NCBI GenBank assembly: GCA_043799385.1 | Contig: JAZDNV010000013.1 | Span: 1 to 36,885, forward strand | Direction: 5' to 3' | Length of the DNA: 36,885 bases | DNA from: Candidatus Aenigmatarchaeota archaeon | GTDB lineage: Archaea > Aenigmatarchaeota > Aenigmatarchaeia > GW2011-AR5 | Shown here: positions 1 to 36,885 of the stretch, in pieces | Numbering within the stretch: position 1 is the first letter of the stretch | Layout of the letters: each line of letters begins with the position of its first letter | Program-made: the position numbers and the translations under genes | Notes under the pieces: model-generated | Database searches by the model: none | What the model saw: the letters and a program-made list of their open reading frames with translations, nothing else | What the model was told of the DNA's origin: nothing

Positions 1-253
1 TAAAATGGATGAGTTAGGAATTGACATTAATTTAAAAGACAAGTTATTACACATAATTGTAAGTCATCATGGAAAAAATGATTTTGGTTCTCCAAAAGAA
101 CCAATGTTTCCAGAGGCTGTTGCTGTTTACTATGCTGATGAGCTTAGTTCTAAATTGGCAGAAATAATAGAGTATATTGAAGATAATAAGAACGAAATTG
201 AAGATGATTTCAAATACCATATTAAGAGAAATAGATACATTTTCCTAAGATAA
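1..253 (+). CDS. HD-domain 3'-5' exoribonuclease YhaM-like protein, C-terminal part (runs in from the window edge)
   Basis: LLHIIVSHHG...GSPKEPMFPEAVAVYYADELSS matches the C-terminal motifs of the YhaM/Cbf1 HD domain; the frame is open to the window start. Confidence 0.8.
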   Translation, partial: KMDELGIDINLKDKLLHIIVSHHGKNDFGSPKEPMFPEAVAVYYADELSSKLAEIIEYIEDNKNEIEDDFKYHIKRNRYIFLR

Positions 254-320
254 TGCGATTGCAGAGTGCCCTTCCAACCCTTAAAAACCTATATTAATTA
301 CCCAGAGCCATATTATTTTT

Positions 321-589
321 ATGATTGAAGTCTTCGTCGCCGGGTTCCTTGGCGGCGTTATACGCGGCCTTGTCGGCATAACAAAATATCTCACAGGTTC
401 GCCGTCGAAGAAGCGACGAATAAGGACGGATTACCTATGCCTGACGCTGCTGTCGTCCGGTGGATTGGGTTTACTCATGGGCTTTTCATTACCGATGACG
501 TGCGGTTCGCAATGCTCGCCGGTTATGCAGGCACGGACTTCATCGAGAACATGTTCAAGATAAAGATGAAGAAGCAGAACTGGGATTAG
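321..589 (+). pseudogene. Small membrane protein with a -1 frameshift (pseudogene or sequencing error)
   Basis: The first frame gives MIEVFVAGFLGGVIRGLVG...LGLLMG. From the T4 run at 483-486 the -1 frame gives FITDDVRFAMLAGYAGTDFIENMFKIKMKKQNWD*, with the stop at 587-589 just before the next ATG (591). Confidence 0.75.
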
Positions 590-590
590 A

Positions 591-1013
591 ATGCGGTTGA
601 TGCTTTTTCTGTTATTTCTATTCGCTTTTTCATCGATTGCCTTTGCTGACTTTTCTATAAACACATACGGAGAGTGCAGAGATTTCAATGTTGTGATATA
701 TTCTGAATCCACGCAATGCTTTGATGTTAAATTGGACGTAGATGGCACGATTCTTAGCGGTGATGAATGGAAGTCCACGTTCTTCTACGTAAACGATGCG
801 CTATGCGGCGGAATTGGAACGAAGAAACTGCACCTTTCTTCTGACCTGAACATGACTGGGATAGCTAAATTCCGAAGCAATGGAACGATTGTCGATGAGA
901 AGCCGTTTGCAATCGTTCAAAATTGTCCTGACACGAAGAACGAATTTTTCATCGCGGCGATAACGGTAGCGATTCTGCTTCTTGCTATAGTGCTGTTTTT
1001 CAGGAAGAAGTAG
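591..1013 (+). CDS. Secreted, C-terminally membrane-anchored hypothetical protein
   Basis: N-terminal signal peptide, several Cys, C-terminal TM helix followed by RKK. Confidence 0.75.
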   Translation: MRLMLFLLFLFAFSSIAFADFSINTYGECRDFNVVIYSESTQCFDVKLDVDGTILSGDEWKSTFFYVNDALCGGIGTKKLHLSSDLNMTGIAKFRSNGTIVDEKPFAIVQNCPDTKNEFFIAAITVAILLLAIVLFFRKK

Positions 1014-1380
1014 ATTTCTTTTTTGAGTTATGATTCTCTATCATGATGCCGTAATCTCCTTCTGGCGGCTTATGAAAATTCGGGTTGTAGACAGCCACGT
1101 CGAGAATTACAGATGGATAATGCCTATGCTTCTGCCATGACATGTGGAACAGAAATAAATCACAACGAAATTCAGGCAGATGCAGCTCTTCTTCTGATTG
1201 AGGCGGCATATAGCCTTCGCCGACAGCAACGTCCCAGCCGTGTTCTGCAAAATATTTGTTCAGTCTGCTGATCATGTATGACTTTCCTGCGTCCTGCGGT
1301 CCATGCACTGCAACGAGCACAGGATGTTCGCATTTCTCTATGCGATTTATTGCAACGCTCAATCCTTCTTCAATTTCCAT
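1000..1380 (-). CDS. Hypothetical protein with a Walker A-like motif
   Basis: VLVAVHGPQDAGKS (GxxxxGKS after a hydrophobic strand); only 126 aa. Confidence 0.6.
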   Translation of the reverse strand: MEIEEGLSVAINRIEKCEHPVLVAVHGPQDAGKSYMISRLNKYFAEHGWDVAVGEGYMPPQSEEELHLPEFRCDLFLFHMSWQKHRHYPSVILDVAVYNPNFHKPPEGDYGIMIENHNSKKKSTSS

Positions 1381-1427
1381 TATTCTAGGATGTAAGTTAA
1401 ATATAAAAATAAATCAGTAGGCAGTCG

Positions 1428-2183
1428 CTAGTATTTTACTGGTGGTTTCTTTGCATCCATGACTTTGTATAGAATCATGCCAGGCCATGCTGGAAGACGC
1501 TCGATATCATACGTATCAAACATGTCAAGCACAGGGTCGTCGAACCTGTGCAATCGTTCGATTCTTAGCCACTTGCCTGGCTCTCTCTCGTCCATGGTTC
1601 TGGCATTCCTTTGATGCACTTTTTCCGCGGACTGGGAAGCGATATGAAGCCTTTTCCATCCAAATACTTCCATTGGCTGCGAATATGCAACAGTTGCGCC
1701 TTCCTCGTAGCGTTCGCCTTTGATAGAAGGTATCAGTTCTTCCATCCTGCCAACTATGAAAACGTTGCTTAATTTCTCCAGCGAGCCGGACTGGGACTTT
1801 GCGGTTTTCACGTGGCCCTTGTATCTTGAAACGCCATCGCGGCTTCTTTCCAGCGCCGTGAGCACTTCATGCTCACTGGCATCTTGGAAGTAAAGATTGA
1901 CATCGAGAAACCTGGTTGGTCTGGAAAGCTGGTAGACCAAACTTCCGTAAATCCTTGCAGCATCCCTTACCTGCTCAGCTGTAAGAACGGAATTATCATA
2001 TCTGCTCTTCAGAATCCTGCCGTCGCTAGTTACAAGAACAGAGTGCACAACCGGATCATTGAGTGTTTCATTAAGCCATTTCTTGTTGTCCTGATAGAGC
2101 TGTTTGCACAACTCGTCGAATTCGATATGGCTAAGCTGGAAATATTCGTCTATTGACAACCCAGGCACTGCAAACTTTGTCAT
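1428..2183 (-). CDS. Hypothetical protein
   Basis: Long ORF; probable start MTKFAVPG at 2183 (ORF track extends it to 2255); no motif recognised. Confidence 0.6.
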   Translation of the reverse strand: MTKFAVPGLSIDEYFQLSHIEFDELCKQLYQDNKKWLNETLNDPVVHSVLVTSDGRILKSRYDNSVLTAEQVRDAARIYGSLVYQLSRPTRFLDVNLYFQDASEHEVLTALERSRDGVSRYKGHVKTAKSQSGSLEKLSNVFIVGRMEELIPSIKGERYEEGATVAYSQPMEVFGWKRLHIASQSAEKVHQRNARTMDEREPGKWLRIERLHRFDDPVLDMFDTYDIERLPAWPGMILYKVMDAKKPPVKY

Positions 2184-2274
2184 ATCCGAAAGGATGTCGG
2201 AAATATATTTAAACTGAACGCATTTTAAGAACTTTTCTAGAATCCTATGAAACATTCAGTTTAATGGTGTAATC

Positions 2275-2811
2275 ATGTATCGAGAAAATTCTGTAGAAGT
2301 GCCAATGCACTCAGGATTTCAGTCAGCTTCGCCCACGCTTATCTACACAGAAACCATTGCCACATGCCTTGGCCTCGGCTTTTACAGAAGGAAGACAAAG
2401 CAAGGCGCTCTATACCATATAGGCGGTGCTGAGGGTGTTTCAATAGATTCACTCAGGGAGGTTGTCGAGATGGAAGTCAGGCGTCTTTCATCCGGCATTG
2501 ACGTATGCTTTGTGAGCGGTTTTGCTACCTTGGACAAGGGAACCCAGAAGCAGATAAGAGATGCACAAAAAGAATCGCTCAGAATTTTGAGAAAGCACAG
2601 AAAAAGCTTCAGGGGAGAGATAGAAAAATACTTCTGCGAGATTCCTGGACAATACATAAAATATTTCGCGCTTGACTGCAAGTCAGGCAGGTTCGATGTC
2701 AGGAAGGACATTTTTCCGAAAGATGTATTGCATGATGCTGACACCCTTTCTGACGCTCTTTCTGCAAGACTGGGAAAAAACAAAGAAGAAAGTGGGCCCG
2801 GCAGGAATTGA
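2275..2811 (+). CDS. Divergent CheD-like (Cys-His deamidase fold) protein
   Basis: IYTETIATCLGLGFY...KQGALYHI resembles the CheD motif T-LGSC(V/I)...GGMxH; the 3' end overlaps tRNA-Val antisense. Confidence 0.5.
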   Translation: MYRENSVEVPMHSGFQSASPTLIYTETIATCLGLGFYRRKTKQGALYHIGGAEGVSIDSLREVVEMEVRRLSSGIDVCFVSGFATLDKGTQKQIRDAQKESLRILRKHRKSFRGEIEKYFCEIPGQYIKYFALDCKSGRFDVRKDIFPKDVLHDADTLSDALSARLGKNKEESGPGRN

Positions 2812-2898
2812 ACCGGCGACCTTCGCCAAGTTGCGACCTTCTTCGCGCATCCTAAAAGGTCACGTCAAGGCGACGTCATACCACTAGACTACGAGCCC
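2793..2898 (-). tRNA. tRNA-Val(GAC) with a 34-nt intron at 37/38 (intron 2829-2862)
   Basis: Acceptor GGGCTCG/CGGGCCC, anticodon stem TCGCC/GGCGA, loop TT-GAC-G|intron|T, T loop TTCAATT; BHB-like junction with intron helix GACCTT/AAGGTC. Confidence 0.92.
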
Positions 2899-2956
2899 AT
2901 CTCTTTACTCTATTTTTATACTAAATCTTTTTAAAAAACCACGCAAATACGTTATC

Positions 2957-3691
2957 ATGGACATTTTCTATCCAGTATTGCTGTCGCTTCTTGCTGGCAT
3001 GGCTACTGCGCTCGGTGCATTAATCGTATTTGTGTTCAAGCCGACGAAAAAATTCATCTCGATTAGCATAGGATTCGCCGGTGGAGTGATGATTACAATC
3101 GCATTGACGGGATTACTGACTGAGGCGATGAAGCTTAGCTTTCTTTCAGCGATTGTCGGTTTTGCAGGCGGCTCTTTGTTTATGCTCTTCGCGGATACGC
3201 TTGTTCCGCATATGAAATTCTCGATTTTTGAAAAGGGCGCTGTCAACAAAAGAATGTTCAAGACAGCTATGCTCATCGCACTCGGAATAGCGATACACAA
3301 CATGCCCGAGGGCTTCGCCGTTTCCGCTGGCTATAACTATCTGCCAGCGTTCGGTATTTTTATTGCAATAACACTGGCTTTGCACAATATCCCTGAAGGA
3401 ATCGCAGTCGCGTTGCCGCTAGTTGCGTCCAAGTGCTGCAGGCGAAGGGCATTTATGATAACTTTATTTTCTGGATTAGCCGAACCAGTAGGAGCGTTGA
3501 TAGGTATATTGCTTCTGTCAATGGCAGGAGGATTAGTGCCTCTCGGGCTCGCTTTTGCCGCAGGCGTGATGACTTACCTCACGGTCGATGAGATAATGCC
3601 GATGGCGCAAAAGTACGGCCATCCACATAGGATAGGGATCGGTTTCATTGCCGGATGCATCGTTTCTATGCTTGTCTCTACGATTGCTTAG
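2957..3691 (+). CDS. zupT: ZIP family metal transporter (ZupT/GufA type)
   Basis: Multi-TM protein with HNMPEG and LHNIPEG motifs, SGLAEP and AAGVM. Confidence 0.9.
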
Positions 3692-3878
3692 CGTTCTTTA
3701 TGAAATTCTCTATGGAGCGGTCGTACGTTTTCTCGACGCTCTTAGAGAAAAAGCAGGCCGGCAATTCTTTGGATTTTAAGTGGTAGCGTATGCACTCGCA
3801 GCAAATTCCTTTTCGCGAACACGGTTCATATGTACAAGGACATTTTTCTTTATTCGCTTTTTCTTTGCATTCTTTCAT
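3678..3878 (-). CDS. Small Cys-rich conserved protein (DUF6485-like)
   Basis: [21 protein letters not shown]...LPACFF...TYDRS. Confidence 0.8.
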
Positions 3879-3956
3879 TCTTTTTTCTTCGCAATGAAAA
3901 GTTAAAAAGTTAGTTTCTTAATTAGGGTTATGTAGGCTTTGTACAAAGCCTGGAAT

Positions 3957-4072
3957 GCACTAGTGGTCCAGTGGTAAGACCCGAGCTTCCCAATGAACTT
4001 CTTTTCTAAAGAAGTTCAATCAAGAAAAAAAGGAGATAGCTCGTGACCCGGGTTCGAGCCCCGGCTGGTGCA
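3957..4072 (+). tRNA. tRNA-Gly(CCC) with a 45-nt intron at 37/38 (intron 3993-4037)
   Basis: Acceptor GCACTAG/CTGGTGC, anticodon stem CGAGC/GCTCG, loop TT-CCC-A|intron|A, T arm CCGGG-TTCGAGC-CCCGG; central helix TTCC/GGAG. Confidence 0.92.
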
Positions 4073-4084
4073 TAGGTAAGATAA

Positions 4085-4159
4085 ATGTCAAAAAGATTTG
4101 TTGGATGCTGTGGCGCGTACTGTAAAACATGCAAAGCATTACTGCATTACTACTCGTAG
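4085..4159 (+). pseudogene. Truncated N-terminus of a Cys-rich DUF3795-like protein
   Basis: MSKRFVGCCGAYCKTCKALLHYYS* (24 aa) with AGGT upstream; it ends by running into the 3' end of the convergent ABC permease gene. Confidence 0.55.
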
Positions 4160-5388
4160 CGCAGTGCGTCGACCGGTTTTAGTTTGCTGGCGCGATAGGC
4201 TGGTATTACTCCTGATATCACTCCTGTGAGAATCGCGATGGTCATGCCAAGCACCCATAGTTCTGGCGTGACAAGACCGCTCATGCTCATCCTGCCCTGG
4301 CCAAGGGAGATGAAGGGAGCGACCATCGAACCTAGGATAACGCCAAGTATTCCTCCGACAACGCCTACCAGAATAGAATTCAGGATAAATATCGCAAGTA
4401 TATCACGGTTCATCGCTCCTATTGATTTCATTATGCCTATCTCGTGCGTTTTTTCCAGCACGGTCGTGAACATCGTATTCGCTATGCCCACTGCGCCGAC
4501 TATCAGCGATACGGCTGCGATGGCCGTAAGGAATAGCGTCATCGATGACATCGTCTCACTGACCGTCTCCTGCATCGCTTTTGACGATGTGACCGTATAA
4601 TCCTTTGCCTTTTCAGTGACGTGCCTCGAAAGCATCAGCTTTTCATCAATGGCCGTTGTTGTTTGTTCAACGATATCTGAATTTTCAACGTTAACTATTA
4701 TCGAATCGAATGCGGTCTGGCTCATGTCTTCTAGTGTATTCCGCGCTGCATCAATGGGCATTATTATCGTGTTGTCGCCGCCGCCCATGGCGCCGCTCTC
4801 CTTTAGAATTCCAACAATCTTGAAGCTCTTTCCTTCTATTGTTATTATTCTATTCAGCACCAGCGGCTGCTTGAACGTGCTCTCTGCCAGGCGGCTTCCT
4901 ATTATAACGACGTCGTAGTCGGACGGACCAAAGAGGCGGCCTGACGAAAGCTCTGAGGTCGTGGTCTTGCTCCACACCATCGGATCGACACCCTCTATCG
5001 AAGCAGTAACTTTCTCGCTGAGATAATAAACCTCACCCCTGCCTGATACTGTTCCCTGAATATATTTGATATTATCAACAGTTTTTATGACCTGCATATC
5101 CTTTATCGTAAGATTCTTGCTGCTGCTCTGTGTACTGCCAGGCGAACCATCACGACTGCCGCCGATGAAAACCCCGAATGCACGTGACGAGCCTGGCGAT
5201 ATCGTTATCACGTCTGCTCCGAGGCCGCTTAATCTGCTCGACAGCTCACTCTGCATTCCCGAGCCAAGAGAGATTATCGCCACCACTGCAGCTACGCCAA
5301 TGACTATGCCCAATATCGTAAGCCAGCTGCGCAGCTTGCTATGAAAAAGAATATTCACGGCAAGCTGAAACGACTTCTGCAACCTCAT
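4150..5388 (-). CDS. ABC transporter permease, MacB/FtsX family
   Basis: RSWLTILGIVIGVAAVV, a large extracellular loop, VGAVGIANTMFTTVLEKTHEIGIMKSIGA and PAYRASKLKPVDALRYE. Confidence 0.95.
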   Translation of the reverse strand: MRLQKSFQLAVNILFHSKLRSWLTILGIVIGVAAVVAIISLGSGMQSELSSRLSGLGADVITISPGSSRAFGVFIGGSRDGSPGSTQSSSKNLTIKDMQVIKTVDNIKYIQGTVSGRGEVYYLSEKVTASIEGVDPMVWSKTTTSELSSGRLFGPSDYDVVIIGSRLAESTFKQPLVLNRIITIEGKSFKIVGILKESGAMGGGDNTIIMPIDAARNTLEDMSQTAFDSIIVNVENSDIVEQTTTAIDEKLMLSRHVTEKAKDYTVTSSKAMQETVSETMSSMTLFLTAIAAVSLIVGAVGIANTMFTTVLEKTHEIGIMKSIGAMNRDILAIFILNSILVGVVGGILGVILGSMVAPFISLGQGRMSMSGLVTPELWVLGMTIAILTGVISGVIPAYRASKLKPVDALRYE

Positions 5389-5389
5389 T

Positions 5390-6682
5390 CTAGCGCCTCT
5401 TCTTCATCTTTCCTATAATTTGCTTTAGTTTTTCGCGCTTTTTGTAGCAGACGAAACCGACTACGATCAACGCGAGCAGGATGTATGGCGTAAGATCGGT
5501 CTGTGTTCTCTGGCCAAATCCCTGCCCAACCACAAAGGTACTGTTTGTTGAAGAACGGAAGTTTATCGCAACGTCCTTTTCAACAGAATGGCGAACGCCG
5601 GTTGTGTCCGTGTACTCAACAAGGACTTTCAGGTTGTTGTTCTGCGTATTCTGATCGGGCATTGTTGCGTTCATCTGCTGCTGACGTGGTATTGTCCTGT
5701 TGCCGGACATCATTCCTGCCTGAGTTATCTGGAACGAAACAATTGTATAATCGCCCTTGTCGAGATTACCTATTATCGACGATGTGCTTCCGCTCACCAT
5801 GAAATTATTCTGTTCAGGTATTCTCACCGTTACGGACATCGCGGGATTATTGCCCGTATTGGCGACCGAAAGCGATGTTTGGCCTGCGGTGCTCTCGGAA
5901 AATGTAACGTCGAAATCCGTCTCCCCGCCGACGAAAACGCCTGCCTCTGTATTCATTTCCTGCGTTGAGCCGCTCTCTGTCTCGTACTTTAGGTTGAGAT
6001 TAAGCCTGTATAATCCTGGGTCTGCGTTCACGTTTGCAACAACGGTGTATGTTAAATCAACGGAATCGTTAACGTCTATCTTCTTGATGTATTTCGTATC
6101 ATCTGAATACACCGGAAGAATAACGCTGTCCTCCTCGTTCCAGGAGAAGACCAGATTTCTCAGCAGCGAATTGCCCACGTTCGTTATCGTGAATGTCAGC
6201 GGCGTCTCCTCACCGGGCATTATTTTTGCCTTGTCGATGTATATTATCTGCGCGAACTCAGTTCCGGTAACGCTCACGTTGAATTTCTTCGTTACTGTCA
6301 GGCCGGAATACGTTTCCTTCAGCTCGATCTGGTTCTCTCCCTGTATTGCGTTGCTGTCCACGCTGACACGATACTTTATTATTATCGCATCCACGCCCTG
6401 TTGGTATCCTTTTATTGTGGATACGTCAGTAACGTAATTCTCGCCGGAAATCTTTGCGAAGGGATATTTCGGAACCAGTTCGAACTGGACGTTATTGGCA
6501 TCCTTTCCGCCGAGATTCTGGACCATGAAACGAAGCTCGACTGTATCGCCGGATCCGGCCGGATCAGGATTCTGGCTTATCAGCGAAGCATCAATATACG
6601 TCGTAGTCTCGTCATACATCACTGCATTCGATATTCCGATAACAAACAAAAGCGCAGTGCATATCAATATTTTTTTATTCAT
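5390..6682 (-). CDS. COG1361 S-layer-domain surface protein
   Basis: Signal peptide, QNPDPAGSGD, repeated Ig-like units (NVGN, NTGN, IGNL) and a C-terminal TM with basic tail; sits in the typical position within an ABC operon. Confidence 0.85.
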   Translation of the reverse strand: MNKKILICTALLFVIGISNAVMYDETTTYIDASLISQNPDPAGSGDTVELRFMVQNLGGKDANNVQFELVPKYPFAKISGENYVTDVSTIKGYQQGVDAIIIKYRVSVDSNAIQGENQIELKETYSGLTVTKKFNVSVTGTEFAQIIYIDKAKIMPGEETPLTFTITNVGNSLLRNLVFSWNEEDSVILPVYSDDTKYIKKIDVNDSVDLTYTVVANVNADPGLYRLNLNLKYETESGSTQEMNTEAGVFVGGETDFDVTFSESTAGQTSLSVANTGNNPAMSVTVRIPEQNNFMVSGSTSSIIGNLDKGDYTIVSFQITQAGMMSGNRTIPRQQQMNATMPDQNTQNNNLKVLVEYTDTTGVRHSVEKDVAINFRSSTNSTFVVGQGFGQRTQTDLTPYILLALIVVGFVCYKKREKLKQIIGKMKKRR

Positions 6683-7385
6683 CTTTCAACACCTCTTTTT
6701 TATTTTCTATTCTTTCTATCTGACCGTCCTTCATGCGGACGATCCTCTGTGCGCGGCTCGCCAGCTCAAGGCTGTGCGTAACCATGATTATAGTCTTGGA
6801 ATCTTCCTCGTGGATTCTTGCCAAAAAATCCATGATGAAATCTCCTGTCTTGCTATCCAGATTTCCGGTCGGTTCGTCTGCAAGAATCACATCCGGGTCG
6901 ACGACCAGCGCACGAGCGATGGCAACTCGCTGCATCTGGCCTCCTGACAGCTGCGACGGACGGTGATTAATCCTGTCCTTTAATCCAACAACATCGAGCA
7001 TAGCAACCGCCTTCTTTCTTGCCGTTGCGGAATCAACATTCTGGAATTCAAGCGGAAGCATAACGTTCTCCACGGCAGTGAGCGTTGGTATAAGATTGAA
7101 CTGCTGGAATATGAATCCTATCTTTTTCCCGCGGATCTGTGCGAGCCTTGATTCATCTATGGTCTCTATATTCCTGTCGTCAAGGAAAATCTCTCCCCTG
7201 CTTGCCATGTCAAGGCAACCGACGAGATTCATCATCGTGCTCTTTCCGCTGCCGCTCGGACCGACGATGGCGATGAACTCGCCTTGCTGGATTTCGAGAT
7301 TGATTCCGCACAGCGCAGAAACCTCGACCTCGCCCATCCTGTAATTCTTCCATACGTTCTTCAGTTTTATTATTGATTTTGCCAT
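6675..7385 (-). CDS. ABC transporter ATP-binding protein (LolD/MacB type)
   Basis: [38 protein letters not shown]. Confidence 0.96.
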
Positions 7386-7387
7386 AA

Positions 7388-7564
7388 TTAACCGCCAGGT
7401 GGATTGAAATGCCTTGTCGCATTAGTAAAGTTCTCAGGCCTCATGAATTCTCTGAAGCCATAAGGCCGTATAATACCTGAACTCATCAAAAGATAAAACA
7501 ACAAAATCCCTATTGCAATCCCGATGACTATTCCTATGAGGATATACTTTGTTTTCTTATCCAT
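7388..7564 (-). CDS. Small single-TM protein (58 aa), first gene of the ABC operon; not in the ORF track
   Basis: Hand translation MDKKTKYILIGIVIGIAIGILLFYLLMSSGIIRPYGFREFMRPENFTNATRHFNPPGG*; the stop is 2 nt before the ATPase start. Confidence 0.75.
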   Translation of the reverse strand: MDKKTKYILIGIVIGIAIGILLFYLLMSSGIIRPYGFREFMRPENFTNATRHFNPPGG

Positions 7565-7583
7565 ACTAACAACATTCAGTATA

Positions 7584-7653
7584 GTTTCATAGTTATGAAA
7601 CCGTATATAAAGGGTATATGAAACCGTATTGTTGGTTTCAAAAAAATGAAACC
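7584..7653. promoter_or_regulatory. Operator array in the divergent promoter: two GTTTCA-N6-TGAAAC palindromes plus an extra half-site
   Basis: GTTTCA-TAGTTA-TGAAAC (7584-7601), GGTTTCA-AAAAAA-TGAAACC (7634-7653), and direct repeat TATGAAACCGTAT at 7594 and 7617. Confidence 0.7.
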
Positions 7654-7691
7654 ATAGAAGGTTTTATAAGGTGTGTGCATTTAATAGTAAT

Positions 7692-8306
7692 ATGAAATCC
7701 ATAGGGAAGAAATGGCTACTGTTAATATCTATACCGGCAATAATCGGATTCGTAGTAATATTCTTCTTCAACATAACATCAGAAAGAGCTGAAAACAGAA
7801 TGCCTGTTTTCAGTGATAATGAATCCAGATTCACTTCAAATATGACTAATCAAACGATACCGCCGCCGTTTTTCAGGACAGAATACAGGCAGATCCCGAT
7901 GCACTGGATAATATTGTCTCCGATACTGCTGATGATAGGAATCATCTCAATATCCTATTATTTCATATCAAAAAGCCTGGAAGACAAACTGGAAAATAAC
8001 CTGAAGTTCATATCGAAAATACTTAACAAGAATACTGTCATGAAAAGAAATGCCAAAAACAGCGACAACGCCAATATAATATTAAAATTTCTGAGCCCTT
8101 CTGAAAGGAAAGTTCTGCAGAAGCTGACTAATGAAAAAGGCGTTGCATTGCAGGCAGAGATAAGCCGCATGGAAGGGATGGACAAGCTGAAAACGCACCG
8201 TGTTGTCAAGGATCTGGAAATGAAAGGCATAATCAAAACCGAGTCATACGGAAAGACTAGGAGAATCATACTTTCGAATGAAATCAAAGATTTCATGAAG
8301 AGTTAG
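7692..8306 (+). CDS. Membrane-anchored winged-helix (MarR-like) transcriptional regulator
   Basis: Two TM segments, then LSPSERKVL...QAEISRMEGMDKLKTHRVVKDLEMKGII...GKTRRI; start taken at ATG 7692. Confidence 0.85.
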   Translation: MKSIGKKWLLLISIPAIIGFVVIFFFNITSERAENRMPVFSDNESRFTSNMTNQTIPPPFFRTEYRQIPMHWIILSPILLMIGIISISYYFISKSLEDKLENNLKFISKILNKNTVMKRNAKNSDNANIILKFLSPSERKVLQKLTNEKGVALQAEISRMEGMDKLKTHRVVKDLEMKGIIKTESYGKTRRIILSNEIKDFMKS

Positions 8307-8307
8307 C

Positions 8308-9867
8308 TCACCCATTCTTCCTGAAATGCTCTGTCTTTTTTCTCATCCACGCTAATTCTTCTTTTGGTATCTCTGGAAACGTTTCTGATATCGCGTTGTA
8401 GAGAGAACTGCTGAAGCATCCTTCCAGACAACCGTATAGTCCGTTCTCCAGGAAATGATGCCTTCTCAATTTTTTTGGCAATTCTTCTATTCTTAAATCA
8501 AGATAATCAACGAGCCACCGAACTGCTTTTTTGCCTAATTCTTTGCCCGAATCGCCTTGCCACATGTTCGTCTGCCTTATTTCCCATTCATTGAACATTT
8601 CCAAATAAGCGTTATCGATTGCGCGGTAAACGCTGCCATTGAACAGATGAATCATGCCATTAAGGCCGTTCTCATCGAAATCGCGCTGATGAATTCTTTT
8701 AGGGATTTTTTCCAACGGTATTTTCAATTTTTCTTCTATTAACCACTTCGTCGCTTCTTTCGCATGCTCCATTCCGTCGGGACCGCACCAGTAACCCTCG
8801 GGCGCTTTCTCCGCCTGCCATGGCTTGATTCCCATTTCCGGAAAAACGTTCGTTAAAACATTGTACATGCTCCCTCCAAGGGCCCTGTACAATTCGAGTA
8901 AATCATGTTTTCTGAACAATTCTTTCGTGAGTTTTTTCGGCGCTTCCTTTTCAGCTATATTTTCCTCTCTCATCAATTCCCTGACTAATTTCAATGCAAT
9001 CTCTTTTCCCTCGGCTGATTGCAACGAAACAACGCTGCCGTCGTCCTTTATCCGGTATTCGGCCAGAAGCTTTTCCAGTTTTGTGGGCTTCTTTGAAAAC
9101 AAGCTCTTGCCCTTGTAATTAGGAAAATCGCTTCTCTTGAAATGCGGATATGCGGCCATTATCAAATCGATATGCGACTCAGACGGAACTGCACGAACTA
9201 TTACCTCAAGATTTTCTTCCCTGAAAATGTCAAATGTTAGGCGCAGCGGTATTTCATTTACAGGTATCTCCCTTCTTTTGACCAGTCGCTGCACTGCACG
9301 GATGGCTGCTCTAAGTCCATCTTTGCTCTTCCAGAATCCATTAGGAAGTTTGTGGTATTTTTTTAGCGCGTCTGGATAGGCATCATCAAGTGCCTGTCTT
9401 GGAGATCCGTGATAGACAAGGCACAGCATTCCTCCCAAGCCATAACGTTCGAATTCTTTTTGTCTGAGCGTTCCAGATAACCATGGACCAATTTCAAATT
9501 TTTCTTGCACCAACCATTTCGTCGCTTTCCTGCATAGCTCATAATTCGGCGTTCCGTCTTCATTTGTCCATATTCTGTTGCCATTGTGCCTGAACTGCCA
9601 TATATAAAATTTCCCAGGATAAGCAGCATTAACTATTTTGAACGTTGAGCCTTTGTAATAACTTACTAACCCGTGAAGGTTGTTGTCTTTCAGCAAAGGA
9701 ATGGATATGCTTCTGGGAATATCGTCAAAATATATTTTCTCCTTCTTAACAAGCCAATTAAGATTATCTTTGACGTTTTTGGGATCAGCCCAGTAGCCTG
9801 GCGGGACCTGCATTATTCCGCCTATGCGCGGAGCCAAGACGCTACGATATGGCGGATACTCTTCCAT
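8308..9867 (-). CDS. Basic repeat protein, DUF4046-like tandem domains
   Basis: Repeated units of roughly 75-80 aa: xxGYW...A(T/V)(K/R)WL...F..NGLxGM...GS.Y.AI..AYP. Confidence 0.75.
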   Translation of the reverse strand: MEEYPPYRSVLAPRIGGIMQVPPGYWADPKNVKDNLNWLVKKEKIYFDDIPRSISIPLLKDNNLHGLVSYYKGSTFKIVNAAYPGKFYIWQFRHNGNRIWTNEDGTPNYELCRKATKWLVQEKFEIGPWLSGTLRQKEFERYGLGGMLCLVYHGSPRQALDDAYPDALKKYHKLPNGFWKSKDGLRAAIRAVQRLVKRREIPVNEIPLRLTFDIFREENLEVIVRAVPSESHIDLIMAAYPHFKRSDFPNYKGKSLFSKKPTKLEKLLAEYRIKDDGSVVSLQSAEGKEIALKLVRELMREENIAEKEAPKKLTKELFRKHDLLELYRALGGSMYNVLTNVFPEMGIKPWQAEKAPEGYWCGPDGMEHAKEATKWLIEEKLKIPLEKIPKRIHQRDFDENGLNGMIHLFNGSVYRAIDNAYLEMFNEWEIRQTNMWQGDSGKELGKKAVRWLVDYLDLRIEELPKKLRRHHFLENGLYGCLEGCFSSSLYNAISETFPEIPKEELAWMRKKTEHFRKNG

Positions 9868-9950
9868 AGAAAAGGTAATCCAGTTATAAATTAAAAAGTT
9901 TCATTACTGCGCGTTTTTTTCAATTACTTTAAAATTACGAATGAATTACG

Positions 9951-10547
9951 CTACTTCTTTTTTGATAAGCGAAGCTTTGTGTAGCGAATTGCCCTTAGCA
10001 CGAATTCGAGCACTACAAAGAAAATGAAATAATAAGTCAGCGTGTGCGCGAAGTCCGGTATCTTCATCAGCGTCTTTAGTGGTGTCTCGTACGAAAACGT
10101 GGTTATGTCAGCAAGTATTATCGCCAGCAATGCGAACGGCACGAGCTTCGCTATCTCTACCGAGAGGTCTTCGTTGTAATAAGCAGCGACTCTTATTGAT
10201 ATTATTATGACCATTGAAATCATGGATATGTTCTTTATCACGAGGACTTCTGATATCATCGAGAGCAGCGAGGCCATCACAAGGAACCAGAAGAAAGATA
10301 TTACAGGGAACAAGAAGATATATTCAAGGATGTAGGCGATTTTCCTTATCGTCGTATGGCTCTTTCCGCTGCTTATTCTGAATATGTCACGCCTGGAAAT
10401 GAACCTGTAAAACTTGAAGACGAATATTGAATAAACGATTACGCCTATAACAAAGAAAACGAGCGGTTCAAGTGTGTTCTGCGCGCTGGAAAACGACAAG
10501 CCGCTTGCGAACTCATTGAAATAATCTGTAAAGTTCTCAACCCCCAT
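9951..10547 (-). CDS. Conserved integral membrane protein
   Basis: Several TM helices; FYRFISRRDIF and IRVAAYYNEDLSVEIAKLVPFALL motifs. Confidence 0.8.
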   Translation of the reverse strand: MGVENFTDYFNEFASGLSFSSAQNTLEPLVFFVIGVIVYSIFVFKFYRFISRRDIFRISSGKSHTTIRKIAYILEYIFLFPVISFFWFLVMASLLSMISEVLVIKNISMISMVIIISIRVAAYYNEDLSVEIAKLVPFALLAIILADITTFSYETPLKTLMKIPDFAHTLTYYFIFFVVLEFVLRAIRYTKLRLSKKK

Positions 10548-10562
10548 AAAATCATTTGTTTT

Positions 10563-11558
10563 TTATACAACTACGTTCGGTGCGTCTCCGCCTCCGCCGC
10601 CGCATGCCGTGCCTGTTGGAGCGACTGTCGCTTTTATTACCCAGACAAGATTCTCTGTGCCCTCCTGGCTCGGGATCTTGAACTTCGTGTCTGTGCACTT
10701 GATTGCAATCCTTGCGCCATTGGAGCCCTGCAACCCGATTTCGCCTGGCTCATAGCATAAGTTCTTGTCGAACGCTGTCGGGCATGGGTAATTCATGCAG
10801 TTCGCTGTTCCGCCAGGACCGCATTCATATTCAACCTCGCATCTCACAAAACTATCAAACTGGCCTTGAAGCATTGTAACAGCAGCGTTTATTGCATTTC
10901 TTGCCTGTTCAGGACCTGGAACAGGTATGCATTGCAGGGCACCTGTCATAGTCTGCTGCATGATGTTGCTTTTCACTGTATTGTATAAATTATAATACAT
11001 CCACCAGAAGCGGTTTGAAATTGTGTCTGCTGTGATATCGCCGTCGTACAGCATTCGATATTCGTCGCCCTTGACTGTTATCGTTCCTCCCATCGCAGAA
11101 TTGAACCATGATTCGCAGCTCGCGGAACTCCTTATCCCGCATTTTTCTGCTCCGGGCTCAAAGACCTTAACGCAACTGTATTTCGTGGCAGTAACGCCAT
11201 CCATCTTTCCATTGAATGCGTCAATAAAAGAATTTGCTATCGTCTTCGTTTTTTCGCTCATCGAATAACGGACTTCGTTAGGCTCGGGTGGCGTTGATGC
11301 ACCGTTGCATATCCATACCCGCTCGCCGGACAGCGAACCGCCGGCTGCAGCAACTTCCAAAGATGATTGATGCGAAGCCAACATCAATGAATCAGAAAGC
11401 GATTTTTTTGCCTTATCCATCGTCGAGGCAGCCTCGTCTGCAGGAGTTTTTGCCGCTGTCGACGTTTGCATTCCGACCTGGGTCATCGACCAGCCGAGAA
11501 CAACAGCCGCGGCAAGGAAACCAACCATTGCCATGCTGAGAAATTCAAGCCCTTTCAT
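10563..11558 (-). CDS. Class III signal peptide (pilin-like) Cys-containing surface protein
   Basis: Probable start MKG|LEFLSMAMVGFLAAAVVLG at 11558. Confidence 0.65.
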   Translation of the reverse strand: MKGLEFLSMAMVGFLAAAVVLGWSMTQVGMQTSTAAKTPADEAASTMDKAKKSLSDSLMLASHQSSLEVAAAGGSLSGERVWICNGASTPPEPNEVRYSMSEKTKTIANSFIDAFNGKMDGVTATKYSCVKVFEPGAEKCGIRSSASCESWFNSAMGGTITVKGDEYRMLYDGDITADTISNRFWWMYYNLYNTVKSNIMQQTMTGALQCIPVPGPEQARNAINAAVTMLQGQFDSFVRCEVEYECGPGGTANCMNYPCPTAFDKNLCYEPGEIGLQGSNGARIAIKCTDTKFKIPSQEGTENLVWVIKATVAPTGTACGGGGGDAPNVVV

Positions 11559-11631
11559 AGAAATAGATTGTATTTCCCATAATAAATAGTTTTTTATCTG
11601 CCTAGCCTTGTTTTTAAACAAAGATTATCGG

Positions 11632-13644
11632 TCATATCTTGTCCTGCGGTATGCAATATGCGCTCTCAATCGTGTTGCATATCTTATAATTATTCGGGTC
11701 GAAATCCCCGCACTGCAACCCTTCCGGATAGGTGATAACCGTTCCATTGTAAAGGCCGTGGTCATTCCACCAGCTGCATATCTTGCTGCACTTGAACTCA
11801 TCGAACGTGCGTATGATGTGGCTCGTTGCATCAATGATGTACCACGTTTCGTTGACGCACCTCTCGCCGTTGATTTTAAGTATCATGTTTTCATCCAGCG
11901 TGTGATTGCATAAATAAGCAACGATTCCGTGCCCTGGACAGCGAACGCTTCCTGCAGGCAGGCCGATTATATAAAATGCATAGACATGGTCTTTTGGTAT
12001 TCCCAGCGTCCTCATTATTGAGACAACCGCAGTGGAGTGATCCATGCATATCCCAACGCTCTTTCCAGGCGTTCCGCAATCTGGTGTAGGTTTGCATTCC
12101 TCCTGGATAAATGCTCCTGGAGGCGGCATGAATGCACAGTTGTTCGTTGAACAACAGCAGAATCGCTCGTTAACGTAGTTCTCGTTCGTGGTTATTGTAT
12201 CGCGCGCGTTCTGGATAAAGCAGCTTGCGCCAAAACCGGTTAGGTATATTGAATTGTCGAATGCGAATCCATTTGGCATTTCAGCTGTCAGGTCCTTTGC
12301 AATCTCGTTTATGTCCCATCCGCGCCTGTTGAGATAATCAATAACTGCGCGATTGCACACATTGAGGGCGTCAGGAGTCCAGTTAAGCTGGTATGTTCTT
12401 TGCTGCGTTCCTGTTTGCGTTTGGGTTACTATCGTGCTTACGCATGGCGTACTTGTCCATGTTCCAGCGTCTATTCTTATGCTGCAGTTGCATCCGTTTT
12501 TTTCTGGGCAACTTTCTTTCATGGAGAAGTTCCCGCAGTCCTGCTCGCATGTGTAGAAGTTCTCCCACTTCATTGGCTCACTCTTAAATCCCCAAGAGCT
12601 GAAATTAATGTACGGATATTTTTCTTTTTCTGCTTCTGCAAACGGGCTGATTTCGCAGTAATTATTTCCGCAGCATGTGCTATTCTTCTGAACGCATGTC
12701 TTTGCGCCAGGGCAGCACGTCAACGTCTCTTCACGGCCGCAAAGCGTTTTGTAGCAGCATGGCTTGTCCGAGCAGGATTCGTTCTCCTTAGCGCACAGCC
12801 AGCAGTCCGGGTCGTCTGGACAATCAGGATCGCAGATGCCGTTCTCTTTTGAGCATGCGGTATCGCATACGCCGTTGCATTTGTCATCAGGGCTGCAGTC
12901 TGGGTCGCATATGCCTGTAACATTCGATGAGCAGTCGGGGTCGCAAAAGTTGTCCTTTTTATCCTTTGCGCAATCTGGGTCGCAGATGTTGTCCTTTTTG
13001 TTGTTCGTGTCAGGATCGCAGATGCCGTCGCCTGGCTTTATGCAGTCGCTGTCGACAGTTGCGTCTGATTGGTTGCGGTAGCAATCAGGGTCGCAGATGC
13101 CGTCGCCGCTTTTGACGCATCGTGAATCGCAGACGTTGTCCGATAATTGTCCGTAGCATTCTGGATCGCATTTCTCATACAACAGGCACGATGGATCGCA
13201 GATGCCGTCGCCATAGTTGCACGCGCATGTCTCTGACACATAGATTTTTCCGTCATTGCGGCTCTTTATCAGGCAGAGCTTCTGCGGATTATCGAACGAA
13301 TACGTCTGGTCGATGTGCATTGAAGCGGCGAAAGACCTTTTCACGCTTCTGTTTGTATCCAAAAAAGTTATTTCCATTCCCTTCTGGTCTAGAAAAACCC
13401 TCAGATTGACGCCGCTTTTGACGCTGTCCGGAAATTCATGCGTCACCATTGACGAGCTTGCGGATGCGGCGACGCGGTCGATTGAAACTTCAAGGCTTCT
13501 TGCCAGCGAGATTAAAGCGGTGTCTTCCACGCTCGTTGCCTGGTGGCTGAACACAGTGCTGAAGACGACAACGAGAAGTATTATGCCCACAACCAGCGAG
13601 CCGATGGTGAGCATCGTCTCGGTTACAACAATCACGCCGCGCAT
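11632..13644 (-). CDS. Class III signal peptide protein with CDPDC repeats and a C-terminal transglutaminase-like domain
   Basis: MRG|VIVVTETMLTIG plus TM; about 11 (G/N)xCDPDC-type repeats; GICMDHSTAVVSIMRTLGIP...GHGIV...WYIIDAT (Cys-His-Asp). Confidence 0.75.
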   Translation of the reverse strand: MRGVIVVTETMLTIGSLVVGIILLVVVFSTVFSHQATSVEDTALISLARSLEVSIDRVAASASSSMVTHEFPDSVKSGVNLRVFLDQKGMEITFLDTNRSVKRSFAASMHIDQTYSFDNPQKLCLIKSRNDGKIYVSETCACNYGDGICDPSCLLYEKCDPECYGQLSDNVCDSRCVKSGDGICDPDCYRNQSDATVDSDCIKPGDGICDPDTNNKKDNICDPDCAKDKKDNFCDPDCSSNVTGICDPDCSPDDKCNGVCDTACSKENGICDPDCPDDPDCWLCAKENESCSDKPCCYKTLCGREETLTCCPGAKTCVQKNSTCCGNNYCEISPFAEAEKEKYPYINFSSWGFKSEPMKWENFYTCEQDCGNFSMKESCPEKNGCNCSIRIDAGTWTSTPCVSTIVTQTQTGTQQRTYQLNWTPDALNVCNRAVIDYLNRRGWDINEIAKDLTAEMPNGFAFDNSIYLTGFGASCFIQNARDTITTNENYVNERFCCCSTNNCAFMPPPGAFIQEECKPTPDCGTPGKSVGICMDHSTAVVSIMRTLGIPKDHVYAFYIIGLPAGSVRCPGHGIVAYLCNHTLDENMILKINGERCVNETWYIIDATSHIIRTFDEFKCSKICSWWNDHGLYNGTVITYPEGLQCGDFDPNNYKICNTIESAYCIPQDKI

Positions 13645-13703
13645 GAAATATAATTGTTTTGCCTGTAAATAAAAGATTCTATGGATGAAATTATCAGAGG
13701 TGC

Positions 13704-14324
13704 TCAGTATCGTTTATCAGAAGGACCTTGTTCTTTTCGCCTGAGATGCTTCGTATCGTTTATAAGATGGACTCTATTCTTTTCGCCTACTTCAACGATA
13801 TTAACGCAGGTATTTCCCTGCTTCATGTCCATTGATTCTTCAAGCGGCTTTTTCATAACAATGCTAAGAAGAACCTTGTTGAAACCGCCATGAGACATTA
13901 AGAGAACGGTCTTTCCTCTGTATTTCTTGTACAAGGAATCGAGGAATTTTTTCGCCCTTTTCCTGACTTCTATGTAACTTTCTCCTAGCTCAGGTTTGAA
14001 TTCAGAAATGATATAACCGCGTTTTTCCCTTATCTTCTGGAATTCCTTTCTAGTGACTCCCTCGAATATGCCATGGGACCGCTCACGAAGCTTACGGGTG
14101 AAATTAACTTTAACATCATGGAATTTTGCTATCTCCTTAACTGTATCCATGGCACGAGCAAGATCGCTGGAGAATATGGCATCGATTTTTTCTTTTTTTA
14201 AGCGAAGCGCCAGCCGCTTGGCCTGAGCTATACCTTTCTTCGTCAGCTTGCCGTGTATGTGACCCTGTATCATTTCTTTAACGTTCTCTTCTGTCTCGCC
14301 GTGCCGCACGATTATGAGCCTCAT
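13704..14324 (-). CDS. Histidine phosphatase family protein
   Basis: RHGET, SSDLARA, LRERSHGIFEG, GES, SHGG. Confidence 0.92.
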   Translation of the reverse strand: MRLIIVRHGETEENVKEMIQGHIHGKLTKKGIAQAKRLALRLKKEKIDAIFSSDLARAMDTVKEIAKFHDVKVNFTRKLRERSHGIFEGVTRKEFQKIREKRGYIISEFKPELGESYIEVRKRAKKFLDSLYKKYRGKTVLLMSHGGFNKVLLSIVMKKPLEESMDMKQGNTCVNIVEVGEKNRVHLINDTKHLRRKEQGPSDKRY

Positions 14325-14376
14325 TATAAGATTCAGGCAGGGAAGATTTTATAAATTTGAAGATGATTGATTTATC

Positions 14377-15339
14377 ATGGCACAGTTCTTTGACGTAAAT
14401 GAAGAGAGCAAACTCTTTGAGAAACTAGAAGAAGTTCTTAAAAAAAAATTCTTCGCCGGCGAGCGAATTGCAATAAAGCTTCACATGGGCGAACCGGGAA
14501 ACAAAACGAGATTGCCTGTTCCGTTCGTCAAGAAGATTGTTGATATTTTATTGAGATTAGGCGCCAAGCCGTTTCTCTTTGACAGCCCTGTAACGTACGA
14601 GAGCCAGAGAAACACGGCTGACGGCTATCTGAATGCTGCTAAAAAAGAAGGCTGGTTTGATGTCGGCTGTCTTGTGGTAGTTTCAAATAACGCGATAATA
14701 ATCAAGGGAAAATACGCTGCATATGGCGTTTGCAAAGAACTTATCGATGCTGACGGCGTCCTAGTCCTTACGCACGTGAAAGGCCATATATGCTGCGGTT
14801 TCGGCGGAGCGATAAAGAATTTAGGCATGGGTGCACTCAGCAAAGAGACAAAAGCAATGATACACGAAGGCGGGGAGCCGGAATATCTTGGCAATTGCAC
14901 GCTTTGCGGCGCCTGCGCGAAAGCCTGCCCGACAGACAATATAAGATACAGCGATAATCGACCTTGCTTCGACAAGAGCTGGTGTTGTGGATGCTCTAAT
15001 TGCGCTATCGCTTGCAAATTTAATGCAATAAAGCCGAATATCACGACGTTTGACAATTTACTTGCAGATGGCGCGATAACCGCAAAAAATAGTTTCAAGA
15101 AGGTTTTGTATGTGAACGTTATAAAAAATCTTACCCAACACTGCGACTGCGTTTCTAACTCAGGCAGAATAGTTGCAGAAGACGTTGGTTTTGTCATCAG
15201 CGATGATTTGGTTGACGCCGACAAAACCTCGTATGAAATGATAAAAAATAAAGTTGGCAAAGACATTTTCCTAGAGATCAACAAGAAATCACCGCTCGTG
15301 CATATAGAAGCAGCGGAAAAATTTGGCAAGGGCGTCTAG
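14377..15339 (+). CDS. DUF362 domain protein with a 2x[4Fe-4S] ferredoxin insert
   Basis: IKLHMGEPGN, THVKGHICCGFGGAIKNLGMG, CTLCGACAKACP, CCGCSNCAIAC, CDC. Confidence 0.9.
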   Translation: MAQFFDVNEESKLFEKLEEVLKKKFFAGERIAIKLHMGEPGNKTRLPVPFVKKIVDILLRLGAKPFLFDSPVTYESQRNTADGYLNAAKKEGWFDVGCLVVVSNNAIIIKGKYAAYGVCKELIDADGVLVLTHVKGHICCGFGGAIKNLGMGALSKETKAMIHEGGEPEYLGNCTLCGACAKACPTDNIRYSDNRPCFDKSWCCGCSNCAIACKFNAIKPNITTFDNLLADGAITAKNSFKKVLYVNVIKNLTQHCDCVSNSGRIVAEDVGFVISDDLVDADKTSYEMIKNKVGKDIFLEINKKSPLVHIEAAEKFGKGV

Positions 15340-15340
15340 T

Positions 15341-15523
15341 ATGGGCTTTAAAGAAAATACCACGGATGAAATGCAGGAATTGTACAAGAAAAAAGAGCAG
15401 TCGGAAAGAGAGCTCGACCAATTATTGAAGCAGTGTAGAGAAAAACGCAATGAAATAGAAAAAATAAAAAAGGAGATAAGCATGAAATTCGCAATACTGA
15501 ATAGGATTGAGAAAGATAGATAG
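15341..15523 (+). CDS. Small coiled-coil hypothetical protein
   Basis: ATG 1 nt after the DUF362 stop; heptad-like E/K-rich sequence. Confidence 0.55.
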   Translation: MGFKENTTDEMQELYKKKEQSERELDQLLKQCREKRNEIEKIKKEISMKFAILNRIEKDR

Positions 15524-16051
15524 CTATCGTGATGGCAGCTCTTCGTTATTTCTGACGAAAAACCTAGGCAATGAGAATTCGCCTTTCATCTGAAATTTTG
15601 GCATTTCAATTTTAGGCATCGCAAACTTAGGCAACGCCAATTTCTTTTCTGATTTTTCTCTTGGCTTCGTGTACCTGAAGGTTTTGAACAACCGTATAAA
15701 TATCCTGTCGCGCATGCCCAGCTCTTCCCAACGATAGAAATGAACTATCTTATTTCCGCAAATCTGGCATTCATCGTGCTTGAATTCTGATTCAAAGCTT
15801 TTCTCGCACGCAGAGCAGTAATAGCGGAATCTTTTTTTTATCGGTATTATCTTCTTCTCAACGCGCGGTATCTCCACGACTTCATCGCTGCAGTGAATGC
15901 ATTTATCTACTGCCTCAATAGTCTCGAAGTTTCTTACACATTTCTGGCAGAAATATAGATGATGATACTTCTGCGTTCTGAATTCATGATACTCGTCCAG
16001 CGAGCCTTGCGGCAGATTCGTCCACCCTGTGTTCAGACTCATTTTTTTCAC
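15524..16051 (-). CDS. Double zinc-ribbon hypothetical protein
   Basis: Two CxxC...CxxC units (CQKC/CIHC; CSAC/CQIC). Confidence 0.7.
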   Translation of the reverse strand: MKKMSLNTGWTNLPQGSLDEYHEFRTQKYHHLYFCQKCVRNFETIEAVDKCIHCSDEVVEIPRVEKKIIPIKKRFRYYCSACEKSFESEFKHDECQICGNKIVHFYRWEELGMRDRIFIRLFKTFRYTKPREKSEKKLALPKFAMPKIEMPKFQMKGEFSLPRFFVRNNEELPSR

Positions 16052-16052
16052 C

Positions 16053-16349
16053 CTAATACGATATCAGGAAATCCCTGACCAGAAGTTTATTTGCCACAGC
16101 TGGATTGATAGCTAATGCCAGCATAACTAATGCAAGATATTCCGGATGTTCCTGAACGAATTCGACTGCTCTTCTTTGATATCCTGCCAATTTGTTTATG
16201 TCAATCCTTCCTTGAAGGACATCAAGAATCAGAGACTTTTTCACTGTAGACGAATAGAAATTAGTCGTCATTTCGTAAATAGTTTCTCCATTACGAATAA
16301 GCCTCTTGAAATCATTTATGAAGATACGACCATCATCCATACCAATCAC
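16053..16349 (-). CDS. Hypothetical protein
   Basis: Tightly coupled with the flanking minus-strand genes. Confidence 0.6.
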   Translation of the reverse strand: MIGMDDGRIFINDFKRLIRNGETIYEMTTNFYSSTVKKSLILDVLQGRIDINKLAGYQRRAVEFVQEHPEYLALVMLALAINPAVANKLLVRDFLISY

Positions 16350-16645
16350 CCCAAAATATTCCCGAATCCTTCTATTGCGATATCCTCCTCTTCTGCAACC
16401 TTTTTCAGTACATTTTCTTTATCTTTGTACTTCTCGGCAATGCCTTTCAGCAATTCTTTAACCTTTTTCATTGCCTCATCGCTGCCATTAACAATTATAA
16501 AATAGCCGTCCTCTTTCATGCCCAGTGCAGACGCTAGTTTTATCGTTATGCTCTGCCTTCCTACCAAATCGTCGCCTCTAAGCGCTAGTTCGGCTTTGCT
16601 CTTTTCCTCGCTCTTTACAAGAAAGACCTCTTCCATCTTAAACAC
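16346..16645 (-). CDS. Conserved archaeal hypothetical protein
   Basis: DDLVGRQSITIK...GYFIIVNGSDEA...EEDIAIEGFGNILG; operon-like overlap with the next gene. Confidence 0.7.
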   Translation of the reverse strand: MFKMEEVFLVKSEEKSKAELALRGDDLVGRQSITIKLASALGMKEDGYFIIVNGSDEAMKKVKELLKGIAEKYKDKENVLKKVAEEEDIAIEGFGNILG

Positions 16646-16728
16646 CGATTAGTTATTAGTCGAAAAATTCTTAAATGCAAGTTGCTTAATAAGTGATTCT
16701 TTTGTAATGTTATCGTAATTGCAGGTAA

Positions 16729-16801
16729 AGCCCCGAGTGAGAATCGAACTCACGACCTGCTGTTTACGAAACAGCCGCTCTACCGACTGAGCTACCGAGG
16801 C
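16729..16801 (-). tRNA. tRNA-Thr(CGT), no intron
   Basis: Acceptor GCCTCGG/TCGGGGC, GCTGT-TT-CGT-AA-ACAGC, T arm GTGAG-TTCGATT-CTCAC. Confidence 0.95.
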
Positions 16802-16855
16802 ATATAGATAAATAATGCAAAATCTCTTTAATAGTTTGCAAGGCTAAATGTTTTT

Positions 16856-17875
16856 ATGAAGGAGGCGCTGTTCTACAAGAATAGGGCAGGAATCGTCCGG
16901 TGCAGACTGTGCGCCAGAAACTGCGTTATTGCTGAAGGAAAAACGGGGAATTGCGGCGTACGTGAGAACCAGGGCGGAAAGCTTTTTTCACTGGTTTTCG
17001 GCCGTGCTTGCTCGATTGCAACAGATCCTATAGAAAAAAAGCCATTCTTTCATTTTGCGCCAAAAACGCAAACGCTATCCATAGCGACCGTTGGCTGCAA
17101 CTTCCACTGTACGTTCTGCCAAAACGCAGAAATATCGCAGCCTGAGAAGATTTTTGGCGAATGCGCAGAACCAGAAGCGTTAATAAAAATCAACAAATCG
17201 CAGGGCTTTTCCTGGACATACACCGAACCGACAGTATTCTACGAGTATTTTTACGAAACTGCAAAGCTATGCAAGAAAATGAAGAAGAATTTTTATCACA
17301 CCTGGGTCACGAACGGTTATACGAGCGCGGAGGCGATAAAAAAGGCCAGCAAATTCCTGAACGCAGTTAACGTTGATTACAAGGGCGATGACAAATTCTA
17401 TCAAGAATTGTGCTCTGCACGGCTGGAGCCGGTGCAAAACGCGCTAAAGGCGTACAAGAAGAATAAGATATGGATTGAGATAACAAATTTATTGATATCA
17501 GGAAAGAACGACAGCGATGAGCAGATAGAGGAGATGGTCTCGTGGATTACTGATAATATAGGGCAGGTGCCGCTGCATTTCTCGCGCTTTTTCCCTCATT
17601 ATAAATTAAACGCACCGATAACACCTACTGCAACGTTAGAACGAGCAGCAGCGATTGCGGAAAAAGAATTGGATTACGTCTATTTTGGCAACATTCACCA
17701 TGAAAAAGAGAATACTTTCTGCCATAACTGCAAAAACATGCTCATCCAGCGCGAGGGGTTTTTTGTAGTAAAAATCGATTTAAAGAAGAAGGGGAAGAGC
17801 TATCGATGCCCTAACTGCAACGAGAAAATACCGCTGGCTGGTATGGATTGGACTAGAATGCAAACAAAGGATTAA
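16856..17875 (+). CDS. amrS: AmmeMemoRadiSam system radical SAM enzyme
   Basis: CRLCARNC...GNCGVREN, DPIEKKPFFHF, GCNFHCTFCQN, TYTEP, VTNGY, PLHFSRFFP. Confidence 0.92.
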   Translation: MKEALFYKNRAGIVRCRLCARNCVIAEGKTGNCGVRENQGGKLFSLVFGRACSIATDPIEKKPFFHFAPKTQTLSIATVGCNFHCTFCQNAEISQPEKIFGECAEPEALIKINKSQGFSWTYTEPTVFYEYFYETAKLCKKMKKNFYHTWVTNGYTSAEAIKKASKFLNAVNVDYKGDDKFYQELCSARLEPVQNALKAYKKNKIWIEITNLLISGKNDSDEQIEEMVSWITDNIGQVPLHFSRFFPHYKLNAPITPTATLERAAAIAEKELDYVYFGNIHHEKENTFCHNCKNMLIQREGFFVVKIDLKKKGKSYRCPNCNEKIPLAGMDWTRMQTKD

Positions 17876-17899
17876 AAGTTTTCTGAAAATGATGGTCTC

Positions 17900-18340
17900 A
17901 TGGAAGATGATATAAAAAAGAAACGGAAGGACGGGTGGATCGAAGTATCATTCATGATAGAAGTCCTTGGCGTGGACAAAGACGTTGTAGAAAACGCGAT
18001 GAAGACGCATATAGATAAATTATCAAAGACTATGTATACTTTCGTCTACGAAAAGAAATTCAGCGATACGAATAAGGTGGAGAACCCGATGAAAAACATA
18101 GGGGAAGCCTATTCCCAGATAGCCGAGGTAAAGCTCTTCATCAAAGACATGCTTTCCTTGGTGAGCGTTGTTCTTATCTATGGTCCGTCTGCAATAGAGA
18201 TAATCGGCCCGAGCAGCAAAGAGATTAAAATAGACGAGATGCAGAATATCTGCAATGTACTGGCAGGATTGATTCATCAGTATGCTGCCGCAGGCATCGG
18301 CGGGGTCCTTATAACTCCAGACAAGCCTAGGAGTGATTAA
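17900..18340 (+). CDS. Conserved hypothetical protein
   Basis: MIEVLG...YSQIAEV...YGPSAIEIIGP; coherent ORF downstream of amrS. Confidence 0.75.
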   Translation: MEDDIKKKRKDGWIEVSFMIEVLGVDKDVVENAMKTHIDKLSKTMYTFVYEKKFSDTNKVENPMKNIGEAYSQIAEVKLFIKDMLSLVSVVLIYGPSAIEIIGPSSKEIKIDEMQNICNVLAGLIHQYAAAGIGGVLITPDKPRSD

Positions 18341-18424
18341 TTTAAAATACATTAGGGATTTATTTTAAAATTTTGAAATAGCACAACTATTTCAATATTA
18401 AAATACATCAGGGATGTATTTTAA
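18341..18424. repeat. Three tandem palindromes; the outer two are near-identical 27-bp repeats (probable operators)
   Basis: TTAAAATACAT-TAGGG-ATTTATTTTAA (18342-18368), TTGAAATAG-CACAA-CTATTTCAA (18373-18395), TTAAAATACAT-CAGGG-ATGTATTTTAA (18398-18424). Confidence 0.75.
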
Positions 18425-18452
18425 AATCTTATCGCTTATTAATATTATAATA

Positions 18453-19358
18453 ATGAAAAAGCTCATATCATTTCTAGTACTGCTGATGATTGTTCCAATT
18501 ACTCACGCCAATCTGAATGAATGGAACATAGAAATTTCATTGAACGAGGACAAAACGACACAGTGGCAGGTGTCGCTGCTTTACAACGAGAACGTCACCA
18601 GAAGCGATTATTTCGTTCTTGCCAAGATAACCGGTGTCGAGGTTATGGCTGATGACAAATTTGTCGATTGCATCGTCTCGCGGAAAGAGGTAGGGACATC
18701 AATACTATGCGAAAACATCCATGCAGAGAGAGTCGTATACAGGTTCAGGGCAATCGACATGATATCTGATTTCAACAACAACTACCTTAAGGATTTCAAA
18801 TACAGGTTCTCTATAACCCAGATAACAGAAAAATTCTATCTGGTAATAAAACTGCCGCTAGGAGCAGGATTAGTCGAGGAATCGAAACTTGGCGAAACGG
18901 GACTGAAAACGTTCGAGCCTTCGTGGGGTAAAGAAGGTTCGGATGGCAGGAAGATTTTTATCACATGGGAATTAGAAAACCCGAAAATCGGAACGGGGAT
19001 TGATGCAAGAATAATATACGAGCAGCTATTTGAATTCAGCTTATTTCCAGTGATAATAATTTTTGCATTGATAGCAATTCTGCTAGTAGTATTATTTTTC
19101 TTCAGAAGAAAGACGATAAAGGATATGCTTCCTGTTCTTAATGAGGGTGAAAGAAAAATCATGGAAATATTGCTGAAAGAGCGGAAAGGGGTCGATCAGC
19201 GGATAATTGTCAAAGAAATGGATTATTCAAAGGCGAAGGTGTCGAGAATAATACAGAATCTCGGTGACCGCGGCCTAATTGAAAAAATAAGGAAGGGTAG
19301 AAGCAATGTCATCAAATATAAAAAAATTGAAAGAGAAAACATTGAAAAAAAGTCTTAA
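18453..19358 (+). CDS. Membrane-anchored winged-helix regulator with an extracellular domain
   Basis: Signal peptide MKKLISFLVLL (start 18453), beta-rich ectodomain, TM, then LNEGERKIMEIL...QRIIVKEMDYSKAKVSRIIQNLGDRGLIEKIRKGRSN. Confidence 0.85.
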   Translation: MKKLISFLVLLMIVPITHANLNEWNIEISLNEDKTTQWQVSLLYNENVTRSDYFVLAKITGVEVMADDKFVDCIVSRKEVGTSILCENIHAERVVYRFRAIDMISDFNNNYLKDFKYRFSITQITEKFYLVIKLPLGAGLVEESKLGETGLKTFEPSWGKEGSDGRKIFITWELENPKIGTGIDARIIYEQLFEFSLFPVIIIFALIAILLVVLFFFRRKTIKDMLPVLNEGERKIMEILLKERKGVDQRIIVKEMDYSKAKVSRIIQNLGDRGLIEKIRKGRSNVIKYKKIERENIEKKS

Positions 19359-19436
19359 AATGGCTAAAATTCAGTATTTGAACAATTAAAACCAATATAT
19401 TGTCATTATAAACTATATTGAACATTATTTTTTAGG

Positions 19437-19584
19437 GTGATACTATATAATGAAATAGTATCACGTCACCTTTATATACCGAAAATGGGCATATTATACC
19501 CACGTATTTGATAGGTAGCAAGTGCTATCTATTGATACTTGACTGGCCTCAAAAGGGCCTTGTAAAAAAATAGAGGATGAGAAA
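19437..19584 (+). promoter_or_regulatory. S-layer gene promoter: 10-8-10 palindrome, TATA box, structured 5' leader and SD
   Basis: GTGATACTAT-N8-ATAGTATCAC (19437-19464), TTTATATA (19471-19478), hairpin ATAGGTAGCA/TGCTATCTAT, and GAGGATGA before the ATG. Confidence 0.6.
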
Positions 19585-22323
19585 ATGCAATTAGGAAAAA
19601 TTTTAGCAGCAGGTTCCTTAGCAGCCTTAATGGCAGGATCAACCATTGCATTTGCAGCGACACTATCAGATTATCCGCAGCCATTCATCAAAAGTGATGG
19701 CACTGCAGATTTCCTGGTAGCAGTTGGTGCAACAGCAGACCCAGCTGACATAGTTGGTGCAATTGATACTGCAACAAGGTTGGGCGGGGAATCAACAACT
19801 GACTATACATGCACAGGATCATCCGGTGGAGTAACAGTAACAGGCGAAGGTAAAGCCTTAGCGACCGTCAACACAAAGCTATACGTAGACGATGCACTCA
19901 AAAAAGATGGTGCAAGATACACATTCACAAACACAGACCTGCCTGTACTATTGAAGGGCGGAACAGTATCAGACACAGACGCAAGTGACACATACAACTA
20001 CAACCAGTACATCGACTTTTCATCCAACTACAGCATAAACTATACGACTGTAGTAGGAAGTAGCGGTGTACAGACAGATCCAGCCTTAGTGATAAGGCCT
20101 GTGACAGGCACAAACCCAACAAATCCAGCCGCAGGAGACTACATGTATAGAACAAGAATTGTTTTTGAGAAACTAGTAAACACGTCTACAGCAAGAGGAG
20201 AGAAGATATCTCTCTTCGGAACTGACTACACAATATCAAGCGACACAAGCCAGACAATGGCAGGTACAACTGCTGACGAATTCGTATTATTCGGTTCAGC
20301 ACAAACAAAGGTATTCACTGGCGGACAGACTGTGACAGTAACAGTCGGTGGAGTCAACTATGACGTAACATTGTCCGGTGCATCAGCTGACACGACAGCA
20401 GTCGTGAACGTTGGTGGAAGCCAGGACAGTATAACAGAAGGACAGACAAAAACAATCGGTGGTTTGAAGGTCTATGCCGAAAAGGTATGGAGATTTTCAA
20501 CAACTGACCAGACACAGAACCAAGCTAAATTAGGTCTTGGTGCAGAGGAACTGGTATTCAAAGACAGCAGCAGAGTATACACAAACCGCGCAAGCCCATC
20601 TTACATCGATGGAACTTACGCAGACCTGATCGTCTCAGGTGGAAAGTTGTCAGGTATAAACCTATACGTAGCACTACCAAAGAGCACGATGAATATGAAG
20701 GTAGGTGAAACATTCACTGACCCTATATTCAAGACGTTCAAGGTAGCATACCCGTCAGCAACACCAGGGTTGACAGACTCTGCAAGAACAGTCATAGATG
20801 TTTTGGCATCTGGTGACAACGACTTGACATTGAAGACACAGAACGAAGCGGGAAAAGAAGCGACAATATACTGGTCGCACCAGGATTCGACTGAAAAGAC
20901 ATTCCCACAAGACAATTCAGGTAACTGGTACGTTTTAAAAGAAAACGACCCTGTATTCCTGAACCAATACATCATCCTTGACGCAGGTGATTTTTCACAC
21001 CTGTTGAAATTGTCAGGAATGAATGTAGACGGAACATCAAGTGGTTATGTACAATTCACGGACGTGTTCACAAGCACAGTTTACTCTGTGATATTGGGAA
21101 CAACAAATACGACAACCTGGTATCTAGACGGCCAAGCGTACTACATAAACGCTTCAAAGAGAACAGACGTGCCAACGGTAAACAACATAACAATAACATG
21201 GGGAGACGGTGCAGGTTTGACGACTGTCGGTAATGAATTGACAGTATGGCCTAAGATGAAATTGAAGGGAGGCGCATACATGGCAATCATGAACCAGTCA
21301 ATCATACCAGTCGCAAACGGCGTAAGATTGGTCTTCCCAACAGGAGTAGTAACACCAACAATATACACCGAGAGAAACGGTACTGTGATGATGAACTTGA
21401 CAGCATACACAGGTTCAACAGCAACATACACAGCCGCATGGAACATTGATCCAAACAACGCAACAGAAGGCAACGCAGGATTGTCAAGGTCATTGCTATT
21501 GGGTAAATCCTCAACCGGAGGGTTCTACTACAACTTGTCAAAGGGACCGACAAACGCAACATTGACAGTAACAGCAGCAGGTGCAACAAGCGCGGTAAGA
21601 CCAACAGCAGGAAACGCTGAGGTATCTGTAATCGTCATCGAAGAGCAGGAAAAAGCCGGTGACGTTTACTCGATATGGTTCAACGCAACCGCAGAGACAA
21701 GCGGGTCTGTTGTCCAAGCAGCAGTTGGTGTACCAGCATTCACATACACAAGAACTGTTGGAACAGCATTGCTGTCAAGCGGAAACACCTACAAGACACA
21801 ATATGTTGACTTGTACGGTACTTTCGCAGAAAGAGACACATACCAGCAAGACAAGTTGAAGATCTATTATCCAGACGAGCAGATGACAAACGATGTCTAC
21901 GTTTTGGGTAAGGATGCAACAATATCAACAACCGCAGCAGTAGCAGGCGCAAGTGTCAAACAAGTTTCGCCAATAAAGACATCAGTAGCAAAATTGGACA
22001 AGGATATAGGAGACACAGAGAAAAACACAAAGAACCTCATTTTAGTCGGAGGTCCTTGTGCAAACACATTGGTGAGAACTTTGTTGAATAGCACGTTGTC
22101 GACCTGTGTAAGTGACTTTGAAGGAAAAGGTTACACAGCTGGTTCAGCAATGATAAAGTTGGTTAACGACGCATTTGTCGCAGGAAAATCAGCTTTGATT
22201 GTTGCTGGTTATAACGCAGCAGACACAGTGAAGGCATGCGGCATTCTGCAGAGCTATGACAGCTACAGCCTGACAGGAACTGAAGCCAAGGTTGTTGACA
22301 CAACTGTAACTCAGGTTGCATAA
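19585..22323 (+). CDS. Major S-layer protein (Methanococcales-type N- and C-terminal domains)
   Basis: LSDYPQPF...VAVGATADPADIVGAID N-terminus; VAKLD...NLILVGGPCANTLV...ALIVAGYNAADT C-terminus; Thr-rich, many N-x-S/T sequons, strong ACA/GCA codon bias. Confidence 0.92.
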   Translation: MQLGKILAAGSLAALMAGSTIAFAATLSDYPQPFIKSDGTADFLVAVGATADPADIVGAIDTATRLGGESTTDYTCTGSSGGVTVTGEGKALATVNTKLYVDDALKKDGARYTFTNTDLPVLLKGGTVSDTDASDTYNYNQYIDFSSNYSINYTTVVGSSGVQTDPALVIRPVTGTNPTNPAAGDYMYRTRIVFEKLVNTSTARGEKISLFGTDYTISSDTSQTMAGTTADEFVLFGSAQTKVFTGGQTVTVTVGGVNYDVTLSGASADTTAVVNVGGSQDSITEGQTKTIGGLKVYAEKVWRFSTTDQTQNQAKLGLGAEELVFKDSSRVYTNRASPSYIDGTYADLIVSGGKLSGINLYVALPKSTMNMKVGETFTDPIFKTFKVAYPSATPGLTDSARTVIDVLASGDNDLTLKTQNEAGKEATIYWSHQDSTEKTFPQDNSGNWYVLKENDPVFLNQYIILDAGDFSHLLKLSGMNVDGTSSGYVQFTDVFTSTVYSVILGTTNTTTWYLDGQAYYINASKRTDVPTVNNITITWGDGAGLTTVGNELTVWPKMKLKGGAYMAIMNQSIIPVANGVRLVFPTGVVTPTIYTERNGTVMMNLTAYTGSTATYTAAWNIDPNNATEGNAGLSRSLLLGKSSTGGFYYNLSKGPTNATLTVTAAGATSAVRPTAGNAEVSVIVIEEQEKAGDVYSIWFNATAETSGSVVQAAVGVPAFTYTRTVGTALLSSGNTYKTQYVDLYGTFAERDTYQQDKLKIYYPDEQMTNDVYVLGKDATISTTAAVAGASVKQVSPIKTSVAKLDKDIGDTEKNTKNLILVGGPCANTLVRTLLNSTLSTCVSDFEGKGYTAGSAMIKLVNDAFVAGKSALIVAGYNAADTVKACGILQSYDSYSLTGTEAKVVDTTVTQVA

Positions 22324-22335
22324 GAAAAATAGAAA

Positions 22336-22380
22336 CTTTTTTCTTTTTTTTATTTTTTATTTTTATATTAACTTTTTCTG
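22336..22380 (+). terminator. Oligo-T archaeal terminator after the S-layer gene
   Basis: Consecutive T tracts immediately after the stop codon. Confidence 0.6.
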
Positions 22381-22453
22381 ACATGAGTATTTCTAAATTT
22401 ATTGAATGATATTGGTTCAACTAAAATTTAATTAATAAAACAAAAAATAAAAA

Positions 22454-23197
22454 TCACTGCACTAACCAACCGCCGTCGACAAATATTGTCATTCCATTGA
22501 CATATTCTGACTCGTCTGACGCAAGATAAACAGCTGCTGCTGCTATGTCCTCTGGCTGGCCTACTCTACCAAGAGGTACTGCAGCCAGTAATCCTTTTTT
22601 CATCTCTTTATTTTCCATGAAATCTTTTGTCATGTTTGTTTCTATCACTCCAGGTCCTATCGCATTTATGTTTATCTTCTTTGGCGCGAATTCCAAAGCA
22701 AGTTCTCTAGTCAAATTTATTATTCCTCCCTTTGAGGCACAATAAGCTGAAGAAGCTGCAAAACCCACCTGACCGGCTATCGAAGCTATACTAATCACTT
22801 TACCTTTTCCTTGCTTCAGCATTTCAGGTATCGCTCTTTTTGTACAAAGAAAAACAGACTTCAGATTCACATCCAAAACCCTGTCCCATTCCTGTTCTGT
22901 TGTATCCAAAAATGGTTTTTGCACATAGATTCCTGCGTTGTTCACCAAAATATCTAGCTTACCGAATTTATTCACTGCGGTGTTCACCATTGAATCCACG
23001 TCCTTAGCGCTGGATACGTCTGTCTTCACTGCGATTGCCTTATCACTGCCTATCTCCTCTGCAACCTTTTCTGCACCATCAAGATTCATATCAGCTACAA
23101 CCACATTAGCGCCTTCTTTTGCGAAGCGGATTGCTATGCCACGACCGATTCCAGAAGCAGCGCCAGTCACTATCGCGACTTTGCCCTTTAGTTTCAT
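22454..23197 (-). CDS. Short-chain dehydrogenase/reductase (classical SDR)
   Basis: [24 protein letters not shown]. Confidence 0.95.
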
Positions 23198-23245
23198 TCA
23201 ACCACCTATATAGATATTGTGAAGCCTGCTTTTAAAATTATAGAA

Positions 23246-23887
23246 TCAGAAACCTGACAGTAATTCTTCCAGTTTCTCTTCCGGGTTCTCGGCCTTGACA
23301 ACTGCTGTTGCAAGAATGATGCCAGAACACCCAAGTTCCATTGCTTTTTTCACATCATTACCATCTGCTATACCTGCGCCACACAGCACTGGAATATCAT
23401 TTATCGCATTCACTCGTCTGATCGTTTCTGTTATCACCTCTGGCTTTACCTTGCTAACGCTTACAAGTGTTCCAATCAATTCGGGCGGCTCTATTGCTAT
23501 ATAATCAGGAAGGAACGCTGCAATTTTCTCAGCCAATTCTGGATTTTCTGCACACACGGTGGAAATCAAGCCAACTCTCTTACAGACATCGATACATTTT
23601 TTTATAATTTCGATATCACAGCGATCTTCTGCATGGTTTATCAGAACGCCTTTTGCTCCGTTCTCCTTCAGGCACTCGGCCAAGTCTTTGCCAGTGTTGG
23701 CGCCATATAATATAGGGTCTACATGCTGGGCAAAGACGTTCTTCATTACACGGCTAACGCGGAATAAATCAGCGTTCTGGACGGCAATAAAAACATCATA
23801 ATCCTTGAACTTCTCAGCGAGCTTCTCTGCACTCACTCCTGTCGACTCTCTATACGTCTTTAGATTCACGATGAATAACTTTTTCAT
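23246..23887 (-). CDS. tpiA: Triosephosphate isomerase, archaeal type
   Basis: NLKTY, AQHVDP, LINHAE, EPPELIG, LCGAGI. Confidence 0.95.
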   Translation of the reverse strand: MKKLFIVNLKTYRESTGVSAEKLAEKFKDYDVFIAVQNADLFRVSRVMKNVFAQHVDPILYGANTGKDLAECLKENGAKGVLINHAEDRCDIEIIKKCIDVCKRVGLISTVCAENPELAEKIAAFLPDYIAIEPPELIGTLVSVSKVKPEVITETIRRVNAINDIPVLCGAGIADGNDVKKAMELGCSGIILATAVVKAENPEEKLEELLSGF

Positions 23888-24723
23888 ATCTTACCAGCTG
23901 AGCCAAAAAGCTCGATTTTTTTCTTTACGACATCCTTTACCGCTTCAATCGCGGCAGGGAATATCTTGTACGGCACGGTTTCATCCTTCTTTAGTTCATC
24001 GCGCAACGCTGTAACGAACGCCAGTCGCAGCTCTGTGTTTATGTTAACCTTTGCGATGCCGCTCTTTATCGCCCTTCTTATATCGTTATCCGCAATTCCA
24101 GAACCGCCATGCAATGCCATCGGTATTTTTAATTTATTCAGCTCATTCAGCCTGTTGAAATCCAGCACTTTCTTTTTTTGGGAAAGGCCATGATAATTGC
24201 CTATCGATACGGCAAGAACATTGATTCCTGTTTTTTTCACGAATTCCTTTGCCATTTTCGGGTCTGTTAAATCTTCCTCTTTTATCTCTACATTTTTATG
24301 CAACGTCGATGAACCTATTATCCTTCCGAGCTCGCCCTCAACGTTGATATTAGTCCTATGGGCGATTTTTGCTGCATTTTTTGTGATTCTGATATTCTCC
24401 CCAAACCGCATGTTCGACCCATCCAGATGAACAGACGTGTAGCCGGCATTGATGCAATCACGAACCATTTGCAGCGATTTTCCGTGATCCAGGTGCAATG
24501 CAAGCGGTATTTTTTCCATGATTGCCTTCAGAATAGCGGCAACATAATTTATTCCTGCATACTTCGCCTCGCCTTCACTTGTAGAAATAATGACAGGAGC
24601 ATGCATCTCGTTAGCCGCAGCTACTATCGCTTTAGTAATCTCCAGATTACACGTGTTGAACGCACCGATTGCATAGCCTCCACGATAGGCACTTAGTAGC
24701 ATCGCCTTGCTGCCAACTAGCAT
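23884..24723 (-). CDS. fba: Class II fructose-bisphosphate aldolase
   Basis: AIGAFN, HLDHG, VEGELG, GNYHG, LHGGSG, KVNINTE; start taken at 24723. Confidence 0.93.
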   Translation of the reverse strand: MLVGSKAMLLSAYRGGYAIGAFNTCNLEITKAIVAAANEMHAPVIISTSEGEAKYAGINYVAAILKAIMEKIPLALHLDHGKSLQMVRDCINAGYTSVHLDGSNMRFGENIRITKNAAKIAHRTNINVEGELGRIIGSSTLHKNVEIKEEDLTDPKMAKEFVKKTGINVLAVSIGNYHGLSQKKKVLDFNRLNELNKLKIPMALHGGSGIADNDIRRAIKSGIAKVNINTELRLAFVTALRDELKKDETVPYKIFPAAIEAVKDVVKKKIELFGSAGKI

Positions 24724-24763
24724 AATATTAATTATGGATTCAAGGTATAAAAACAATCTATAT

Positions 24764-26071
24764 TCACTTTATCCTATACGAATTCTCAGCCAGGAAGATA
24801 GAAGCAGAGACTATGTCGCCGAGACCGACAACATGCCTGCTCTCTTTTGCCATGCGGTTTGGTACAATTATGATAGTCTCGTCATCTGTCTCAGCAACGC
24901 CATCTCTCATAGCAATCCCTTTCTTTTTCAGGAATCTTGTAAGCTCTGCCATCTTTTTCATGCCAAGTGCAGATATGGGAACATTTAATCCATTTTTTAT
25001 GTCATCAAAGCATTTTATTTCTCCGACTGCTTTGGCTGCTGTTGCGATTGTGGCAAATTCCAATGACTTTTTTATCTCATCGTTGCTGAGATAATCTTTT
25101 CTGCACACGGCAAGGAAATAGCCTTTTCGATGGAAGTGAACCTTTCTTGTTTTAGATTTTTTCAAAATCTTTTGCAGGCCGAGAAAAACCGAGGCGATGT
25201 CATCTCTTGCAACCTTTTCTGCCAGATTTTTCTCTTTTAGCAGCTCTAATGTATCAATCAGCTCAGGACCATCCAGGCCGATGCTGTCAACTAGAGGCGT
25301 TATTCGTCTTATCATGTATCGCTTTATTTTTTCGTTCTTTGTGAAGACGAACTCGATGTGCACAGGCTTCCTGTTTCGTTTTAACTCTCTAAGTGTTTCT
25401 TCTGCTATCTTCAGCTGATCACTGTACGTTGTTCCGTCTTTGTATTTGTTCCTGATATTCTGTAATCCGGAGAACAGGGCAAAATCTATTTTTCCAACAG
25501 GTATTTTTATATTCCTTAACCGGTATTCGTCCAAACGCGAAGCAGCAATGAATCTGGTTTTTCCTTTCGCCGTTATACCGAATAATTTCTCGCCTTCATC
25601 GAACTCGAAAATCCAGTTTGTCTTTTTCCTGTCATTCCTTGCTGATGCTTTTGGATGTTTTAACCGTGGTAGAAGAATTACCTTATCATTGAAAAGCGAG
25701 CACTGCTCTCTTGAAAGAAGCGGCGTAAAGACTATTGACTGAACGCCCAGCGATGACAAGAAGTTCGCCATTATACCTGCCTGGCCGCCCATCCTTTTCT
25801 CTCTATGGATAAAATTCATTGCCATCCAATTCTGCATCTCTTCGTTCATTCGTAATTCCAGACCTTCTCCTTTGCTCATTGAATATAATAATCCGGCAAA
25901 GAAATCGTCCACGGTTTTTATCTCATTCGGCAATTTCTTAAACGGCTTGTATTTCCACAACCTTTCCATATCTTTGCTGATGTGAACTATGCTGTCTATG
26001 TTGGAGTTGTACGCAAGAAAGGCACCTTTGATGCTTTTGATATTATTCTTCACGTCTTCAAGCACAGGCAT
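24764..26071 (-). CDS. ADP-dependent glucokinase/phosphofructokinase
   Basis: AYNSNID, RMGGQAGIMAN, NWIFEF, RFIAASR, HIEF, VGLGDIVSA. Confidence 0.9.
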   Translation of the reverse strand: MPVLEDVKNNIKSIKGAFLAYNSNIDSIVHISKDMERLWKYKPFKKLPNEIKTVDDFFAGLLYSMSKGEGLELRMNEEMQNWMAMNFIHREKRMGGQAGIMANFLSSLGVQSIVFTPLLSREQCSLFNDKVILLPRLKHPKASARNDRKKTNWIFEFDEGEKLFGITAKGKTRFIAASRLDEYRLRNIKIPVGKIDFALFSGLQNIRNKYKDGTTYSDQLKIAEETLRELKRNRKPVHIEFVFTKNEKIKRYMIRRITPLVDSIGLDGPELIDTLELLKEKNLAEKVARDDIASVFLGLQKILKKSKTRKVHFHRKGYFLAVCRKDYLSNDEIKKSLEFATIATAAKAVGEIKCFDDIKNGLNVPISALGMKKMAELTRFLKKKGIAMRDGVAETDDETIIIVPNRMAKESRHVVGLGDIVSASIFLAENSYRIK

Positions 26072-26088
26072 AACAATATTTATTATCC

Positions 26089-26547
26089 ATGACTAATAAG
26101 ATTATGATTGCGTTATTTCCAGGGCGTTTTCAGCCACTGCACAGAGGGCATCTGCACGCCATAAAATCGGTACTGAAGAAATTCGATAAAGTAGTGATAA
26201 TGATAGGCAGCATAAACAAAAGTGATGAAAATAACCCCTACTCTTTTTTAAAGAGGAAGAAAATGCTGAACGCCGCGTTGAAAAAATACAAAAACCGCTA
26301 CAGAATTATAGGAATAGCAGATATCGATGACAACAAATGGACTAAAGCAGTAAATAAGGCAAAATTCGACGTAGTTGTCACAGGCAACTCTTGGGTAAAA
26401 AAATGCCTGAGAGGCTTCAAGACGATTAAACCTAGCCTACTGAAACCAAAGACTTACAACGCCACAAGAATTCGATATTTGATGAAAAACGGAAAAAAAT
26501 GGCAGCACCTAGTTCCGAAAGAGATTCTCACGATTATTGAATACTAA
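26089..26547 (+). CDS. Nicotinamide-nucleotide adenylyltransferase (NadM-like)
   Basis: GRFQPLHRGH, IGS...NPYS, ATRIR, WQHLVP. Confidence 0.85.
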   Translation: MTNKIMIALFPGRFQPLHRGHLHAIKSVLKKFDKVVIMIGSINKSDENNPYSFLKRKKMLNAALKKYKNRYRIIGIADIDDNKWTKAVNKAKFDVVVTGNSWVKKCLRGFKTIKPSLLKPKTYNATRIRYLMKNGKKWQHLVPKEILTIIEY

Positions 26548-26568
26548 ACAATACCAGTCGTCCGTTTT

Positions 26569-26817
26569 TCACTTGAACTTTTTTGCAGCCCAATTGTATA
26601 CACAGGCAAAGACATAACCGAAGATATATGAGAATACAAGACAGCTGACAAGCGCATATATCATTAGGCTCCAGTTAGTCCAAAAGCTTGGATAAACTAA
26701 ATTCATCACAGAAGGCTCCTTCAAAAGTCCGTGCCAGATGTACGCTACCAAATCAAAAATTAGCGCAATTATCGCAAACGTCGCTGCTAAGACTTTGGGG
26801 TTTAGTTTTTCTGCCAT
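26569..26817 (-). CDS. Small two-TM membrane protein (DUF5676-like)
   Basis: Two TM helices ending in GYVFACVYNW. Confidence 0.7.
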   Translation of the reverse strand: MAEKLNPKVLAATFAIIALIFDLVAYIWHGLLKEPSVMNLVYPSFWTNWSLMIYALVSCLVFSYIFGYVFACVYNWAAKKFK

Positions 26818-26839
26818 TTTTTAATTTTCTTTTTCTGAG

Positions 26840-27676
26840 TTAATAAAGTTTTATCACTTCAGAAATCTTTTCTATCAGATCACTGGCAAGCAATGATTGC
26901 TTTTTCTCCTTTGCCGCAAGGTCGCCAGCTGCGCCATTAATATAAGCAGCTGCGCAGGCGGCGTCAAATACGTTAATGCCTTGCGCCAGAAGAGAACCGC
27001 ATATTCCTGCCAGTGTATCGCCTGTTCCTCCTTTAGTCATGTACGGGTTGCCTGTTTTGTTCATTTCGGTTTTCCTGCCGTCTGATATCACATCGACAAA
27101 GCCCTTGAGAAGAATCGTGCAGCCAAGCTCTTTTGCAATCTTTTGGACAAATTCCTCTCTTCTGCTTATATTCCTTCTGAGCTTTATTCCGGATAACGCA
27201 AAAAATTCCCTGGTGTGCGGAGTGATTAAGTGATTGCTCTTTATCGCTTTCTTGTTTTTAGCGACTGCATGAATTGCGTCAGCATCTATCACGCATGGAA
27301 TGTCCGTTCTTTTAAGAAATTCGTCTACTGTCATCATCGTCTCAATGTCGCGGCCTAGGCCGCCACCGACGACGACTGCTGCCTTCTTTTCTGCTAACTT
27401 CAGAAGATCGTTCAAATGCTCCCTTCTCAGAAAATCGCCTTTCAGCGGATAGGTTATCAAATCAGGGCTATAGGAGGCGATTATATTTGCTGCTCGCTCT
27501 GGCGCGACCACTGTAACTAAATCGCAGCCGCTACGCAAAGCAGCCAAGGCATTGAACGTCGGCGAGCCATGATACGATTTGCTGCCACCGACGACGAGCA
27601 GCGAGCCGAAATCGTATTTGCAGCTCCAGTCATCCCTTTTTTTATAGACCTTTTTCAGTATTGCCTTTGATATCAT
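26840..27676 (-). CDS. nnrD: NAD(P)H-hydrate dehydratase (YjeF C-terminal domain, stand-alone)
   Basis: VGGS..YHGSP, GGGLG, IDADA, ITPHTREF, LLKG, GNPYMTKGGTGDTLAG. Confidence 0.92.
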   Translation of the reverse strand: MISKAILKKVYKKRDDWSCKYDFGSLLVVGGSKSYHGSPTFNALAALRSGCDLVTVVAPERAANIIASYSPDLITYPLKGDFLRREHLNDLLKLAEKKAAVVVGGGLGRDIETMMTVDEFLKRTDIPCVIDADAIHAVAKNKKAIKSNHLITPHTREFFALSGIKLRRNISRREEFVQKIAKELGCTILLKGFVDVISDGRKTEMNKTGNPYMTKGGTGDTLAGICGSLLAQGINVFDAACAAAYINGAAGDLAAKEKKQSLLASDLIEKISEVIKLY

Positions 27677-27732
27677 AATTAAATCTTGTCACAATGAAAT
27701 AAAAAGTTTTAATCCGAATAAATCAAATATAA

Positions 27733-28725
<993 letters not shown>

Positions 28726-28767
28726 AATTCACTGCTCTTTTCAATATCCGCAAAATTGTGATTGAAA

Positions 28768-29931
28768 ATGAAAACGATGGATGATTTTGACTTCTATGGG
28801 AAAAGAGTATTGCTACGTGTAGACATAAACTCGCCTGTCGTCGATTACGTTATACAGGACTCGTCAAGAATCAAGGCGCATGCAAATACCGTCAGGGAAT
28901 TGATGAATATGGGTGCAAAGGTGATAATTCTCGCCCATCAGGGTCGTCCAGGCGACAAGGATTATACGAACCTTGAGCAGCACGCAAAACTACTGAGCGA
29001 GCATGCCGGCAGGCATGTTACTTTCGTGGATGATGTCTACGGAAAGAAGGCGTTGGGAAGCATAAGGGGGTTGAAGAACGGCAGTGCCATTCTTCTTGAT
29101 AACGTACGCTCGGTTAAAGAAGAATTGGAAAAGCTAAGCCCGGTGGAATTCGCAAAAACAGATTTCATAAAAACCCTCAGCGGCGAGGCAGATGTTTATG
29201 TTAACGATGCGCTGGCCATTTCGCATAGGGCTAACGCTTCTGTGGTAGGCTTTATCGATTTGCCGTGCATAGCAGGCAGGGTCATCGAAACTGAGCTAAA
29301 CGCATTGAAGCGGGTGGAAAACCCGGAAAAGCCATTGACGCTGATATTGGGCGGCAAAAAACCAGAGGACAGATTAAAGTTGGTGAAGAAGGGATATTAC
29401 GATAATGTCCTCACAGGCGGCGTCCTGGCTAACATGTTCCTGGTCGCCAGGGGTTATAATCTAGGAAAGAGCGGTGAATTCATAGAAAATAATTACAAAG
29501 GATTTTTACCCACAGTAAAAGAACTCGAGAATGGTGGAATTAAAACTCCTGTGGATATCGCATTTGACGATAATGGAAGAAAAGAGATCGGAATTGACGG
29601 TTTGCCGATAGAAAAATACATAGAGGATATAGGCTCAAGGACGATAACTGAATACAAGAACGTTATAGCAGATAGCAGAACGATTTTTGTTGGTGGAACA
29701 ATGGGCGTGACAGAAAATAAGAGCATGCAGAAGGGGACGATGGAAATACTGAGGGCTGTCGCTGATTCCAACGCTTTTTCCGTTGTAGGTGGTGGCCATT
29801 CCGGCGACGCAATAGAAGAGTTCGGCATACCAAAGGGTAGGATTTCTTATGTCAGCCTGTCCGGCGGCGCGCTATTCGCATACCTTGCGGGCGAAAAACT
29901 GCCTGGATTAGAGGCGTTGAAGTATTATTAG
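28768..29931 (+). CDS. pgk: Phosphoglycerate kinase
   Basis: LRVDINSP, AHQGRPG, LLDNVR, VNDA...HR, GGGH, SLSGGA. Confidence 0.95.
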   Translation: MKTMDDFDFYGKRVLLRVDINSPVVDYVIQDSSRIKAHANTVRELMNMGAKVIILAHQGRPGDKDYTNLEQHAKLLSEHAGRHVTFVDDVYGKKALGSIRGLKNGSAILLDNVRSVKEELEKLSPVEFAKTDFIKTLSGEADVYVNDALAISHRANASVVGFIDLPCIAGRVIETELNALKRVENPEKPLTLILGGKKPEDRLKLVKKGYYDNVLTGGVLANMFLVARGYNLGKSGEFIENNYKGFLPTVKELENGGIKTPVDIAFDDNGRKEIGIDGLPIEKYIEDIGSRTITEYKNVIADSRTIFVGGTMGVTENKSMQKGTMEILRAVADSNAFSVVGGGHSGDAIEEFGIPKGRISYVSLSGGALFAYLAGEKLPGLEALKYY

Positions 29932-29968
29932 TGTTAGCTTAATATCTCTCTTTTCCTATTAATTAAAT

Positions 29969-30751
29969 ATGGATTTTGTCCAGAGAGTCAGGGATTTGAA
30001 AATACAGGGAGCAACGAACATCGCAATCGAATCTCTGAAGCACTTGAAAAAATTCGCAAGAAAAAATGGTTTTGGTCCTAAATTCGATAATGAGTGTAAG
30101 CGCTTGCTAAACGCAAGGCCGACTGCTGTTGTTCTGTATAACGTAATCGAAGAGCTGAAGATTGGTAAATCGCTGCGCAAAATCGATGAATTGCTGAAAA
30201 GATTGGGAGAGGTTGACAAAAAAATAGATAAATACGGTGTGAAAATATTCAGAAATTCCGGGGTGATGAACCATTGCCATTCGACTGAAGTCGTGTCTCT
30301 GATGAAATTCGCAAGAAAAAAAATAAAGTATGCGATAGTCACTGAAACTCGACCGAAGAATCAGGGAGTGAAAACGGCGAACGAGCTAAGCGACGCGGGC
30401 ATAAACGTGGTGTTCATAGTAGATTCGGCAATAGGGTATTTCATGCCTGACGCTGATTTTGTTCTCGTCGGAGCGGACGCGATAAGAAAAGAGGGTGTTG
30501 TAAACAAGATAGGAACGTTGCCGATGGCAATGGTCGCGAGAAAATTCAATAAGCCTGTTTATGTAGTTGCATCAACGTTCAAGATAGACAGAAGGAAAAA
30601 TTTTGAAATTGAAATCAGGAAAGGCAGCGAAATCCAGAGAACGAAAGGCATAGAGATAAATCCAGCTTTCGATATAACGCCATGGAAGTATATAAGCGGT
30701 GTCATAACAGAATATGGAATAAAGAAGCCAAAGGAGATGAGAACATTATGA
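29969..30751 (+). CDS. Ribose-1,5-bisphosphate isomerase (eIF-2B-like family)
   Basis: IQGA, ARPT, HCHS (catalytic Cys), ETRP..QG, VGADAI, NKIGT, NPAFDITP; overlaps the AMP phosphorylase start. Confidence 0.88.
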   Translation: MDFVQRVRDLKIQGATNIAIESLKHLKKFARKNGFGPKFDNECKRLLNARPTAVVLYNVIEELKIGKSLRKIDELLKRLGEVDKKIDKYGVKIFRNSGVMNHCHSTEVVSLMKFARKKIKYAIVTETRPKNQGVKTANELSDAGINVVFIVDSAIGYFMPDADFVLVGADAIRKEGVVNKIGTLPMAMVARKFNKPVYVVASTFKIDRRKNFEIEIRKGSEIQRTKGIEINPAFDITPWKYISGVITEYGIKKPKEMRTL

Positions 30752-32271
30752 AGCTCAAAGTTCGTTGCATAGACCTTGACGCAGGCGGCAAAACAATAGC
30801 AATAATAAACAGCGAGGATGCCATAGAATTCGGCGTGCATCCGCTGGAGAGACTAATTCTGAGAAAAGGCCGGAAGACCCTGACCGTAATCGTTGACATC
30901 ACCAAAAGATTCGCAAAGCCTGGCGAGATTATCGCGTACAAGGAGGTAACGGATATACTTGGCCTGAAGAACGGCGACATAATAAACGCGGAAAGGCGTG
31001 AGGAATTGCTATCAAAGAAATACATAAGAAAGAAGATAAACGGGTCTGAGCTGAACTACAACGAAATGCTTGCAATAGTGAAGGACGTGCTTGAGCGAAA
31101 TCTAAATGATTTAGAACTGGCCGCGTTCATAACTGCTCTGCAGATACGCCATCTGACGATGAGCGAAAATGCAGCATTAACAAAGGCGATGATAGACACG
31201 AGCAAAAAAATAAAATTTTCCGGCACAGTCGTGGACAAGCACAGCATCGGCGGGATATCAGGCGACAAGACGACGCTGCTTCTCGTACCGATAATCGCGT
31301 CAACAGGGTTGATAATACCGAAAACGTCATCGCGCGCAATAACGTCACCAGCAGGCACAGCCGACAGAATGGAAACGTTCGCTCCTGTTGACTTGGGTAT
31401 AGAAGAGATAAAGAAGGTCGTGAAAAAATGCCGCGGCTGTATAGTCTGGGGAGGCTCGCTTGAGCTATCGCCGGCAGACGATATGTTCATCCAGGTTGAA
31501 AAGCCATTATCATTTGACCCCATGCTAATGCCTTCTGTTGTTAGCAAGAAAAAAGTTGTCGGCTCGAAGTTTGTCATAATAGATATACCGTGCGGTTCTG
31601 GCGGAAAGATGAAGACCAAGGAAGACGGTGAGACACTAGCAAGAAGCTTCATTGCATTGGGCAAGAAATTCGGGATGAAAATCAACTGCGCGATGACATG
31701 CGGTGACCAGCCAATCGGCCGTGCAATTGGTCCGGCGCTGGAAGCGCGCGAAGCCTTGGAAACGATAATGAATAGGGGACAATACGCCAAAGGCATCAAT
31801 CGGTCTGCACCGGATTTAGTCGATAAAGCCACAACAGTAGCCGGCCTTCTTTTGGAGATGTGCGGCAAAGGCGATAAAAAAACAGCTGAAAAAATACTTT
31901 ACAGCGGAAAAGCGGAAAAAAAGCTGCGCGAGATAATTGCAGCACAGGGCGGAAACCCCGATATAAAACCGGAAGATATACCGTTTGCAGATTACAAGAT
32001 TAGCATTAAATCTGGCTTCAGTGGAATTGTATCCGGAGTCAATGATGACACCATCGCTTATCTTGCAAGAGTAGCCGGCGCTCCGAAGGACAAGCTTGCG
32101 GGAATTATGCTGAACAAAAAAATATGCGATAGAGTCGAAAAAGGTGAAACGCTATTCACAATATATGCAGAAAGGAAACCAAAACTGAATGAAGCAGTAA
32201 AAATATCAAAAACCCTTGATATTTTCTCAGTGTTCAACCGCAAGAAAAAGATGCTGATTGAAGAGATATGA
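30748..32271 (+). CDS. AMP phosphorylase (archaeal NMP phosphorylase)
   Basis: N-terminal extension domain, DKHSIGGISGDKTT, PKTSSRAITSPAGTAD, QPIGRAIGPALEA, AGAPKDK; start 30748. Confidence 0.93.
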   Translation: MKLKVRCIDLDAGGKTIAIINSEDAIEFGVHPLERLILRKGRKTLTVIVDITKRFAKPGEIIAYKEVTDILGLKNGDIINAERREELLSKKYIRKKINGSELNYNEMLAIVKDVLERNLNDLELAAFITALQIRHLTMSENAALTKAMIDTSKKIKFSGTVVDKHSIGGISGDKTTLLLVPIIASTGLIIPKTSSRAITSPAGTADRMETFAPVDLGIEEIKKVVKKCRGCIVWGGSLELSPADDMFIQVEKPLSFDPMLMPSVVSKKKVVGSKFVIIDIPCGSGGKMKTKEDGETLARSFIALGKKFGMKINCAMTCGDQPIGRAIGPALEAREALETIMNRGQYAKGINRSAPDLVDKATTVAGLLLEMCGKGDKKTAEKILYSGKAEKKLREIIAAQGGNPDIKPEDIPFADYKISIKSGFSGIVSGVNDDTIAYLARVAGAPKDKLAGIMLNKKICDRVEKGETLFTIYAERKPKLNEAVKISKTLDIFSVFNRKKKMLIEEI

Positions 32272-32275
32272 GAAA

Positions 32276-32935
32276 ATGACCGTAGATAAAAAAATCATGG
32301 AAAGCGCAGTATTGTCATTAAAAAAGCCAGGTAAATCTCCTGCGCTGCCAAAGGAGGAATCAAAAACAGAACCAGTGATATACGTGTTCCGACATGGCGA
32401 GACATACGACAATCGCCGCAGAATATTTTCAGGTTGGCGCCAATCAGGATTGACTCCGCAAGGCATAAAACAGGCAGAAGAACTTGCAAGAAAGCTGAAA
32501 AACAAAAGAATCGACCTTGCCATTCAGTCGCGATTGATAAGAAGTAGGGAAACACTGAAGATAGTGCTGAAATACCATCCGAAAACGCGCATAGAGAAGG
32601 ATGACAGGATAATAGAAAGGAATTATGGCAATCTTAATGGACGTAGCAAAATCAAAATGATGAGAGAGAACCCAGAGCTAATGGCAAAATACAGGCGTGG
32701 CTACAACTTTCCACCGCCGCACGGCGAGAGCGTGAAGATGGTCGAGAAACGCGTATTCCCGTTCTGCAAAGATTTAGTCAAAAGGGTGAAAAAGGAGAAA
32801 ATCGATGTAGCGATATCTGCGCACAGCAATTCGATGCGCGTCATAAGGCGATTCTTTGAGCGGATGAGCGTAGAACAGATGCTCACGCACGAGAATCCGC
32901 TTGGCAAGGATTATGCATCATACGTAATTAGGTGA
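32276..32935 (+). CDS. gpmA: 2,3-BPG-dependent phosphoglycerate mutase-like histidine phosphatase
   Basis: RHGET..N..IFSGW, ERNYGNLNG, RRGYNFPPPHGES, AHSNSMR; lies in a glycolytic operon. Confidence 0.8.
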   Translation: MTVDKKIMESAVLSLKKPGKSPALPKEESKTEPVIYVFRHGETYDNRRRIFSGWRQSGLTPQGIKQAEELARKLKNKRIDLAIQSRLIRSRETLKIVLKYHPKTRIEKDDRIIERNYGNLNGRSKIKMMRENPELMAKYRRGYNFPPPHGESVKMVEKRVFPFCKDLVKRVKKEKIDVAISAHSNSMRVIRRFFERMSVEQMLTHENPLGKDYASYVIR

Positions 32936-32939
32936 TAAC

Positions 32940-33725
32940 ATGTACGTAATAAAGGCTGACGGCACGAAGGAAAAGTTTCAGGAAGAAAAAATCATAAACA
33001 CATGCCTAAGGGCAGGCGTTGACAGGGACGTTGCAGACGAGATAGTAGAAGTCATCAAAAGGGCTGTAAAAAACCTAGCGACAACGCATGAGATATACAA
33101 GCTGATACTTGACGAATTGGAAAAGAGAAAGGATAAATCCGCTCTTTCGTTTCCGCTAAGAGAAGCGATATCAAACATGAACCCAGAGAAGTTTGAAATC
33201 TATGTAAAAAAGGTACTGGAGCAGCACGGTTACGACTGCGATTGGAATGAAATTGTAGAAGGAGAGTGCATAGAACATCAGGTTGATATAATAGCCAAAA
33301 GGGATAGATTGTTCTTGGTTGAGTGCAAGCATCACGTCAATCACCACCGTTTCTGCGGTTTAGGCATAGTTTTGCAGGTCCAGGCAAGATTTGAGGATAT
33401 AATAGACAATCCTAAAGCAAGCTACAAGTTCGACCAGGCGTGGGTGATAACGAACACGAAATTTTCCGACCACGCGAAGATATACGCAAGCAAGAAGAAC
33501 ATAAGGCTCAGCGGATGGCGGTATCAGAATGAGCACGCCTTGGAAGAGATGATACAATCAAAAAAAATCTATCCGATAACGATATTGAAAACAGACGACA
33601 AGACTAAGAGGATTTTAATGCAAAACAACATACTCACAATACAGGATGTCATTTCAACAAAGAAGAAGATAATAAACGAGAGTATGATGAAGAAGTTGAT
33701 AGAGCAGGCAAGACTGCTCATTTAA
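32940..33725 (+). CDS. ATP-cone domain fused to an Mrr-like PD-(D/E)xK restriction endonuclease domain
   Basis: VIKADGTKEKF..EKI (ATP cone); FEIYV, HQVDIIA..LVECKHH, WVITNTKFS (Mrr catalytic domain). Confidence 0.88.
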   Translation: MYVIKADGTKEKFQEEKIINTCLRAGVDRDVADEIVEVIKRAVKNLATTHEIYKLILDELEKRKDKSALSFPLREAISNMNPEKFEIYVKKVLEQHGYDCDWNEIVEGECIEHQVDIIAKRDRLFLVECKHHVNHHRFCGLGIVLQVQARFEDIIDNPKASYKFDQAWVITNTKFSDHAKIYASKKNIRLSGWRYQNEHALEEMIQSKKIYPITILKTDDKTKRILMQNNILTIQDVISTKKKIINESMMKKLIEQARLLI

Positions 33726-33754
33726 ACTTTAAATTTACGGAAACCTTATTATCA

Positions 33755-33845
33755 TAAGCTATTCGAAGGGCAACTCAAACTTAAAACTTCAGTTTTAAGT
33801 TGGTTTCCTGGTGAAACCTTTTTGAGCTTCGATTCGAATAGCTTA
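33755..33845 (+). ncRNA. Putative structured element with BHB geometry and a three-way junction
   Basis: 13-bp terminal inverted repeat TAAGCTATTCGAA/TTCGAATAGCTTA enclosing GGGC/GCTT, two 3-nt bulges and two hairpins; TATA-like TTTAAATTTA about 25 nt upstream. Confidence 0.45.
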
Positions 33846-33870
33846 AAACTATTCCTGTAAAAAATAGATT

Positions 33871-34665
33871 ATGCAATATATGATAGCAAGGTACGGCGAA
33901 GTCTTTCTCAAGAGCGATTTCGTAAAAAAACGCATGAGGAAGATTCTTGTAGACAACATAAAGCATGATTTACAGAAAAATGGCATTGACGCGTCGGTGT
34001 GCGCAGGCGATATAATAAGAATTTACACAAACAGCGTAAAAAAAACCGAAACTACTCTTAAGAGGACGTTTGGCATAGTCTCATTCTCGAGCGTATTCGT
34101 GTGCAAAAAGGATATGGATGATATATGCACGACTGCGAAAAGTCTTGCAAAAAATTTTTCTGGCACTTTCGCAATCGAGGCAAAGCGTTCTGACAAGTCG
34201 TTCCCTTACACGAGCCAGGATATAGAAAGAATCGCGGGAAAAGCAATCGCAGACACAGGGCTGAAAGTGAATTTGACAAAACCGAAAAATAAAATTTACA
34301 TAGACGTCAGAGACGAGTGCCACGTTTACAGCAATGTTAATCCCGGTCCTGGTGGTCTGCCATTAGGCTCAGGCGGCATGGCGATCGGCTTTTCTGATAA
34401 CCTTCTCGCCAATTGGCTGATGATGAAACGTGGCGTGAAGGTAGTTCTTGTCGGAAAAGACCGCAGAAACTATAAAAAGTTAAAGAAGTGGAACAGCAAA
34501 TTGTCATTTCATAAAATAAATAAAATTCAAGATATCAGCAAAATAGCGAAAAAGCAAAACATAAGGGCGGTGATATACGATAAGCCGGTTAAAAACCTCT
34601 TGTCATTGAACCCGCTTGTCGGTTTTTCAGAAAAGGAAATAAGAGCAATGAAAAGACTCATTTAA
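33871..34665 (+). CDS. ThiI-like THUMP-domain protein with a degenerate PP-loop domain
   Basis: ARYGEVFLKS, FGIVSFS, FAIEAKRSDKSFPYTS, VNLTKP, GPGGLPLG, LMMKRG; the SGGxDS motif is missing. Confidence 0.8.
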   Translation: MQYMIARYGEVFLKSDFVKKRMRKILVDNIKHDLQKNGIDASVCAGDIIRIYTNSVKKTETTLKRTFGIVSFSSVFVCKKDMDDICTTAKSLAKNFSGTFAIEAKRSDKSFPYTSQDIERIAGKAIADTGLKVNLTKPKNKIYIDVRDECHVYSNVNPGPGGLPLGSGGMAIGFSDNLLANWLMMKRGVKVVLVGKDRRNYKKLKKWNSKLSFHKINKIQDISKIAKKQNIRAVIYDKPVKNLLSLNPLVGFSEKEIRAMKRLI

Positions 34666-34749
34666 TCTCCTTCAAGAGTTCGCATGCCTTGCATAACCAC
34701 GGCCTTTTAATCTTCACTTTAAAAGTTATACAACAAATTTAAAATAAAT

Positions 34750-34836
34750 GCCGGAATAGCCAAGCCTGGTTTACGGCGGTAGTCTCGAAAACTACTGTGG
34801 CTTCGCCACGCGCAGGTTCGAATCCTGCTTCCGGCG
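34750..34836 (+). tRNA. tRNA-Ser(CGA), no intron
   Basis: GCCGGAA/TTCCGGC, GTAGT-CT-CGA-AA-ACTAC, long variable arm, discriminator G. Confidence 0.95.
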
Positions 34837-34884
34837 CGTTAATTCTTTAACTTTAAATAATATTTTTGACAGACAGATATTGCT

Positions 34885-35047
34885 GCCGAGATGGCGGAGC
34901 TTGGTCCAACGCGCTAGCCTTGAGTAAACTTCGTGAACAAAATGACGCACAAAGTGCGTCCATGTGCATTCGAAGTTTAACCAAGAAATTGTTAAAAGAA
35001 AGCTAGTGTGCTTTCAGCACTCGCAGGTTCGAATCCTGCTCTCGGCG
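34885..35047 (+). tRNA. tRNA-Ser(TGA) with a 76-nt intron at 37/38 (intron 34925-35000)
   Basis: GCCGAGA/TCTCGGC, CTAGC-CT-TGA-G|intron|A-GCTAG, long variable arm, discriminator G. Confidence 0.92.
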
Positions 35048-35132
35048 CTCTATTTTCTTCGTAATTTTCTCGTAATTACCAAAAACCATAACCTTTATTA
35101 ATCGCCTGAAACATGATTAATTAGGTGAAAAG

Positions 35133-35771
35133 ATGGCAATGGTATTTCAGGATATAGGAGCAATCCTATCGAACCTAACAGAGCAAACAGTGACGTTCCT
35201 GCCGAACCTTGTTGGTGCAATATTATTGCTAATAATCGGCCTAGTGCTAGGCAAGGTATTTGGCAGAGTCGTAGGAGAGATTCTAGACAGACTAAAACTT
35301 GACTACTACGTCACCGAAACAGAGAAACCAGCAGTGAGCCTATCAGGGTTCTTCGCATTGATAACAAGATGGTGGATATACGTAGCATTCGTAACAGCGG
35401 CTATCGGAGTGCTTGGCGTTATGGAACTGACGCAGTGGATGCGATCAGTACTGTACTTCATTCCTAACATCATAGGAGCAGCGATAATAATAATCGTTTC
35501 CTATGTGATTGGAGTGTACATCAAGAGCCAGCTCAAGAAGACGAAAGAGCCTTATGCATTGATAATCGGTAAGGTGATATTCTTCTTCGTGATGTACGTA
35601 GGAATAGCCATAGCCTTACCAGTGCTGAACATACCCGCAGGTCTTGTGAACAACATCCTGTTGTTGATAATAGGCTCGTTGTCTCTAGGACTCGCAATAG
35701 CTCTAGGTTTGGGTTTGAAGGATGCAATTTCAGACGTCTCCAAAAGATACGTTAAGAAGATGAGGTTGTAG
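35133..35771 (+). CDS. TM-helix-repeat membrane protein (MscS TM/CmpX-like)
   Basis: FLPNLVGAILLL and FIPNIIGAAIII repeats; ALGLGLKD. Confidence 0.85.
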   Translation: MAMVFQDIGAILSNLTEQTVTFLPNLVGAILLLIIGLVLGKVFGRVVGEILDRLKLDYYVTETEKPAVSLSGFFALITRWWIYVAFVTAAIGVLGVMELTQWMRSVLYFIPNIIGAAIIIIVSYVIGVYIKSQLKKTKEPYALIIGKVIFFFVMYVGIAIALPVLNIPAGLVNNILLLIIGSLSLGLAIALGLGLKDAISDVSKRYVKKMRL

Positions 35772-35856
35772 TTTTTATTTTTTTATTAATTCTTGTTTTT
35801 ATTTAATCCGAGTAGCTTTGGCTTTTTAAATCTATTTCAGAAATAATTAACCTTAA

Positions 35857-35987
35857 GCGGCTGTAGTCTAGTGGTAGGACCCTACCCTGCCAAAAAGCGG
35901 AACGGTAGGAGCCCGGGTTCAAAACAACCCTTTCTTGAAAGAAAGCGTTGACGGAAAGAAACGGTTGGGAACGTCCCGGCAGCCGCA
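35857..35987 (+). tRNA. tRNA-Gly(GCC) with two introns: 10 nt at 37/38 (35893-35902) and 50 nt at 59/60 in the T loop (35924-35973)
   Basis: GCGGCTG/CAGCCGC, CTACC-CT-GCC-A|..|C-GGTAG, CCGGG-TTCAAA|..|T-CCCGG; removing both introns gives a 71-nt cloverleaf. Confidence 0.9.
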
Positions 35988-36057
35988 TAATATTTATCAA
36001 GGCTTGGGAAAATTTAGCTTTAAATTTTCTCCCGTTTAATTAAAAACAAGTGATGCC

Positions 36058-36519
36058 ATGTTTTTTGCAAAGAAAGATAAAGAGAAGTCGATAGAAGAGA
36101 TAAAGAAAGCGATGGAAGAGGCGCCCATCGACGAACTTGATGATGATTTAGTTCTTAATGAGGATATCAGGGAGCGGCCAAGAGAAGAATCCGCCGCGCC
36201 GCTGTTCGTTAAGGTTGAAAAGTACCGTGAGATATTGAACGATATACAGGAGATGAAAGTCTTTGTCTCTGGGTTGAAGCAGCTGTTCAACATCATCCAT
36301 GAGCTTGAGACGGTTAGAAGTGATGCGCTGAACATACTCAGAACGACCACGCAGCGGCTAGAGAAAAGCATAATAGAGATAGATTCAGCGCTATTGAGGC
36401 CGCGCGGCCTAGAGATTGAGCCGCATGGAGAAGCCGAGGTCTCGCATATCGAAGATTCGTTACAGGACCTGCAGCGGCAGCTTAGCTTGCTGAGAAAGGA
36501 TCTGCAGGGTTTGAAGTAA
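36058..36519 (+). CDS. Conserved coiled-coil hypothetical protein
   Basis: APLFVKVEKYREIL motif followed by heptad repeats. Confidence 0.75.
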   Translation: MFFAKKDKEKSIEEIKKAMEEAPIDELDDDLVLNEDIRERPREESAAPLFVKVEKYREILNDIQEMKVFVSGLKQLFNIIHELETVRSDALNILRTTTQRLEKSIIEIDSALLRPRGLEIEPHGEAEVSHIEDSLQDLQRQLSLLRKDLQGLK

Positions 36520-36593
36520 CTGCTTTTAAATTTTGCCCTTGTTATTAATAATCTAGAGCCACAAATCTCTCTAGAAGAAATGAGATTATAAGG

Positions 36594-36624
36594 TTTTTGA
36601 TTAACCTTTTTCCCAAAAAGGTTA
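36594..36624 (-). repeat. Hairpin-plus-ATCAAAAA element directly upstream of tRNA-Leu
   Basis: Minus strand TAACCTTTTT-GGG-AAAAAGGTTA-ATCAAAAA, similar to the elements in the Gly(CCC) and Ser(TGA) introns. Confidence 0.55.
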
Positions 36625-36625
36625 T

Positions 36626-36801
36626 GCGAGGGTAGCCAAGTGGCCAAAGGCGCAAGGCATTTTTGAGTCTTGAAGCACATAGACGATTGGCCGTCTAGCT
36701 GTGTCAAATGATAGCGATACTCAAGATCTTGTCCCTTAGTGCATGACGACTTTAGTCGTCTGTGAGGAATGGATTCGTCGGTTCGAATCCGGCCCCTCGC
36801 A
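36626..36801 (+). tRNA. tRNA-Leu(CAA) with two non-canonical introns: 62 nt at 30/31 (36657-36718) and 30 nt in the variable arm (36740-36769)
   Basis: GCGAGGG/CCCTCGC-A; spliced anticodon arm CAAG|A-CT-CAA-GA-TCTTG pairs perfectly; the second intron has a full BHB (CCTT/GAGG, bulges AGT and AAT); mature length 84 nt. Confidence 0.88.
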
Positions 36802-36885
36802 TAATTTTTCGTATATCTCCAGCCACTCTGTAAACTGCACATTCAACGCATTGAAGATGTAAGCAGCCGCCTCCCCGCGCAGGAG

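Follow-up and report, generated by a model that had tools for sequence, protein, structure and literature searches.

The window, that is, the whole stretch of 36,885 nucleotides that was analysed, is archaeal, and its open reading frames include those of an AMP phosphorylase, an IF-2B-family protein, an ADP-dependent sugar kinase and an MJ-type S-layer protein. The AMP phosphorylase has its best named relatives in Candidatus Aenigmatarchaeota (at most 67% identity), which suggests that the sequence derives from a DPANN archaeon. L7Ae, Nop5 and fibrillarin were not found among the 42 open reading frames scanned, out of the 97 in the window with a length of at least 75 amino acids. Introns are present in three of the five tRNA genes of the window, those of the tRNA-Val(GAC) and tRNA-Gly(CCC) genes being situated at the canonical 37/38 site. 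The proportion of interrupted genes fits the reports of many disrupted tRNA genes and of broad-specificity splicing endonucleases in DPANN lineages (PMC5829648).

The third of these genes, that of tRNA-Leu(CAA), includes two introns (Table 1). The Rfam tRNA model spans the gene from end to end (34.3 bits when the last 386 nucleotides were scanned alone); the gene was missed both by the Rfam scan of the whole window at the gathering threshold and by ARAGORN without the intron mode. When intron 1 was removed by a script, the anticodon arm was restored and ARAGORN called a tRNA-Leu with the anticodon CAA. Read as Leu(CAA), the gene yields a regular class II tRNA, the length and variable arm of which match those of the orthologous gene of an uncultured archaeon, L002, described below. 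The D loop has one extra base, because of which indices 28–39 of the script correspond to tRNA positions 27–38. In its intron mode ARAGORN read the locus as a tRNA-Gln(TTG) with an 82-nt intron, and this reading, which has a mismatched anticodon stem and an extra arm of 25 nt, was rejected.

Table 1. Features of the tRNA-Leu(CAA) gene and positions of the box-like and antisense elements of its first intron in the window.
Feature	Position	Strand	Description	Basis or comparison
tRNA-Leu(CAA) gene	36626..36801	+	two introns; mature product 84 nt	Rfam, ARAGORN, exon layout as in L002
Intron 1	36657..36718	+	62 nt, between tRNA positions 30 and 31	removal restores anticodon arm; homologous site in L002
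Putative guide (antisense) element	36661..36669	+	pairs mature positions 38 to 30; G36665 with C34	kept in L002
Box D-like TTGA	36670..36673	+	first three bases extend the antisense over positions 29–27	consensus CTGA in L002
Hairpin between D-like and C-like boxes	36675..36704	+		inner stem in minimum-energy fold
Box C-like ATGATAG	36708..36714	+		ATGATGG in L002
3' splice strand	36713..36719	+	AGCG, pairs CGC of positions 25–27; 3' bulge A, T / A31	bulge-helix-bulge scoring
Intron 2	36740..36769	+	30 nt, in variable arm, outside the guide	bulge-helix-bulge scan

Splice sites were scored for a bulge-helix-bulge motif composed of an exon helix, a central helix of 4 bp, a 3-nt bulge and an intron helix, with the mirror image on the 3' side. 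At the 30/31 site of the window three of the four pairs of the central helix are formed, CGC of positions 25–27 pairing with GCG at 36714–36716, the outer exon helix includes 2 bp, and the intron helix (CATTT with AAATG) fits only at an offset of 2 nt. The motif is a relaxed form in which the strict register is imperfect. Its strict score is modest, and the site did not appear among the 12 best that the scan listed. In L002, 30/31 was the top-scoring site of the scan, with three of the four central pairs, an intron helix of 6 bp and an exon helix of 2 bp. The splice-site context GCGAT / ACTCAAGA is common to both genes. Both 30/31 introns thus have a bulge-helix-bulge, relaxed in the window, and removal of intron 1 from the window gene restores the cloverleaf. 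The placement of the intron at 30/31 in the initial annotation was upheld by the restored Leu(CAA), by the top-scoring homologous site in L002 and by the alternative 31/32 site, the bulge-helix-bulge score of which was far worse. The minimum-energy folds of the introns and precursors did not include the splice motif, and they left the choice between a K-turn and the competing helices undecided.

Intron 2 obtained a score of 12.0, the joint top score of the scan of the variable arm, tied with one other site. Its central helix has four of four pairs (one of them G-T) and its flanking helices have 3 and 2 bp. After its removal the variable region is 15 nt long, the same as in L002.

Orthologues were searched for among genome contigs with a pattern consisting of the D arm, a gap of 45–75, CTCAAGA, a gap of 25–55 and the T loop. 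Two loci were found, L001 and L002, neither of which belongs to the genome of the window. L001, on a Saccharibacteria contig, was left out as a chance match in apparent coding sequence. L002 is a tRNA-Leu(CAA) gene (40.5 bits with the Rfam tRNA model), and a homologue of the window open reading frame 36058–36519 lies directly upstream of it, with 56% amino-acid identity over 93 residues; the two tRNA genes are therefore orthologous but distant. It was the only orthologue found, and the comparison accordingly covers two sequences. The intron of L002 is 65 nt long and situated at the same 30/31 site (454–518, minus strand). L002 further has an insertion of 12 nt near 37/38 (435–446) and lacks an intron in the variable arm, which identifies the shared 30/31 intron as the old one.

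In the blastn alignment of the introns only the last ~15 nt (36704–36718) were matched, within a match of 28 columns running into exon 2, and the 3' end was also the only well-conserved intron block in the MAFFT alignment of the two genes. The antisense blocks remained unaligned by MAFFT because they are at different places in the two introns.

The antisense, the TTGA, the hairpin and the ATGATAG that the initial annotation had placed in the intron could all be read directly from the sequence. The antisense, TTTTGAGTCTTG at 36661–36672, is complementary to mature positions 27–38 with one G-T pair, and a script confirmed that intron and mature tRNA share no longer complement. A 12-nt complement anywhere in the tRNA occurred in 3 of 2000 dinucleotide-preserving shuffles of the intron when at most one G-U pair was allowed and in 12 of 2000 when at most two were. 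As had been proposed, the partner of C34 is G36665, the fifth base upstream of TTGA. Once a K-turn occupies box D, the usable guide is only 8–9 bp long (36661–36669) and pairs almost wholly with exon 2 (positions 31–38, plus G30), and the core of the target is therefore already present in the precursor. The earlier proposal that the target comes into being only by splicing was thus not needed: the guide part pairs with exon 2 alone, and the exon junction is crossed only by the extension of the antisense over positions 27–30, which overlaps the D box. C32 and T33, which take part in the pairing with exon 2, are also the bases that the bulge-helix-bulge needs paired with G24 and G23, and because of this competition the splice motif does not explain the antisense.

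L002 includes a corresponding antisense, TTTGAGTT at 483–476 (minus strand), which pairs with positions 30–37 by 8 bp, six of them Watson-Crick and two G-T pairs. Counted through the box, the L002 antisense is an 11-mer pairing with positions 27–37, a length reached in 31 of 2000 shuffles. The N+5 nucleotide is C34 also in L002, and the N+5 pair is G-C in both introns. Both introns have short and AT-rich guides, each lying directly upstream of a box D or D' and having a Watson-Crick pair at N+5 and a plausible target. A composite pattern, set post hoc and requiring at least 8 paired bases ending 1–2 nt before NTGA, a downstream TGAT and C34 at N+5, was present in 2 and 8 of 20000 shuffles of the window and L002 introns, respectively; the shuffles rule out effects of composition, other biological causes of the antisense being outside their reach.

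The one related intron available for comparison thus retains the antisense together with CTGA and ATGATGG. In L002 the guide is followed by the consensus CTGA (475–472), a spacer of 7 nt, ATGATGG (464–458), CGAT and the splice site, and the order of guide, D, loop or stem-loop, C, CGAT and 3' splice site is conserved in both introns. The D-to-C geometry of L002 is that of an archaeal C'/D' K-loop and, unlike in the window, there is no hairpin between the boxes. The position of the antisense relative to the hairpin differs between the introns; its NTGA neighbour on the 3' side and its register on C34 are kept.

The archaeal consensus is RUGAUGA for box C and CUGA for box D. Compared with these, the window has five of seven matches in ATGATAG and three of four in TTGA, and L002 six of seven in ATGATGG and four of four in CTGA. 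All four boxes have the invariant G-A dinucleotides. By sequence, the window boxes can form tandem sheared pairs (G36710/A36673 and A36711/G36672), T36712 faces T36671, and past this U-U the Watson-Crick pairs A36713-T36670 and G36714-C36669 follow. The K-turn pairs of L002 repeat the window pattern with G-C and G-T as the last two, and the pairing of a K-turn or K-loop is therefore available, as judged by sequence, in both introns. The hairpin between the window boxes is formed by GCACA (36675–36679) and TAGACG (36680–36685) with CGTCTA (36692–36697) and TGTGT (36700–36704), GC at 36698–36699 being bulged. It does not abut the G-A pairs, A36674 intervening on one strand and five nucleotides (36705–36709) on the other; the C-stem of the window is irregular, and the hairpin is not a regular K-turn C-stem.

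The covariation of the K-turn pairs suggested in the initial annotation was recovered in the comparison: box D position 1 and box C position 6 are T-A in the window and C-G in L002, and the pair after it reads C-G and T-G, respectively. Further, the A at tRNA position 29 of the window faces T in the intron, and the G at this position of L002 faces C. These differences between the two genes are compensatory. ATGAT is common to both introns, while its partner strand in the splice helix is CATTT in the window and ATCATC in L002, with registers 2 nt apart. That ATGAT has been kept even though the partner strand differs indicates that it is constrained by something beyond splicing.

Folds competing with the K-turn were found in both introns. 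In the minimum-energy fold of the window, TTGA pairs with TCAA at 36704–36707, and in L002 a 7-bp hairpin joins the guide to a near-copy of the anticodon loop inside the intron, and ATGAT is part of the 6-bp splice helix. The copies of the anticodon loop in L002 resemble a tandem repeat (453–447, with the near-copy at 472–466). A likeness between TTGA with its hairpin in the window and the 5' hairpin of L002 (10 of 13 bases) was estimated to be within chance.

By inspection, no second C/D box pair was present in either intron or in the flanks, and neither intron has the bipartite arrangement. Two candidates for further boxes were considered. The CTGA in the 12-nt mini-intron of L002, 13 nt after ATGATGG, has no matching terminal box C, and the succession of ATGACGA, 12 nt and GTGA in intron 2 is better explained by a GACGAC/GTCGTC stem. 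A regular expression for a complete stand-alone C/D sRNA with two motifs gave no full-pattern match in the window, and three loose C...D matches were detected (26222–26269, 32042–32113 and 27279–27337). No Rfam C/D family matched either intron at E values up to 10, the tRNA model being the only one to match the locus; the weak C/D-family rows in the scan of L002 (E 0.46 and 2.3) are outside the intron.

Taken together, intron 1 may represent a small guide of the box C/D type that directs Cm34 in its own tRNA-Leu(CAA), a reading to which a probability of roughly one half was given. It is favoured because the guides (9 bp in the window, 8 bp in L002) end at NTGA, C34 is at N+5, the boxes covary and L002 retains the geometry. 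Against it are the single C/D-like pair per intron, the window boxes that deviate from the consensus, the irregular C-stem, the short AT-rich guides and the competing folds. According to the guide reading, the splicing endonuclease would excise intron 1 at the relaxed bulge-helix-bulge motif, and the excised intron would probably be circularised. TTGA and ATGATAG would fold into a K-turn or K-loop binding L7Ae and then Nop5 and fibrillarin, the 8–9 nt immediately upstream of TTGA would pair with the anticodon loop (30/31–38) of the precursor or of the mature tRNA-Leu(CAA), and by the N+5 rule a 2'-O-methyl group would be placed on the wobble C34, either in cis or in trans. The short D-to-C spacer of L002 would correspond to the usual archaeal C'/D' K-loop, into which a hairpin would have been inserted in the window.

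The initial annotation had also proposed that the order of box C, guide and box D is attained only in the circularised intron. In the window this is how the circle reads, box C being followed by 17 nt, which include the guide and run across the junction, and then by box D, with the hairpin closing the other side. In L002, however, the path from box C to box D round the circle takes 47 nt including a hairpin, and the permuted arrangement is therefore not conserved. Nor is the circle required, since guide, D, loop and C in this order form the normal internal half of an archaeal sRNA, with the guide upstream of D' and a K-loop.

The antisense extends past the guide through the D box itself, TTG in the window and CTG in L002 being complementary to positions 29–27 and covarying at 29. 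While a K-turn holds the D box, the pairing with positions 27–29 would be unavailable to it, and the C/D model therefore does not explain this part of the antisense. It may be a coincidence, since a box D is always opposite positions 26–29 when N+5 is 34; the complement may also be a trace of the origin of the element or belong to a second state of the RNA. This point is what chiefly supports a role for the antisense independent of methylation. The 11–12 nt complementary to positions 27–38 would then serve the precursor or the spliced tRNA, by a non-spliceable or protected fold of the precursor, by the timing of splicing, or by a circular intron binding or titrating its own tRNA, and the box-like motifs would be by-products. 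Such a role is possible but appears unlikely. The complement is uninterrupted through the D box, three of the four box bases being antisense to C27-A28-R29 and covarying with position 29, 36661–36668 are paired with exon 2 when the window precursor is folded at minimum energy, this pairing and the bulge-helix-bulge are mutually exclusive, as would be expected of a switch, and there is a single K-turn candidate. A purely antisense function, however, leaves unexplained the A that completes NTGA in both introns, the conservation of ATGAT next to an unconserved splice-helix partner, the change from T-A to C-G between the boxes, and the coincidence of N+5 with C34, a known C/D target. To our knowledge there is no precedent for an antisense-only role of an archaeal tRNA intron, and none turned up in the literature searches.

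The motifs could also be seen as parts of the splicing architecture only, building the relaxed bulge-helix-bulge with the hairpin as a stabilising element, while the antisense and TTGA would be due to chance or be leftovers of, for example, an anticodon arm that was duplicated locally in inverted orientation. GCG at 36714–36716 does pair with positions 25–27, with AT / A as the 3' bulge, ATGAT is inside the intron helix of the splice motif (fully so in the 6-bp helix of L002), and the anticodon-loop copies of L002 suggest local duplications. This explanation is nevertheless quite improbable: the antisense is unused by the splice motif and incompatible with it, it moves relative to the hairpin and yet keeps its NTGA neighbour and its C34 register, the composite pattern was rare in the shuffles of both introns, and at 56% identity of the neighbouring protein the retention of neutral intron sequence is not expected. 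That the gene is a pseudogene, or that intron 1 is not excised at the proposed sites, is very improbable. The tRNA-Gln(TTG) reading of ARAGORN and the modest strict score of 30/31 in the window would point in this direction, but the Gln reading is itself defective in its anticodon stem and extra arm, the Leu(CAA) reading is regular and agrees with L002 in length and variable arm, 30/31 was the best of all scanned sites in L002, the alternative 31/32 site scored far worse, and the two genes share conserved synteny.

Among known tRNA introns, the closest comparisons for the box C/D-type reading are the intron of euryarchaeal pre-tRNA-Trp and the putative guide in a tRNA-Met intron of Nanoarchaeum equitans. 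The tRNA-Trp intron is situated at the canonical 37/38 site and has both C/D and C'/D' motifs, two guides (for C34 and U39) and box C 5' of box D. The window intron differs from it in being in tRNA-Leu(CAA) and at 30/31, and in having one box pair, one guide and box D before box C. In Euryarchaeota the tRNA-Trp intron is described as guiding Cm34 and Um39 of its own tRNA (the intron sRNA of Haloferax volcanii; sR50 in Pyrococcus), and it resembles the candidate as a C/D guide in a tRNA intron with C34 of its own tRNA as a target, in its bulge-helix-bulge splicing and in the competition of the guide-target pairing with the splice fold (PMC7994747; PMC11408192). The elongator tRNA-Met intron of N. 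equitans, 66 nt long, is reported as a stable and abundant putative C/D RNA with one box D, a degenerate box C and a strong hairpin (PMC3491384). It is like the window intron in its DPANN host, its size (62–66 nt), its degenerate box C and the hairpin inside the intron; the tRNA is a different one, and the N. equitans RNA was detected while the window intron is known from sequence.

C34 of tRNA-Leu(CAA) is itself a predicted target in Pyrococcus. According to predictions, stand-alone sRNAs of this genus are directed at the wobble base in tRNA-Leu(CAA) and tRNA-Leu(UAA) as well as in tRNA-Met and tRNA-Trp, and the one for C34 of tRNA-Leu(CAA) shares with the window intron the target nucleotide, the tRNA species and the N+5 rule, while it differs in being an independent gene with a regular architecture of two motifs (PMC7994747; PMC7668247). 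In P. furiosus C34 of tRNA-Leu(CAA) is among the predicted positions, and Cm34 has been observed in some tRNAs (PMC7668247).

The order of the boxes has a parallel in sRNA24 of N. equitans, in the gene of which box D is likewise upstream of box C, and where the circle alone restores the order from C to D; unlike the window intron, it is grouped with sRNAs all of which have C/D and C'/D' motifs, and it is not intronic (PMC3491384). A minimal single-domain C/D RNA with one K-turn, a terminal stem and an antisense of 14 nt with a 1-nt spacer between the boxes works in eukaryotes (PMC7994747). The circularised window intron, with box C, 17 nt including the guide, box D and a hairpin-closed stem, is similar to this design, which differs in being engineered and eukaryotic; L002, with its 47 nt, also lacks the short path from C to D. 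Archaeal C/D RNPs with a single motif showed weak activity in vitro and were not site-specific, and natural archaeal sRNAs were described in the same source as always bipartite, with a second motif ~12 nt away (PMC1635284). A half-mer C/D RNP has been crystallised, and assembly on one motif is therefore possible (PMC6239191).

The initial annotation had regarded a minimal guide of this kind in a tRNA-Leu intron as undescribed. This holds for the tRNA: no guide in a tRNA-Leu intron was found in literature searches or in passages of one review (PMC11408192) and two research papers (PMC3218864 and PMC3491384). It does not hold for the architecture as such, as both an intron-borne RNA with one C and one D box (that of the N. 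equitans tRNA-Met) and a permuted sRNA have been reported (PMC3491384).

A more far-reaching version of the guide reading would see in intron 1 a natural archaeal half-mer guide with a single K-turn, borne by a non-canonical 30/31 intron in tRNA-Leu(CAA) and shared by divergent DPANN archaea through conservation, in which the antisense runs deliberately through the D box and across the exon junction. The RNA could then switch between two forms, paired over 12 bp with the spliced anticodon arm in one and bound in a K-turn as the guide for Cm34 in the other, and it might act only as a circle. In this extended form the proposal is rather unlikely. If it were true, it would contradict the view that site-specific archaeal C/D RNPs must be bipartite, and tie wobble methylation to completed splicing.

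Even in its simpler form, a functioning single-K-turn architecture would bear on whether archaeal C/D RNPs need two motifs for their specificity, and intron 1, if functional, would be a very small natural scaffold for studies of RNP assembly. For annotation, there is reason to screen long non-canonical tRNA introns of DPANN archaea for half-guides that would be missed by standard C/D finders. Only for tRNA-Trp are introns firmly known to guide the modification of the tRNA that hosts them, with one further putative case in the tRNA-Met of N. equitans. If true, the case of tRNA-Leu(CAA) at a non-canonical site would make the arrangement a recurrent one and would provide a selective reason to keep an odd intron.

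The variable arm of the tRNA-Leu(CAA) gene holds a second intron, the bulge-helix-bulge motif of which is good, with 4/4 pairs in the central helix (one of them G-T), and a GACGAC/GTCGTC hairpin lies within the intron. Once this intron is removed, the variable region is 15 nt long, as it also is in L002, a distant tRNA-Leu(CAA) orthologue from an uncultured archaeon, the variable arm of which has no intron, unlike that of the window gene. L002 carries a short insertion, owing to which its middle exon comprises 7 nt (453-447). The insertion includes CTGA and TGATAGG, and combined with the end of the preceding intron it resembles an anticodon-loop copy plus TGAT motif repeated in tandem; the bulge-helix-bulge scan gave the insertion a weak splice motif.

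Features of the window and of the orthologue L002 (L002 numbered on its own sequence)
Feature	Position	Strand	Remarks
tRNA-Val(GAC), intron about 34 nt	2793-2898	-	canonical 37/38 site; length counted by hand
tRNA-Gly(CCC), intron about 45 nt	3957-4072	+	canonical 37/38 site; length counted by hand
Central carbon and nucleotide-salvage gene cluster	23246-32271		
264-aa protein, partial ThiI domain set	33871-34665	+	
268-aa open frame	36036-36842	-	antisense over entire tRNA-Leu gene and upstream ORF
153-aa ORF	36058-36519	+	directly upstream of tRNA-Leu gene
tRNA-Leu intron 2, 30 nt	36740-36769		variable arm; bulge-helix-bulge motif
12-nt insertion, L002 tRNA-Leu(CAA)	435-446	minus	adjoins anticodon, near 37/38

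By inspection, the introns of tRNA-Val(GAC) and tRNA-Gly(CCC) show no arrangement of guide plus boxes. The intron helix and the central helix of the latter intron are 13 nt apart.

The 153-aa ORF, coiled-coil-like as judged by eye, had no Pfam or NCBIfam match. It forms a syntenic pair with the tRNA-Leu gene, since a homologue (56% identity over 93 residues) is kept directly upstream of the tRNA-Leu in L002. The 268-aa antisense frame, also with no family match, is most likely spurious. The 264-aa protein includes only the ThiI N-terminal ferredoxin-like and THUMP domains, without the PP-loop domain, and just downstream of its gene lies tRNA-Ser(CGA) (34750-34837).

The cluster consists of genes for TIM, class II aldolase, ADP-dependent kinase, bacterial-type GAPDH and PGK, together with those for AMP phosphorylase and an IF-2B-family protein that is likely ribose-1,5-bisphosphate isomerase. 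The scan of window ORFs (42 of the 97 of at least 75 aa) revealed no RuBisCO gene. The archaeal AMP-salvage pathway has been reported in DPANN archaea, and the AMP phosphorylase and the IF-2B-family protein suggest this pathway here.
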